A stretch of 64,000 bases of DNA from an uncultured Nitrososphaerota archaeon (GTDB lineage Archaea; Thermoproteota; Nitrososphaeria; Nitrososphaerales; Nitrosopumilaceae): assembly GCA_963701075.1 (NCBI GenBank), contig OY969559.1, forward strand, positions 1,696,001 through 1,760,000, written 5' to 3'. Below are positions 1 to 64,000 of the stretch, piece after piece. Position 1 is the stretch's first letter. Each line of letters opens with the position of its first letter. The notes under the pieces are model-generated. The model was given only the letters and a program-made list of their open reading frames with translations. It had not been told where the DNA came from and did no database searches. The position numbers and the translations under genes were made by a program.

Positions 1-1
1 A

Positions 2-148
2 AAAATACTTGTAGTGGAAGCAAAATCAACTAGCTGGCAGGACAGATACAATGCGGCACATTATGCAGAAAGTCTGCCCCAAGTGGCTGCAGTTTCCTCG
101 GCTTCTGATTCCAAAGTTATCATGGAAATTAGTCTTGTATTAAAGTAA
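2..148 (+). CDS. 3' end of an unidentified protein running in from the window edge
   Basis: Open frame KILVVEAKST...EISLVLK ending in TAA at 146-148; no recognisable motif. Confidence 0.4.
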   Translation, partial: KILVVEAKSTSWQDRYNAAHYAESLPQVAAVSSASDSKVIMEISLVLK

Positions 149-215
149 AGTTAACGATATGTCTCTTTTTTCAAGGAATCATCTGTTTTCACTAAAGTTG
201 CTGGAATAATACCAA

Positions 216-816
216 TCAAAAGAAGTGCGCTCCTTGTAGGTTTGTCCAAGATAGGTTTGCTCCTTGTAGGTTTGCTCCAGACAGGTTTGCTCCTTGTAGG
301 TTATCCCCTTGCATATTAGCATCTTGAAGGTTATCACCTGAGAGGTCATAACCTGCTAGATTACAATAAGGAATATTTGCTCCCTCAAGATTCAGCTCCT
401 CCTTTGTTCGGTACCGGGCAATTATGATTGTATACAGTTTGTGTAAGTGTCTTAGTACTCGCTGCATAATTTGTGTCGCCTGAATATGTTTCGGTAATGG
501 TATGTAATCCTGCAGATAAGAAGTATATGGAGAGTGTTGCAGTACCGCCTAATACTGGTACAAATAGTTGAGCTGTTCTGTCAATTGTAAATATTACATA
601 ACCAGAGGGTGTGACAGAGCCAGAAGAGGGTGTAACTGTAGCTTTGAATGTAATAGAGTTACCAAACGTAGATGGATTGGCTGAGGAAGAGAGTGATGTT
701 GTGGTAGAGATCGGGTTTGTAGCCTGTGCAAGAGCCAATGTTGGTGCACTTGTGGCAAGAATGACAAGTGCCATCAGGATGTATGAATATAATTTCATTG
801 GATGATCAATATGCAA
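216..816 (-). CDS. Secreted Ig-like (Big_3-type) domain plus pentapeptide-repeat protein, split by a 1-nt insertion
   Basis: Signal peptide; TTTSLSSSANPS..G.SITF.ATV...YSGDTNY Ig-like motif; A(N/D)L(Q/S)G repeats. Removing C393 joins ...PNKGGA to NLEGANIP... Confidence 0.7.
228..330. repeat. 15/30-bp coding tandem repeat underlying the pentapeptide repeats
   Basis: gctccttgtaggtt recurs at 30-bp period. Confidence 0.75.
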
Positions 817-896
817 GTTGAAATAAAACCGGTTCTACCATTCTCATCAACGGGAATGGTAACAAGTCTTTATTGATTCTCTGACGTAGTTATACC

Positions 897-1355
897 ATGC
901 TTAATCACAAAAAAATAATAATTCCAGTAATTGTGGCTTTGATAGCTGTTGCGGTAACTCCATACGCAATACATCCTGCAGAAGCTCACATTCTAAAAAC
1001 TTTCAACAATGTTTCAGTAAAGATTGGGTGGCTAAATGAGCCACCACTTGTTGGCGATACAAACCAGATTGACATCTTTGTTTACAACGGTACTAACGAT
1101 AGTGCTCCCCCAATATCGAATACGGGCCTAGATAACCTGACTGTGACAATACAGTATGGAGGACAGACTAAAGATATCACCTCATATTTTACTGCAAGCG
1201 ATGATACTCCAGGATTGTACACTGCGGCTATCATTCCTACGCAGCTTGGAACATACAATGTGATTATCAAGGGAACCATAGACGGAGTGAGTATTCCACC
1301 TACCACATATCCAATGCAAGAAGTTGAATCCAAGTACAAGTATAGTTTTCCTTGA
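897..1355 (+). CDS. Secreted AOA-type protein with N-terminal His after the signal peptide (possible Cu binding)
   Basis: Signal peptide ending AEA-H; IGW..EPP.VG and G.Y.A.IIPT..G.Y motifs. Confidence 0.55.
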   Translation: MLNHKKIIIPVIVALIAVAVTPYAIHPAEAHILKTFNNVSVKIGWLNEPPLVGDTNQIDIFVYNGTNDSAPPISNTGLDNLTVTIQYGGQTKDITSYFTASDDTPGLYTAAIIPTQLGTYNVIIKGTIDGVSIPPTTYPMQEVESKYKYSFP

Positions 1356-1504
1356 GACTCATCTAAGACCAATTTGTTCGTGTTTTAAAGTGGGGAACTA
1401 AACTAATAAACAAAACCCATCAGTTTACTAGTGCTATCTCTGATTCTCAGTTATGATATTTTACTTGAGATCTTATAATATCAAAGACAACACTATGACA
1501 TCAA

Positions 1505-1909
1505 ATGCTAGAAAGAAAGGATCAAAGTTTTAGTTATACTGTAAAGACTCAAAAGACCATAAACCAAGCAGTAGATGATATCACAGCTAGTCTTAAGGAA
1601 GTAGGGTTTGGTGTTTTAGGCACTCTAAATTTTAAGGAAATTTTGCAAAAGAAGGGACTAGATTTCAAAGATGAATACAGATTGTTAGAAGTATGCAATC
1701 CTTCCGCTGCAAAACAAGCCTTGGAATCAAACCCTGAAATAGGTTTGTTGTTGCCGTGTACTATTGCAGTATATCAGAAAAATAACGAGAACTGGATCAG
1801 CTTGGCAAGACCCACATCGCTTCTTGCAAACATCAATGATAGACAATTAGATAAATTTGGGGAAGAGATTGAACAAAAACTTGTCTCAGCCATACAAAAG
1901 GTGAAATGA
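1505..1909 (+). CDS. DUF302 family protein
   Basis: GFGVL, LEVCNP, IGLLLPCTIAVY motifs. Confidence 0.85.
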   Translation: MLERKDQSFSYTVKTQKTINQAVDDITASLKEVGFGVLGTLNFKEILQKKGLDFKDEYRLLEVCNPSAAKQALESNPEIGLLLPCTIAVYQKNNENWISLARPTSLLANINDRQLDKFGEEIEQKLVSAIQKVK

Positions 1910-2283
1910 TGGACCCACTTGTTTCTAAAAGTCTAGGAATAACTAATGAAGAGCTATATGACTTGCTTTCTAGTGTAAAATCACTACTTGTCTATGACAT
2001 ACGAACTAAAGAACAGTTCGAGTCGGGCCATATTCGGGGTTCTATCCACGCAGTTTGTGATTTTGATGTCAAACAAACCGTTATGCCTGATATTCCACGA
2101 GGTTCCAAAATAGTTCTAGTTGATGATGATGGTGCAACATCTTCTGAATTAGCTGTTGTGATGCATTCGTTTGGATTTGACAGTTATTTTCTAAAAGGAG
2201 GCATTAGGAATTGGAAGGGAAACCTAGTAAAGAAAATCTCTGGTGAAATACACAGTCCAACTTTTTGCATAAGACGTGGTTGA
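1906..2283 (+). CDS. Rhodanese-like domain protein, catalytic Cys replaced by Asp
   Basis: DIR..E.F..GHI.GS, VLVDDDG (Asp at the Cys position), LKGG...W. Confidence 0.75.
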   Translation: MMDPLVSKSLGITNEELYDLLSSVKSLLVYDIRTKEQFESGHIRGSIHAVCDFDVKQTVMPDIPRGSKIVLVDDDGATSSELAVVMHSFGFDSYFLKGGIRNWKGNLVKKISGEIHSPTFCIRRG

Positions 2284-2810
2284 ATGATGGATGAAAAAGT
2301 ATTCTTTGAATTATTACGCAAGAGGCGTTCGATTAGGTCTTTCAAAGAAGAGCCTATCGAGGAATCTAAACTAAATAAGATCCTTGAAGCGTGTAATTTA
2401 GCACCATCTTCTGGTGGTTTACAAACTTTTGAAATATATCAGGTTAAAAACAGGGAAATGAAAGAAAAACTTGTATCAGCTGCAAAGGATCAATCCTTTG
2501 TTGCTCAAGCCCCATTGTTGCTTGTATTTTGTGCAAATCCATCTCGTTCCATAGAAAAATTTGGAGAAAGGTCTCAATTGTTTTCTGTCCAGGATGCTAC
2601 AATAGCTGCTACTTATGCTCAGCTGACTGTGCATCTTTTGGAATTGTCTACAGTATGGGTTGGGCATTTGACGAAAAGAAAGTGTCAGAAATACTGCAAT
2701 TACCACAAGGACAAAGACCCATAGCTATGCTTCCAATAGGTTATGAGAATGAAAAACCAAAAGAAAAAGTAACGAGAGGAATTAAAGATCTGCTACATAC
2801 AATAAATTAA
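2284..2810 (+). CDS. Nitroreductase family protein with a 1-nt deletion in a G run near 2662-2664
   Basis: RRSIRSF, APSSGGLQ, QDATIAA; adding one G gives VWVGAFDEKKV...PIAMLPIGY. Confidence 0.85.
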
Positions 2811-2889
2811 TTTTTGGCTGTAGATTTGAGTCAGAGCCTTACTTGACGATCAAAATTTTTGGAAATTTATTTTCAAACTAAAGCATAAT

Positions 2890-3375
2890 TTAAAACTGTG
2901 AAAATTTCAATCTAGTTCTTGTTGAAATAACTATGATAGATATGATGGAAATAGCAAGGATTGCTAATGCTACTGGACCAAATTCTGGAGCTGCGTGTGT
3001 ACCTACTATTTCCACATGACTAGTGCCGTTTGGAGTTACGACAGTTATGACTGTGTCAGTTCCAAAGGCTGTGGAGGTAGCATATCCTTTTTCATGACCA
3101 TCAACAAAAACTGTAAAATTCTCATTATTGCCTGAGATGATTCCACTGTCAAAACCTACAGATAGCTCGTCGTTTGTCAAGATATTATCGAGTGTAATTA
3201 GCTTGTATCCTTGTTAGGTTCCATTGATATAGAGGAAATCTTGCCTACATAATCCATATTGGATATGTCGGGATTGGATGTATTCAGGTTATGTAAGAAA
3301 TAGAAGATAGTGTGGGTTTTGTTATTTAATGTAAGATAATACTTGTTTGAGATTTTCAGAAGAGCTAGACCTTAT
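2890..3375 (-). pseudogene. PEFG-CTERM surface protein fragment, N-terminus missing, frameshift near 3200
   Basis: C-terminal IVGT..APEFG + TM helix + basic tail; a second frame continues upstream (KYYLTLNNKTHTIFY...SMEPNKDT) with no start or signal peptide. Confidence 0.55.
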
Positions 3376-3394
3376 CTTAATTGATTTCACTAAA

Positions 3395-4225
3395 ATGGTG
3401 GCAGTGAAGGAACACTATGTTACAGTCGATGGCAACAAGATAAGATATCTTGAGGAAGGCAATGATGGAACACATGTTGTTCTAATACATGGCCTTGGCA
3501 GCCAAGCTGAGAGGTGGCAACAAGTCATTCCACACCTAAGCCGGAATCACAGAGTCATAACTCCAGACTTGATAGGATTCGGTAAAAGTGAGAAGCCGCA
3601 GGTTGACTATACGCCAAAATATTTTGTAAAGTTTGTCTTTGATTTTTTAGAAGAGCTTGGTATTAGCAAGACCATCATGATAGGATCTTCCCTTGGAGGC
3701 CAGATTGTAGCAGAATCTGCAGCGGCCTCAGAAAATGACACAATCCAAAAAATAATTCTCGTCTCCCCGACAGGTACCATGCGTACAACAAATCCTACGC
3801 TTGATGCATATATCATGGCAGCCCTGTATCCGCAGCATGATCTGATCAAGACAGCATACCAGATGATGGCAGGCAAGCAAAAAGATGTGGATGATTCAAC
3901 CATCGAGAGATTCCGCAATGGTATGTCCCAGCCAAATGCAAAAATGTCTTTTTTGTCTTCAGTCATTAGCTTCAAGCACTGGCCAGCAATAACTGATAGA
4001 TTGCAGTTGATCTCAATACCAAGTCTGGTTATTTGGGGAAGAGATGATACCATGATTCCAATTAATCATGCAAATGACTATGTATCAAATCTCAAGGATT
4101 GCAAGTTTGTCGTAATGGAAGGATGCGGGCACAGGCCACATGTAGAAGACTCTGAAAAGTTTTCTCAGATCATGCTAAAGTTTCTAGGCAACAAGATGCA
4201 GATTGCACAGCAAATTACAGCGTAA
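3395..4225 (+). CDS. Alpha/beta hydrolase
   Basis: LIHGLG, PDLIGFGKS, nucleophile GSSLGG, IWGRDD, catalytic GH.PH. Confidence 0.9.
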   Translation: MVAVKEHYVTVDGNKIRYLEEGNDGTHVVLIHGLGSQAERWQQVIPHLSRNHRVITPDLIGFGKSEKPQVDYTPKYFVKFVFDFLEELGISKTIMIGSSLGGQIVAESAAASENDTIQKIILVSPTGTMRTTNPTLDAYIMAALYPQHDLIKTAYQMMAGKQKDVDDSTIERFRNGMSQPNAKMSFLSSVISFKHWPAITDRLQLISIPSLVIWGRDDTMIPINHANDYVSNLKDCKFVVMEGCGHRPHVEDSEKFSQIMLKFLGNKMQIAQQITA

Positions 4226-4272
4226 TTGTACGACTGAATATTTTTATACACTGTTAATTTTTCCAATGTAGA

Positions 4273-4527
4273 ATGGACGCATATCTTGAAGAAGAGTTGT
4301 ATGACCTGATGACTTTTTGCGTGCAAAATGCATCAACATCTCCTGATTATGATTCCAAAAAAGAAAGGATTCGCGAGATAGGCAAGGAGATTCATAGCGA
4401 CGGAGGAGCAGATGCAATGGAGAACATGTATTTTGCGATACAAAATAGGATAAAAGAAGAGATTCAAAAAGATGCCAAGCCCTATCGCTCATGGTGGAAT
4501 GGCATCACAGATGAATGGAAGTACTAG
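4273..4527 (+). CDS. Hypothetical protein
   Basis: Clean 84-aa ORF with ATG start; ends WWNGI..EWKY. Confidence 0.65.
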   Translation: MDAYLEEELYDLMTFCVQNASTSPDYDSKKERIREIGKEIHSDGGADAMENMYFAIQNRIKEEIQKDAKPYRSWWNGITDEWKY

Positions 4528-4567
4528 ATTAATCAGTTAGATACTACAGTATGACACCAATTATCAA

Positions 4568-5494
4568 TTAGTTTTGGCTACACAACCCTGCAGGACTTGA
4601 TAGACCTGCCTGGTTATTTTCGCATATGTTGTTATCATATGTATTGCCAGTACTATCAGGATCAGCTAAAAATCCAACATGGTTATTTGTTTCAGCATCA
4701 TTGTTGACAAGATTGTTGTTTGTGCTTACAAGTAGCAGATATCCCACCATGCCATTATCAATAGAGGTGTTATTTTCAAGATTTATTCCAGTGCTTCCAA
4801 AAAGTGCAAAGCCGCTGTAATTATTCCCTATGGCTTGGCTATTTTCCAACACATCGCCAGAACTTGAGCTAATTATAAAGCCGTCCTGTAAATTTTCGTA
4901 TGATTTATCATTTTCAAATGTGGTATCATTAGATCCAGTCAGGGCAACAAAGCCAGCTTTTGCATTTCCACTTGAGAGATTATTATCAAGTTGATTTTTG
5001 CCGGAGCTTGACTCGATGACAAACCCATAGCCTCCATTGTGAGCAGCTTCTCCATTGGCTAGTTGGTTGTTATTTGAATTTGACATTATGTCAAAGCCAT
5101 AGTTACCGTTATTGTCTGCCTTGTCAGAGATCAGATTATTATTTGAGGAACCGGATCGTACCACAAAGCCGTTGTTAAAGTACATTACATGACAGTTCTT
5201 TACTGTCACTCCATTTGCATTCACGAGTGTTATGCCGTTAAGGCCAGTCATACCATTAGGAGAAGAAAATGGTCCTGTTATGGTGTGCCCCGCACAGTCC
5301 AGAACTATATTGTTGGCGCCAATTGATATGCCGTCGGTGCCGCTATCCATACAATTAAGGTCAGCCTCAAGAGTTACCGATTGGGTAATTGTCTGGCCGC
5401 ACGTAATGGTTTGTGCGTTTGCGTTGTATACTGGGCTTGCGATAATAACCAACGCTAAAACAGCAAACATTGGAAGAATGAGAATTTTTTTCAT
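4568..5494 (-). CDS. Secreted right-handed parallel beta-helix (NosD/pectin-lyase-like) protein
   Basis: Signal peptide, CG..IT....L..DL.C N-cap, many S..N.L..N.A..N...GF repeats. Confidence 0.85.
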   Translation of the reverse strand: MKKILILPMFAVLALVIIASPVYNANAQTITCGQTITQSVTLEADLNCMDSGTDGISIGANNIVLDCAGHTITGPFSSPNGMTGLNGITLVNANGVTVKNCHVMYFNNGFVVRSGSSNNNLISDKADNNGNYGFDIMSNSNNNQLANGEAAHNGGYGFVIESSSGKNQLDNNLSSGNAKAGFVALTGSNDTTFENDKSYENLQDGFIISSSSGDVLENSQAIGNNYSGFALFGSTGINLENNTSIDNGMVGYLLLVSTNNNLVNNDAETNNHVGFLADPDSTGNTYDNNICENNQAGLSSPAGLCSQN

Positions 5495-5531
5495 GCTATG
5501 CGATAATTTACCGATAGCGTCCTATAAAGAT

Positions 5532-5555
5532 GGTTCTATCAACTTGATGGCTCAT
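5532..5555 (+). repeat. Terminal inverted repeat downstream of tnpB (contains the tnpB stop codon)
   Basis: ggttctatcaacttgatggctcat; matches the reverse complement of 6786-6808. Confidence 0.8.
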
Positions 5556-6707
5556 CCAACAAGTAGACTCGGTGCAATCTGCTCCACATCTTTGAACTGC
5601 TTCATAGCTTCACCTTGCACTGCGTCAGGCTCGAACCGTGCTGGTTCTTTCTGCTCCAGCATTGCCAAGCCTCTAGCCAGAATGTTCTTGCTGGCGTTGT
5701 TGTCCCTGTCTGTGGTAACACGACAGGTAGGACATCTCATCATTCGGCGCTCTTCGGGTATCATTTTTGACCCACATGCCGCACACTTCGATGAGGTTCC
5801 ATTTGGTTTTACAAAAATTACTTCAAGGCCATTACAATCAACTGACTTGTATTCGATCATCTTTTGCAACTTGAATCTTGACCATGAGTTTAACCTGAAT
5901 CTAAATTTTTCCCTGACCATTTCCTTTTCTGTATAATCTTCTTATTCCGGTGAGATTCTCCATTATGACTTGTCTTCCTTGCGATATAATCTCCTTTGAT
6001 TTCTGGTGCAGGAATGTATCTTCCTTGTTTTTCTGCTTCTTGCCATATTTTTGTGCTAGATTCCTTCTGATCCTGTGGTCATTTCTTGTAAAGTGCGACA
6101 GTGTATCTCTGTATTTTATTTTCATTGATACGATATCAGATGTATCTACTATTGTAGTGATATCGCTTTCATCTGTACCAGTTGCGTTCTCAAGATTCAT
6201 GTCAATTCCAATGTATCCAGCCGGTTCCTTTCCTGATACCTCTCTTGTATAGGATATTGAGAGTTTTTCACCAGTTAATGTAACCTCGCCTAGTTTCAGA
6301 CCTGGTTGCAACAAAACATTACAGGTATGGTGATTTAGGTGAATGTAGACAAACTGTCTTGGTCTAACCGGAAACTTGAGATGGTTGTGGATTATCTCGT
6401 ATCTCTGGTTATCAATTACTAGTATGCATCTTTTCATAAATGGTATCTTTACACTTGCATTCTTCTTTTTTGCTCGACGATAGTTTTTGAGCATGGTACA
6501 GGCCTTCCAGATTGCAGTATAGACATATCCAGAATACATCGTCTTGTTTAACCTTGGGTAGACAAGACTACGCAGTTTGAATCGTGAGGTGATATCATGT
6601 TCGATACCAAGCCTTATTGCCTCGTTTACAACAAACCTGAAATCCTCCATCACTGGTAAAATCTCGGTACAGCGATGATTCTGTGTTGCACACTTGACTG
6701 ATAGCAC
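5552..6707 (-). CDS. tnpB: TnpB RNA-guided endonuclease (OrfB family), 1-nt deletion in the A run at 5906-5910
   Basis: RuvC-I GIDMN, RuvC-II MENL, Zn finger CAAC...CPTC, RuvC-III DRDNNAS; one extra A joins GNGQGK to KFRFRLNSWS. Confidence 0.9.
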
Positions 6708-6785
6708 GGCAGGCTTTTGATATCTCTGATCTTCTTAAAAAGAAGGTAATTGTGATATACCACAAAAAGTTTGCAATGCCTGACC

Positions 6786-6808
6786 ATGAGCCATCAATTG
6801 ACAGAACC
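6786..6808 (-). repeat. Terminal inverted repeat upstream of tnpB
   Basis: Minus strand reads ggttctgtcaattgatggctcat. Confidence 0.8.
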
Positions 6809-7379
6809 TAATTTCAACAATATTTTTGCAACGCTGGCACCAATCATTTTGACTTGCTCTTCTTGTTTTTTGTCCTTTAGTGTTCCATCCGCATTAAAGG
6901 CTTCATGGGCTTTTCCAATAGCAACCTGGTCTGGCATAACAAGTACTCCTATATTTCCAAGTATGGATCTGGCATGAACTAGCCCTCTAAGACCGCCTAG
7001 TCCTCCAGGAGAAGCACTCATGATACCTGCAACTTTTCCTTTAAAACAAGCTAAACTCAGCTTCACCTTCAGACTGGCGCGATGTCCAGTCAATTGTATT
7101 TTTGAAAACAGCAGAGACCGAGCTGTTGTATTCTGGCGAAGAGATGAGAAAGCCTTGATGTGTCAACATCAGGTCCTTTAGCTTGCGCGCATTAGGAGGT
7201 AGCCCTTCTCGCTGTTCCAAGTCACCATCATAAAGGGGCATAGGAAAATCTCTAAGATCAACCACAGTCACATCCGCACCTGTTTCTGTTGCACCAGTTA
7301 CGGCTATCCTGATTAGTTTTTTATTAAATGAATCAGTACGGGTGCTTCCTGCAAATGCAAGTATTTTTGGTTTTGGCAT
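6794..7379 (-). CDS. NAD(P)H-dependent FMN reductase (ChrR/SsuE-like), 1-nt insertion at 7058
   Basis: GSTR..SFN, SPEYN.S....KN.IDW.SR, SASPG..GG.R; removing C7058 restores EGEASLACFKGK; last codons and stop come from the TnpB element end. Confidence 0.88.
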
Positions 7380-7526
7380 CACAGCATCATCTGTTGATAT
7401 ACTGTTTGACACATTATTCAACATTTCACGAGCCCTAACCCATGAAATTCTAGTCCTAAAGACGTGGACTTGAACTCATTATCAGAAATGGTAATCTCGC
7501 CATTCTATAATAACTGAGGAAAAATA

Positions 7527-7793
7527 ATGAAAACTGCCGTGCTGCCTGAAAAACTATCTTTAGATGAGATGTGGAAATTCATAGATGAAATAATGCGCCC
7601 CAACGAACTGATTCCTGACAAATCTAGTCTTACCTACGAGCAGGTGTTTTCAATATATTCAAAACTATATGAAATTGATAGGATATTCAGAGAGATTGCA
7701 CAAATTAATATGTTAAAAAAAGAACTAGCCAAACAGGAACACGGTAAATATTCATTGCCTGTGAGACCATCTAAACAAGTATTGAGTTTTTGA
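7527..7793 (+). CDS. Hypothetical protein
   Basis: 88-aa ORF with ATG start and an upstream TATA-like tataat. Confidence 0.5.
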   Translation: MKTAVLPEKLSLDEMWKFIDEIMRPNELIPDKSSLTYEQVFSIYSKLYEIDRIFREIAQINMLKKELAKQEHGKYSLPVRPSKQVLSF

Positions 7794-7953
7794 AGCAGGT
7801 CTAATGATGGAATTCAACTCGCTAAAAAAGCAGAAAAGATCTGGAGAACGTTCTTTTCCTTTCACGGTTCAAAGAATTTTCCTCTGTTCAAATGAATTAG
7901 CATTTACTACTGCAATCTAAAAAAAAGAGTATGTAGAAAATCAAAGACGAAAA

Positions 7954-9246
7954 TTATTGTTTCCATACAAGTGGAGCTGCAAAGATCACAATCACAGATA
8001 CTCCCAGAATTATGATAGTAATCCAAACAAGAGTATTTGATAGCAATCCATTTGTCTTGCTACCAAGGACTTTCTTATCATTTGAAATCTTTAACAACAT
8101 TACAAGCAGAGGAACTGAAATTATTCCGCTAATTATCGATGCGTAAACGAGGGCTTTTATTGGATCTATGTTCACTAGATTAATCCACAAGCCAATGACC
8201 GTAGATCCAATGATGATCAAGTAGAATCCCTTTGCTTGCCTAAATTTTTTACTGAGACCTTCTTTCCATCCAAAACCATCTGACAAAGCATAAGCAGAAG
8301 ACCCAGCAAGAACAGGAATTGCAAGCAGACCCGTGCCAACTATTCCTGATGCAAAAAGAATTTCAGCTATTTTACCCGAGTCTGGAAAGTTGTGAACCAG
8401 CGGTTCCAATGCTTTTGCAGCTTGGGCTGCAGTCTGGATGTCAGTTATGTTATTAATATGCAAAGTATTTGCTGTGGCAATTATTATAAACCACATAATT
8501 ATTTGTGAAAAGGCCATTCCCACAGCAGTATCTGCTCTCATAAGGCGCATCTCTTTTTTTGTTATTCTGGGCTTTCCCTCGCCAATTTCTTTTATTTTGT
8601 TTTTGAGAACATCTTCTTCTGCTTCCTCAGATGCTTGCCAGAAAAATGCGTAAGGAGAAATTGTCGCACCAAAGATCGCCAGAAATATCATTAAAAAACC
8701 TGCATTCAACTCAAAATGAGGAATAAGAGTAGACCAAATTATCTTGCTCCAATCCCCACTTACTACAAATGCGGTAATGACATATGAAAAAAGAGCCAGT
8801 GTCATGTACTTTAACATCTTTGCGTATCTTTTGTATGAAAAGATAACCTCTGTAAATAAAATAAAAGCGGCAAAAGAGGCAGTTATCAAAACAGTTGGCA
8901 CCTTTGGTATGATTAGTTGAACTGAAGACCCCATGGCTCCAATGTCTGCGCCAATGGTTATTGTATTGGCAATCAACAGCAGTCCGACAATAAAGATTGT
9001 TATCTTTTTGGAATACTTTTCCTTTATGACACCTACAAGACCTTTTCCAGTGACAAGGCCGACTCTTGCACACATTTCCTGAATTGCCATCATAAGTGGA
9101 TACTGAAATAATGCAAGCCACGATACACCTAGCCCAAATTGTGCACCGCCTTGTGAGTATGTAGCTATTCCTGACGGATCATCGTCAGCGGCACCACTGA
9201 TTAGTCCAGGCCCAAGAATCCGAAATAGTGATTTTATAGACTTCAT
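7954..9246 (-). CDS. NRAMP-family divalent metal transporter (MntH-like)
   Basis: GPGL..GAADDDPSG..TY, QEM.AR.G.VTG, GATISPY.FFWQ; many TM helices. Confidence 0.88.
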   Translation of the reverse strand: MKSIKSLFRILGPGLISGAADDDPSGIATYSQGGAQFGLGVSWLALFQYPLMMAIQEMCARVGLVTGKGLVGVIKEKYSKKITIFIVGLLLIANTITIGADIGAMGSSVQLIIPKVPTVLITASFAAFILFTEVIFSYKRYAKMLKYMTLALFSYVITAFVVSGDWSKIIWSTLIPHFELNAGFLMIFLAIFGATISPYAFFWQASEEAEEDVLKNKIKEIGEGKPRITKKEMRLMRADTAVGMAFSQIIMWFIIIATANTLHINNITDIQTAAQAAKALEPLVHNFPDSGKIAEILFASGIVGTGLLAIPVLAGSSAYALSDGFGWKEGLSKKFRQAKGFYLIIIGSTVIGLWINLVNIDPIKALVYASIISGIISVPLLVMLLKISNDKKVLGSKTNGLLSNTLVWITIIILGVSVIVIFAAPLVWKQ

Positions 9247-9391
9247 ATTGGCATGTTTGTTTTAAGAGAAGATAAATCTAGACATAATTATTATTCGTGA
9301 TAAAGTCAAAAGTAGGCCATATTTTGGCAGTAATTTTCTTTTCGCACAAATATGTTCATCAATTATTCAAAAATACTGTTGCCTTTTGTGA

Positions 9392-9718
9392 TTACAAAAG
9401 TTGAATACCGTGAGCTCTCCTATGAGTCAACAATTCTTCTTCGTTTGAAACTACATATCCACACATCTCACATCTAAGAAAACCAAAGTCTTCAATTGGC
9501 ACTTCTTTTGCCAACAAAAAATTCGTAGGATCAATGTTACGTACTTTGTAGCCCCGTCGTTTTGTTTCTACAAGAAAGGATTCCAGAATTTGCTCCACAT
9601 TTGCTTCATTTACCATCACCGATGATTCTTCCATCTTTGCCTCGATGTGGTGATTCTTTAAATAATTTGTCAGATCTACTGCGATTTCACTATCATTTGC
9701 ACAATCGATTATTATCAC
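9392..9718 (-). CDS. C2H2 zinc-finger protein
   Basis: C-terminal CEMCG...LLTHRRAH. Confidence 0.75.
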   Translation of the reverse strand: MIIIDCANDSEIAVDLTNYLKNHHIEAKMEESSVMVNEANVEQILESFLVETKRRGYKVRNIDPTNFLLAKEVPIEDFGFLRCEMCGYVVSNEEELLTHRRAHGIQLL

Positions 9719-10336
9719 GATATAATTTCAAGACTGGTGCTCTCAATATGTCTTGCTAGAAGATTCAGAAAATTATTGCGGTTTGATTTCAAACTAGTTA
9801 ATGCTCTAGCTTTACTCCTTTTGACAGATCGTCAGTTTTAGTATTTTTGAGTGTATACGCATCTATCAGCATGGCTATTTTCAGGAGAAAAGTTGCTCCA
9901 AACTCTTCATCCTTAGAAGAAATAGATCTCCAGATTGTGATATAATCCCAATAATTTTCCTTATCAATAGAATGTCGGGCAGCAAGACTCCCATAGCCTT
10001 CTAGCAAGATCAGTGGTTTCCTCAGTTTTATCTGAATTTGACATGTTATCTTTGTCAATTTTCTATATCTTATACCCCCCTTCAGATTATCAACATTGGA
10101 AATAAAAAAGGCAACAACCTAAGCAGGATTCAGATCTTGATGATCCTTTGGTCACCAGTTTTCTTCAAAACACATTCCTTTCGGATCTGTTTTTTCTTGC
10201 TTGGTTATTACCTATACATTATACCACATTGATTAATAAAACAATGATCTAGATTTTCATTTTTGATAATCAGCGATGCAGCAAGGAACAAACTCTTACA
10301 GGCCTGAACCCTGTAAGACTCAAGCATACCAACATC

Positions 10337-10471
10337 TCAAAGCGATGGAGCAGTTGCAATGCCATCGCATTTGGTACAACGTCGTGATGTGAATGGCTCT
10401 CCAAGTTTCATAGTTACATCAAACTGATTTTTACATTTACCACATGTGTATGGAACTTGGATTGTAGTCAT
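10337..10471 (-). CDS. Small zinc-ribbon protein (44 aa), absent from the ORF track
   Basis: MTTIQVPYTCGKCKNQF...RRCTKCDG; two CxxC pairs. Confidence 0.6.
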   Translation of the reverse strand: MTTIQVPYTCGKCKNQFDVTMKLGEPFTSRRCTKCDGIATAPSL

Positions 10472-10588
10472 ATTCGATAGAAAACTTCGCCTTTATTTGC
10501 ATAAGAATTAGGAGGGAAATTATCAAAAGTGGAATTCAACAAATATGGAACCCCGTAAGACTCTATCTTCGTCTCTGAAATTAGCATT

Positions 10589-11005
10589 CTACCTTACAAC
10601 CATTACGGGACAGTTAGCATGATGCATCACCTTTTGTGATACACTGCCAATTAACAGTTCTTGAAAAGATGACCTGCCTCTTGTCCCCATAATGATAAGA
10701 TCGTAGCTTTTTGCTTTTGCTAGTTCAATTATGACCTTGGCAGGATCTCCTTGCATTATCGTTATTTGCATAGATGTGTTACTTTTTGCAGCTTCAATCC
10801 TGTATTCTTCTAACATTTTCATGGCCTTGTCTTTGAGATCCTCAATTATCTCAAATGTATTAGCGCTGTCGCCCCCTACCTCGCATTGTACTACATGAAC
10901 TAGATCTAGTTTCGAATTGCATTTTTGAGCAAGATAGATTGCTCTCTGAAATGCTTTATTTGCCGATTCAGAACCGTCCACTGCTACCAGTATGTTTGAG
11001 AACAT
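10589..11005 (-). CDS. Universal stress protein (UspA family)
   Basis: ILVAVDGS, GDPA..I, DLIIMGTRG...IGSVS..V..HA.CPV.VV. Confidence 0.93.
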   Translation of the reverse strand: MFSNILVAVDGSESANKAFQRAIYLAQKCNSKLDLVHVVQCEVGGDSANTFEIIEDLKDKAMKMLEEYRIEAAKSNTSMQITIMQGDPAKVIIELAKAKSYDLIIMGTRGRSSFQELLIGSVSQKVMHHANCPVMVVR

Positions 11006-11253
11006 TGGATTGATACGTGGTTGTATCTAATATTGTTGATCCTGTTTATCGTATGATCAGTATCTTTTTGTGCTAGTTTGTCCATATTAGAGATAAGACA
11101 TGAAGAATAAACCACATTTGGTGGGCTACGAACCCATCATGGTGGAAATTTGTTCTAGTCTTTAATTTTTTTATTTTTCACATTTTTTGCAAGTAAGACT
11201 TGGCAAGGCCTGAAGATTTAGACTCCACAGGTCTGAATTCAATTTGTTAATTT

Positions 11254-11520
11254 TTACCAATAGGCACTTTCACTTTGTGTAGAAGAAGAATCTTTTCTAT
11301 CCATATTGACATATTCTCTGACGCCTTCAAGATCCTTGAATATGCCTTCAGGAGCAAAAACAGAAGGAGCTTTTGTAGTCGGGAGATCACCACAGCAACT
11401 TTCAGCAAATTTTCTCATGTCATATTCAACATACTCGATCCCGCTAGTTTTCAAAAGAATTACAGCTTCCTGTGATTTCTCTGAACCGTCTATCAGTAGA
11501 ACAGGTTTACGCTTTATCAT
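11254..11520 (-). CDS. Small glutaredoxin/thioredoxin-fold-like protein
   Basis: LL...GIEY.EYD and APSVF...G.F pattern; SCC motif; start uncertain. Confidence 0.5.
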   Translation of the reverse strand: MIKRKPVLLIDGSEKSQEAVILLKTSGIEYVEYDMRKFAESCCGDLPTTKAPSVFAPEGIFKDLEGVREYVNMDRKDSSSTQSESAYW

Positions 11521-11564
11521 AAAAATTAAACCATCTTGCAAAAAATTAAGGTTTCCTAAAACCT

Positions 11565-11981
11565 TTACTTCACTGTCCAAATATAATCGTCAAACCTGAG
11601 GAAGCTGTCGTACCATTTCAACGTTTTTCGGTGTCCCGCTAGGGAATATGTGACATCCCTGTGGTGTCCATTCCAGTGTTGCACAAACTCTTCTTTTGTG
11701 TCCTCTAGTTCTCCGAATTGGTTTTTGACAAAGTGTGATTCAAAATCAAGGCTAAACTTGTTGCACTTGTCACAATCACGAGCATAATGAGAAGTAAAGC
11801 CATAGGCCTCTCCCACAACGCATGTGTCTCGATTGTGAATGTCTAAAAACCACTTTATTTTAGTCAGAAATGGCACGGGCAATTTTGACAATCTTTGACT
11901 CCATGTAGGAGCAATCTGACTCAAGCCAATTGTAGATTCTTGGACCAGCTTGTTAGAATAGATTGCATTTGATTGCGCCAT
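11565..11981 (-). CDS. Hypothetical protein with possible metal-binding Cys/His residues
   Basis: P.W..RL, CVVGEAYGF, CDKC, FV.HWN..H motifs. Confidence 0.6.
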   Translation of the reverse strand: MAQSNAIYSNKLVQESTIGLSQIAPTWSQRLSKLPVPFLTKIKWFLDIHNRDTCVVGEAYGFTSHYARDCDKCNKFSLDFESHFVKNQFGELEDTKEEFVQHWNGHHRDVTYSLAGHRKTLKWYDSFLRFDDYIWTVK

Positions 11982-12082
11982 AGTTCTTTATGGCACAGAA
12001 ATTATTTAACATATGGACCTTATTATCATCTATGGTATCTATCTTAACATTATTTAATAATTAGAAGAATATCAATAACTCC

Positions 12083-12667
12083 ATGACTAAAGGAGAAGTT
12101 CCGAACATTGTCGCCCTTGAAGTCCTAAAAAAGAACGGTGTAAACATAGAGAAGTTGAAAGAACTAATCACTAAAGGAGTAGGTGCAGAGTTTACGACAT
12201 ACTACTACTATACCATACTTCGTATGCACTGTACAGGACTTGAAGGAGAAGGCATAAAGGAAATCGTAGAAGACGCCAGAATAGAGGACAGAAACCACTT
12301 TGAAGCAATGGTGCCCAGATTGTACGAGTTGGGCGGAAGCCTGCCAAGAGACATTAGAAAGTTTGCAGACCAGGCAGGTTGTCCAGATGCTTATCTACCA
12401 GACAACTGGGAAGATATCAATTCCATCCTGAAAGTACTGCTTGAGGCAGAACAGTGTGCAATACGCTCATGGGGAGAGGTCTGCGATATGACCACAGGAA
12501 AGGATCCCAGAACGTATGACATTGCACAGAGAATAATGCAGGAAGAAGTGGAGCACGAAGCATGGTTCATAGAATTGTTGTCCAAGAGGCCGTCAGGACA
12601 CTTTAGAAGAAAATTCGCTGGACAATCACCGCATACTGGATCGCAAGGCGGTATGATACACCTCTAA
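12083..12667 (+). CDS. dpsL: DPS-like ferritin-superfamily protein (DpsL)
   Basis: [20 protein letters not shown], Cys pair near C.DA.LP / [21 protein letters not shown]. Confidence 0.92.
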
Positions 12668-12709
12668 GAATTGACTTAAATATTTTCCAATTTTTTATTT
12701 TTTATAATC

Positions 12710-13081
12710 ATGACAGATTTTACCAAAATGACTCGATATCCGGTCTGTAAAAGTGGGGAATTGGCTGACAATACCATGCAAAAAGCCACCATCAATACCA
12801 TCGATGTTCTAATAGGAAGAAAAAATGGAAAATTATTTGCATGTAACAACTCTTGTCCTCACAAGGCGGCCTCTCTTTCAAAGGGACATTTTAGCGGAGA
12901 CAACATAGTGTGTTACATGCATGGATACGAATACAATCTTTTTACCGGAAAGCTGGAAAAAATGAGTTCGTGGAAAAAGGAAGATACATGGGTTGAGCAG
13001 GATCCAGAATGGAGAAAATCAGGGGATTTAGTTTTGTATTCCATTTCAGAAGAAGACGGGATGGTTTATGTCACTCTATAG
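12710..13081 (+). CDS. Rieske [2Fe-2S] ferredoxin
   Basis: CPH...L..G...CYMHG..Y...TG. Confidence 0.88.
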   Translation: MTDFTKMTRYPVCKSGELADNTMQKATINTIDVLIGRKNGKLFACNNSCPHKAASLSKGHFSGDNIVCYMHGYEYNLFTGKLEKMSSWKKEDTWVEQDPEWRKSGDLVLYSISEEDGMVYVTL

Positions 13082-13148
13082 GCTGTGCAGAATTCTGTGA
13101 AAGGTCTGAATCCTCGATTGAATCCTATAAGACTTGTAAATCAAAATT

Positions 13149-13607
13149 TTACGCCAACGGGAATCTGAAATCTTCCTTAATCTTCTCTAAAACAATGTGA
13201 GTGTTTGTCCTGTAGACTGAAGGATTGTCCAATAATTCTTTTGTAAATTTGCCCAGTTCACTTGTATTTTTGAAGCTTCCAACTACTATACAATCCGAGG
13301 TTCCAGTAGTGTCGTATACCTCATATATATTGGAAATTTGTGCCATTTTTTTTTCAAGTTCTGCCAGATTCTTGGTTACTGTTATCTCGATTATGGCAGT
13401 TATATCATAGCCCAATTTCTTGTGGTCAACAACTAGGGAGTAGTTCTTTATTATTCCCCGAGATTCCATGTCTTTTACTCGTTTGAGCACGGTGTTCGGT
13501 GAAATTCCAAGAATGCCGGCTAGCTGATTGTATGAACGTCTTGAATTCTTTGAGAGTTCGCCAAGTATTTGCTCATCGATCTTATCAAATGTCATACTAA
13601 TATGCAT
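13149..13607 (-). CDS. Lrp/AsnC family transcription regulator
   Basis: N-terminal HTH (D.ID..IL..L....R.SY..LA..LG.S..TV..R) and RAM domain (VYDTTG..D). Confidence 0.9.
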   Translation of the reverse strand: MHISMTFDKIDEQILGELSKNSRRSYNQLAGILGISPNTVLKRVKDMESRGIIKNYSLVVDHKKLGYDITAIIEITVTKNLAELEKKMAQISNIYEVYDTTGTSDCIVVGSFKNTSELGKFTKELLDNPSVYRTNTHIVLEKIKEDFRFPLA

Positions 13608-13694
13608 GATTATGCAATAATTAAGTATTATTAGGGATATTTATATATCAAATTATCAGTTATCCGTATATTCACCCTCAACGTATTGTAATAC

Positions 13695-13907
13695 ATGCAA
13701 GTTCATTCAAGAAGACTTGACAGAGAGAACCGCGGGGGATCCCGTAAACTGTACAGATGGATAGGAATTGCCATAATCGTGGTTGCAATACTTGTGGCCA
13801 TAGGCATAGTAAGTATCCACTACGCAGAAGGTAATTCCCTTGTCAATCAGATATGCTACCACAAGGGCGCGCATTTCTGTTTCTTTCCAAAAGTGACGAT
13901 GCCATAA
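13695..13907 (+). CDS. Small single-TM membrane protein
   Basis: Basic N-terminus, one hydrophobic helix, Cys pair. Confidence 0.5.
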   Translation: MQVHSRRLDRENRGGSRKLYRWIGIAIIVVAILVAIGIVSIHYAEGNSLVNQICYHKGAHFCFFPKVTMP

Positions 13908-13924
13908 GAGGATCGAAATAGAAG

Positions 13925-14086
13925 ATGCAGTCTCCTGTTGTCAGACAGAACTATGCCTGGCTTCCAGTATTGCGCAAAGGAACTTGTTGGTTTTGCCAGA
14001 CATCATGCGATATGATCAGATACACTCATGAAGAATGCATATTGAATTATTTCAGAAAGACAAGATACGATAGATACATCTCGTGA
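13925..14086 (+). CDS. Small putative Zn-finger protein (53 aa), absent from the ORF track
   Basis: CWFC...HEEC spacing; ATG start 17 nt after the previous gene. Confidence 0.45.
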   Translation: MQSPVVRQNYAWLPVLRKGTCWFCQTSCDMIRYTHEECILNYFRKTRYDRYIS

Positions 14087-14095
14087 TATTTTATC

Positions 14096-15646
14096 TCAGC
14101 ATCTAAAATTTTCTAATTGGTTTTGTAATGAGTTTAATTGATTATACATTTGCGTATCTTGTTGGTATTCTTGGTCAGAGGTGGCAACACTTGGTCTGCC
14201 ATCATATTGAGTCTTTAATGTATTATATTGTTGTTGCAATTGATTGTATTGAGTAAGCTGAGTCGAGGTGCACGCATAGTATACCTTGTTAGACTCGAAT
14301 CCTTCTGGAACCATTGGGGAAGATTTTGTTATCGAATATGATGTTACTGGAAATTGCCCCCCACTATCCTCCAAAAACACTACAACAGTGTAAACTCCCG
14401 GCTGTGTAACTAATGGAGAAAGGTCAAAGGAAACAGATACGTAATTGCCCTGTTGTGTCCATTTGTCAGCAACCTCAAAAGTTTCGTTACTTGGAGTATA
14501 ATATTCACCAGCTTGTGGCGGCGGCTGTATGATTGCAAGTTGATTTCCCATTTCGTAAGACCTGTCATTTTTATGCTCTTGATAAGTTTCAGGTGTTGGC
14601 AGGGGATCATAGTATATTCCAATGTTTTGAAAAGAACCAGATGTTAGATTCCCTGAAAAACTGACAGTCCCGTTGTTTTCTATAATTGGCAAAGTGTAGT
14701 CTATGTAATTATTTTCAAAGTTTTGTACCATGTAAAATGAATATTTAGCATAAGCAATTCCGATGCTTACATCTGTATGATGTTTATCCAATATGTTATC
14801 TCTATGATCCCAGTTAGAAGCTTGATCATTGTACATCATGGCATATTCTGATGAGTTTAGGGATTGTTTTGGATCGATTTGCGTGCAAATGACATTTGGA
14901 CTGCTGCATTGTGGTATGTTTTGATAGCCGTCAAAAGCTGCATTTTGTGCCACATACCCAAGCCCTCCAAATCTGGTATAAACCATATATGGTTTTTCAC
15001 CATCGCTTAGATAATGAGACAAGGTTCCCATTTTCAGCATGTCATCAGCATGAACTTGAGCGGCTTGATTGTTGCTAAGCGATACTGGATTCAGGCCATA
15101 GTTTGCTCGATCATTATTAATCAGTTTTAGAGCATAGGCGTACAATTGTTCCAATTGTGGAGAGATTTTCCCAACGGCGTTTGTTGGCGTAGAGACTGGC
15201 TCATTATTACCTAGCAAAGGCAAGGAGGAGTTTTGCAATGTACTACCTTGCGGTGTTATGTTTTGAGATGGTAAGACAGCATTATTTTCCGATATGCCGA
15301 TGGATATTATGCCATTATCTATCAGCCACTGAATGTCATGCAACAATTCATCGTTGCTAATATTTCCCTCGGTCCACCATCCGGCTATTTGTTTGAACCA
15401 AAATGGTATGTGCGTCGTTTGCGAATAACTAGTCTGTGGTATGTGGATCAATCCATGAATGCTAAGATACTGAATGTCTTTTGCAAAGTCGGTATCTTGC
15501 AAGGATCCTTGTATCCAATACATCACGTCATTTTTTATCGCAATTGGAAGCGATGTGTCACCAGAGGCAAAATTTTCGCCCCATGATGACGCAATAATAA
15601 TGGAAACTAGAAAGAGAATGACTATGGATTTGCTGTTTTTCAACAT
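14096..15646 (-). CDS. Secreted CAP/SCP-domain protein with AOA IPxW-type surface domain
   Basis: IN.DR...GL..V, AQ.HADDM....SH, HRDNIL...H..V.IG; N-terminal IPFWFK..AGWW..G.IS. Confidence 0.85.
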   Translation of the reverse strand: MLKNSKSIVILFLVSIIIASSWGENFASGDTSLPIAIKNDVMYWIQGSLQDTDFAKDIQYLSIHGLIHIPQTSYSQTTHIPFWFKQIAGWWTEGNISNDELLHDIQWLIDNGIISIGISENNAVLPSQNITPQGSTLQNSSLPLLGNNEPVSTPTNAVGKISPQLEQLYAYALKLINNDRANYGLNPVSLSNNQAAQVHADDMLKMGTLSHYLSDGEKPYMVYTRFGGLGYVAQNAAFDGYQNIPQCSSPNVICTQIDPKQSLNSSEYAMMYNDQASNWDHRDNILDKHHTDVSIGIAYAKYSFYMVQNFENNYIDYTLPIIENNGTVSFSGNLTSGSFQNIGIYYDPLPTPETYQEHKNDRSYEMGNQLAIIQPPPQAGEYYTPSNETFEVADKWTQQGNYVSVSFDLSPLVTQPGVYTVVVFLEDSGGQFPVTSYSITKSSPMVPEGFESNKVYYACTSTQLTQYNQLQQQYNTLKTQYDGRPSVATSDQEYQQDTQMYNQLNSLQNQLENFRC

Positions 15647-15840
15647 GGTGAACTACTAATGAGCACTTAGATAAGCTAAACTGCTCTTGCTTTAATGAAA
15701 GTTATCACAATGAAAAACTTGTTTTAATTATTGTTACACTAATGAATCATATTGAAAATGTTTAATGAGAATTAAACAGTAGGGCTCTAACTTTCCTTAT
15801 TATGGCCGATGTTTTTCAGATTGCATAAATTCGTAACTTG

Positions 15841-18291
15841 TTATTGGCGTGTCTTTATCTTGTTCTCTAGCAGCTTGTAGATTGGCCCCTTTGCAAAGTC
15901 AGTTACCAAAAACCATGCAAGTGCGTAACCCCAGACAAATAATGCGTTATACCACCCTATTGCAGGTACTAAAATTCCTTGTGCGGTAATTATTGTTGCA
16001 GTTGTTTGTGTTGCAATTATTGCCAAAAATAACTTGGATGCAGGCTTTACTGTCCAGAAATGACCGCGAGTTCTTGCAACAAAAAATAACAGATGACCTG
16101 CAACTGATAACTTCAAGTAAACTAACGATTGCAATGGCCCTGTTTTCAATTCGAAAACATTCATTCCTATGTAAAGTAGACCAAAGGAAGAGATAACTCC
16201 TATCAAGCCAAGCGCCGTTGCAATTCCTAAAACCTTTCTCATTTCCCATCTTTCAGGTCTATTTGATATTCGTACATTGTCATATGCAATGGTCATGATT
16301 GGAACATCGTTTAGGATAGCTAGTAAGACTATCATTAGTGGAGTTATCGGATAGAAATTGAGGATCAGTATTGAAGAAACCAAGAAGAAGAGAATCCTAA
16401 TTGTCTCGCTTATGCGATATATCGCATAATTTTTCATTCGCTGAAATATTTTGCGACTTTCCTTGATTGCATCTATGATAACCGAAAGCCCAGGTTGAGT
16501 CAGAACTATGTGTGCTGCAGATTTTGCAACATCGGTTGCACCAAAAACTGCAATTCCAACGTCTGCCTTCTTTAGTGCAGGTGCATCGTTTACCCCGTCT
16601 CCAGTCATGCCAACAATGTGTCCCTTTGCCTGAAGCATCTCTACTATCTTGTACTTGTGCTCTGGAAAGACCTGTGCAAAACCGTCAGCTTGTTCTACAA
16701 TGCTTTGGATCTCCGTATCTGTCTTGTCAATTAATTGAGAGGCAGTTTGTATGTCAGTACCAAGATTCAACTCTCTTGCTATCTCTTTTGCGATATCAAT
16801 ATGATCCCCTGTTATCATCTTGATATCGATGCCCATAGTTTTGGCTTTCTCGATGGTATCCTTGGAATCTTCTCTCGGGGGATCATGCAATGAGATAATT
16901 CCTACAAACTCCCAGATTCCTTGCAAGTTTGTCCTTGCCACTCCAAGAGAACGGAATCCTTTTGATGCAAGTCTTTTTACACTCTCATCTACCTTTGCGG
17001 ATATGCCATCTTTGTTTAGCACAAGTGCAAGTATGGCCTGAGGTGCACCCTTTGACACCAACAATTCACTTCCCGAGGGATCTTCGACCTTTGATTCAAC
17101 CCTTTTTATTACAGGATCAAACGGTTTGAAAGAAAGTAGTTTGTAAGACTCGGATCTATCCAAGACATTTGAGGCCTTGGCTTTTGTAATTATTGCGTTA
17201 TCTATATGATCTCTGTCTTCACCCCTTGAGGCCAGAGTGGCAAACATCAACAGATCAGAGTCTGTGAATCCATCAAATATCACAAGATCTGCTACACTTA
17301 GATCATTTTTTGTCAGCGTTCCAGTCTTATCTGCACATAAAACATCAACACCTGCCATCTCCTCTATGGCCACAAGTTTGCTAACAAGTGCCTGTTTTTT
17401 TGCAAGCAAGGTAGCACCCACCGCCATTGTAACAGACATAACCGCAGGAAGTGCCGCAGGAATGGCAGCAATCATCAACACCACCGCAAATTGGAGCGTT
17501 TCAAGAAGACTCTCGTGTCTGAATATTGCTACCAGAAAGACAAGCGCGATTAGTCCGATTGCAAGGGCAATAAGGTAATTCCCTATTTTTATCAGGGCTT
17601 TTTGGAAATGACTTTTGGTCTTTGCTTCCACAACAAGTTTTGCAGTCTTTCCAAAGAATGTTCTCATCCCTGTGGAAACCACAAGTGCATTCATCTCGCC
17701 TTTTTGCACAATAGAGCCAGAATAGGCAACATCTGCAACATATTTTTCCACAGGCAGTGATTCGCCAGTAAGAGCAGATTCATCAACCGAAAGGTATTCG
17801 CCGTCAAAAAGTTTAATGTCTGCTGGAATGATGTCGCCAAGACGGACTCTTATTACATCAACCGGAACAAGCTCTTGTGAGGCAAGTTCAGCCCATTTAC
17901 CATCTCGTAGTACCCTAGCTTTGATGGCCAGCTTTTGTTTTAGAAGATCAATCGCATTATCTGCCTTATGTTCCTGAAAAAAGCCTACTATGCAGTTCAA
18001 CAATAAAAGTGCAATAATTACCCAGAAATCCTCCCAATGGGAAATAAGGGCAGAGATGGCAGAGGCAATTTCTATCATCCACGGAATTGGACCCCAAAAA
18101 TAACCAAGAATCTTTCTTAGTGGGTTTATCTTTTTTTCTTCAATCTTGTTGTAACCGTATTTTTCTAATCGATTCTTTGCTTCCTGCGAGCTTAAACCCT
18201 TATTGTCGCTTGAAAGAGAAGAAAATAGGGCTTCCAGCGAAGTATTTCTTATCTCGTCAACCGTGGGAGTCTTGTTATCCAGATCTATCAT
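15841..18291 (-). CDS. Plasma-membrane proton-efflux P-type ATPase (P3A)
   Basis: TGES, DKTGTLT, GDGVNDAPALK; P3A-type FWGPIPWMIE, IPAALP and M6 ILND. Confidence 0.92.
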   Translation of the reverse strand: MIDLDNKTPTVDEIRNTSLEALFSSLSSDNKGLSSQEAKNRLEKYGYNKIEEKKINPLRKILGYFWGPIPWMIEIASAISALISHWEDFWVIIALLLLNCIVGFFQEHKADNAIDLLKQKLAIKARVLRDGKWAELASQELVPVDVIRVRLGDIIPADIKLFDGEYLSVDESALTGESLPVEKYVADVAYSGSIVQKGEMNALVVSTGMRTFFGKTAKLVVEAKTKSHFQKALIKIGNYLIALAIGLIALVFLVAIFRHESLLETLQFAVVLMIAAIPAALPAVMSVTMAVGATLLAKKQALVSKLVAIEEMAGVDVLCADKTGTLTKNDLSVADLVIFDGFTDSDLLMFATLASRGEDRDHIDNAIITKAKASNVLDRSESYKLLSFKPFDPVIKRVESKVEDPSGSELLVSKGAPQAILALVLNKDGISAKVDESVKRLASKGFRSLGVARTNLQGIWEFVGIISLHDPPREDSKDTIEKAKTMGIDIKMITGDHIDIAKEIARELNLGTDIQTASQLIDKTDTEIQSIVEQADGFAQVFPEHKYKIVEMLQAKGHIVGMTGDGVNDAPALKKADVGIAVFGATDVAKSAAHIVLTQPGLSVIIDAIKESRKIFQRMKNYAIYRISETIRILFFLVSSILILNFYPITPLMIVLLAILNDVPIMTIAYDNVRISNRPERWEMRKVLGIATALGLIGVISSFGLLYIGMNVFELKTGPLQSLVYLKLSVAGHLLFFVARTRGHFWTVKPASKLFLAIIATQTTATIITAQGILVPAIGWYNALFVWGYALAWFLVTDFAKGPIYKLLENKIKTRQ

Positions 18292-18377
18292 CTTGTAGAT
18301 CTGTTTATTGGTATTAAAAAGATGATTTTGGAAGAATTATCAAAGTTTGTGTCTATAAGATTAGGAACTGATTTCAA

Positions 18378-18497
18378 CTAGTTAGCAGCAGCAACCAGTG
18401 GCGCTTCTTCTACTGGTTCCTCATGTAGTTCTTTTCGTGCTCTTGCCAGTACCATCCTGAGATGCTCAATTTCTATCTCATCAATCATTTCGCACAT
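18378..18497 (-). CDS. Small acidic protein (39 aa), absent from the ORF track
   Basis: MCEMIDEIEIEHLR...EEAPLVAAAN; TATA-like cttaagta about 25 nt upstream. Confidence 0.45.
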   Translation of the reverse strand: MCEMIDEIEIEHLRMVLARARKELHEEPVEEAPLVAAAN

Positions 18498-18539
18498 GGA
18501 TGCAAATACCAATACCTGATACTTAAGGTATATGAAAAT

Positions 18540-19202
18540 TCATGCAAGAATTCTAGATGTTTCCCCTTTTAGTGAAACAAGGTTTGTGCAGTATTCCTTC
18601 CACTGGTGTGTAAAGAGAATTTCCTTGTCTCCGTGGACATGACATCCAGTGAGAAATTTGTTTCCATCCTTTAATGAAAAGTCTACAACAAACTTTTCCT
18701 GCTCGTCGACTTTTCTAAAATACGTAGGTCGCAGTCCCATTGAATAAAGATCAATTACAAAGCTAAACGGGTTTGTTGGTTGCAGTTTGTCTTTTGCAGA
18801 TTCATATGCAATGTATCTTGCGGCATATTTTGCAGCGTCACGTGCTGCATCTCGTGCGGATTCACCTAAGACATACCCTCCACCATACCAACCATAGTTG
18901 TCGCGTGCACTGTAGCTTGCTTCTTTCCATGCATAATCCCATGCGGCGTCCCAGGTATTTGGCCTGCCAGATTTTACTGCTGCAATTCTTGCAAGGTCCC
19001 ACAAGGAATCGCTTGCATGTTGGATAGTATCACCGTCTCGCTGCCACGGTGCAAGCGCCTTGACATATTTATCTATGGCTTCGTTAACCTTTGGAATAAT
19101 TGAGTTTGCCTCATCGATAGTTCTTGCAGGAACAAAATACTTTATCGATTTTAGCTTGGATAGATGATCATTTATTGAAAGCGTTTCATTTGGTTGAGAC
19201 AA
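18540..19202 (-). CDS. Hypothetical protein with Ala/Trp/Asp helical repeats
   Basis: WDAAWDYAW and ARDAARDAAKYAA repeats; NPF....LY.MGL motif. Confidence 0.65.
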   Translation of the reverse strand: MSQPNETLSINDHLSKLKSIKYFVPARTIDEANSIIPKVNEAIDKYVKALAPWQRDGDTIQHASDSLWDLARIAAVKSGRPNTWDAAWDYAWKEASYSARDNYGWYGGGYVLGESARDAARDAAKYAARYIAYESAKDKLQPTNPFSFVIDLYSMGLRPTYFRKVDEQEKFVVDFSLKDGNKFLTGCHVHGDKEILFTHQWKEYCTNLVSLKGETSRILA

Positions 19203-19243
19203 TTCAATATCAGAACTTTTTGAGTTTTATATTAAGGCACCGT

Positions 19244-20005
19244 CTATTTGCAGACAGAATTCTGTCCTGGATACAATTCCCAATTTCCTCCGGCATTTTT
19301 CTTAAATTCTATCATTTGTTTACCAATGGCATCATGAGTGTATTTAGTAATTATCTTACCAGTCACTTCTGAATACGGCGCAAAATAATATTCGGAGCGT
19401 ATGAAAAGATATGTGTTGTTTGAGTTTTGAGTTTTGTTTAATGTAGGCAAAAGTTGTAATATGTGTAATTTTTCTTCAACAGGATCAACCAGTTCTGGAT
19501 TTGAATCATTTCCTAGAGTTCCCACTTCATCTCCAGTGGTTTGATTTTCGTTATCAGTTGGAAGAGTGTAATACCTAAAAAGAGTGGTTAACATGAATTT
19601 CAGTGTTACAGGATCACCATTTTTATTTAAAATAATTGTGGAATATGCAATATCATTATCATCTGCTTCATAATTACAGTAAGAAAGATCAGTCTGGAAT
19701 GGAGTCTCGTCACTATATTCTTTCATGATGGTTTGTTGTGATATGTTAGAAGACGTACTGTTTTGAACTTGTATTAATTGATCAGTTCTGTTGACCAAGG
19801 TATCCAAACCTGCGGTAGACTTTTGCATTTCTGTTAACAAGTTATCAGTTTTGTTAAGTAACATGGTCAAACTTGCTGTCGTCTTTTACGTATCAGTATC
19901 AATCTGATTAAAATGATATACTTCAACGATGGCAATCACGAATAAAAGAATTGCAACTATAGTGCCACCTATTGTAAATTTGTGCGCTAGCCCTTCTAGA
20001 TGCAT
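19244..20005 (-). pseudogene. Membrane-anchored protein interrupted by an in-frame TAA at 19886-19888
   Basis: ATG 20005 plus TM helix is in frame with the 19244-19870 ORF across one stop (TDT*KTTASL). Confidence 0.6.
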
Positions 20006-20104
20006 ATCAAGTTATGAGTATGGAACATGTATTAAATACCCTAAGAATTCAATAAACCATTTTTCATTACATTTGACAACAATTGATGCATGATGTATCA
20101 TCAA

Positions 20105-20275
20105 TCATTTTTTGGTACCGTCATTGTCATTCAAATCAGAATCCTTCGGTTTTTTCTTGTCCTTTGGCAACCATAGCCTTGCAACAGCGCCCATCATGAA
20201 TCCGCCAACAACAACTATCGCAATTCCACTGATTATCAGAACGATTGCTCTTACAACAGATTTGAAAGATGTCAT
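20105..20275 (-). CDS. Small single-TM protein (56 aa)
   Basis: MTSFKSVVRAIVLIISGIAIVVVGG... followed by a charged tail. Confidence 0.55.
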   Translation of the reverse strand: MTSFKSVVRAIVLIISGIAIVVVGGFMMGAVARLWLPKDKKKPKDSDLNDNDGTKK

Positions 20276-20418
20276 GCATTAGATAGCTTGTCTCCTGTTA
20301 AATAGGGATTGGCAAAATTTACAAGGTATGCACCGTGTAACAGTTCTTTTCATCTGTTTTGATCTTTGACAGAACTGCAGTGTCACCCTTTAAATTGAGC
20401 AGATCTGAGGTTAGATGA

Positions 20419-21228
20419 ATGTCAGACGATACAATTAGACTAGTTCAGTCACTTATTGATTCTAAAAAAGGAGATGCAGGTAGATTACAACAAATTTTGG
20501 ATACATTACAGCAAGGCAAGTCTCTTGACATTTCTGATCAAAATTACTTGCAAGAAATTTCCGCAGAACCACCAAAACAGCCAGATGAAGGCCCTGCAAT
20601 GGTTTCCGGCATTCCCGAAGATGAAACTTCGGACAAGCAAGAGTCTTTTGATTCTCTAGAATCTGCTCCCAAAGAGGAAGAGACCAGCGAGGCCCTCGAT
20701 GATGATGCCGGAATACGAGATGCCAGAAATGCACCTTCAAGAAAAAAGATTGCAGTGGTGGCAGCGGTGATTGTTGCGATAGTTGTGGCATATGTAGGAC
20801 TTGATTCCTATGCAGTAAGTACGCTCCAGTTCCGCCCTGATGCAGAAAATCAATATCAAATGTCGCCCACGCAGATCCACATACAGGCAGATGTGTGCAA
20901 TCCTTCCTTCTTTCCCGCAAGTTTTAACAAGTATGAGATAACCGCATTTTACAATTCAAGTGTCATAGAAACGGCAGAAATGGGCGGAGCCACATTATCT
21001 TCCAAGACCATGTCTACTGTCGATGGCGTCTTTTCATTAAATGCAGATGCCATACTCAAACTAAAACAAGAGAATGCCACATTTGATCCAACATTGGCAA
21101 AGATTACCACTAGTGTTGATGCCCCAATATTTGGAATAATTCCATTTTCTGTGGTAAAGCAATATTCTGCGCAGCAATTCCATGATGTACTCAAAAATGG
21201 CCCTCCTGGTTCTTTTAGTTGCGACTAG
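20419..21228 (+). CDS. Membrane protein: N-terminal GDxxRL domain, acidic linker, TM helix, LEA2-like domain
   Basis: Motifs read directly; CNPSF.P pattern after the TM helix. Confidence 0.6.
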   Translation: MSDDTIRLVQSLIDSKKGDAGRLQQILDTLQQGKSLDISDQNYLQEISAEPPKQPDEGPAMVSGIPEDETSDKQESFDSLESAPKEEETSEALDDDAGIRDARNAPSRKKIAVVAAVIVAIVVAYVGLDSYAVSTLQFRPDAENQYQMSPTQIHIQADVCNPSFFPASFNKYEITAFYNSSVIETAEMGGATLSSKTMSTVDGVFSLNADAILKLKQENATFDPTLAKITTSVDAPIFGIIPFSVVKQYSAQQFHDVLKNGPPGSFSCD

Positions 21229-21732
21229 TTAGATTTTTCCTCGTTCCTTGAGTCTTTGCAGCATTCTCTTCTCACCGTCATCAAATCTTTGCCTGTCTTC
21301 CTCGGTTTCAAGTAAAAGCGGCGGCACTTCAGCCGTCTTGCCATTAGGTCCCAGTGCAACAGTCGTAACATAGGCGGTATTTGTCAGGGTTCTAGTTCCA
21401 GTAATCAAGTCTTCTGCCTCTACCTTGATCTCTATTTCCATCGAGGAGCGATGAACATAGTTTAGCCTCGCATTGATAATTAGTGCATTTCCAACATAGA
21501 CAGGCTTGAGAAAATTTACCCGGTCTATGCTTGCTGTCACAGCATTGGTTCGCGAATGCCTCTGCGATACAAGTCCTGCAATCAGATCAATCTGTTTTAG
21601 TATCTCGCCACCAAAAACGTTCCCTGCAGGATTGGCATCAGATGGAAACATCCTGACAGTCATTTCTGCTTTTGACTCGTTTGGACTCTTTGGTGGAAGA
21701 ACCATATTGTTGTCAAAAATCAAAACATGCAT
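21229..21732 (-). CDS. Acyl-CoA thioesterase (hotdog fold)
   Basis: P.DANP.GNVFGG.IL..ID, VTASID...F.KPV..G. Confidence 0.9.
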   Translation of the reverse strand: MHVLIFDNNMVLPPKSPNESKAEMTVRMFPSDANPAGNVFGGEILKQIDLIAGLVSQRHSRTNAVTASIDRVNFLKPVYVGNALIINARLNYVHRSSMEIEIKVEAEDLITGTRTLTNTAYVTTVALGPNGKTAEVPPLLLETEEDRQRFDDGEKRMLQRLKERGKI

Positions 21733-21948
21733 TTATGAGTTGTTTTTCTTGTTGTTCTCGTTGTCTACTGATGAGCTAGTACCAGACTCGTCGTACGAGT
21801 ACAAAGAGTCATCTCTCACATAAGTTCCGTTGTCGGCAAACTTGCTTGAATTGTCTCCCCCCTTCTTTTTGTACCAGAACCTGAAAATCACTGTAAGAGG
21901 ACCTCCAACGAGTCCAATGAACAAAGGAATGGTCCAATCAATGAACAT
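21733..21948 (-). CDS. Small single-TM protein
   Basis: N-terminal hydrophobic helix followed by KKK. Confidence 0.55.
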   Translation of the reverse strand: MFIDWTIPLFIGLVGGPLTVIFRFWYKKKGGDNSSKFADNGTYVRDDSLYSYDESGTSSSVDNENNKKNNS

Positions 21949-22072
21949 GTGTCAACTCACCTCAAACTCTAATATCAATGTCGTGGCCCTGTGACATCTT
22001 AGTGTAGGATCATACTTAAACTGCAACAAAGCCTAAAAATGTCTTTATTGGACATAAGGCAATCATGACCTG

Positions 22073-22282
22073 ATGAAATATTTTTGGTGGAGGCTCTTAG
22101 ATTATGCAACTGGAGTCTTTGTCGGCGGAGGAGTTGTATTTCTTATTTCCAAGTTTGTTTGCCACAGGTGTCTTGGATCATATACCACTATTTTGTTTCT
22201 TGCAGTATGGATTGGTTTTATGCTTTTAGTGAATTTTGTATTTCAGAGAGCAAAGCCGCAAAGCATGTCAAAGGATAACTAA
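22073..22282 (+). CDS. Small two-TM membrane protein
   Basis: Two hydrophobic segments flanking CHRC. Confidence 0.55.
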   Translation: MKYFWWRLLDYATGVFVGGGVVFLISKFVCHRCLGSYTTILFLAVWIGFMLLVNFVFQRAKPQSMSKDN

Positions 22283-22344
22283 CGTTTGCAGTGTAGTGCA
22301 CTATATTCCCAGTCTTTATCATTGGTAGACACCATACAAGAACC

Positions 22345-22701
22345 ATGCAAGCAAAATTAGTTACAAATGAATATGATCCATCCAAGGTAAGATATTCACT
22401 GGACAGACTCTTGATAAACAGGAGCAACGAGTTTCATGAGATTGCTCATGCAATTGGATATCCCATCACACAGCAGTGCTGGGAGGAATTCATACTAAGG
22501 TTCTGCCTTGAGTTTGATGACTGTTTTAAGATGTGGTCAGACAAGGAAGATTATGTCAATCACAATAAGGTCCACAAGTGCATGACAATGATGAGACAGA
22601 TTGCAGTGGGAAAGCAAAACATGACTGAGGTTACCAAGCTTCAAAACGCCGCATACAGAATTGCAGAAGACTTCAAAATACTGTACCACAGACTCAAGTG
22701 A
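22345..22701 (+). CDS. Hypothetical protein
   Basis: Clean 118-aa ORF. Confidence 0.65.
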   Translation: MQAKLVTNEYDPSKVRYSLDRLLINRSNEFHEIAHAIGYPITQQCWEEFILRFCLEFDDCFKMWSDKEDYVNHNKVHKCMTMMRQIAVGKQNMTEVTKLQNAAYRIAEDFKILYHRLK

Positions 22702-22744
22702 CTTGCCAGAAAACAAATATAGCTACTGATAATATTCCTAGTGA

Positions 22745-23155
22745 ATGAACATATTTGAAGAGTTTTGCAGGGAGGTAGTTGAACTGGATCCCAAAATAAG
22801 ATTTGCGGGAATTGCAGATGTGGATGGAAAGCTAGAGTCCACAGCAGATAGAAAAGGACTTGTGCCATTGCTAAGTGCGGAAGAAAGGGCCCAGTATGCA
22901 ATCACGGCTGCAACAAGACAGTATACCAGATTAAGGTGGGAATACAGGCTTGGGAAGATATCATATGCAAGTTCGCATTATACAAAATTGATTAGAGCTA
23001 CTATTCCCATTGCAGACGAGAACAGCAGACTAGCACATGTGTTATTGCTCTCATTTGATGCCGATGCGGACAATTTTCACCAGATAATCACAAAGAAGAT
23101 CATCCCTCTAGTCGCAAAAAACATGGGTAAATTTCTCAAGGCTACAGAAAAATAA
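22745..23155 (+). CDS. Roadblock/profilin-like small AOA protein (DUF6659-type)
   Basis: C..V..LDP.IRFAGI.D..G.L.....R.GL.PLL...E; LG...Y....Y.K..RATIP. Confidence 0.7.
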   Translation: MNIFEEFCREVVELDPKIRFAGIADVDGKLESTADRKGLVPLLSAEERAQYAITAATRQYTRLRWEYRLGKISYASSHYTKLIRATIPIADENSRLAHVLLLSFDADADNFHQIITKKIIPLVAKNMGKFLKATEK

Positions 23156-23191
23156 CAAAACCGATAATTACTAAATATTTTATAGTAAACT

Positions 23192-24052
23192 ATGCCTGCA
23201 TCAACAGACAGTAGTCCGGAAGACATACTAAAAGCAGAACAACAGTTTTCCAAACCACACCGTAAAACTCTACGTAAGGAGTTCTACACTCTTGCGATAA
23301 AATTCATTGTGGTATCAGTAGGTTCATGGATTTCTCTTCACCTGTTTGAATTATTTGTGGCACCGTCGCTTGGTGTCACACACACTCACATTCAGATTGT
23401 AAGTGTCATAGCCATAGTAATCATATCATTTGCCGTAATCAAAGCAACAAGACGTCTGCTTAAGGAATTTGCAAGAAAAACGCACCCACAGTTTTCTGCC
23501 AGCTTGTCATTTTTTATAATAATATTTGTCTCCCTTATTGCAAGTTTTGCCATTTTGCATCAATTAAACGTCAACCCACAAGAGATCCTAATCAGTGGGG
23601 GTGTAGCTGCAATCATTTTAGGTATCGGAGTATCCACCATCATAGGAAACATACTTTCAGGCGGATTGATACTTACAACTTATCCTGCCAAGATTGGAGA
23701 TACCATTCATGTTGTAGGTGACAACATTCGAGGAAAGATTGACGAGATCAACATGTTTTACACAAAAATACAGACTGATGAAGGCAAAGAATACATCATA
23801 CCAAACAACGCAATAATACAAGGCAACGTCAGAATACTAAAGGACATTCCAATTACAGAACAGTTGCCCTATTCTGAAGGCGACGTAGTAGAGATAACAG
23901 GTTCACTTGAAAAATATATTGGAACAGTAATCAGAATCACATCAAAATTTACTACAATCCTAAATGACGAGCGAACCAAAGAATACATCTTGGCAAACAG
24001 CATGGTTTTGCAAGGCAATTTTACCATAGTAAAACATAGGACAAAATCCTAA
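23192..24052 (+). CDS. MscS-family mechanosensitive channel
   Basis: TM helices, GV..IILG.G....IGNI.SG, P.KIGD.I, YIIPN. Confidence 0.82.
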   Translation: MPASTDSSPEDILKAEQQFSKPHRKTLRKEFYTLAIKFIVVSVGSWISLHLFELFVAPSLGVTHTHIQIVSVIAIVIISFAVIKATRRLLKEFARKTHPQFSASLSFFIIIFVSLIASFAILHQLNVNPQEILISGGVAAIILGIGVSTIIGNILSGGLILTTYPAKIGDTIHVVGDNIRGKIDEINMFYTKIQTDEGKEYIIPNNAIIQGNVRILKDIPITEQLPYSEGDVVEITGSLEKYIGTVIRITSKFTTILNDERTKEYILANSMVLQGNFTIVKHRTKS

Positions 24053-24054
24053 GA

Positions 24055-24411
24055 TTAATTGCTGCCACCGTTGACTTTAATCTGAGCCATGTTGCGCTGC
24101 TCAACATACATCTGTACCCTAGTATCTGAACAAAACGGATAGGTTTGCTCCTGGCCCTTGTTTTGCTGACAGAATTCCGATATCTGCAACATTTCTTGGT
24201 CACAATCAGATGTGGGGTTTGATACACACGAGTCGATATCGCTTGCAATTGTGCTTATCGTATCAGGAGATTGCATACTAGAAGAAAACTGCGAGTTTCC
24301 CTGATCACTTGACGGTTGATTGAAAAGTGGAAACCCAATGAAGATGAAGAAAAAAGCTGACGATATAGCGAGTATGACTCCAGTGATAATTCCTCCCTTT
24401 TTGTTCATCAA
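24055..24411 (-). CDS. Membrane-anchored Cys-containing hypothetical protein
   Basis: N-terminal TM helix, four Cys. Confidence 0.55.
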   Translation of the reverse strand: MMNKKGGIITGVILAISSAFFFIFIGFPLFNQPSSDQGNSQFSSSMQSPDTISTIASDIDSCVSNPTSDCDQEMLQISEFCQQNKGQEQTYPFCSDTRVQMYVEQRNMAQIKVNGGSN

Positions 24412-24449
24412 ATTTGTTTTATCTCCTCCAAATTATAACCGATGTGGAA

Positions 24450-24872
24450 CTAGGTTACTGTTATCTTCATGGTAAGAGGCGATGACAAGGCATCAGGATT
24501 GCTTATCCCTGACCAAACATAAATCTGCGCGGTATAATTTCCAGGTACTGTCGGCGTCCAAGATTGCGACGGGTTAAGTGTCTGTCCAGCACTTAGTGTT
24601 CCTGTAATCCATGAAAGCTGAACTGCAACTCCATTCTTGTCTATCACTTGAACGATATACGCAAATGGTTGGTCTGTGTTAAGGCCACTTGTTAGATCGG
24701 CTGTAATTTGCACTTGCTTATTTGTAGGAACTGTCCAGACCCCGTTTTGCAGGCTGGCTGACACTCCAGAAAGCTGTGAATGTGCCAAGGGTATTGTCGA
24801 GGATAGGGCAAATAGAATCATGACTGAGAAGGCAATCCATCTTTTCATTAGATTACTTTTCTCTAGTCCCAT
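24450..24872 (-). CDS. Secreted Ig-like beta-sandwich protein (AOA-type)
   Basis: Signal peptide; QPFAYIVQV.D..G....LSW..G.L, SWTP..PG.YTA...VW. Confidence 0.75.
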   Translation of the reverse strand: MGLEKSNLMKRWIAFSVMILFALSSTIPLAHSQLSGVSASLQNGVWTVPTNKQVQITADLTSGLNTDQPFAYIVQVIDKNGVAVQLSWITGTLSAGQTLNPSQSWTPTVPGNYTAQIYVWSGISNPDALSSPLTMKITVT

Positions 24873-24896
24873 TTTTTAGCGTTTGTTATTTTGTGA

Positions 24897-25379
24897 CTAG
24901 TTCTTTCTTCGTTTGATTGAGAGGGTTTTCTGTACTTCGTTAATACTGCTCAGAAACTTTTGCTTTGCCTCATACTCGTCTGTTACCTTGATCAAAATCT
25001 CAGTAGGAGAAAACATGACGTCTTTTACAAGTATGGGCAAGCTCAATCCCAAAAGCTCGCTTAGTATGTCAAATATGTTTCTAAACGTGGAACCGCCTTT
25101 GTACTTGAAAAGAGTGTTACCATCTGCAATCTTTGGATTTGGTTCCAGTGGAATCACAAGTTCTTGCGATGTGAATTCGGTGATAAATGTAGAAATGTCT
25201 TCGTTTATCTTAGTTGTTAGAGTTTCCTTTTCTCCCATGAGCTTTTCCTTTGCAGATTCCAACTCTTTTGTGGAATCGTTGTATTGCTCACCTATCATCT
25301 TTGCAAAATTTGATTCAGTTGATATTTTGAGTGGAATTTCATGAATTCTAAAATTTATTGCAGATAGACTCGGTTTCAA
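24897..25379 (-). CDS. Hypothetical protein with coiled coil, directly downstream of the tubulin-like gene
   Basis: Heptad-like ELESAKEKL segment; start uncertain. Confidence 0.6.
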   Translation of the reverse strand: MKPSLSAINFRIHEIPLKISTESNFAKMIGEQYNDSTKELESAKEKLMGEKETLTTKINEDISTFITEFTSQELVIPLEPNPKIADGNTLFKYKGGSTFRNIFDILSELLGLSLPILVKDVMFSPTEILIKVTDEYEAKQKFLSSINEVQKTLSIKRRKN

Positions 25380-25451
25380 CGTCAGTTAGTCGCTGTCTAT
25401 TTTTCTTAATTTGGGTTGCAACTTGTTCCAAGAAATTAAAGTCTGCCATAC

Positions 25452-26847
25452 CTAAGCACTAAACTGATGAACGACGTCCATTAGGCTTTGTTTGAACTCT
25501 TCATTTGTTAGTCCCCATTTGCCATATTCTTCCTTGTAACTATCCCAGGAGGCTTCTGCCTCGCTTGCAATTTCCAAAATCTTGGGCCCAATTGCCTTTG
25601 TGTTTACAAGTATTGTGACATTAGCTTGCTCTGTCTCCAGTATAGGAATCTTGACAAATATCATTCTAGAGTCTTCAATATGGAACCTGTCCTTTATCAT
25701 GTTCTTTAGGATCTCTCTTTCTTTTACATCAAATTCTCCTTTGATTTTGACTAGTGCGACACAAGAATCGCGTTGTCCTCCCTTATCTCTGATATCATTT
25801 TCGTCGATATCAAACAATACTGCATCATCTTTTTTGTGAATGTGATCTGTAATTGCATCCATGGTATTTCCCTTGCCTGCAGACATCAAGTCATTTCCCC
25901 ATTGCTTTTCCTCTGGGACAACTGGAATCACCCATGGTACTGCAAATCTTGGCATCTTTGTTGCAAGCCATGTCCTATAGTTTGACATGTCCCACTCGGT
26001 CTCTCTTGCAAATGATGCAATAAACATGGACATTGCGTTTGCGGCAATCAGGTTCATGCCTTTGTAATCCTTCCAGCCTATTTCATGTTCTTTTGGAAGA
26101 TCATCAATGATTGACTGTATTTTTTCAATTTTTTTCTCATTTTTGTGAGCAACCTCCCTTAGTCTCTTGTTTGAGAACAGGATCGCGCAATCACTGTACT
26201 TTATCTGGTATTCAAGATTCATCACTATGTTGATTGCAGCTGCCTCAAAAATCACCGGGTCCCATCCAAATTCTGGCAAAAGTCCAAACGATGCTATTGT
26301 TGCATGTTCCTTGGAATCCTTCTTTATGTATTCCATAAATGCACTGGCAAATGAACTCCCAGTTCCTCCGCCCATTGCAAAAGGTATTGTAAAGCCCCTG
26401 ACAGGTTCAGGCGATAGCCCTGACAGTTGTTTTTGCAAATCATACTTTTGAGTTACATCAACAGTAAACCTGCTTCTTCCTTCAGCCCAGTTTCTTGCAG
26501 CACCACCTGCTCCATGGATTACATGTTTATCGCGAAGTGCAAACAGATCAGGATATGATTGCAGTATCAGATTCAGCTGCCCTTGGGTCCAAATCAACCA
26601 ACAAGGCCCTTGGAATCAGCGGAATATCATGTCCTCCATAAGAAGTTGGAAATCGTAAAATTGTGCTGCCGTATCTTTTCAAAACACGAGACTCATCTTT
26701 TTCTCCTTTTAATGTAGGCTTGAGAGGATCAGCCCCTACATCAATCAATAATCTTCTGTATGCCTCTGCACCCAAACCTATTCCGCAATGACCAAAACAT
26801 GTCATCAATACTGGCGCTGGTGGTAGCGGGGCATTAAGATTTGACAA
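25452..26847 (-). CDS. Tubulin-like GTPase (artubulin-type), 1-nt insertion at 26574
   Basis: FGHCG..LG (T1), PRALLVDLDP, GAARNWAEG, GGGTGS, DCAILFSN..L; removing C26574 restores DPRAANLILQSYPDLF. Confidence 0.85.
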
Positions 26848-27027
26848 TACTAATCATCATACTACAGAGAACTGCTCACTTTAATCGGATAGTGTAAGAT
26901 TGTAAAGTCGATACTTGATTGTTATAGACATGCAAATAAGGTCAGTACGCTTGAATGCATCACACGTATGACAAATAATTCTTTTTTAAATTTAAAAATT
27001 AAGAAAAAATCATTCTTTTGAAAAAAT

Positions 27028-27330
27028 TTAGAATCCAGTTATGGCTTTTTTCAGGTCTCTGAATTCATCTATTGTTATTTTTCCTTCTGCAAGCCTTATC
27101 CTGAGAAGTTCTATCGGGGTATCGGCTTTTACCTCTTCTGGGACTTTTGACTTGATTTCGGTATTATTTTCCTGCGATTCCCCTGAAATTAGACTTTGAA
27201 TGTACTTGTAATCAGACATGTAGACGGGGTTTTTCTGTTTTATTGAATCCAATATTTCACGCAGTCTCTTTGTGTCTCCCTTGCCAGAGGCAAGAAGAGT
27301 TTTCACGTCTTTTAGCAAGTCTTCGGACAT
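27028..27330 (-). CDS. SHOCT-domain protein with N-terminal GDxxRL domain
   Basis: C-terminal P.ELL..RLA.G.IT.DEF..LK. Confidence 0.75.
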   Translation of the reverse strand: MSEDLLKDVKTLLASGKGDTKRLREILDSIKQKNPVYMSDYKYIQSLISGESQENNTEIKSKVPEEVKADTPIELLRIRLAEGKITIDEFRDLKKAITGF

Positions 27331-27333
27331 GTA

Positions 27334-28146
27334 TTACTTCACAACTGCTTTGAATCGTAGATCATCTTTTAGTCTATTAAATACCGAGTCCTTGACTGCC
27401 CATCCCTTTATCGTCTTTCCATAGTACAGTATTGCCTGCGCAAGCAATTCAAGTGCCTCACGGTCCTCTCCAAGTTCGGCCTTGCTTCTTGCCTTAGAAT
27501 AAATTACTGTGCCATTTTTTGGGTTGTCTTTTAGGACTTTATCAAACAGTACAATCGCATCTTGGTGTTTGCCAAGCTCTGCAAGACTTGTGGCCTTGTA
27601 AAACAAGGCTTCAAAATTTTCTGGTTCTTTTTCTATCACCTTGTCAAAACACAATAATGCGTCGCTGTGTTTCTTCTGTTTTCCAAGTACAAGACCCTTA
27701 AAATAAGTGGCAGAAACATTTTCAGGTTCAATAGACAAAGACTTGTTAAAACATAGAAGGGCTTCATCGTACTTTCCAACTCCAATTTCTGCAATGCCCT
27801 TGTTGTATAGAACTGGCACGTAAGTTGGATCCACTTTCAATGCCTTTTCGTATAGGTTTATCGCTCGTTCAAATTGCTGTTGTTCAGCATATGAATTTCC
27901 CAGATTGTTCAAAGCCAATACATGGTTTGGGTCTTTCTCAAGTATTTTTTCAAAACATGCAACTGCATCTTTGCTTTTCTTTAACTGAATAAGAGACATT
28001 CCTTTGTTGTATAATGCATCCACATTTTTCGGATCGCCCTTTAGAACCTTGTCAAAAAAAGATATGGCATTCTTATGCTTGCCTAGTTTGGCATAGCTCT
28101 TGCCTTCTGATACCATTCCAATAGACTCACTTTGATTTTGTGTCAA
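27334..28146 (-). CDS. Tetratricopeptide repeat protein
   Basis: About 7 repeats of AL.NKG..L......A...F.K.L..DP. Confidence 0.9.
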   Translation of the reverse strand: MTQNQSESIGMVSEGKSYAKLGKHKNAISFFDKVLKGDPKNVDALYNKGMSLIQLKKSKDAVACFEKILEKDPNHVLALNNLGNSYAEQQQFERAINLYEKALKVDPTYVPVLYNKGIAEIGVGKYDEALLCFNKSLSIEPENVSATYFKGLVLGKQKKHSDALLCFDKVIEKEPENFEALFYKATSLAELGKHQDAIVLFDKVLKDNPKNGTVIYSKARSKAELGEDREALELLAQAILYYGKTIKGWAVKDSVFNRLKDDLRFKAVVK

Positions 28147-28223
28147 TTTGATACTATGATTAGTATTGATAGATTATTTGGTGATTTAAGTTTACAGCAA
28201 ATTCTTCATGATGGTATAATGAT

Positions 28224-29516
28224 TTATTGAGGTACAGTACTTTGAGGAAATGCTTTCTTGATGTACCTTGATAGCAACGGATACTGGACTATCAAAGACG
28301 AGAGAACTACTCCGAATGTTATGGGCTCCAAGATGTCCTTGAAATTGCTGTCTGGAAGAGTTGCTACAAGTGCAACAGACAGAGCGCCCCTCATTCCACC
28401 TAGCATTACCACATGTCTCCATGCATGTGGCCATTTTTCATGTGTAAATCTATTGGTTGCAGCAAGTATGGGATATGTAGATGCAGCTCGTGCTGCCAAT
28501 ACCGCACCAAATGCCATTGCAATCAATGGCAGGTTCTTGCCCAAGTCATGAACATCCATACTTAGTCCAAGATACAAAAAGGCTACCGAGTTTGCAAAAA
28601 AGGCAATCATCTCCCAAAAGTGCGAACTGTACATTAGTGTTTTTTCGCTCATTATTCCCTTTCCCTTCATAACTAAATTACCAAAATACAATCCAGCGGC
28701 AGCTGCTGCAACTAGACCAGAAAGTTGCAGTGCGTTTGCAACAACCACAGAACCAAACAAGACAGCAACAGAAAGAGCAGTCTCTGCAAGCGGCTCATCC
28801 ATGAGTTTGAAAAGGAATCTGGCACCCAGTGCAAATCCAAGACCTACAGCTATTCCACCAAAAAATACAATAGCAAAGTGTACCACCTGTTCTGGAATAT
28901 TGACATTTATCTGTCCAATAGTCTCAGGCGATGTCAGTGCAGAGCCTTGAGCTGCAGCTATTGCAATAATAGAAGAAAAGACGATAAGACCTGCAGCATC
29001 ATTAAAGCTGGCTTCTGATTCCATAAGCATTGTCAGCGGTCTTGGGACCTTGACTTGTTTGAATACTTGAATTACAATGGCTGCATCTGTAGGTGCAATT
29101 AGTGCTGCAAATGCGAACGCAACAATAATTGGCAAGCCTGCAACATATGAGAGCAGGAACCCGCCTACTAGGGTAGCAAGAACCACACCAAGAGTTGCAA
29201 GCAGTAAGGATGAAATTCGTATTGCCTTGAATTGTTCACGATCTATTTTCATCATGGCTTCGTAGATTAGAGGCGGGACGATAAAATACAGGATTAGTTT
29301 TGGGTCAACGTGGAACGTGGAAGTATTAAAAATGCCAAATCCTGATGTGTGTACAAGTGATACTGCTATTCCTATTCCTACCAGAACCATGGTATATGGC
29401 AACCTGATCTTTTTTGCAAGTAATGAGGCAAGGAAGATCATACCAAGAAATATGGGAATAATCCATTCTGTTCTAAGCAATGTGCCTATGCTTACGTCAG
29501 CCATCCCTACTTTCAA
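28224..29516 (-). CDS. CPA1-family Na+/H+ antiporter (NhaP/NhaG-like)
   Basis: PPLIYEA, IAPTDA, ESEASFNDA, GGMRGALS.AL. Confidence 0.9.
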   Translation of the reverse strand: MKVGMADVSIGTLLRTEWIIPIFLGMIFLASLLAKKIRLPYTMVLVGIGIAVSLVHTSGFGIFNTSTFHVDPKLILYFIVPPLIYEAMMKIDREQFKAIRISSLLLATLGVVLATLVGGFLLSYVAGLPIIVAFAFAALIAPTDAAIVIQVFKQVKVPRPLTMLMESEASFNDAAGLIVFSSIIAIAAAQGSALTSPETIGQINVNIPEQVVHFAIVFFGGIAVGLGFALGARFLFKLMDEPLAETALSVAVLFGSVVVANALQLSGLVAAAAAGLYFGNLVMKGKGIMSEKTLMYSSHFWEMIAFFANSVAFLYLGLSMDVHDLGKNLPLIAMAFGAVLAARAASTYPILAATNRFTHEKWPHAWRHVVMLGGMRGALSVALVATLPDSNFKDILEPITFGVVLSSLIVQYPLLSRYIKKAFPQSTVPQ

Positions 29517-29590
29517 GGTAACAAATTATAAAAACAGTTCCAAAATGTCGTATAATCTCTTTTTATTTTTCTTTTTTTCGAATTTTGGTG

Positions 29591-29776
29591 TTATCGTTTT
29601 TTCTTCAGCTGTCGAAATCCCAAGAAGATTCCAAGTACGAGATTTATCACTCCAAGTGCAGCAAGAGGAAAACTCGGATTTTTGAAATAAAATATTCCCA
29701 TTGAGAGCCCCCAAGCACCGGCTACAAGAAACATTATCGATATTGCCCTGAGCTTTTGTGGAGATGGATTTGCCAT
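29591..29776 (-). CDS. Small two-TM protein
   Basis: Two hydrophobic helices and a basic C-terminus. Confidence 0.55.
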   Translation of the reverse strand: MANPSPQKLRAISIMFLVAGAWGLSMGIFYFKNPSFPLAALGVINLVLGIFLGFRQLKKKR

Positions 29777-29831
29777 TAGCTTTTGCTGACTTTGACACTA
29801 TTAAAGCATTGAGAATTTTATTTCAGAAAAG

Positions 29832-32336
29832 CTATTGCCCAAATTCTTTTCGTACATTTTTGAGAAACTTTGCATGGATTCTGATCCTTTCAAGACTCTG
29901 AGCAAGTTTCATTTCAGTTCCTGGAACATGGTGTTTTACAAAAAAGATACGAACTTCTTTTTCACGTTCCATGTCTGCCATAACAGATACGCTTCCAATT
30001 ATCCTGTTAAGTAATGGATTACCTACACCAAATTTCTTGACAAGACTTTTCCAGTTCTTTTTAATCCATGGCCATACCAACTCTTTTCCATATGGATTTG
30101 CAACCATCCTTGCAACTGGCATAAAGAGATTCTGCGTCCTTACATCCTTTGATAATGTAAAGGCCAGAGTCTTGACAAGCAGTCGTTCTTCCTTAAAGTT
30201 TGAAAGTGAGCCAAGAAATCTTATCTTCTCTTCCTGTGTGGGCGCCTTGCGGTACAGGCCAACCATTTGTTGATACGTGCCAGGGTTTCCGTCCCATGCA
30301 ACAGTAGAGTATACTGCGCTTCTCAGATCTGGATTTAGCGAGCCTGATCTGAGAGTGTTTGAAAATCTAGACTGGGCCTCTTCCGTTATTTCTTTATCAT
30401 CTAGTTTTGCAAGGGAGCTTATCAGTCCGCTTCTCAATAGTGCATATGTAGGCTTTTCACCCTTGATTTTATCCCAGCCTATCCTTTGGAATACAACATT
30501 CATGAAATATCGATTGAATTCTTTTATCTCATCCCAGAACTTTTCCCCTGAGAGTAAGACATACAAAAAGTTCAGAAATCCAATGATGTCAGATAACACA
30601 ACATAGTCATCTTCTTCTTCGTAATGCCTTACAAAGTCCAGATAGTGCTTGAGAGGGTACTGGTTTGATAGCACCAGGGCAGTCAAGTCATGATGGATGC
30701 TCCAGCGGTCAAGATTTGATATCCTCTTTTCTTCTACTAGCTTTCCTAGTTCATCTAGCACAGCCTCATTGTATCTTACCCTGTAGAATCCCTTCTGGCC
30801 ATCATTTACCTTGAACCATCTGCCAGTATATGGCATAGTGACAGGTCCACGCATCATCTTTGTTACCACTTTATCTTCCATCCTAATTGAGATTGGAATC
30901 ATCCAGTTTCCTGGACGTGACTTGCCGTCATTTTCAAGCAAAAACCTCTTTTGCGATAATTTTATTTTTGAATCAACTGCTGTTGCCTCAATTATAGGAT
31001 ATCCAATCTGCCTTACCCATGTGTTCATCAACTGGCGCACAGGTTTTCTTGATGTAGCGCCCAGAGAATTCCAGAGATCTTCTGTTGTGGCATTAGAGTA
31101 TGCATGTTTTTTGAGATAGCTATGCATTCCCTTTTGGAAATTTTCAGGTCCAATGAAATTCTCTAGCATCATGAGAACGCTTCCTCCCTTATTGTAGCTA
31201 ATCTCGTCAAATATCTGCCGAACCTCTGCAGGACTTTTTACATCAACATCTATTGGATGAGAAGATTTTAGCGAGTCAAGACTTAGCCCTCCTGTCATCT
31301 CCGATATTAGGAATTGGTCCCAGAAATCCCATTCCGGATAAATCTTGTCTACTGCTTTTGTTGCCATAAAAGTAGCAAAGCTTTCGTTAAGCCAGAGATC
31401 GTTCCACCACTTCATGGTAACAAGATTGCCAAACCACTGGTGTGCAATCTCGTGCGCTATTACTTCAGCAATGTGTTGCATTGTATCAGTGGATGATGTC
31501 TTTGGATCATACAATAGTACGGTTTCCCTAAATGTGATTGCCCCCCAATTCTCCATTGCGCCAGAGGCAAAGTCTGGAATTGCTATCATGTCAAGCTTTG
31601 GTAACGGATATGAAATCTTGAAATATTTTTGGAAATATGACAGGAATTGTTTTGTAAATACAAGGGCCATCTTGCCTTGTTCTTTCTTTCCCTTGGTTGT
31701 GACAATTCTAACAAGGGTCTTGCCCAGCTTGCCTTGCAAGAACTCAAACTCTCCCACTGCAAGATACAGAAGATAGGTAGACATTACAGGGGTTGTGTTA
31801 AATCGAAATGATGTTTTTTTGCCAAGTTTCTTCTTTGATACAACAGGCATGTTTGAGAGAGCAGTTAGGTTATTGTCCACTATGAGCGATACATCAAATG
31901 TCGCCTTGGCTTCTGGCTCGTCCCAGCACGGAAACGCGCGCCTTGCATCTGCTGCCTCAAATTGGGTAGTTGCAAGGTGTTTTTCTTTTCCCTTGTACTC
32001 GTATTTGCTCCTGTAAAAACCGACCAGTTTGTCATTTAGCGTGCCTACAAAATTAATCAAAAGTGCAGCCCTTCCAGATATTTTTTCAGGGATATCTAGA
32101 ACAAGTTCCTCATTTTTCTCGTCAAGCCTTACTTTTGCCTTTATCTTTTTTTCATTCCAGAGTACAGTGCAGTCCTGAATATCAAGTTCTGCCGAGTGTA
32201 GAATTATCTGTCGTGTTGGTCTTGATACATTTATGATAATTTTCTCTTTTCCCCTAAACTTGAATCTGTCAAAGTCTGGCTCAAATTCCAGCTCATAGTT
32301 AATTGGTAAAACAGATTTCATAATATTTGGTTCCAA
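29832..32336 (-). CDS. M1 family aminopeptidase (PepN/tricorn-interacting factor-like)
   Basis: GAMENWG, HEIAHQWFGNLVT..WW..LWLNE, TQFE..DARRAFPC.DEP. Confidence 0.95.
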   Translation of the reverse strand: MEPNIMKSVLPINYELEFEPDFDRFKFRGKEKIIINVSRPTRQIILHSAELDIQDCTVLWNEKKIKAKVRLDEKNEELVLDIPEKISGRAALLINFVGTLNDKLVGFYRSKYEYKGKEKHLATTQFEAADARRAFPCWDEPEAKATFDVSLIVDNNLTALSNMPVVSKKKLGKKTSFRFNTTPVMSTYLLYLAVGEFEFLQGKLGKTLVRIVTTKGKKEQGKMALVFTKQFLSYFQKYFKISYPLPKLDMIAIPDFASGAMENWGAITFRETVLLYDPKTSSTDTMQHIAEVIAHEIAHQWFGNLVTMKWWNDLWLNESFATFMATKAVDKIYPEWDFWDQFLISEMTGGLSLDSLKSSHPIDVDVKSPAEVRQIFDEISYNKGGSVLMMLENFIGPENFQKGMHSYLKKHAYSNATTEDLWNSLGATSRKPVRQLMNTWVRQIGYPIIEATAVDSKIKLSQKRFLLENDGKSRPGNWMIPISIRMEDKVVTKMMRGPVTMPYTGRWFKVNDGQKGFYRVRYNEAVLDELGKLVEEKRISNLDRWSIHHDLTALVLSNQYPLKHYLDFVRHYEEEDDYVVLSDIIGFLNFLYVLLSGEKFWDEIKEFNRYFMNVVFQRIGWDKIKGEKPTYALLRSGLISSLAKLDDKEITEEAQSRFSNTLRSGSLNPDLRSAVYSTVAWDGNPGTYQQMVGLYRKAPTQEEKIRFLGSLSNFKEERLLVKTLAFTLSKDVRTQNLFMPVARMVANPYGKELVWPWIKKNWKSLVKKFGVGNPLLNRIIGSVSVMADMEREKEVRIFFVKHHVPGTEMKLAQSLERIRIHAKFLKNVRKEFGQ

Positions 32337-32355
32337 GATACAAGTAATATACCTT

Positions 32356-32853
32356 CTAATGCAGAATATGAAAAAGCCAGTGCAAGAAATGAACGCTCAA
32401 AAATACTATTGCAATTGATTTTACTGTCTTTCCAGTTGTCATCGCAATAGAATATTTTATAATGTTATATTTTTTGGTCCCAGCTATTATGGATACGATA
32501 TCCCCAATTATTGGAATCCAAGGAGAGATAAAAATTACTGTACTCCAACCGTACTTTGTCATTATGTTTACGCTTTTTTGTTCATATTTTGGAGTAGATT
32601 TTCGAAATTTTCCTATCAGCCTTCCCTCGTATCCAAGATAATATGCAATGTAACCACCGATTATAGAGCCAATTGTCAAAACCACAAAGACATGAAACGG
32701 TTTTGCACCTCCCAAAAGCAGAGTCGAGGTGGTGATTTCAGTTGGAATTGGAATAAATGAAGAAAACATCCCATTGAAGAAAAGACCGACAAGACCATAT
32801 TTTATGAACACAGTATCATGAAATATTGCATGTATGACATCCCATAGAACCAT
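32356..32853 (-). CDS. DedA/VTT (YqaA-like) membrane protein
   Basis: PIPTE, G...G....Y.LG, P.IGD....AG. Confidence 0.8.
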   Translation of the reverse strand: MVLWDVIHAIFHDTVFIKYGLVGLFFNGMFSSFIPIPTEITTSTLLLGGAKPFHVFVVLTIGSIIGGYIAYYLGYEGRLIGKFRKSTPKYEQKSVNIMTKYGWSTVIFISPWIPIIGDIVSIIAGTKKYNIIKYSIAMTTGKTVKSIAIVFLSVHFLHWLFHILH

Positions 32854-32868
32854 CGCCTGACCTTTTCC

Positions 32869-33096
32869 TTAGCTCATTTTAAATGAATTGCCATATTTTT
32901 CGTCTTTATCATAAATTGCAATTGAGATTTTTTTGAGAAGTTTCTTCTTTGATTTTTGTGCTTTGGCATCATTGCCATAATCTTTTTGTTCTAAAAGAGT
33001 GTGCAGGCGCTCAAGCTCAACTCTTGAGAGCGCTTGAACTCCCCTGCTCATTATCACTTCCAAAAGCGTTACTCTCTCAAGATCGTCGTTTGACAT
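32869..33096 (-). CDS. Hypothetical protein
   Basis: Clean 75-aa ORF co-oriented with the DedA gene. Confidence 0.6.
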   Translation of the reverse strand: MSNDDLERVTLLEVIMSRGVQALSRVELERLHTLLEQKDYGNDAKAQKSKKKLLKKISIAIYDKDEKYGNSFKMS

Positions 33097-33149
33097 ATAG
33101 AGTAACTACCTCTTTGTTTAATATTTGTCTTGCAGAACAAAGTTCACAA

Positions 33150-33359
33150 TTGCTATACAAGGTAACGGTCTTTTTCCACACGGACTATATCGAGGTAAAA
33201 GACGACAAAATTGAGATAGGAGTAATGTCAAGGCCGCAAAAAGGCAAGGCCAATTCCGAGATTATTAAAAAAATTGCCAAGCATTTTGGGGTCCCTCGTT
33301 CCAATGTCAGGCTAGTTTCAGGAGAAAAATCAAGAAGCAAGATCATCGAAGTAACATGA
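33150..33359 (+). CDS. DUF167/UPF0235 (YggU-like) protein
   Basis: P..GKAN.E.IK.IAK.F.V..S.V.LVSG..SR.K; TTG start inferred. Confidence 0.85.
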   Translation: MLYKVTVFFHTDYIEVKDDKIEIGVMSRPQKGKANSEIIKKIAKHFGVPRSNVRLVSGEKSRSKIIEVT

Positions 33360-33424
33360 CAGGCAGATTGACCAAAAAACCTTCTACGTATAAAATATAA
33401 CGAGGTAAAAACTGCCCTCTTCCT

Positions 33425-34975
33425 GTGAAGAAGAACACAAAAAAGCTTTTTGCTTTTGGTTTTATGGCAATTTTTATAATTTCAACTATTACTGTAGTGG
33501 GAGCAGGTTACTTTCATGGTAACCCGCAACAGACAACCCCCCCAGCTGCCTTGACTGGAACGCCTGAGGACAATTATTCTCCTGACAAGAGAACAACTTT
33601 TTGCCAAAGTCAAAATGATACAGAGTCAACAAAATACATTACCGAGTTTAAGATTCCAACCCTGTGCACACAACCTCTTGCAGTTATCACCGATCCTTCT
33701 GGAAATGTGTGGTTTACCGAAACTAATACTGGAAATATTGGAGAGTTTGTTCCCGCCACGTCTTCATTTCATGAATTTGACAACCCATTATGGCAGAAAG
33801 GAGAGAAATCAATGCTATGGGGAATCTACTATGCCCCTGACGGTAACATTTGGTTTAGTGATTCACAGCACAGCTTGATATGGGAATTTAATACACAATC
33901 AAAGAATTATTCAAGTTTCATATTTCCAAAGACTACAGATCAATCAGAGTCATTTCCTCAGATGCTAAAGCCTGATGGTTCTGATATCATGGTAAATGAC
34001 TTTACGGGGAAAAAAGTTGCCGTTTTCAGTACAGACCAAACTGGTAATGACTTGACTACAACCAATATCATCTCTCCTGGAAATTATAACTTTACAAGCG
34101 ACATGGCAACTGACTCTACAAACAAAATTTGGTATACAGTGTGGAACTATCAGCTGGGAGGTCTTCTTGTAAGCTATAACCCACAGACTTCACAGTTCTC
34201 AAACTATACACTTCCTACTGGAATACTTGCACCAAATGGAATCTCAGTTGGGCCCAATGGCAAGATATGGCTGACAGATACTGCAAGTAGCATGTTTGTT
34301 AGTTTTGACCCACAGTCTCAGCAATTTACGAAATATATCACTGCGCCACCACAACTCTCGACGTATGGCAACGTCTCAGGACTGATAAAGACTCCAATTA
34401 CAAGACCGTATTGGAATCAATTCGATAGTCAAGGAAGGCTTTGGTTCAACGAGCAAGTAGCAAACTCACTAGCAGTATTTGACCCAATAAAAGAATCTCT
34501 TGTAGAATACTTGGTACCGTCAAAGAACCCCAACTGGTCAGATTGCGGTAACCAGACCGATTGTGGAGTGGCCCAAGTGCTCGCTTTTACGGTTGCAGAC
34601 AACAAGGTATGGTTTCCAGAGTGGGTTGAAAATAACATTGGCGTGCTAGACCCAACTGTTCCACTACCACTTGCTCTGAATGCATCTACTACAGTGGTCA
34701 CCCTACACAGAGGTCAGAATGAAACCGTGAATGTTACACTCAGTCCAAATGAGCAGCTAACCAGTACAGTGGATATACTTACACAGCAAACAGCAAATAC
34801 GCAAGACCTTAGCGTTACACCAACCAATCAGACAATTACATTGGATAAACAAAAAACCATACCAGTAAATCTGGCTGCTGACGATTTTGCGCTTTCAGGT
34901 ACATACAAGGTTGTGGTTGCGGCAAGATACCAAGATGTAACAATATCGCAATTCATTACAGTTACCATACAGTAA
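33425..34975 (+). CDS. Membrane-anchored Vgb-lyase-like beta-propeller protein
   Basis: Repeated P....D..G.IW F(T/S/N)E blades; N-terminal TM helix. Confidence 0.8.
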   Translation: MKKNTKKLFAFGFMAIFIISTITVVGAGYFHGNPQQTTPPAALTGTPEDNYSPDKRTTFCQSQNDTESTKYITEFKIPTLCTQPLAVITDPSGNVWFTETNTGNIGEFVPATSSFHEFDNPLWQKGEKSMLWGIYYAPDGNIWFSDSQHSLIWEFNTQSKNYSSFIFPKTTDQSESFPQMLKPDGSDIMVNDFTGKKVAVFSTDQTGNDLTTTNIISPGNYNFTSDMATDSTNKIWYTVWNYQLGGLLVSYNPQTSQFSNYTLPTGILAPNGISVGPNGKIWLTDTASSMFVSFDPQSQQFTKYITAPPQLSTYGNVSGLIKTPITRPYWNQFDSQGRLWFNEQVANSLAVFDPIKESLVEYLVPSKNPNWSDCGNQTDCGVAQVLAFTVADNKVWFPEWVENNIGVLDPTVPLPLALNASTTVVTLHRGQNETVNVTLSPNEQLTSTVDILTQQTANTQDLSVTPTNQTITLDKQKTIPVNLAADDFALSGTYKVVVAARYQDVTISQFITVTIQ

Positions 34976-34979
34976 AGAA

Positions 34980-36181
34980 GTGGTCCCAAAGACTAGATAA
35001 TTTAATTGGAATTTCCATCTATTGTACCAATACACAAGGTACTGGAGGAAAGATACGAACAAGCCAAGACCAATTCTTTGTGTCCGAAGTCTTGCGCGAG
35101 AAGACACTTGCAAAGATTTCACAGTCTGGAAACTATGCAGTCTTTAGGTTAAAAAAATCTGGAATTGATACAAACCATGTACTCTCAGACATATTAAAAA
35201 AACAGGGCTTGCGATTGAAGGCACTTGGCCTAAAGGACGCAAATGCCACAACTGAGCAGTTTGTTTGCGACATGAATGCCTCACGTATGCATGAAAACAT
35301 AACAACAAACAGGTATACACTTGAAAGAATCGGTTTTGTTCAAAAACCTCTTACAAAAAAGGACATGGTTGGAAATCATTTCAAGATCAAGATAGAGGAT
35401 GCGGATTTTGCAAAGATTTCAGGTTTTGACCAGTATGATAAGATTCTAAACTTTTACGGATACCAGAGATTTGGGAGCAGAAGAGCAGTCTCGCATCTCA
35501 TAGGAAAGGCAATGTTGCAGAGAAACTTTGACCTAGCCGTTGAAGTCCTACTTTCATCAACCTCAGAGTATGACTTTCCTGAAAACAACAAGATCAGGGA
35601 GGCGCTCAAGGACAAGGCAAACTATTTAAAAATTTTCGATGACGTGCCTCCACAGATGGATACCGAGAGAGTTGTCCTAAAAGAAATGATAGAGCACGGT
35701 GATGCACTAAAGGCATTGCGTGCCATACCAATATCTCTGAGAAGATTTTTTGTTGAGGCATATCAATCATTTATCTTCAATCGCACTGTCAGCATGGCAT
35801 ACGAAATGGGCGAGAATATGTTAGCGCCACAAGCAGATGATGTGTGTTATGACAGGGACGATAATCTCGGCAGATATCAAAATGATCCAGAACAAAAGCC
35901 TGTCCATACCTCTTGTCGGGTACTCATATTCAAAGAGAAACAGGTTTGACTATCAGATATCAAAGATACTTGGCGAAGAGCAGATGAGCCCAAAAGATTT
36001 CTTTGTAAAAGAGATGCAAGAGATAAGTGGAGAGGGCGGATTCAGGCATGCCGTCATGCTCTGCAGAGATTTTGCATCAAGCCCGCCACATGTAAGTTTC
36101 ACACTTTCAAGAGGCTCGTATGCAACCATGTTGCTAAGAGAGATAATCAAGCCATCTGATCCTGTTGCAGCTGGTTTCTGA
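34980..36181 (+). CDS. truD: tRNA pseudouridine(13) synthase TruD; apparent frameshifts near 34988-34990 and 35899
   Basis: GLKDA.ATT.Q, GNHF.I, NFYGYQRFG, AYQSFIFN, F.L.RGSYAT.LLRE. Confidence 0.88.
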
Positions 36182-36250
36182 GAAAATGTAAAATCAACTG
36201 CCAATTTATCAGCGTCATAATTTTTATTGTCATTTCTCCAACATGCAAAC

Positions 36251-37742
36251 ATGTTCGACAAGTTTTACACCAAAGTAACAAAGGCTCCAGAATTTCCGTC
36301 CAACTTTGACTGGATTAACTCAAACGAGCCTCTCTCACTTGAGAAACTCAGGGGACATGTAATTGTTCTAGACTTTTGGACATATTGCTGCATAAACTGC
36401 ATGCACACACTGCCTGTCTTGGCCCAACTTGAAAGAAAATACGAGGAAAAACCAGTGGTATTCATTGGAGTTCATTCTGCAAAATTTTTCAACGAACAAG
36501 ACAGAAACAACATAGAGCAGGCCGTGAGAAGATACGAGATCTCTCATCCCGTTTTAGTAGATAAGCAGATGACAGTCTGGCAAAAATATGACGTCAGCGG
36601 CTGGCCTACAATTGTAATCATCGACCCAAGCGGCACCATAGTGTACAAGCAATCAGGGGAGGGCCAGAAAGAAGTGATAGAGGATACAATAGATGTACTG
36701 CTAGAAAAATATGGTAAAAGCGGAGATTTTGCCAAGGTGCCAATCAAAATTACTCGTCACATTCCCCAAGACAAGACAACTCTTTCTTATCCCGGCAAAT
36801 TATCCATATCAAATGGCAAGGTAGCAATCTCTGATTCAAATCACAACCGAATTGTCGTGACAGATATGACAGGCAAGATTGAGCACATCATAGGAAGTGG
36901 AAAGATAGGACTGGTCGATGGAAATTTTGCAGACGCCGCGTTTTTCAGGCCGCAGGGAGTGGTTTTCAAAGACAACACAATCTTTGTTGCCGATACTGAA
37001 AACCACGCCATACGAAAGATAGACATGGTTACAAGTAAAGTAACCACAGTTGCAGGTACCGGAAAACAAGGACCTTGGATGTCAAGTGGTGGAAAAGGAA
37101 AAGAGGCATCGCTTTCTTCACCTTGGGATGTCACTGCAAAAGACAATCTCATTTTCATTGCCATGGCAGGAAACCACCAGATATGGACATATGACACCAA
37201 GACAGACATGACATACCCTTTTGCAGGAAATGGTTATGAAAATATCATAGATGGTGACAGGATGAGAGCACAGCTGAGCTCAGCCAAGCGGTCTTTCAAT
37301 ATCGGATGACAGATTATATTTTGCAGATAGTGAAACTTCATCAATTCGCGAGGTAGACCTCCAGTCAGGGTATGTCAGAACAATTGTAGGACAGGGGCTT
37401 TTTTCCTTTGGATACAAAGACGGACATCATGATGAGGCACTCTTCCAGCACCCGCTTGGATTGTGTGCAACATCAAACCAAGTTTTTGTTGCAGACACCT
37501 ACAACTCTGCACTAAGAGCCATAGATTTGAAAAATGAGAATGTGACAACAATAATTGGAAAGCAAGGCATGTCTGGAATTTGTAGACTTGGTGACCCAAG
37601 TTGTGATTCTCTTGGACTCTACGAGCCAAGCGATGTCAAGTTTTACCAAGACAGGCTATACATTTCAGACACCAACAATCATTTGATACGAGTCTATGAT
37701 CTCAAAACAAATGTTCTCAAAACTCTGGAAATTACCAATTAG
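36251..37742 (+). CDS. Thioredoxin-like plus NHL-repeat protein (NHLRC2/SOQ1-like), 1-nt insertion at 37276
   Basis: LDFWTYCCINCMH, GVHSAKF, NHL blades; removing G37276 restores AQLAQPSGLS...ADSETSSIR. Confidence 0.87.
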
Positions 37743-37758
37743 ACCAAAAGATGAAAAT

Positions 37759-38049
37759 CTAATCAAAGAAATCTTTTGGTATGATTTGCTGATTTATTGC
37801 AAAATCCTCGACTTGTTGAAAAGTTACTGTGCCCTTTTTGTATTGTTCCCAGATAAACTCTAGATACTGTATCCTTTCTGGATGTTCCCCGTCTGGAGAT
37901 TTTGGCGATTTTTTTATGACATCGACACACAGTTTCTCAAGATGTGGATACTCGAACTTGTCAAATATAGCACTCAGTTTTTCCACATTCTCGTCTTTTG
38001 GTTTTGTTTTGCCAAAAAGTCCCATACGGCTTGTTAGATATATGGTCAT
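37759..38049 (-). CDS. Hypothetical protein
   Basis: ORF probably starting at MGLFGK. Confidence 0.55.
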   Translation of the reverse strand: MTIYLTSRMGLFGKTKPKDENVEKLSAIFDKFEYPHLEKLCVDVIKKSPKSPDGEHPERIQYLEFIWEQYKKGTVTFQQVEDFAINQQIIPKDFFD

Positions 38050-38184
38050 TTAAAAACTCTAGAATTAATTCCCAATGTACAATAAAATATAGCAAATGAA
38101 CCAAGTCTTCCAAATTTCCATCAAGAACAAAAGAATCCCTCCCATTTCAAGTAAGATTTTAAAGCTGTATTTTGTTACAATACC

Positions 38185-38415
38185 ATGGAAAAAGCATACA
38201 TATTGATTGGCTGCGAACTTGGCGCAGAAGGCGAGATAGTGGAGAAGATAAAACACATGGAGAAGGTCAAGGACGCAAGAGTTGTCTATGGAGATTACGA
38301 CATTGTCGTGGAAGCAGAAGCAAGTACCGATGTCCAGTTGGATAACCTAATTACAAAGAAGATAAGAAAGATGGAAAAGGTCAGGTCAACTATGACCTTG
38401 GGCGTCGTAAGCTAA
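38185..38415 (+). CDS. Stand-alone Lrp/AsnC ligand-binding (RAM) domain protein
   Basis: AYILI.C..G, VYG.YDIV, KIR....VRST.TL. Confidence 0.88.
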   Translation: MEKAYILIGCELGAEGEIVEKIKHMEKVKDARVVYGDYDIVVEAEASTDVQLDNLITKKIRKMEKVRSTMTLGVVS

Positions 38416-38695
38416 TTCCAATTCCAAATACAACAATTCCCGTACCTGCAGCAGCTATCACTCCGCCGTTTACAATCCATTTGGGATTAGAGTACATAAA
38501 AGACGAATGTGGTCCTACAATTGAATTTCCCTGTAAAAAGAAGATTATGCCAAAGGCTGCAATGATGGCGCCTATCCCTATCAGTGGAATCCCCACACTG
38601 CGTGCTTTAGAAAGTTTTCCTCTACTCCTCATGTAAAAGTATGCGATAACAACTGCCGCAATTGCGACGCCAACTATGATTGTACTTGCCGGCAT
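38390..38695 (-). CDS. Small membrane protein
   Basis: Three TM segments; QG...VGP.SSFMY.NP.W motif. Confidence 0.65.
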   Translation of the reverse strand: MPASTIIVGVAIAAVVIAYFYMRSRGKLSKARSVGIPLIGIGAIIAAFGIIFFLQGNSIVGPHSSFMYSNPKWIVNGGVIAAAGTGIVVFGIGISLRRPRS

Positions 38696-38883
38696 TATTG
38701 ATTCACAGGTTTATTACTATTAAGTGGTGATAAGCGTAGCAGATCCAAATTTAAGAACAAAGAGGCAACAATGATTGCGTCTATCCCCATAGTCCCTACT
38801 CTCAGGGTGTGATGCAGTACACTATTGATAAAAGACAAAATGAGTTGATAAAATAGACAAAATCATTTGGATTTCTTTCTTTA

Positions 38884-39603
38884 ATGAGCTTTCATAAAAC
38901 AAATCTAAGATTGGACGAGTGGGGACCTGACCTATTTGAGCTTGGACACAAAAGAAGCTGGTTTGATATCGGCATCTTTGCCGGAGCAGCAGCGCTCTCA
39001 ATACTAGTTTCCGTGGTATATGGCACTGTCATTAACCAAGCCATCGGACAGTCGCCAATCATTGTTGACTTGATGTTCATTCCGTCTTTTCTCATTGGCC
39101 TGCTTTATGGAGTAAAGATGGCAGAACGTGTAATGTCTCCTGCAGCACCCCGAAGTCCAGTCAGGAGAGGGATAATCAAGATATTTTTGTTCATATTCAT
39201 GATGGGTTCGATATTCACATCTGTTTCATTTGCGCTTCATGGAGGAGCTCATCCTCCAGAGAATTCCATTTTAAAAGAAGGAGTGATAAAGTGGATAAAC
39301 GAGTTCGTCCAGGCAAATGGAGGACTGACATTTCTAATAGTATCAAGTATTACCATGATGGCTGCTGCAACTAAGCGCATAGTTGGAATGGATGGTCTTC
39401 TAAGTAAGGTTTTCACATTTGTTGGAACGTATATTTTCTTTACAATGATTGCCTTGAGTCTAACACATAGCGACCCTACCCATTCCCAGGTGTACTTGTA
39501 TGCATGCTACCAAGCAGGAATAGTTGGCGGAATATTTTACCAGGTTAACAAGTTTACCACGCGCTCAAACATGTGGGAAGACTATAACAATGGATTCTGC
39601 TAG
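38884..39603 (+). CDS. Multi-pass membrane hypothetical protein
   Basis: About six TM helices. Confidence 0.65.
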   Translation: MSFHKTNLRLDEWGPDLFELGHKRSWFDIGIFAGAAALSILVSVVYGTVINQAIGQSPIIVDLMFIPSFLIGLLYGVKMAERVMSPAAPRSPVRRGIIKIFLFIFMMGSIFTSVSFALHGGAHPPENSILKEGVIKWINEFVQANGGLTFLIVSSITMMAAATKRIVGMDGLLSKVFTFVGTYIFFTMIALSLTHSDPTHSQVYLYACYQAGIVGGIFYQVNKFTTRSNMWEDYNNGFC

Positions 39604-40115
39604 ATCTTTTGGTATCGCATAGTCAGAAACAAGATTCCAAAAGATGCGGCCATTATCATTGGAACAATTCCTGAAAACTCTGGCAGGTATGTTGTTCCTG
39701 TTATGTCAGTTTCCACCTTGCCAGTTTGGTTAAACTTTAAGATTATAGTAGTAAGATTATTGGCGTTCCTCAGCACGATGGGGTGAAGTTGCGTTCCGTT
39801 CTGAAAAGTAGTATAGTTTCCGCCAATGAGGTTAGTTGGTATATCTATTTCGGCAATGTTTCCAGTGTGAGAACTGTTGCCAATAAATGCCAATGTCTTG
39901 GTATTGTTGTTAAATGTTACATTTTGCATATCATAGTTTGATGTAGTGACTACTGTAAAGATCCACTGGCTTGCCTTGATTGGCCATTCCCATTTTATTC
40001 CAGGGTGGTAAAGTTTGAGATGCTGTGGATTTGTCTGACCAAAGGCCTGTGTTGAGAATAATACAGATGATATACCTAGAACAAGTACAAGCGCTAAGAA
40101 AAGAGCTGCCTTCAA
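39600..40115 (-). CDS. PEFG-CTERM-like surface protein
   Basis: Signal peptide; EI.IP..L..G; C-terminal ITGT..LPEFS + TM helix. Confidence 0.75.
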   Translation of the reverse strand: MKAALFLALVLVLGISSVLFSTQAFGQTNPQHLKLYHPGIKWEWPIKASQWIFTVVTTSNYDMQNVTFNNNTKTLAFIGNSSHTGNIAEIDIPTNLIGGNYTTFQNGTQLHPIVLRNANNLTTIILKFNQTGKVETDITGTTYLPEFSGIVPMIMAASFGILFLTMRYQKI

Positions 40116-40570
40116 TTCTTCAGGCCAGCGATTTTGCCGCGCATTTCTCTGTCGGTAGATATTCTTGGATGCGACGGATCAGCCAGTATAATTTCATACC
40201 ACAAATAGACACCGTCTTGGTAAAGATAGTATGAACCGAGAAGTTTCATGTTTGGAAATCTTTCTAAAACTCTGCGTTCTGCCACTCTTTGCATGCTAAG
40301 TGCAGGCTTTATTCGTAGTACACCAAGATGTTTTGGCCTTCTTCCTGCAACAGGTCTCTTTTTGCGCATGTTTCCTCTGCCCACGCGCATCCTTACTACT
40401 GCTATACCCTGCTTTGCCTTGTATCCAAGTTGTCTTGCTTTGTGTAACCTGCTTGGCCTGTCAATTCTTTCCAGGGCGTGCTGCTTTCTCCATTCCACAG
40501 CCTTTGCTCTAAGCTCAGGTGAATTTTCTTTCCACATCTTAAGCCATACCTGTTCCTGGTGACCTACCAT
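40112..40570 (-). CDS. rpl15e: 50S ribosomal protein L15e
   Basis: P.RL.KAR.LGYKAKQG....R.RV, GRRPK, VAE.R, LGSY, YEIIL.DP.HP.I. Confidence 0.93.
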   Translation of the reverse strand: MVGHQEQVWLKMWKENSPELRAKAVEWRKQHALERIDRPSRLHKARQLGYKAKQGIAVVRMRVGRGNMRKKRPVAGRRPKHLGVLRIKPALSMQRVAERRVLERFPNMKLLGSYYLYQDGVYLWYEIILADPSHPRISTDREMRGKIAGLKN

Positions 40571-40670
40571 ATACCCCGCACTACTAAATTCCCCCTTAAT
40601 ATTCTGTTACAACAACCCATGCATACCAAGTTTCAAAACCCTATTATGAAATTGAATTGTTGCAAATTCT

Positions 40671-41294
40671 ATGAAGTTTGTAGCAATGTTAGTAATCGTA
40701 ATGGCAGTAGCATTTCTTGGTTTGATTGGAGTATCATATGCTTTGCCTGAGATATCAGTTGTTACAAGCAGGCCAGTTTACCAATATGGCGACAGCCTTT
40801 CTTTTTCAGTTACAGTCTCCAACGTTACAGGAGACATGGCAGTTTTAGAGATTGTAGATCAGTCAAACAAATCATCATCACCAATTGATATGATAATTAC
40901 AAAGCCCGTCTCAAATATCACGGCTCCAGTTCCATTTTATAAAACGATTTTTGCCCCTGGCACTTATTTTGTCAAGATTCAATATTCAGGTTCCAATGCA
41001 ACGACAAGTTTTCAACTTGTGGACACGGGAGATATTGTGATTCCCCCACAGTTCAAAGAGGTAGCAAGTTCCTGGGGTCAGAACCAAACATCTAACAAGT
41101 TATTTGGAGAAAATATTTTCTATCTTGTCGATTCAGGTACAATCAAGATAGACGGTTACCACGACCAAAACATGACAGCAATTCCATCATGGTTCAAAAA
41201 TGACGCACTTTGGTGGTCAAATGGCTCTATTTCAGACAATGATTTCGGACATGCCGTGCAATATCTTTTGGAATCCAAAATAATGATAGTCTAG
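40671..41294 (+). CDS. Secreted protein with C-terminal IPxW-type AOA surface domain
   Basis: Signal peptide; IPSWFKNDA.WWS.G.ISD.DF...QYL. Confidence 0.75.
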   Translation: MKFVAMLVIVMAVAFLGLIGVSYALPEISVVTSRPVYQYGDSLSFSVTVSNVTGDMAVLEIVDQSNKSSSPIDMIITKPVSNITAPVPFYKTIFAPGTYFVKIQYSGSNATTSFQLVDTGDIVIPPQFKEVASSWGQNQTSNKLFGENIFYLVDSGTIKIDGYHDQNMTAIPSWFKNDALWWSNGSISDNDFGHAVQYLLESKIMIV

Positions 41295-41424
41295 TAGCTC
41301 TTTACAGTCTTACTTGGCCTTTTTCTTGCAGTACTTGCAATTACAATTACTACAACAATAGAAATGGCTCCAATTACTGCACAGTCAATTGGGCTCAGGT
41401 GGATGGTTGCGTTTGGAATATATG

Positions 41425-42298
41425 CAACTCATCCTAAAACCCTCCAATACATCATTATTCCAGTAATGTTAAGAAATGCCAGATAATTTTCTGCAATTCT
41501 CTCATATCTGATTCTAATTCTGTGGAATCCACATTTGAGCCATGCAAAGAATCTCTCCACCACGTATCTTGTCCTGTTGTAATTACTCTGACTTTTCTTA
41601 TTGTTGTTATTTTTGAAATTTCTGGATGGAATGCAGTCCCTGATGTTTCTATTCTTTAGATACTCTCTAATCTTTTTTGCATCATAACCCTTGTCTGCAT
41701 ATACAGCTACAATCTGTTCTATGGAATCATCATCAAGATATTCAGAGATGTTTTCCATCACATCGATGAGCTTTGTTGAATCATGCTCATTTGCAGGACC
41801 AATAATTATTGATACTGGAAGTGAATTGCAATCTACTGCAACATGTATTTTCGTGCCTGATATTCTTTTGAATCCGTCGTATCCTGTCACATCTCCCCTT
41901 TTTTGGCTGCAACAGTTGACGAATCAACCGATACCTTTTGCAGCTGTATCTTCCCTGAATGGTGTGCTGATTTTATTGCATCAGATAAGATATTTTGCCA
42001 GATTCCTTTTTGCTGCCATTTCTGCAATCTGAGATGAGCAGTTGATTTTGAGCCGTATCTTTTTGGCATCTCCTCCCACCTGCAGCCGGTAACCAGAATA
42101 AACATGATTCCATTTATTGTGGTACGGTCATCACACCTTGGTCTGCCTGTTCTGGCAGGCGATGGAAGGTGTTTTTGTATTGTTTCCCATTGTTTGTCTG
42201 AGATTTCTTGGAATTTCATGGAATCAGTGTGATTATTCCATCTGATAGATCCAGTGATCGTCAAAAATTTACTAAATGATCAGTTTTAGGATGAGTTG
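41425..42298 (-). mobile_element. IS5-family insertion sequence, 874 bp
   Basis: Perfect 16-bp TIRs caactcatcctaaaac (41425-41440) and gttttaggatgagttg (42283-42298); 3-bp duplication ATG at 41422-41424 and 42299-42301. Confidence 0.92.
41429..42219 (-). CDS. IS5-family DDE transposase in two ORFs joined by a probable programmed -1 frameshift at A6G4
   Basis: TG.RW..MP..YG..ST, VDSS, K.H.AVD, ADKGYD, R..VER.F.W; slippery gccaaaaaagggg on the minus strand near 41895-41905. Confidence 0.88.
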
Positions 42299-42949
42299 AT
42301 GGTATCGTAAAAACAATGTTTCCTCCTGCATTTGTTTTAGATGGAGTATTTCCCGGCGTTGTGCTTGGCGGTGTTTTTGATGTAACTTTAGATAGCGGGG
42401 ATTGTGTTGTTGAATTTTTTGTGGTAGCATATGGAGATGTCTGCGATACAGTATGATTATGCACCTGTGACAATGGCGGGGTTTTCGGTGTATTGTTAGA
42501 AGGTGGCAATTGAGTCACGCCTCCGTTTGGCCCAGGTGTCACAAGGTAAGTTCCAATTATCTCAATTTGTTTATTGTCAGGAGTAAGTTGTAGTGACAGG
42601 GTTCTTGTGGTTGCAGTTGGAGTCTTTTCTTCAATATTTGCAGGTGTTCCGTCAATTACTGCAAGAAATGGAGTGTCATTGTTATGTTGATCTTTAGCGT
42701 CAAGTAGCGCACGAGGTATTGTCAGGTCAAGAGACGCACTTTGACTTGATACCTGTACTGATATCGTAAGCTCGTCGCCGTATGTTAGATTTGGTTCAAT
42801 GTCCTGTATCTTAACTCCATTTGCGTTATAGTTTATCTGATATGTATTTCCAAAAATAACTGGAAACGAACCCGTGTCAGCAAAGACAGGAGAGAATGGA
42901 AGTAATACCAAGAATAATGCAGGCACTACTAGTGCTAGACGTACCAAGT

Positions 42950-43883
42950 CTAGATTACGCCACGAAGAATCATTATTATCTTTTCTGCTATAACATTTGC
43001 AGCTGAAAGCCTGAGCTTCTCTTGTCTGAGCTCCTATGTGAGGTGTGCAGATTACGTTGGGCAGAGTGGTAAGCTTGTTTCCAACAGCAGGCTCTTTCTC
43101 AAATACATCTAACGCTGCTCCCGCAATCTTTCCTTCCTTTAGTGCATTGTAAAGGGCATCTTCGTCAATTATCTCACCCCGGGATGTATTGATGATACAA
43201 GTTGTCTTTTTCATCTGGGACAACCTTTGCGCATTTACAAGGTGATGTGTTTCTGGAGTAAAGGGTACATGAAATGAGATGTAATCTGCACTTGATAGCA
43301 ATGTATCAAGATCTGCCTTGACTAGTCCCACTTCCCTTGAGAACTCGTCTGGTATAGGAATTACATCAAAACCTATGATATTCATGTTCAGAGCCTTTGC
43401 ATGTCTTGCAAGTTTCTTTCCAATGTTTCCCAGCCCAACTATTCCAAGATATTTGCCAGAAAGTTCGCTGCCCATCAATTCCTTCTTTAGCCATTTGCCA
43501 TTTCGTATCTCTCTGTCTGCTCGTGGTATCTCTCTTGCAAGCGATAGCATCAATCCCAATACAAGCTCAGCAACTGCATTCATTGCACCTTCTACTGCAT
43601 TGATTACACGTATGCCCTTTGCCTTTGCAGCGTCAGTATCAACATTATCAAGGCCCACCCCAACTCGTGCAATTATTTTACACTTGTTGGCTTTTTCAAT
43701 CAAGTCCCGTGTTAGCTTGGTCCTGCTTCGCACTATGACGATTTCATAGTTGCCAATTTTTTCCTTTATCTGTTCTGGTGTAATCTCCGGCTCGTATGTA
43801 ATTTTCAAACCATTTTTTTGCAAAATTTCATTTAGTATTTTATCAACTTGATCACAGATGAGAACTGTTTGGTTCATGCTCAT
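42950..43883 (-). CDS. serA: D-3-phosphoglycerate dehydrogenase / D-2-hydroxyacid dehydrogenase, 1-nt insertion at 43005
   Basis: RVGVGLDNVD, GLGNIG, INTSRG, ALDVF..EP, TPHIGAQT; removing G43005 gives REAQALAANVIAEK...GVI*. Confidence 0.85.
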
Positions 43884-43961
43884 GCAAGAATCCCACTATG
43901 TACAGAATATAATCATTGTGTGATACTAGGATAAAAAAGGAAAAAGTTGGAATTAATGGAC

Positions 43962-45296
43962 TTATTGTCCAGACATTCCGGTCATGCTTCCTGACATTCC
44001 GGTCATGTTTAGTTGGGCAGCACGATCGCTTGAGCATTCACAGTGGACAAATGTCTGCTGTGCGATGCTTGTATCAGGTACGCTCGAGACTGGAGGTACA
44101 GCATCCGATGGATTTGGAGCTGGACTTGCCTGAGCTAACTGGACTGCAGCTGCACCAGTAAAGATTGCAGCATAGTCATGATTGACTATCACATATGCGC
44201 CCGGTTGGTCATAGACCACATCAACTATTGCATCTTGTGAACCACCAATGTTCCATGTCTGAGTGCCCATTGCTTGTACCATATTACCTTGTGTAACTCT
44301 GTCCATCTGTCCTCCCACAATGTGGAAGAATACTGGCATGTTACCTTGGTTCACTACGAAGTATCGTATGTGTTGACCAACTGGTAGAATCAACGGGGCA
44401 GACTTGTCATTAGCTGCTGGAGCATTGTTCCATACCTTTGTTACAACTGGATCATAGCCAAATGGCTTGCCGTTGATTACAGTCCAAGTTGTATTGTGTA
44501 AGAACATTGCAGCTTGGTTGTAAGATCCGTCTGCATTAAGGTATAGTTGGCTGAATTGCAAAGTGAACTCGTATGCTGCTGGGTCAATCAAGGTTTGGTT
44601 TAGTACAACCTGACCGTTTTGTGTCGCGGTTCTTGTGATTAGGAGTTTGTGATATCCATTGAGTGGATCAACAATTATCATTCCGTACATGCCGGAAAGA
44701 ACATGCTGGTCCATTCCAATAACACCTACACCTTCACAGTGATACTTGAAGGCACCAGGATAGTTTGCAATGTATGCATATGTGTTCGACTTGCCTGGCA
44801 TCACAGGACCAAAGTTTGGCACTGCTGAGATTTGAGCAGCGTGCATGTCAAGGCTATGACCTGTCAGCTCAGTTGATGGTACATTTAGTGTAACTTCGAC
44901 TACATCGCCTTGTGTTACTCTAATTGTTGGACCAGGAACTTGGCCGTCAAAAGTCATTGCATCATACATTTGTCCGCCAGGAATTGGCAGCTTGACGCTT
45001 TGTGCGGTCAGGGTAATCTCATGTACGGTTCGACCATTTGCTTTTTCAACAGCAACTTGATCTAGAGGAATTGCATCCGCTCCGACCATATTGAATACCA
45101 GACCACCGACGCTCTGTACATCTTTTGCAGTGACAGAATCAATTGTCTGTGGTGTGACTTTGTCAATTGTAGCTGGTGATACGCTTTGTGCGTTACCAGA
45201 TACTACCTGCGTGTTTGAATATGTGCTACCGAACAGAAAGCTGGCCACTGCTACTACTGCAACAATGGACAGTATACTGTATCGTTTATTCATCAT
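43962..45296 (-). CDS. nirK: Copper-containing nitrite reductase (AOA-type NirK)
   Basis: HSLDMH, YHC, H....GM (T1/T2 Cu ligands and catalytic Asp), FHIVG, VNHD; N-terminal signal/TM helix. Confidence 0.85.
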   Translation of the reverse strand: MMNKRYSILSIVAVVAVASFLFGSTYSNTQVVSGNAQSVSPATIDKVTPQTIDSVTAKDVQSVGGLVFNMVGADAIPLDQVAVEKANGRTVHEITLTAQSVKLPIPGGQMYDAMTFDGQVPGPTIRVTQGDVVEVTLNVPSTELTGHSLDMHAAQISAVPNFGPVMPGKSNTYAYIANYPGAFKYHCEGVGVIGMDQHVLSGMYGMIIVDPLNGYHKLLITRTATQNGQVVLNQTLIDPAAYEFTLQFSQLYLNADGSYNQAAMFLHNTTWTVINGKPFGYDPVVTKVWNNAPAANDKSAPLILPVGQHIRYFVVNQGNMPVFFHIVGGQMDRVTQGNMVQAMGTQTWNIGGSQDAIVDVVYDQPGAYVIVNHDYAAIFTGAAAVQLAQASPAPNPSDAVPPVSSVPDTSIAQQTFVHCECSSDRAAQLNMTGMSGSMTGMSGQ

Positions 45297-45314
45297 CTCG
45301 AATTTTGTTTATAA

Positions 45315-45325
45315 GTATATTAACC
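45315..45325 (-). promoter_or_regulatory. TATA box of a probable leaderless nirK transcript
   Basis: ttaata about 25 nt upstream of the ATG. Confidence 0.45.
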
Positions 45326-45424
45326 TATTGGGTTTTTGCCCCAAAACAAGTGGAACTTACGATCTTTACTTGAGATATTTTTGTAATTTTTCAAATGCGA
45401 ATGAATATTAGGAATTTTGATTGC

Positions 45425-46795
45425 ATGATGCACGTGGAATATAGAACAGAGCGAGATTCTCTAGGAGAGGTAAAGATTCCAGCAGATGCATATTATGGCG
45501 CCTTTACATCAAGGGCAATCAACCAGTACCACGTAACTGGTCTCAAGCCGCACATCAATTTGATAATGGCCTTTGTGATGATCAAAAGATCAGCTGCAGT
45601 TGCCAACATGAAGACTGGATCAATAGATGCAAAACGCGGCAATGCCATAGTCAAGGCATGCGATAAAATATTGGCAGGAAAATTTCTTGAACAGTTTCTC
45701 ATAGAGCCAATTAACTCTGGTGCTGGTACAGCATTTAACATGAATACAAACGAAGTCATTTCAAACGTAGCTTTAGAAATTCTTGGAGAAAAGAAAGGAA
45801 ATGACAAAGTCCTACATCCCAATGATCATGTCAACATGTCCCAGTCAAGCAATGACACATTTCCAACTGCCATGCATATGGCAATACTTTTCAACATAAA
45901 ACAAGTCATCCCCGCACTGGATGATCTTATAAAAATAATAACAAAAAAAGCAAGAGAGTTTTCAGGATACCAAAAAATAGGCAGAACGCATCTAATGGAT
46001 GCTCTTCCTGTAACTCTTGGAGGAGAGTTTGCAGCATATGGAACTGCTATTGCAAAAGCACGTGATGCGATTTTTGCCGCAAAAAAAGAATTGGAACACA
46101 TTGCATTAGGCGGAACTGCTGTTGGTACAGGTGCAAACACTCCAAAAGGATACAGAACTATTGTGATATCAGAGCTTGCAAAGATTTCAAAATTGCGGCT
46201 CATGCCGCAGTCTGATATGCAATATGGTTTGCAGAGCAGATTTGCAGTAGCGAATATTTCATCTGCTCTGAGAAATTTGGCTCTTGAGATGGGAAGATTT
46301 TCAAATGATCTCAGATTGATGGCTTCTGGCCCTGTTGCCGGTCTATCAGAACTTGGAATACCTGCGGTTCATGCAGGTTCTTCCATCATGCCAGGAAAAG
46401 TCAATCCCTCTCTTGCAGAATGCATGAACATGGTATGCTTTGACATCATAGGCAACGATACAACTGTAGCCCTTGCAGTACAGTCAGGTCAGTTTGAGCT
46501 CAATGTGATGCTGCCTGTAATGTTAAAGGCAGTTTTGGAATCAACAGACATGTTAAAGAATTTCGTACCAATATTTTCACGCAACCTAGTTGCAGGACTT
46601 AGCGCAAACAAACAGAAGCTTAAACATTATATCGAAAACAGTCCTGTGATAGTAACATTGCTTGCGCCAAAGCTTGGCTATCTAGCCTCTGCTGACCTGT
46701 ACAAGGAATCTCTCAAGACTGGAAAGACCATACGACAACTCGTAGTCTCAAAGGGATTAATGAGTGAAAAAGAAGTCAACTCACTATTAGGATAG
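45425..46795 (+). CDS. Class II fumarate hydratase / aspartate ammonia-lyase family lyase
   Basis: HPNDHVN.SQSSND.FPT, GRTHLMDA.P, GSSIMPGKVNP; fumC versus aspA not resolved by eye. Confidence 0.9.
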   Translation: MMHVEYRTERDSLGEVKIPADAYYGAFTSRAINQYHVTGLKPHINLIMAFVMIKRSAAVANMKTGSIDAKRGNAIVKACDKILAGKFLEQFLIEPINSGAGTAFNMNTNEVISNVALEILGEKKGNDKVLHPNDHVNMSQSSNDTFPTAMHMAILFNIKQVIPALDDLIKIITKKAREFSGYQKIGRTHLMDALPVTLGGEFAAYGTAIAKARDAIFAAKKELEHIALGGTAVGTGANTPKGYRTIVISELAKISKLRLMPQSDMQYGLQSRFAVANISSALRNLALEMGRFSNDLRLMASGPVAGLSELGIPAVHAGSSIMPGKVNPSLAECMNMVCFDIIGNDTTVALAVQSGQFELNVMLPVMLKAVLESTDMLKNFVPIFSRNLVAGLSANKQKLKHYIENSPVIVTLLAPKLGYLASADLYKESLKTGKTIRQLVVSKGLMSEKEVNSLLG

Positions 46796-46796
46796 C

Positions 46797-48065
46797 ATGG
46801 CAAAGATCTGGGTTGAGGCATACGGGTGTTCTGCAAGCTTTGCAGACTCTGAAATGATTATCGGTCTTGTAGTAAATGGCGGCCACACGCTTGCAGAAGA
46901 TCCTTCAGACGCTGACCTCAGTGTCATAGTTACATGTTCAGTCAAGGACGTAACTGCGCACAAGATGGCACATAGAATAAAACGATTAAAGAGCAAGCCG
47001 CTAGTTGTGGCCGGCTGCCTTCCCAAGGCAGAGACAGTAACTGTGGAAAAATTCAGTCCAAAGGCAAGCCTTCTTGGACCAAATTCTCTTGGAAGGACGC
47101 TTGAGGTAATTGATTCCACACTTAGGGGCCACAAAAGAATTGAACTTGAAGATTCAGACACATCAAAGATAGGGCTGCCAAAGGTACGCCTAAACCCAGC
47201 TGTTGGAATAGTGGAGATAGCTAGCGGGTGCATGAGCGAGTGTACTTTTTGCCAGACGAAATTATCAAAAGGAGAGATTCGCAGTTTTAGGATAGGAGAT
47301 ATCGTAAGGCAGGTAAGGCAAGAGATCGATGACGGATGCAGAGAGGTATGGCTAACATCTACTGACAATGGTTGTTATGGTTTTGATATTGGAACAGATC
47401 TTCCAAGTCTGGTAAATGCCGTATCAGAGATAGAGCGAGATTTCATGATTCGTGTAGGCATGATGAATCCAATGTACATGCCAAGAATACGCAAAGACCT
47501 GCTAGAATCATTTGAAAACCCCAAACTCTTCAAATTCCTTCACATTCCCGTTCAGAGCGGAAGCAACCAAGTCCTAAAAGACATGAAACGCGGCCATACT
47601 GCAGAGGTCTTTAGAAAGTCAAGTGAGACATTTAGGAAGAAATTTGAGAGATTTACAGTTTCCACAGATGTGATAATAGGATTTCCAACAGAGACTGAAG
47701 AAGACTTTGAGCAGACACTTGACATGATACATGAGACAAGGCCTGATATTGTCAACCTCTCAAGGTATAGCGCAAGACCTGGAACAAAGGCAGCCTTGAT
47801 GGATCAAGTAAGCGTCTCAGACATGATGGAGCGAAGCAAGAAACTTTCCGAGATGGTAAACAAGATATCCCAAGAGAGAAACCAGGAATGGGTTGGCTGG
47901 AAGGGTGAGGTCTTGTTCGATGAGATCTCAGATGATACCATAAAGGGTCGCAATTATGCATACAAGCCCGTTTTTGTACAAGAGAAGATCAAACTTGGCC
48001 AGAGGATAAAAGTGGAAATAACAAGAGCCGCAAAACATGGTCTTTATGGCCAGATTGCAAGTTAA
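46797..48065 (+). CDS. tRNA t6A methylthiotransferase (archaeal e-MtaB/CDKAL1-like radical SAM, TRAM domain)
   Basis: YGCSA...DSE, TC.VK, AGC, CMSECTFC, HIPVQSGS, DVIIGFPTE. Confidence 0.88.
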   Translation: MAKIWVEAYGCSASFADSEMIIGLVVNGGHTLAEDPSDADLSVIVTCSVKDVTAHKMAHRIKRLKSKPLVVAGCLPKAETVTVEKFSPKASLLGPNSLGRTLEVIDSTLRGHKRIELEDSDTSKIGLPKVRLNPAVGIVEIASGCMSECTFCQTKLSKGEIRSFRIGDIVRQVRQEIDDGCREVWLTSTDNGCYGFDIGTDLPSLVNAVSEIERDFMIRVGMMNPMYMPRIRKDLLESFENPKLFKFLHIPVQSGSNQVLKDMKRGHTAEVFRKSSETFRKKFERFTVSTDVIIGFPTETEEDFEQTLDMIHETRPDIVNLSRYSARPGTKAALMDQVSVSDMMERSKKLSEMVNKISQERNQEWVGWKGEVLFDEISDDTIKGRNYAYKPVFVQEKIKLGQRIKVEITRAAKHGLYGQIAS

Positions 48066-48139
48066 ATTTTTTAGATTGAACTTTGGATCAAAACTAAGCA
48101 ACAAAGTTTTTTAATCATTTTTGCAAGCAAGATAGAGTC

Positions 48140-49093
48140 ATGGAATTTCAAATACAAGATCCAATCTTAGTTGTTGGATTGGGCGGAGCAGGCTGCAGAC
48201 TGGCTACAAGCATAAAGGAAAGGCTTGGCTGTGATTCTCTCCTAATAAGCCATGACCCAAAAGACCTAAACCACGACTCTTCGAAGATTTTGATAAATAC
48301 CAATCCTGTTCTCAACCCTTCAGCATATCTTATCAGAGGAATATCATTTGGAGCAAGAGGCTCGATTGCACAGAAATTAGAATCCTATTCCACTATAATG
48401 ATTGTAGCCAACTTGGCAGGAAAATCTGGCGCCGCTTTGGCTCCAGTAGTATCCCAGATTGGCAAAGAATTAGGCAAAAGCGTACTTTCCTTTGGAATAA
48501 TGCCCTTCAAGTTTGAAAAAGACAGGATCTTCTTCTCAGGGGTTTCATTGAAGAGACTAAAGGCAAATTCAGATTGTACAATAATCATTGATAATGATGC
48601 TTTGCTTGACAGCAATCCTGACCTGACACCTGATTCTTGCAATGTAATCACAAATGGAGCATTGATGCATGTTGTCTCCACCCTGAAAAATTCATCTTTG
48701 CCCCTTAAGACAAATATCCTATCAACAAGCAAAGACATATCAGATATTGAAACATCACTTAGAGATTCAATCAAGATGCTTTACGAAGACGCACCTCCAA
48801 ACAACATCAAGAGTGCATTGCTCTACGTAGTAGGCGGCAACAAAGTACCAATAGGTGTTCTAAATTCAATGGTAAGCACTGTTAGCGGCATATTCAGTAA
48901 TGACAGTACACGAGTCAGCTTGTCTGTCTCAAATGGAGAAAAATCCAAGGTTGTTTTGCTTACTTCGATAGAGGGCGAGACCCGTTTTGACAAGTACGAC
49001 CCGCTTGGAATGATTCCAAAAGAAAATGTCCTTGATTGGGACGAACCAGATGCCAGTGTAAAAATTGACTTGGATCTAGAACAGATAGAATAG
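48140..49093 (+). CDS. ftsZ: Divergent FtsZ-like protein of Nitrososphaerota
   Basis: VVGLGGAG, MPF.FE, IIDND.L; signature degenerate (AGKSGA). Confidence 0.75.
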   Translation: MEFQIQDPILVVGLGGAGCRLATSIKERLGCDSLLISHDPKDLNHDSSKILINTNPVLNPSAYLIRGISFGARGSIAQKLESYSTIMIVANLAGKSGAALAPVVSQIGKELGKSVLSFGIMPFKFEKDRIFFSGVSLKRLKANSDCTIIIDNDALLDSNPDLTPDSCNVITNGALMHVVSTLKNSSLPLKTNILSTSKDISDIETSLRDSIKMLYEDAPPNNIKSALLYVVGGNKVPIGVLNSMVSTVSGIFSNDSTRVSLSVSNGEKSKVVLLTSIEGETRFDKYDPLGMIPKENVLDWDEPDASVKIDLDLEQIE

Positions 49094-49095
49094 AT

Positions 49096-49656
49096 TTACT
49101 CTTTTGATTTCTTTTCAGATTTAGTTTCTGAGGGTTTCTTTTCTTCCTTCTTTGGTTTTTCTTCTGCTTTCTTCTCTACTTTCTTTTCTTCTTTCTTTGC
49201 CTTTGGTTTTTCCTCGGCTTTCTTTTCTTCCTTTGATTCCTCTTTCTGGGGTTTCTCTTCTACTTTCTTTTCTTCAGATTTTGGTTTTTCTTCCACTAAT
49301 TTTTTCTCTTCTTTCTTTTCTTTTGACTTTTCCTCTACCTTCTTCTCTTCCTTCTTTTCATCTTTCTTTGATTTCTCTTCGCCTGTTTTCTTTTCTTCTT
49401 GATATTTTGAAACTATGATATTTCCGTCATCATCTTTTGACATCTTGACTCTAATTTTTCTTGGAGGATGTCGTATTCCGCGCTCCCACACCAAGTGACT
49501 GACATCTTCCTCAATTTTCACATTTTCTGATTTCATGTGCTTTATGGCAAATTCTCGTATCATGTTTATTGCGCGCTTTGCTCTATGATTGTTTGAAGAA
49601 AGTACTACCTTTCCCAAATTAATGGTATAAATCCGCTCTAATGCTTCTTCGGACAA
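49096..49656 (-). CDS. rpl31e: 50S ribosomal protein L31e with Lys/Glu-rich C-terminal extension
   Basis: ER.YTINL, RAKRAI..IREF..KHM, W.RGI..PP.KIRV. Confidence 0.92.
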   Translation of the reverse strand: MSEEALERIYTINLGKVVLSSNNHRAKRAINMIREFAIKHMKSENVKIEEDVSHLVWERGIRHPPRKIRVKMSKDDDGNIIVSKYQEEKKTGEEKSKKDEKKEEKKVEEKSKEKKEEKKLVEEKPKSEEKKVEEKPQKEESKEEKKAEEKPKAKKEEKKVEKKAEEKPKKEEKKPSETKSEKKSKE

Positions 49657-49658
49657 GA

Positions 49659-49817
49659 CTAACCTACCCCCACGTCAGTTTTGCGCCACTGTCTTCTCTT
49701 TGGATTTGTTCTCACTTTACGTTTTGTCTTAACTATTATCCAAGCTGGAACAACTGCATTTTGTTTCAGTTTGCTCATCAACCTTATCTTCCTTGGAGTT
49801 GACTTGTTGGCACCCAT
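49659..49817 (-). CDS. rpl39e: 50S ribosomal protein L39e (52 aa), absent from the ORF track
   Basis: K.RL...KQN..VP.WI..KT......NPKRR.WR; directly upstream of rpl31e. Confidence 0.93.
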   Translation of the reverse strand: MGANKSTPRKIRLMSKLKQNAVVPAWIIVKTKRKVRTNPKRRQWRKTDVGVG

Positions 49818-49862
49818 GAACGTTTGAAAATCTGACCTCTTTTTAAATGAATCTCGAAAATA

Positions 49863-50426
49863 TTACAGTAAACCATTTGCCGACAATGCATTGACAATCT
49901 GATTTAGCATCCTGGCAGAAGCCCCCCATATCAGATGATTTTGAAATTTGAAGGTATGCATCTCCTGGATAGACTTGTGCTCTGGATCTTTGTCTTCATC
50001 CATAGTTTTCAAAAGCGGAATTAAGGGTATTTGCAAGATGGATTCTATTTCAGAGGTGGTCCTTATCAACGGGATTTTTTCCAAGATTGTAACAAATGGA
50101 GCAATCGTAAAGCCTGAATTTAGCGTTGTAACTGGCCTGAGCTGTCCTATGACTTGATTATTGGATATTTGAACCCCTATTTCCTCCCCAGTCTCCCGTA
50201 TGGCAGTAGCAAGTAGATCTGCATCACTTTTTTCCCATCTTCCGCCAGGAAACGATATCTCACCTGCATGATGGTCCATGGTTTTTGGCCGCTCAGTCAT
50301 GATTACAGAGGGTTCCGGACCACAAATCACAATTAGTACTGCGGCAAGTTTTGTGTTCTGGCTACCTTGAACTTGTGGCGATATCGAGTCTGACAGTGCG
50401 TTCTTTATTTTTTCTAGTTCCAACAT
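49863..50426 (-). CDS. Nudix hydrolase, CoA pyrophosphatase type
   Basis: AAVL, H.GEISFPGG.....D....TA.RE..EE.G, IWGASA. Confidence 0.88.
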   Translation of the reverse strand: MLELEKIKNALSDSISPQVQGSQNTKLAAVLIVICGPEPSVIMTERPKTMDHHAGEISFPGGRWEKSDADLLATAIRETGEEIGVQISNNQVIGQLRPVTTLNSGFTIAPFVTILEKIPLIRTTSEIESILQIPLIPLLKTMDEDKDPEHKSIQEMHTFKFQNHLIWGASARMLNQIVNALSANGLL

Positions 50427-50462
50427 GATGATAATGTCACGGTTTGTTATTTTCTGTTGTGA

Positions 50463-52979
50463 TCAAAGCGCAAAGTATTCAGCTTCTGGATGGTGTACAA
50501 CGATGGCAGCAGTTGATTGTTCTGGGATTATCTGTCCTGATTCTGTTAGTGTCATGCCTGATTTTTCAGGCTCTAGCAGTTTCCAAACAATATAGTGTTG
50601 CGACACATCTGGACAGTCTGGATAGCCCCAGCTATATCGCAATCCACGTTTTCCTTCTATCTTTAGCTCATCTTTTATTTTTTGGTTTATCCATGCAGCC
50701 ATTGCTTCTGCTGTTTCAACAGCAAGGCCATGTAGATAATATGCATCAGTGTACTTGTCTTCTTTGTTCCATTGTTCTATTATCTCAGAGACCTTGGTTC
50801 CAACGGTTACTGCCTGAAAAGCCACAACATCGTCCTGCCCAAAATAATCAGCAAGGCACAGATGTTTTGCACGAGACGAGCGAGGAAATTCAAACACAAG
50901 TTTTTCGCCGTTTGGATGGTCTACAGTTAGGTTTCCATCTTTTCCGTGACACTTGAAATATCCATATACTGCTCTTGGTTCAAACAATTTTTCTGCAATA
51001 ATTTTTTTCTTCCATTCTTCAAAAAGTGTTTCATGTTCTGCCTCTGACTCTTTGGCAGACTTGCCTCTCAGGCCCCAAGATAACACAAAGAGTGATTTCT
51101 TGTCAAGATACCTCCATACTTCATTTAGGTCTATATCTTTTGGCTCAAATCTTATCGTTTTATTGATATGAGGTGGAACCGGAGGAGTGACGGGTTTTAT
51201 CTCGCTGTGCTCTATTTCCTGTCCTTGGGGTTTTTCAACTACGGTCTCAGTCCATTTCTCAATTCTTTGCTGCCACTGCTCTACAAACTTTGATCTTTCT
51301 TGCGATACAAGCGTATCCATAGTCTTGAGGCCGTCAAACATTGTTTTGCAGTAAAACACTCCTGGCTTGTATATGCCGCCGTCTTTTGCAACACGGTTTA
51401 TGTAGTTGCTGTTAATTGCAGCCCCCCCACACAGCACTGGAATCTGCATATTGTTTTTTCTTGCATGCTCGACAAAAAACTGCATCTGCTTGGATGTTGA
51501 TACCAAGAGTGCTGACAGTCCTATCGCATCTGCCTTTACCTCCTCAATCTTTTCAAGAAACTTTTGCATCGGAACCTGTTTTCCTAGATCATATACAGTG
51601 TATCCATTGTTCTCAAAAATTGTCTTGACCAGATTCTTTCCAATATCATGAACGTCGCCATAAACTGTGCCCAGGACAAGTTTTCCTTTGGTGCTTCCCT
51701 TCTCCTTTAGAAGATATTTTTCAAGTTCTGCTACTGCAGCCTTCATGCATTCTGCAGATTTTAATACAAATGGCAAGATGAGCTCTCCTGCCCCAAACTT
51801 GTCGCCCACCTCCTTCATTGCAGGTAATAGATCGTCATTTAGTGTCTTGATTGCAGCTGGATGTGTAACCTCTTTTGGAGCATCAATGACCATTGCTCCT
51901 TCCTTCTCTGAGATGCCATGTTCACCCGAAATCTTTTCGTATATTGCACTTACCACGTCCTTTTCTATGCCGTCACGAATCCTGTTTACAATCCTAAAGT
52001 TGGAGCGTTTGCCTGCAGGCCATGATGGATCTACCTCAACTTTCTTTGCGGCAAGCTGTGCCGTGCCCTTTGTTGTCTCAAAATATGCGATAAACTCTGC
52101 AAGGGCATTTGGGTGCTTGTTAAATATTAGATCCTCTGCAAGGTGCCTTTCCTTCTCGTCTATTTCCGTATATGGAATCACGTCTTTTGGGTTTATTATT
52201 ACAGTATCAAGGCCTACTTTTACGGCATGATACAAAAATACAGCATTTAGTATCTTTCTTGCCCTTGGAGACAAGCCAAAGCTTATGTTGCTTAACCCAA
52301 GTGTTGTAAACGAATTTGGAAATCTTTTCTTGACTAGGCTGATTCCCTCTAGAGTATTTTTTCCGGCATCAAGAAATTCTGCCTCACCGGTAGCTAGCGT
52401 AAAAGTAAGAACGTCGAAAATAAAGTGTTGCTCTTGCAGTCCATATTTTTTTCCTGTTTCAATAAGAAGTTCTGCTGTTTCAAGTTTCTCCTGTGGAGTC
52501 TTTGCCATACCTTTAGGTCCAATGCACATGGCAATTGCTGGAACGCCATATTGGACCATCAGAGGAGCTAGCGAATGAAACCTACTTCCATCGCCTTCAA
52601 GATTAATCGAGTTAATGATTGGTTTTCCAGGAATCTGTTCCAGTGCAGCTGCTACAACCTTGGGCTCGGTAGAATCTATCACAAGTGGAGCCTCGATTTC
52701 AAGGCTGAGTGACTTGACAAGTTTTTTCATAAACTCTAGTTCGTCTGAGCGCTCCGTTGTGGCAACGCATACATCAAGACAGTGCGCTCCATCATCTACT
52801 TGGTCTCTTGCAATTTTTACCAATTCTTCAAAATTGCCATTTAGGACACATTCCTTGGCCTTTTTCGATCCTTGCGCGTTGAGTCTCTCCCCTATAATCA
52901 TGGGGGCTGGGTCTTGCCTTAGCTCTACTGCTTTTAGTGCAGAACTTACTCTAGGATCTTTCATTGTAGTCATTCTCAA
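50463..52979 (-). CDS. metH: B12-dependent methionine synthase: pterin-binding, cobalamin-binding and activation domains
   Basis: IIGERLN..GS, INSINLE, GDVHDIGKNLV, SALL, GGAA, RYSWGYPDCPD. Confidence 0.93.
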   Translation of the reverse strand: MRMTTMKDPRVSSALKAVELRQDPAPMIIGERLNAQGSKKAKECVLNGNFEELVKIARDQVDDGAHCLDVCVATTERSDELEFMKKLVKSLSLEIEAPLVIDSTEPKVVAAALEQIPGKPIINSINLEGDGSRFHSLAPLMVQYGVPAIAMCIGPKGMAKTPQEKLETAELLIETGKKYGLQEQHFIFDVLTFTLATGEAEFLDAGKNTLEGISLVKKRFPNSFTTLGLSNISFGLSPRARKILNAVFLYHAVKVGLDTVIINPKDVIPYTEIDEKERHLAEDLIFNKHPNALAEFIAYFETTKGTAQLAAKKVEVDPSWPAGKRSNFRIVNRIRDGIEKDVVSAIYEKISGEHGISEKEGAMVIDAPKEVTHPAAIKTLNDDLLPAMKEVGDKFGAGELILPFVLKSAECMKAAVAELEKYLLKEKGSTKGKLVLGTVYGDVHDIGKNLVKTIFENNGYTVYDLGKQVPMQKFLEKIEEVKADAIGLSALLVSTSKQMQFFVEHARKNNMQIPVLCGGAAINSNYINRVAKDGGIYKPGVFYCKTMFDGLKTMDTLVSQERSKFVEQWQQRIEKWTETVVEKPQGQEIEHSEIKPVTPPVPPHINKTIRFEPKDIDLNEVWRYLDKKSLFVLSWGLRGKSAKESEAEHETLFEEWKKKIIAEKLFEPRAVYGYFKCHGKDGNLTVDHPNGEKLVFEFPRSSRAKHLCLADYFGQDDVVAFQAVTVGTKVSEIIEQWNKEDKYTDAYYLHGLAVETAEAMAAWINQKIKDELKIEGKRGLRYSWGYPDCPDVSQHYIVWKLLEPEKSGMTLTESGQIIPEQSTAAIVVHHPEAEYFAL

Positions 52980-52996
52980 TTGCTTTTTCTAAATAC

Positions 52997-53959
52997 CTAG
53001 CGCTTATTTTCTGATTGCTTTTCATCAATTATTTTTCTTAAGAGTGCTATATGTTCAGTATTGGTGCCACAGCAGCCACCTATTATTCTGACTCGGTCAT
53101 ATTGAGACAGGAAATCTCTCATTACTTTGGCCATGTCTTGGGGCGTCATCTTGTAGACTGCTCTTCCTCCTTGGTTTTCCGGCATTCCGGCATTTGGCAC
53201 AACAAGTAGCGGTAGATCGTTTTGTTCATTTAGCCATTGTATGCTGGGGGTCATCTCAACAGGACCGGTGGAACAGTTGAGCCCAAATGCGCCTATTCCC
53301 ATATCAGATACTGTAGTATATGCTGCCTGAATATTTGTTCCAAGCAACATCTTGCCATACTTGTCTAGTGTCACATTTGCAATGATTGGAACTTTCTTTC
53401 CTGTCTTTTTCATTGCATCGTGACATGCCTCTATTGCCATCTTTACTTCCAAAATGTCTTGGCTTGTCTCAATTAGCAATGCGTCCACTCCACCCAAGAT
53501 GAGTCCCTCTGCTTGGATCTCAAATGCTTCCCTTATCTTTTCAAGTGGAATTTGTCCAAGTGACGGATCGTTTGAGCTTGGCAAAAATCCAGTCGGTCCC
53601 ATTGAACCAACTACATATCTTGGCCTATCAGAAAACTCTTTTGTGATATCAACTGCAAGCTCGGCAATTTTTTTGTTAAACTCTAATGTTTTATCTCCAT
53701 AACCATATTCCTCAAGCTTTAGCTTGTTTGAGCCAAAAGTGTTAGTCTCGATACAGTCTGCACCTGCCTTGAGATAATTTCTGTGTATATTTTTTATCCA
53801 TTCAGGTCTTGTAAAAGACAGGCCATCATTGAAGCCGTCCTTGCCGTCTGGAAAATCTTCTGGGACAGGATTTAATTTTTGAATCTCAGTTCCCATGGCT
53901 CCATCAAAGAGCACTATCTTTTGCTTCATCAATTCAACTAGAGGAATTTTTGCTGTCAA
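52997..53959 (-). CDS. metH: Homocysteine S-methyltransferase domain of the split MetH
   Basis: DGAMGT, ETNTF, GLNCSTGP, PNAG.P, GGCCGT. Confidence 0.92.
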   Translation of the reverse strand: MTAKIPLVELMKQKIVLFDGAMGTEIQKLNPVPEDFPDGKDGFNDGLSFTRPEWIKNIHRNYLKAGADCIETNTFGSNKLKLEEYGYGDKTLEFNKKIAELAVDITKEFSDRPRYVVGSMGPTGFLPSSNDPSLGQIPLEKIREAFEIQAEGLILGGVDALLIETSQDILEVKMAIEACHDAMKKTGKKVPIIANVTLDKYGKMLLGTNIQAAYTTVSDMGIGAFGLNCSTGPVEMTPSIQWLNEQNDLPLLVVPNAGMPENQGGRAVYKMTPQDMAKVMRDFLSQYDRVRIIGGCCGTNTEHIALLRKIIDEKQSENKR

Positions 53960-54058
53960 CAGTAAGTGATGCTGTGTTTCAATGTATTAATTTTCTTTTG
54001 TTTTGTCACCTGTTAACTGCCTTCAAAGGTTATAATCAAGTAGCCGTGACACTCTTTT

Positions 54059-54811
54059 ATGACGATAATTTACGAGTTAAACCCGCCAAAGGTAATACAG
54101 GGCAAGATACTTTCTCACAGCGAGTTACAAGAATCTGTTGACAAGTTCAAATCAAAATCAGTTGAGATAGGAAAGGTCTGCGATAGCATACATGTGACAG
54201 ATTCTGTCCTTGGCATCCCAAGGATATCCCCTATAACGGCAGGATTTTTCATAAAAAATTCCAATGGCAAGATAAAGATCTCTGCAAGCGTTAGAGTACG
54301 AGACAGAAACTATACCTCCATCACACAAACCGTCTGCGATGCAATACTCTTGAACCTGAACGGTGTACTGATGGTCAAGGGAGACCCGCCACCCACAGGC
54401 CCAAAAGATTCCAGGCTTGTCCCAAGTGAAGTTGTAAAACAATTCAATGAGCAGGGTTTTGGAGAAAAAATTGACCTTTATCTCTCAATCTCAGGCAATC
54501 CCAACTTTGACAAGATTCACAAAAAAATAGAGGCTCAGCCAAAGGGGTTTGTCACACAGGTCATAAGTTCCATTGATCAGGTAACAAGAATAGTGGACAA
54601 GCTAAAGCCGCAAGGATTTAGGATAATACCATGTGTACTGCTCGCGTCAGAGCTTAACCAAAAATCTGCACAGATGCTCAACCTTGACTGGTCAGGATAC
54701 AGTAAAGACACGGCAGGATTTGTAAAAGAGGTTCACAAAATTGCAGGCGATGTGCTTTTGAGCTCTCCAAATGATTTCAAGGGAGCGCTTGAAGTGCTAA
54801 ACAAGATTTAA
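54059..54811 (+). CDS. Methylenetetrahydrofolate reductase-like protein
   Basis: E..PPK, TD...G.PR, R.RDRN, GD.P, F.TQ; divergent from metH. Confidence 0.7.
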   Translation: MTIIYELNPPKVIQGKILSHSELQESVDKFKSKSVEIGKVCDSIHVTDSVLGIPRISPITAGFFIKNSNGKIKISASVRVRDRNYTSITQTVCDAILLNLNGVLMVKGDPPPTGPKDSRLVPSEVVKQFNEQGFGEKIDLYLSISGNPNFDKIHKKIEAQPKGFVTQVISSIDQVTRIVDKLKPQGFRIIPCVLLASELNQKSAQMLNLDWSGYSKDTAGFVKEVHKIAGDVLLSSPNDFKGALEVLNKI

Positions 54812-54953
54812 GAAAAAACTATTGCTAAAATGTATTAATCTTGCCTTGAGCTCTTTTAATCTCACAAGACCGACAAGATCTGCAAAAGAAGCAGAAAATT
54901 GCCATTGCTAAGACATGTGTTCAAAGTCTAGGCCGATTTCTGCATAAGATTGG

Positions 54954-55031
54954 TTAGTTGCCGTTTCTTTTTCTAGTTCTTGCACCTTTTTTGCCTGCTG
55001 CTACATAAGATGCATGTGATCGTTTTTTCAT
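54954..55031 (-). CDS. Putative 25-aa basic peptide
   Basis: MKKRSHASYVAAGKKGARTRKRNGN; tataat about 25 nt upstream. Confidence 0.4.
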   Translation of the reverse strand: MKKRSHASYVAAGKKGARTRKRNGN

Positions 55032-55163
55032 ACTGAAATTAGGGGGAACAGAGTCATTATAGGGAGATAGTCACCATTAGTTGCTTTGTTAATAGAGTTT
55101 TTTAAACTGGAAAGAGATGATGCAAGAAAAAGAAAAACTTCATTATGGATTTTTTTTATGAAG

Positions 55164-56249
55164 TCAACCTGCTGAGGGCATAGTAGTTTCTGGTATGGTG
55201 GGCAATTTCTTTTCTTCAAGAACCTGATTTAGTATACTAAGATCAAAAATGTTGCCAAGGTCTGGTTTTTCGTTGCCTAAAAATCCCAAGTCATAGGCAG
55301 CATTGGCAGACTGATAAAGTGAACTTTCCACCGGATCGTATGTAATATCCATCCTTGAAAAGGCCTCATCTAGCTCATCAACAGGAAATGTCTTTCCAGT
55401 CAGGTTTCCTCACTGCTCGTTGAATATTGTAATTGCTTGGTCTTTGTTGCTGTTAATCCACAAGGTCTCATTTACGTGAGCTTCCAGTAGTTTTTTTATA
55501 ATATCAGGATGGTTTTGCAGATAGTCGGTTCTTGCAACAATCAGTGCAGTTGCAAATTTCCCGTTTGGCCACAAGTCTCTCTCATCGACAAGAATCTTGC
55601 CATTGGCTTCGTGCTCCAATTTGGTTCCCCATGGTTCTGGCACCCATGCACCATCAATGTTGTTTTTTAGCATCATGGCAAAAACATCGGCATTGTCTGC
55701 ATTTATGATCTGCACATTTCCCCCATTGTCTGACGTCTTGTATCCATTTTTGAGCAAAAATGATCGTAGCGCAACATCTTGTGTGTTTCCAAGTTGTGGT
55801 GACGCAAATTTTTTCCCTCCTAGATCAGCAGTAGAGTTTATTCCATCATCGTTTCTTACCACAAAGACGACTCCTCCGCTTGCCGCACCTGCAATTATTC
55901 GAAGCCCCTGGCCGTCTGACTTTATGTATCCATTGATGGCAGGATTTGGTCCAACATATGCAACATCAATCCTGTTTGCAAAGAGCGCTTCTATTGCAGA
56001 AGGACCTGAATTGAAGACCTGGGTCTGCACCTGTACTCCTGCAAGCTCCTTTTGATAGTCCCCATCTCCTAGCCCTATTACTGCCTGCGCGTGACTGATG
56101 TTTGGAAAGTATCCAATTCTTAGGATATTAGTTGAAGAGTTTGTTGCCATGTGATGAGTTTCACTAGTTTCCGGTATTGAGATAAAGCTCACAGCAATTA
56201 CAGCTGCAACTATTGCACCTGCGATTCCAAACTTTACCATTGGATTCAT
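55164..56249 (-). CDS. Sulfonate/nitrate-type ABC transporter substrate-binding protein (SsuA-like) with in-frame TGA at 55410-55412
   Basis: LRIGYFPN..HA, F..GP...EAL, PQLGNTQDVALR, WVPEPW; frame continues past TGA into GNLTGK...DITYDP. Confidence 0.85.
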
Positions 56250-56306
56250 AGGATAAGCGACCTCAAAGAAATTCCAATATGACCGAGTTCAGATATGAAA
56301 GTCATT

Positions 56307-57107
56307 TCAACGGTGATTGTCAAGTCCCCACTTTCTTCGTATCTTTTCTTCAATCGTGTTTAACAAAAATCTGTCAATTATCAAGCCTATGGTAAATATT
56401 GTAATCATGCTGGCAATTACTTCACTCATATCCAAAAAGTCCCTGCCTACTGAAAGAATGTGCCCTAACCCTACAATTGACATGAGTATTTCTGCTCCAA
56501 TTATTGCGTGCCACGCAAATGACCACCCCTGTCTTAATCCAATTATCAGAGATGGTGTAGCTGCAGGTATTGTGACATGTCTGAACAAGCCAAATCCCTT
56601 TGCACCCATGTTTTTTGCAGCATCAATATAGATTGGAGGTATGTTTCTGATGCTGCTATAAGTCGATATCATTACGGAAAAAATTGAGCTCATTATTACC
56701 ACAAACAGGATGCCAAAATCGTTAAAGCCTATCAACAGGATCGAGAATGGCACCCATGCAATGCTTGGAAACGCCAAGAGCCCTGCTGAGAAGGAACTCA
56801 GTGTTCTGCCAAATCCCTTGAATCTTATCATTGCAAATCCTATGAACGTGCCAAGAATTATCGAGATTGAAAATCCTGCAACAAGTCTTCCCATTGTTAC
56901 TGCAATACTGATTGGCAAAGACATGTTCAGTATTAGCTTGGCAAACGAGCCTGCAACCATGATAGGAGACGGCAGAGAGATCTTGGGAAATATTCCTAGT
57001 ACAAATACAAGCTGCCACACACCAACAAAGATTGCCAAAAGCAGAACTGCGTTTCCGGCATCATGCAAACTTTGCAGTTTTTTTTCAGAGATTGCTTTTT
57101 CACTCAT
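56307..57107 (-). CDS. ABC transporter permease (SsuC/TauC-like)
   Basis: LPSP, PSIAWVP, AA.NMGA loop, W..IIGAE. Confidence 0.9.
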   Translation of the reverse strand: MSEKAISEKKLQSLHDAGNAVLLLAIFVGVWQLVFVLGIFPKISLPSPIMVAGSFAKLILNMSLPISIAVTMGRLVAGFSISIILGTFIGFAMIRFKGFGRTLSSFSAGLLAFPSIAWVPFSILLIGFNDFGILFVVIMSSIFSVMISTYSSIRNIPPIYIDAAKNMGAKGFGLFRHVTIPAATPSLIIGLRQGWSFAWHAIIGAEILMSIVGLGHILSVGRDFLDMSEVIASMITIFTIGLIIDRFLLNTIEEKIRRKWGLDNHR

Positions 57108-57880
57108 GGGTTCTCATCTTTTATTTGCGCAATCACTTCATTTTTGAGCTCTTCTACTATCTGATGATAATATTTTTGTAGATTTTCATCTTCCATGAGC
57201 CGGGGTCTGCGGTAATCAATTGTAATCTCTTTTTTTATTTTCGAGGGCCTGTTTTTGAAAACAATTACACGGTTTCCCAGTATAACAGACTCTGAAATGT
57301 TATGGGTCACAAAAATAATTGTCTTTTTTGTCTTCTCCCAAATGAGCTGAAGCTCTACAAGCAACAAGTCGCGAGTCTGAGAATCAAGAGCAGCAAACGG
57401 CTCATCCATCAGCAAAATTTCCGGGTCCATTGCAAGTGCTCTTGCAATTGCAACTCTTTGCTTCATTCCAGTTGATAGTTGGTATGTATACGAGTCTGCA
57501 AACTTTGTTAGCTGCATCATGTCCAAGTATCGCTGAGATATCTGTCTGCGCTCATCTTTTGGGATGCCTGCCATCTTTAGTCCAAACTCTACGTTATCAA
57601 TCACCTTGAGCCATGGAAAGAGTGCACCTTCTTGGAATACCATGGTCCTGTCAGGACCTGGAGTAGAGATTGGAATTCCATTGAGCAGGATCTCCCCCGA
57701 GTCTGGCTTTTCCAGGCCAGCTACAATATTTAGAAACGTAGACTTGCCACATCCGGAAGGGCCCACTATACATACAAAGTCTCCTTCCTGCACATCCAAG
57801 TTTATCCCACCTAGGGCAATCACAGAAGTACCGTTATGATCAAAGTGCTTTACAATATTTTTTGCCTGAAGTTTTGTCAT
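57104..57880 (-). CDS. ABC transporter ATP-binding protein (SsuB/TauB-like)
   Basis: GPSGCGKST, LSTGMKQR, LLMDEPF.ALD, FVTH. Confidence 0.93.
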   Translation of the reverse strand: MTKLQAKNIVKHFDHNGTSVIALGGINLDVQEGDFVCIVGPSGCGKSTFLNIVAGLEKPDSGEILLNGIPISTPGPDRTMVFQEGALFPWLKVIDNVEFGLKMAGIPKDERRQISQRYLDMMQLTKFADSYTYQLSTGMKQRVAIARALAMDPEILLMDEPFAALDSQTRDLLLVELQLIWEKTKKTIIFVTHNISESVILGNRVIVFKNRPSKIKKEITIDYRRPRLMEDENLQKYYHQIVEELKNEVIAQIKDENP

Positions 57881-57951
57881 TTGTTATAACCTCCCCTCCA
57901 ATCTTTGCGATACCAGACGCTGTAAGGTGCCCGCAAAGGGGTAATTTTCAT
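57877..57951 (-). CDS. Putative leader peptide (24 aa) overlapping the ABC ATPase start (ATGA)
   Basis: MKITPLRAPYSVWYRKDWRGGYNK*; TATA about 25 nt upstream; contains the SD GGAGGT. Confidence 0.5.
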   Translation of the reverse strand: MKITPLRAPYSVWYRKDWRGGYNK

Positions 57952-57965
57952 ATAACAGCGTTATA
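57951..57965. promoter_or_regulatory. 15-bp palindromic operator candidate
   Basis: TATAAC-agc-GTTATA lies between the TATA box (about 57975-57980) and the leader ATG. Confidence 0.5.
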
Positions 57966-58120
57966 ATATTGCGGTTAAATAGTGTTCGAATTTTAGCTTG
58001 GACTAATTTGGTTTGTCTCATGAATTAGAAAAATAATTTACAACTTTTTGCCAAGATAAAACAAGACCGGATTGAGGATCATAAAAGATAAATGCTAAAA
58101 TCTGATCACAGAAAACCTCA

Positions 58121-59308
58121 ATGAAAGGAAAAGCGGTTTTAGCTTTCTCTGGCGGATTGGACACATCCGTCGTCGTAAAATATCTACAAGAAAAACACGG
58201 GCTAGATGTTGTTACCATTACAGTTGATGTCGGACAAGGCGACGATCTAAAAAAGATTGCAGCCAAGGCAAAAAAACTTGGAGTGATAAGACACTATAAC
58301 ATTGATGCAAGAAGCGAATTTGTAAATGACTTTATTTTACCAGCAATCAAGGCAAACGCGCTATATCAAAAAAAGTATTGTCTTGCAACTGCGCTTGCAC
58401 GACCACTCATTGCACAAAAAGTTGTAGAGATTGCCAAAAAAGAAAATGCATCTGCTCTGGCTCATGGATGCACTGGAAAAGGAAACGACCAGGTGCGATT
58501 TGATGTCACCATGCGATCAGGCTCTACTCTGCCAATCATAGCTCCCATCAGAGATCTCAACCTTACTCGCGATATAGAATTAAAATTTGCAAAAAAGCAC
58601 GGAATACAGATTGATACTGCAGCAAAAAGGTTCAGCATAGACCAAAACTTGTGGGGACGCGCAATTGAGGGCGGAGATTTGGAAGATGCATATGCAGAGC
58701 CACCAGATGACGCATTCATCTGGGTCAAGACAAAGAACATGCCAGACAAACCACAGTACCTGGAAGTCAAGTTCAGCCAGGGAGTGCCGGTTGCAGTAGA
58801 TGGCAAAAGCCTAAAACCAATTGAATTGATCGAGTACGTCAACAAAAAGGCCGGAGCATCAGGTGTTGGCATAGTGGATCATATCGAAGACAGAGTTGTT
58901 GGAATAAAATCTCGTGAAGTATATGAAACTCCGGCTGCTTTATGCCTAATTGAGGCGCATACAGATCTAGAAAAAATGGTTCTCACAAAACACGAATTAA
59001 AATTCAAAGCAATGGTTGATTCTGAATGGTCATGGTTGGCATATTCTGGACTCTGGCAAGATCCTCTCAAAGTAGATTTAGATATGTTTATCAATGCGTC
59101 ACAAAAAAGGGTTAGCGGAACTGTAAAGCTCAAAATGTTCAAAGGAAGTCTTAGAGTTGTTGGGAGAAAATCAGATTATTCATTGTATAGTCATGACTTG
59201 GCAACATATGGTTCAGGTTCCACTTTTGACCAGACTCTTGCAAAAGGGTTTGTAGAATTGTGGGGACTACAATCAACAGAAGCTAATAAATTACTAAAAA
59301 AGAGGTGA
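58121..59308 (+). CDS. argG: Argininosuccinate synthase
   Basis: LAFSGGLDTS, HGCTGKGNDQVRF, SIDQNLWGR, EDR.VGIKSREVYE.P. Confidence 0.96.
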   Translation: MKGKAVLAFSGGLDTSVVVKYLQEKHGLDVVTITVDVGQGDDLKKIAAKAKKLGVIRHYNIDARSEFVNDFILPAIKANALYQKKYCLATALARPLIAQKVVEIAKKENASALAHGCTGKGNDQVRFDVTMRSGSTLPIIAPIRDLNLTRDIELKFAKKHGIQIDTAAKRFSIDQNLWGRAIEGGDLEDAYAEPPDDAFIWVKTKNMPDKPQYLEVKFSQGVPVAVDGKSLKPIELIEYVNKKAGASGVGIVDHIEDRVVGIKSREVYETPAALCLIEAHTDLEKMVLTKHELKFKAMVDSEWSWLAYSGLWQDPLKVDLDMFINASQKRVSGTVKLKMFKGSLRVVGRKSDYSLYSHDLATYGSGSTFDQTLAKGFVELWGLQSTEANKLLKKR

Positions 59309-59319
59309 ATGATCAAAGA

Positions 59320-59487
59320 ATGAATTGCCCAGAATGTGATGCAAATTTAAAAATTCCAGACGACGCAAGTGTTGGAGAAATAGTATCTTGTCCTGATTGC
59401 GGTGCAGATTTCGAGATTGCTTCAAAGAACGGTAGCGTGTGCGAACTAAAGCATGCTGAAAAAGTCGGCGAAGATTGGGGAGAGTAA
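59320..59487 (+). CDS. lysW: Amino-group carrier protein LysW
   Basis: CPEC...CPDCG zinc ribbon and C-terminal EDWGE; SD gaggtga upstream. Confidence 0.95.
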   Translation: MNCPECDANLKIPDDASVGEIVSCPDCGADFEIASKNGSVCELKHAEKVGEDWGE

Positions 59488-60345
59488 ATGCCCAAGGTCC
59501 GTATCGTGTTCGATAGAGTAAGGCTAGAGGAAAAAATGCTAGAGGAAAAAGCAATCGAGCTTGGATATGATACAAAAATGATTGATGCAAAGATAACAAA
59601 TGTCAGTACAGAAAGCAAGAAAACCGATTTTGATTTTGGCGACGTAGTACTAGAAAGATGTGTCAGTTATTTTCGAGGCCTGCATTTTACAGCATGTCTA
59701 GAGTTTCTTGATGTTCCAGTATTCAACAGGTTAGAGGTTGCCAACAATTGTGGAAACAAGATGTTGACATCGCTTTTGTTAAAAAAACACAATGTTCCCA
59801 CTCCCAAGACCTACTTTTCATTTTCATCAGAATCTGCAGCAGAGATACTTGACAAGCATGGATATCCACTTGTCATAAAACCAATCATAGGAAGTTGGGG
59901 AAGGGGTGTCATACTGCTAAAGGACAAAGAGACAGCTGATGCCATTTTTGAGGTAAGAGAGCTAACCGATGGTCCACTTGACAGGATATTTTATCTGCAA
60001 GAGGCAATAAAGAGGCCCCCAAGAGACATACGCGCAATTGCTGTCGGAGATCAGGTAGTAGCGGCAATGTACCGAACCTCAACTGGAGGATTTAAGACAA
60101 ACATTGCTCTTGGCGCAGAGCCTGTGCCTTGTGAGATAACCAAAGAACTTGAAGATGTTTGCATGAAAGCATCAAAAGCAGTAGGTGGAGGAATTCTTGG
60201 AATTGACGTAATGGAAGATGAAAAAAGAGGATTTGTGGTTCACGAAGTCAACAACACTGTAGAGTTTAAGGGACTGGCAAAGGTTGCAAAACGCAACATC
60301 CCAAAAGAAATGATAGAGTATGCAGTTAATTCAGCTCTCAGATAA
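59488..60345 (+). CDS. LysW ligase of the LysX/ArgX (RimK ATP-grasp) family; probably ArgX from context
   Basis: R.EEK, KP..GSWGR, RDIR, TN.ALG, EVN...EF. Confidence 0.9.
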   Translation: MPKVRIVFDRVRLEEKMLEEKAIELGYDTKMIDAKITNVSTESKKTDFDFGDVVLERCVSYFRGLHFTACLEFLDVPVFNRLEVANNCGNKMLTSLLLKKHNVPTPKTYFSFSSESAAEILDKHGYPLVIKPIIGSWGRGVILLKDKETADAIFEVRELTDGPLDRIFYLQEAIKRPPRDIRAIAVGDQVVAAMYRTSTGGFKTNIALGAEPVPCEITKELEDVCMKASKAVGGGILGIDVMEDEKRGFVVHEVNNTVEFKGLAKVAKRNIPKEMIEYAVNSALR

Positions 60346-60404
60346 AATAGAATTTAGAAAATTTTAGAGTTTAAATTATACCATGTTATGCTAGGAGATC
60401 ACTT

Positions 60405-61458
60405 ATGAGAATAGGGGTAATAGGGGCATCAGGATATGTTGGAGGAGAGATCCTAAGGTTACTTGTTAGTCACCCAAAGGTTGAGATCACAACAGTCACT
60501 TCAAGACAGCATGTTGGCGAATACATCTCAAGGGTCCAGCCAAGCCTCAAGGGATTCACTGATCTAACTTTTTCAGAACTAAATTATGACAAGTTGTCAG
60601 ACAAGTGCGACTTGGTATTTACTTCGGTACCACATGGTACGGCAGTTGAGATTGTAAAAGAGTTGTATGACAGAGGAATGAAAGTAATTGATCTGAGTGC
60701 AGACTATAGGTTGCACAATGCCCCAGACTATGACAAGTGGTATGGTTGGAACCATCCACACCCAGACTATCTTCCAAAGTCAGTATTTGGAGTTCCAGAA
60801 CTTCACAGAGAAGAGATCAAAAAGGCACAGCTGGTATCATGTCCTGGGTGCATGGCAGTTACGTCAATTCTTGCATTGTACCCACTAGTAAAGAAAGGAA
60901 TCATAGATACAGAGCATATCATAGTGGATTCCAAGATTGGATCTTCAGGAGCAGGAGCAGGTTCTGAGGCAGGAACTCACCATGCAATGAGGTCTGGTGT
61001 TGTCAGACCATACAAGCCAGCAAAGCACAGACATACGGGCGAGATTGAGCAAGAGCTGAAGTCAAGCAGCTGGAATGAAGATCAAGATATCAATGAGTCC
61101 ACATGCAGTAGACATTGTAAGAGGAATTTTGTGCACAAACCACACATTTCTCACAAAACCAGTAACAGAGATGGACATTTGGAAGATATACCGTGAGCAA
61201 TATCAAAATGAGAGATTCATCAGGCTAATTCGCGACAAGAAAGGATTCTACAAGTTTCCTGATCCAAAGTTTGTGGTAGGCTCAAACTTTTGCGATGTAG
61301 GGTTTGACATTGATGAAGACAACAACAGGCTAGTGGTATTATCAGCATCAGACAACCTAATGAAGGGTGCAGCAGGTTCTGCCATACAAAACATGAATGT
61401 AATGTCAGGATTCAACGAGATGGATGGCCTGGCATATTCTCCGCTAACTCCTGTGTAA
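60405..61458 (+). CDS. argC: LysW-gamma-glutamyl/aminoadipyl-phosphate reductase (ArgC/LysY), 1-nt insertion at 61058
   Basis: GASGY.GGE, DLSADYR, PGC, GSSGAG, HRH..EI; removing G61058 restores QELSQAAGMKI...DNL.KGAAG.A.QNMN. Confidence 0.9.
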
Positions 61459-61462
61459 AAAT

Positions 61463-62263
61463 ATGATTACAATAAAAATAGGAGGAAGCGTGGTAGATGG
61501 TCTTCATCCTTCCACGATATCAGACTTGAAAAAAGTTTCAGAGCAGGAAAAAGTAATTCTTGTCCATGGCGGAGGAAAAGAAGTAACAAGGATTTCAGAA
61601 GCTCTTGGCAAAGAACAAAAATTCATAGTCTCACCTGGAGGCATCAAGAGCAGATACACTGACAAGGAGACTGCAGAAATTTTCACCATGGTAATGTCAG
61701 GAAAGATAAACAAGATGATTGTAGGAATGCTGCAAAAAAATGGAATCAATGCAGTGGGCCTTTCAGGCATTGATGGCAAGATAATCCAGGCGGAGAGAAA
61801 AAAGAAACTAATCGTCATGAATGAAAAAGGAAGAAAGATGGTAATTGATGGTGGATACACTGGAAAGATACGGGAGATCAACACTGGCCTCATCAAGGTA
61901 ATTTTGGACCAAGGATATGTCCCTGTAATCTCACCTATTGCCATAAGCGAAGAGTTTGACTTTCTAAACGTTGACGGTGACAGGGCAGCAGCATATGTTG
62001 CAGGCAAGATGCAGTCAGACAAGATTTTGTTTCTCACTAATGTTGATGGCCTCTTGATGGATGACAAGCTAGTAACGAAACTATCGCTTGCCGAAGCCAA
62101 GGCCATGCTTCCAAAGATAGGATTTGGTATGGAAAAGAAGATACTAGCTGCTACAGAAGCAATCGAGATGGGTGTAAAGCAGGCACTAGTTGCAAGCGGT
62201 CAGAGGGAAAACCCAATATCAAGAGCCATAGCTAACGACAACTGTACGGTGATATCAAAATGA
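61463..62263 (+). CDS. argB: LysW-glutamate/aminoadipate kinase (ArgB/LysZ)
   Basis: KIGGS, VHGGG, SRYTD, LNVDGDRAA, TNVDG, GM..K. Confidence 0.9.
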   Translation: MITIKIGGSVVDGLHPSTISDLKKVSEQEKVILVHGGGKEVTRISEALGKEQKFIVSPGGIKSRYTDKETAEIFTMVMSGKINKMIVGMLQKNGINAVGLSGIDGKIIQAERKKKLIVMNEKGRKMVIDGGYTGKIREINTGLIKVILDQGYVPVISPIAISEEFDFLNVDGDRAAAYVAGKMQSDKILFLTNVDGLLMDDKLVTKLSLAEAKAMLPKIGFGMEKKILAATEAIEMGVKQALVASGQRENPISRAIANDNCTVISK

Positions 62264-63435
62264 CAGAAGATCAATTCATGGGAAACATTTACCAGAGGTT
62301 TCCTGTAACAATAGAGCGAGGACTTGGGGCCCATGTATGGGACCTGGACGGAAAAGAGTACATCGATTGCATGGGAGGATATGGTGTTGCACTTGTCGGC
62401 CACTGCAATCCTCGCGTAGTAAAGGCGCTAAAGGCACAGCTTGACAAAATAATTACTGTTCACAGTTCACTTTACAACAAGACACGAGAAGAGTTTCTTG
62501 AAAAACTCATCAAGATTTCACCGCCAAGTCTTAGTCAGGTATATCTTAACAACAGTGGCACAGAGGCAATAGAAGCTGCAATAAAATTTGCTCGCAAGTT
62601 CACAGGCAAAAAAGGAATGATTGCAATGAATGGCTCTTACCACGGCAAGTCATTTGGCTCACTATCAATTACATTTAATCCAAAATACCGCAAGGCCTTT
62701 GAGCCACTCCTAAGTAACGTTTCCTTTACACCATTTGGCGATATAGAGGCGCTAAAATCTGCAATAACTCCTGACACTGGATTTATCATACTAGAGCCAA
62801 TCCAGGGAGAGAGTGGAATTCATGTGGTACCAGATGGTTTTCTGCAAGAAGTAAGAAAGATTTGCAATGAGCGAGGAATTGTTTTGATATTTGACGAGAT
62901 CCAATCAGGCCTTGGAAGGACTGGCAAGATGTGGGCAAGCCAGCACTGGGATACAGCACCTGATATAATGTGCCTTGCAAAGGGAATTGCAGGAGGCGTG
63001 CCAATGGGTGCAACTCTTGTAAGACCAGACATTCTTGCATGCATTGGAAAAGGCGAACAGTCATCAACATTTGGCGGCAACCCGCTTTCATGTGCTGCAG
63101 GGATTGCTGCAATTGATGCCTTGACAGAAGATGGGTTGGTTGAAAACGCTACCAAGATGGGAAAAGTCTTCCGCGAAGGACTGGAAAGACTAAAAGAAAA
63201 ACACAAAATAATTCGCGAAATACGAGGCAAGGGACTCATGATTGGAGTCGAGATGAAGTTTGAAGTAAAAGACATCCTGTTTGATGGAATTGCAAATAAT
63301 TTGCTGCTGCTTTATTCCGGAAAAAACATACTAAGGCTGTTGCCTCCTCTTGTGATTTCAGAGTCTGACATAAACAAAGCTTTAGAAACTCTTGATCTCA
63401 TACTAACAAAAGAGGTACAAAGAAGAAATGTCTAG
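62260..63435 (+). CDS. argD: Class III aminotransferase (ArgD/LysJ)
   Basis: NSGTEA.EAA.K, YHG, EPIQGESG, DEIQSGLGRTG, AKG.AGG, TFGGNPL. Confidence 0.92.
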   Translation: MTEDQFMGNIYQRFPVTIERGLGAHVWDLDGKEYIDCMGGYGVALVGHCNPRVVKALKAQLDKIITVHSSLYNKTREEFLEKLIKISPPSLSQVYLNNSGTEAIEAAIKFARKFTGKKGMIAMNGSYHGKSFGSLSITFNPKYRKAFEPLLSNVSFTPFGDIEALKSAITPDTGFIILEPIQGESGIHVVPDGFLQEVRKICNERGIVLIFDEIQSGLGRTGKMWASQHWDTAPDIMCLAKGIAGGVPMGATLVRPDILACIGKGEQSSTFGGNPLSCAAGIAAIDALTEDGLVENATKMGKVFREGLERLKEKHKIIREIRGKGLMIGVEMKFEVKDILFDGIANNLLLLYSGKNILRLLPPLVISESDINKALETLDLILTKEVQRRNV

Positions 63436-63847
63436 AGACAAGATAGACGAGACAATAATTGAGATGCTAAAGAAGGACTCTAGACAATCTTTTGTAGAGA
63501 TTGGCGAAAAGCTTGGGCTCTCAGAATCCGCGGTTAGAAGAAGAGTGAAAAACCTACTTGACGGTGGTACGATAAAAAAATTCACAATAGAGACTGGCGA
63601 TAGCAATTCAACTAGCGCAATAATTCTGATATCTGTTGATTCTTCAACTGATACGTCAAAGGTTTCAGCACGACTCTCAAAACTTCAAGGAGTTCATACA
63701 GTCTACGAGATAACTGGCCAGTACGATATTGCCACAGTCATAAGGGCGCCTAACATCACAGAGATCAATGCATGCATAGATGCACTGCGTAAGGTTCCCG
63801 GTGTTTTTGACACAAATACTGTCATTATACTGAGAACCGTATCATAA
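63428..63847 (+). CDS. lysM: Lrp/AsnC regulator LysM
   Basis: HTH SESAVRRRV, YEITG.YD; position at the end of the LysW cluster. Confidence 0.8.
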   Translation: MSRDKIDETIIEMLKKDSRQSFVEIGEKLGLSESAVRRRVKNLLDGGTIKKFTIETGDSNSTSAIILISVDSSTDTSKVSARLSKLQGVHTVYEITGQYDIATVIRAPNITEINACIDALRKVPGVFDTNTVIILRTVS

Positions 63848-63936
63848 AACGAAGTTCGGCTCTAAATTTGAATCATTAACGAAAACCGTTGCAAAAGCTA
63901 CAAAACTAGCCGAAATCTGTACGAATATACTTATAT
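63847..63936 (+). promoter_or_regulatory. Three CG-N5-(C/T)G boxes spaced 30-31 bp apart, followed by a TATA box
   Basis: aaacgaagttcggct (63847), taacgaaaaccgttg (63877), agccgaaatctgtac (63908), then cttatat at 63930-63936. Confidence 0.5.
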
Positions 63937-63963
63937 TTCCAAAATTTTGATACTAGATCAGTA

Positions 63964-64000
63964 ATGGACGATCCGAATTATTATGCATACAAGTATAACG
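63964..64000 (+). CDS. 5' end of the next gene (MDDPNYYAYKYN...); homocitrate synthase-like from context only
   Basis: ATG about 28 nt after the TATA box; only 12 codons visible. Confidence 0.4.
   Translation, partial: MDDPNYYAYKYN

Follow-up and report, generated by a model that had tools for sequence, protein, structure and literature searches.

The window, by which we mean the whole 64,000-nucleotide stretch of DNA that was analysed, carries on its minus strand a tubulin-like gene that contains every motif quoted in the original prediction. Its neighbours lie on the same strand, as had been stated: a SHOCT-like gene and a TPR gene upstream, and downstream a small partner gene whose ATG follows two bases past the stop codon of the tubulin-like gene (Table 1). 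In the list of open reading frames the tubulin-like gene is divided over two entries on the minus strand, a 99-aa ORF (26548-26847) bearing GHCGIGLG and PRALLVDLDP and a 381-aa ORF (25452-26597) bearing GAARNWAEG, GGGTGS and EWDMSNY. The 381-aa part matches the Pfam Tubulin family PF00091 (E 7.9e-11, 43 bits with a cut-off of 33; 44.1 bits for this gene in the genome-wide scan), and the start site of the gene at 26847 is common to relatives, where ATG or TTG opens one continuous frame. The intact protein in the organism is most likely 464 aa long, and intact orthologues, mainly that of locus L018, took the place of the window's split protein in alignments, profiles and models.

Table 1. Features of the artubulin locus in window coordinates, ordered by position
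Feature	Position	Strand	Remarks
Partner gene, 3' part	24897..25367	minus	The 'coiled-coil ORF' of the original prediction; ORF 24897-25379, 160-aa part
Extra base in partner gene	25368..25368	minus	T on the minus strand; splits the frame; most likely assembly error
Partner gene, 5' part	25369..25449	minus	ATG 25449; MADFNFLEQVATQIKKNRQRLTDVE...; from translation in three frames and from the DNA of relatives
Artubulin gene	25452-26847	minus	Tubulin-like gene, confirmed
Artubulin stop codon	25452-25454	minus	TAG
Artubulin gene, 3' part	25452..26573	minus	T3 GGAARNWAEG, T4 GGGTGSS, T7 RETEWDMSNY; C-terminal half divergent
Extra base in artubulin gene	26574..26574	minus	G on the minus strand; splits the frame; most likely assembly error
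Artubulin gene, 5' part, to extra base	26575..26847	minus	TTG start 26847; T1 GHCGIGLG; PRALLVDLDP
AT-rich spacer with T runs	26848..27027	minus	Between SHOCT-like gene and artubulin; by eye, probable terminator and promoter region
SHOCT-like ORF, 100 aa	27028..27330	minus	Pfam SHOCT in C-terminus, E 0.006, 16.7 bits, below the cut-off of 27
TPR protein, 270 aa	27334..28146	minus	TPR_1, E 1.2e-46

What splits the two genes of this pair? The frame of the tubulin-like gene breaks exactly at 26574, as originally predicted, which divides the gene call. The extra G stands in the context GCAGCT[G]AATCTG, where relatives read ...DLDPRAANLILQSYPDLF... in a single frame; it is absent from 11/11 relatives, and blastn alignments with 6 loci locate it at 26574/26575. 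The extra T at 25368 is likewise absent from relatives (L015-L019 and L024), and the tblastn match of the L018 orthologue splits at this base of the partner gene. Two independent breaks in neighbouring genes of the same module, in a span of 1.2 kb and neither inside a homopolymer, could mean that both frameshifts are real and that this strain is losing the module to pseudogenisation, the more so as artubulin seems dispensable in many relatives (not found in 238/301 genomes of the order). We nevertheless regard such decay as improbable. Both bases are missing from the short-read contigs of four runs from two studies (X1, X2, X3 and X5), which show otherwise 0 letter differences over 2.1 kb; the base at 26574 is left out in 3/3 covering runs, and the base at 25368 is left out in 4/4 runs, where the covering runs may derive from the same sample as the assembly and contigs also lose rare variants. 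A minority subpopulation may carry real frameshifts. Decay is further opposed by the lack of additional substitutions or stops, the two halves being 94-96% identical to the L018 orthologue at the protein level, and by the housekeeping gene TruD and a thioredoxin-NHL gene, which are broken likewise within 12 kb (each judged by comparison with 2 to 3 relatives). Regulation of artubulin synthesis by a programmed +1 ribosomal frameshift at 26574 is barely conceivable: moving between the two frames would indeed need a +1 shift, but the shift site is not conserved, 11/11 relatives and 62/62 other artubulin-positive genomes having the gene in one frame, a slippery or stop-codon context was not found by eye, and the extra base is missing from short-read contigs of this strain. 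With four broken genes in the window, namely artubulin, partner, TruD and thioredoxin-NHL, the assembly is error-prone; among the 63 artubulin-positive genomes only that of the window has a split gene, and its completeness is 94.96% versus 99% in the single-contig congeners G014 and G184. Both frame breaks are most likely assembly errors, with artubulin and partner intact. The apparent pseudogene most likely being an assembly artefact, Nitrosotalea should count among the artubulin carriers, and the assembly needs polishing.

By its sequence the gene in the window is orthologous to artubulin, a GTPase of the tubulin superfamily that is found in ammonia-oxidising Nitrososphaerales. It does not depart from artubulin as had been supposed, and its altered loops are common to 18/18 family sequences. 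The name artubulin goes back to Yutin and Koonin 2012 (PMC3349469), the family being known from Ca. Nitrosoarchaeum limnia/koreensis, and artubulin was reported in Ca. Nitrosotenuis uzonensis as well (PMC3835317). The window protein is 74% identical (277/372) to that of locus L157 and 78-81% identical to those of Nitrosotenuis-titled loci. The gene order of L157 (Snf7, artubulin, partner, MscS-like and TBP, with dCMP deaminase and DNA polymerase beside) fits the published Nitrosarchaeum neighbourhood as given in the Fig. 2B legend of PMC3349469; the tie to the type artubulins is made through this arrangement of genes and through the 79% published in PMC3835317, the sequences compared including no Nitrosarchaeum-titled record. 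We found no published report of a Nitrosotalea artubulin, and the supplements of PMC3835317 (Table S9) and PMC13394414 may already list Nitrosotalea artubulins or the partner gene; nor did we find in the literature a laboratory characterisation of any artubulin, purification included. The window adds nothing categorical to what is known of the family. Artubulin occurs in 63 of the 301 genomes of the order, and as a single gene in 61/62 other artubulin-positive genomes, so a homopolymer would be expected rather than a heterodimer.

Some features would suit a divergent CetZ/FtsZ-type protein with convergent tubulin-like motifs: in the C-terminal half the profile alignment is at its weakest, matches of the single sequence to tubulins of solved structure end near residue 245, and artubulin sits on a very long, unstable branch in published trees (PMC13394414). 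Such an assignment is very improbable, however, and the earlier statement that the protein is tubulin-like rather than FtsZ-like holds. The best 60 of 170 PDB matches at E ≤ 0.001 are all tubulins, with no FtsZ or CetZ among these 60. Using hhalign, artubulin (residues 10-455) aligns to 30 tubulin representatives over 397 columns (Prob 99.75, E 2.8e-27), versus Prob 1.9 with the genome's own FtsZ-like protein, and Pfam gives no FtsZ_C match at E ≤ 1. Artubulins also stand apart from CetZ-like groups according to Santana-Molina et al. 2023 (PMC9871819). The probable separation from CetZ/FtsZ is drawn from ranked searches, hhalign and published trees. Because structure prediction from 15 close orthologues was unsuccessful (pLDDT 37, pTM 0.30), profile alignment is the sole basis on which conservation of the fold is judged. 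A separate matter, compatible with artubulin orthology, is where the gene came from; from 2012 onwards artubulin has been debated as an archaeal protein that may be related to eukaryotic tubulin. In a scenario argued in bioRxiv 10.1101/005868, artubulin would not be an ancestral archaeal tubulin but a derived one of gamma-like type, passed on from a eukaryote by horizontal transfer, which would suit the patchy distribution over 22/75 genera. Among 1.84 billion representatives searched only 6 matched at E ≤ 1e-30 (1 full-length, the others fragments), and of 9 looked up among the next-best full-length representatives, the 4 with a named source are all eukaryotic beta or gamma tubulins, gamma in 3/4, while a fifth is unnamed with cluster members labelled 'tubulin gamma' by JGI. 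In the PDB ranking gamma chains (6.5e-13) stand above alpha and beta (~3e-11) and Odin tubulin (8.4e-11), but the top matches are the Asgard tubulins Heimdall AtubB (6.3e-18) and Loki AtubA (1.6e-16); moreover, the family stands isolated, is tightly conserved and has an operon partner in the manner of prokaryotes, and the direction of transfer is not readable from the present data. We consider this origin somewhat unlikely.

How might artubulin handle its nucleotide? In a MAFFT alignment of the family, T1 reads GH[CA]G[IV]G[LI]G and T7 reads ETEWD[MF]SN[YF] in 18/18 sequences, with the same T7 register by hhalign. The acidic residue of T7-H8 at the position of alpha-tubulin Glu254 or FtsZ Asp212 is the one that we take to be catalytic. 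This position is occupied by Asn in 18/18 family sequences, and by hhalign likewise, and holds no acidic residue, so the catalytic Glu is missing as the original prediction had noted, next to the unusual T1 loop GHCGIGLG that it had also read correctly. The position of tubulin Asn249 holds Glu by both methods, while the equivalent of tubulin Asp251 is kept as Asp in the R-E-T-E-W-D-M-S-N-Y motif; set against tubulins, artubulin seems to have Asn and Glu exchanged within T7. The odd T1 and the Asn at the Glu254 position are, as judged from the alignment, traits of the family and not local peculiarities. Artubulin would be expected to bind GTP, because the T1 glycines are kept, T3 and T4 show conservation and the conserved Asn columns of tubulins are retained, and, as in other tubulin/FtsZ proteins, its subunits probably join head to tail to form protofilaments. 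Given the Asn at the catalytic Glu254 site and the Glu at the Asn249 site, GTP hydrolysis at the longitudinal interface is probably slow, or may proceed via another acidic residue, for which Glu282 or Glu284 (L018 numbering) would be candidates; slow hydrolysis would be a reasonable expectation from one residue. The invariant peculiarities of T1 and T7 offer a precise mutational handle on how, or whether, artubulin hydrolyses GTP.

Three accessory neighbours had been proposed, and of these only the downstream gene proved to be conserved with artubulin: it follows artubulin on the same strand in 81/81 loci with room, and lies ≤25 nt away in 62 of the 63 artubulin-positive genomes (301 searched). 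The 'coiled-coil ORF' first noted here is a real gene, but its extent was misjudged, as it is itself frameshifted at 25368 and starts at ATG 25449, which had been missed. The intact partner is ~183 aa long (181-193 aa in orthologues), with 26 invariant columns over 15 orthologues. An AF2 model of the L018 orthologue (pLDDT 88.8, pTM 0.76) presents a helical hairpin, a small alpha/beta domain (residues 100-183) and a C-terminal helix. Pfam, PDB-sequence and Foldseek searches yielded no known family: Foldseek of the model against the PDB returned nothing at E ≤ 0.001, and fold searches gave only generic helical-hairpin ties (Z ≤ 8.8, over residues 1-99). The ESM Atlas had no usable match. Pfam scans of orthologues and a profile search of the PDB detected no DNA-binding domain in the partner. 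Complex prediction with artubulin (66-row alignment) and partner (15 rows) gave a score of 0.00, where the mark to reach was 0.32, which speaks neither for nor against binding. The partner family is also present in artubulin-free genomes, in full length in 7/7 genomes of genus g9 and in shorter forms in 41/73 genomes of family f15, which indicates that the partner does not strictly depend on artubulin.

The reading that we prefer, and consider quite likely, is that of an artubulin orthologue with a near-constant partner, both intact in the organism and split here by spurious bases. The partner would be co-transcribed with artubulin and is the most promising candidate for an adaptor or regulator that binds the filament. 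A further-reaching and rather unlikely proposal is that the pair forms a minimal two-protein cytoskeletal module, in which an artubulin unable to hydrolyse GTP by the usual route, given the Asn at the catalytic Glu position and the seeming exchange within T7, was grafted onto an older partner; here the partner family would be older and wider than artubulin, because homologues occur in artubulin-free g9 and f15. If true, artubulin filaments would be stable unless the partner controls turnover or anchoring, and artubulin would have been added to a pre-existing thaumarchaeal protein, not arriving with a partner of its own. For study alongside artubulin, the downstream partner is the gene of choice rather than Snf7, TPR or SHOCT.

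The remaining neighbours are less constant. The SHOCT-like gene lies upstream of artubulin in 54/76 loci with room and the TPR gene in 45/73, confined to Nitrosotalea-like loci, and no upstream TPR gene is present in the Nitrosotenuis-titled loci, L101-L103, and L157. Over 24897-28146 the artubulin-partner pair is the part that is conserved throughout; the SHOCT-like and TPR genes represent lineage-specific synteny and probably lie outside the core module. The N-terminal motif of the SHOCT-like ORF recurs in ORF 20419-21228. A mechanosensitive-channel gene near the module here and in L157 was taken as coincidence, as it is missing from most other loci. Snf7 (PF03357) has no match within the window, in line with the original prediction, and genome-wide six matches at E ≤ 1 are all under the cut-off and all away from the window. 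This absence is not distinctive: a Nitrosotenuis artubulin locus with no adjacent Snf7, as in the window, was reported before (PMC3835317), and adjacency is the rarer state, found in 1/6 genomes (G146 only, of G146, G151, G061, G302, G135 and G000). The Snf7 neighbour, seen in one genus, is probably not part of the core artubulin module.

Part of the partner model resembles ESCRT-III. Only residues 1-99, an antiparallel hairpin, superpose on the Snf7 core 5fd9 (Z 7.7), on Asgard ESCRT-IIIB (Z 7.5) and on the CHMP4B hairpin (Z 7.5), but this likeness is unspecific, tying with Smc coiled coils, the dynein stalk and designed hairpins (Z 7.4-8.8). A profile of 15 partner orthologues finds no ESCRT-III chain in the PDB at E ≤ 10, and in L157 the true Snf7 gene lies on the opposite side of artubulin from the partner. 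That the partner might be a Snf7 by sequence was considered and rejected, as PF03357 has no match in 5/5 partner sequences scanned (the window's 160-aa part, L101, L102 and L103 at E ≤ 1; L157 at E ≤ 0.01).

Among prokaryotic systems, BtubA/BtubB of Prosthecobacter likewise share their operon with a small gene that is no tubulin, BtubC, the TPR protein Bklc (see also the Fig. 2B legend of PMC3349469). In Nitrosotalea a TPR protein is also found near artubulin, but its gene is two genes upstream, beyond the T-rich spacer, and the gene that constantly accompanies artubulin encodes no TPR protein. TubZ-TubR(-TubY) and PhuZ resemble the artubulin locus in pairing a single tubulin-like GTPase with small helical adaptor proteins; these are systems of plasmids and phages, whereas the artubulin locus is chromosomal. 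A relationship between TubZ and artubulin is argued against by Santana-Molina et al. (PMC9871819). With eukaryotic tubulins and the Asgard AtubA, AtubB and Odin tubulins, artubulin shows profile homology over its whole length and shares PRAxLxDL(D/E)P, G(G/A)xNxWAxG, GGGTGS and the conserved Asn columns, although identity is only 14-21% and T1 reads GHCGIGLG in artubulin versus GQCGNQ[IV]G in tubulins. Closest are the artubulins of Nitrosoarchaeum and Nitrosotenuis, which belong to the same protein family and have the same motifs and host order as the window gene. The window copy differs from both in belonging to the genus Nitrosotalea and in being split by an extra base in the present assembly, and from the Nitrosoarchaeum locus in having TPR and SHOCT-like genes upstream instead of Snf7.

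The tubulin-like gene of the window is a new genus-level member of a known family, the artubulins of ammonia-oxidising archaea, and it is spread over two overlapping minus-strand reading frames that together carry all of the motifs quoted in the original prediction (see table). The longer frame matches the Pfam Tubulin family (PF00091) with E 7.9e-11 and 43 bits, above the cut-off of 33. The closest relatives are titled Nitrosotalea (e.g., Ca. Nitrosotalea devanaterra LN890280, 83%), followed by Nitrosotenuis-titled loci (78-81%). Artubulins were defined in Nitrosoarchaeum (PMC3349469), and a later article describes in Nitrosotenuis uzonensis an artubulin-like protein 79% identical to these (PMC3835317). 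One artubulin locus, 80% identical (L074/L127), comes from a record (BMAH01000059.1) whose title reads "Gammaproteobacteria bacterium"; the contig is probably thaumarchaeal and mis-binned.

Is the frame break real? A +1 shift leads from the 99-aa into the 381-aa frame, whereas in 11 relatives the DLDPRAANLILQSYPDLF region lies within a single open frame (428-477 aa, the shortest truncated by a contig end). Compared with these relatives, the window DNA has a single surplus G (GCAGCT[G]AATCTG) at 26574, exactly where the break had been predicted, and, of 63 artubulin-positive genomes in the order, this is the only one with a split match. Contigs of four public soil-metagenome runs (X1-X3 from one study, X5 from another) contain no substituted letters over window 24800-26900 and differ from it at two sites only, 26574 and 25368, where one base each is absent in 3/3 covering runs and 4/4 runs, respectively, although the runs may come from the same sample as the genome and contigs hide minority variants. 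A loose end of run sequence resembles a Nextera adapter, which suggests short-read libraries. The site at 25368, an extra T missing from relatives (GAG[T]CTATCT), disrupts the downstream gene, whose ATG at 25449 lies two bases past the tubulin stop. Comparison of the window with proteins of three congeners (G036, G033, G020) also revealed split genes for TruD, probably by a further one-base assembly error, and for a thioredoxin-NHL repeat protein. Four frame breaks within about 25 kb, one in a housekeeping gene, and a completeness of 94.96% versus 99% in other single-contig genomes of the genus indicate an unpolished assembly. The artubulin frameshift is almost certainly an artefact.

The best 60 solved-structure matches listed are all tubulins, including Heimdall AtubB (E 6.3e-18), Loki AtubA (1.6e-16), gamma (6.5e-13), alpha/beta (about 3e-11), and Odin tubulin (8.4e-11). 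Just 6 of 1.84 billion sequence representatives reach E <= 1e-30, one full-length and the others fragments of the same family. Nine of the next-best full-length matches were looked up: all four that are named by their source are eukaryotic beta or gamma tubulins, and a fifth is unnamed, but JGI labels its cluster members "tubulin gamma". Profile-profile comparison with 30 tubulin representatives (Prob 99.75, E 2.8e-27) spans 397 columns (artubulin 10-455, tubulin 2-427), and therefore the whole tubulin fold is represented, beyond the GTPase domain. Against the genome's other PF00091 protein, which is FtsZ-like, the artubulin profile gave no alignment (hhalign Prob 1.9). [quoted passage not shown]

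As judged from a MAFFT alignment of 18 artubulin-family sequences and 56 tubulin-like representatives, the altered loops are family-wide traits. T1 reads GH[CA]G[IV]G[LI]G in 18/18 artubulins and GQCGNQ[IV]G in most tubulins, T3 reads GGAARNWA[EK]G, and T4 GGGTG[SG]SF. T7/H8 reads R-E-T-E-W-D-[MF]-S-N-[YF], with ALNVDLNEF (one alpha-like), QLNADLRKL (beta-like), and YMNNDLIGL (gamma-like) as counterparts; it is unchanged even in a copy (L103) 54% identical to the intact reference orthologue, L018. The hhalign register of T7/H8 is the same, so that, in tubulin numbering, Asp251 is retained, alpha Glu254 is replaced by Asn, and Asn249 by Glu. The manual alignment behind the claim that the catalytic Glu is lacking was correct. 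We may fairly infer that GTP hydrolysis would be slow, or would proceed via another acidic residue.

The downstream gene, here called the partner, is the one truly conserved companion of artubulin. In a tblastn survey of 85 loci it lies directly 3' on the same strand in 81/81 loci with room. Artubulin was found in 63 of 301 genomes drawn from the order (22/75 genera), and in 62 of the 63 the partner starts <=25 nt downstream; in the exception, G149 (68% complete), the two genes are on separate contigs. A SHOCT-like ORF lies upstream in 54/76 loci with room and a TPR gene in 45/73, the latter not found in Nitrosotenuis-titled loci, L101-L103, or L157. These counts include five genomes flagged as unpublished (G028, G019, G034, G011, G012) and their probable twin records; 3 of the 11 relatives in the frame comparison come from these five, none served as query or first alignment sequence, and no conclusion rests on them. 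Artubulin and the partner thus make up the core unit. The neighbours stressed in the original prediction are mostly incidental: the coiled-coil ORF, which is the partner, held up, and the SHOCT-like and TPR genes did not.

The spacer between the SHOCT-like gene and artubulin is AT-rich with T runs. The first ~45 residues of the 100-aa SHOCT-like ORF (27028-27330, -) also begin a 269-aa ORF 6 kb away. A mechanosensitive-channel-type gene lies near the pair both in the window (23192-24052, +) and in L157 (2186-3109, -); it is absent from most other loci, so the shared proximity is probably chance. In one genome (G056) the artubulin-partner pair is present twice, once each on contigs C69 and C7, and another (G039) has a second partner copy (C2:8598-9137, +) far from its artubulin gene.

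What is the partner? Intact orthologues have 181-193 aa, and 15 sequences share 26 invariant columns at identities down to 28%. In the AF2 model of the L018 partner (pLDDT 88.8, pTM 0.76), helices spanning 4-37, 40-52, and 59-92 are followed by a small alpha/beta domain (about 100-155) and by a C-terminal helix (158-182). By sequence the partner is not Snf7: PF03357 was matched neither by the window's 160-aa part and L101, L102, and L103 (E <= 1) nor by L157 (E <= 0.01), and a profile search of the PDB returned no ESCRT-III chain. The model had no Foldseek match at E <= 0.001 and only generic hairpin ties in VIA (Z <= 8.8, including the Snf7 core at Z 7.7). The window's part and L157 lack any Pfam match, and the L101-L103 partners have weak sub-threshold ones only.

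The partner family extends beyond artubulin. In genus g9, 7/7 genomes have full-length homologues (E 1e-35 to 1e-38); in one of these genomes artubulin was searched for twice, once with a threshold as lenient as E <= 0.001, and neither search gave a candidate. At L139 the homologue lies 3' of a radical-SAM gene, with archaellin-like genes nearby. Short forms (125-150 aa; 129-149 aa at L141-L143), matching positions about 55-180, occur in 41/73 genomes of family f15; at L141 and L143 their neighbours look by eye like genes for ribosomal protein S19e and Lrp. The homologues of L139-L143, from genomes without artubulin, have no Pfam match.

Features of the window and partner homologues at other loci
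Feature	Coordinates	Strand	Remarks
269-aa ORF, no Pfam family	20419-21228	+	37% identity over 73 residues to SHOCT-like ORF, E 6e-11
Artubulin 3' ORF, 381 aa	25452-26597	-	GAARNWAEG, GGGTGS, EWDMSNY
Artubulin 5' ORF, 99 aa	26548-26847	-	GHCGIGLG, PRALLVDLDP
TruD (tRNA pseudouridine synthase D)	about 34939-36178	+	Split, break near 35895; single 400-412-aa ORFs in 3/3 congeners (G036, G033, G020)
Thioredoxin-NHL repeat protein	about 36191-37739	+	Split, break near 37279, versus 2/3 congeners (G036, G020); 499-531 aa in relatives
FtsZ-like protein, 317 aa	48140-49093	+	PF00091 match
Full-length partner homologue, L139 (g9)	6116-6766	+	
Partner homologue, L140 (g9)	about 6637-7149		
Short partner homologue, L141 (f15)	6142-6558	-	
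Short partner homologue, L142 (f15)	6677-7066	+	
Short partner homologue, L143 (f15)	6838-7287	+	

Snf7 adjoins artubulin in G146 only, and not in G151, G061, G302, G135, or the window's genome, where its absence had been predicted. The gene order in G146 (MFS, TBP, MscS-like, partner, artubulin, Snf7, dCMP deaminase, DNA polymerase) agrees with the Nitrosoarchaeum artubulin neighbourhood (Fig. 2B legend, PMC3349469), a tie made by gene order, and the window protein is 74% identical (277/372 residues) to the artubulin of this locus, L157. There the true Snf7 lies on the opposite side of artubulin from the partner.
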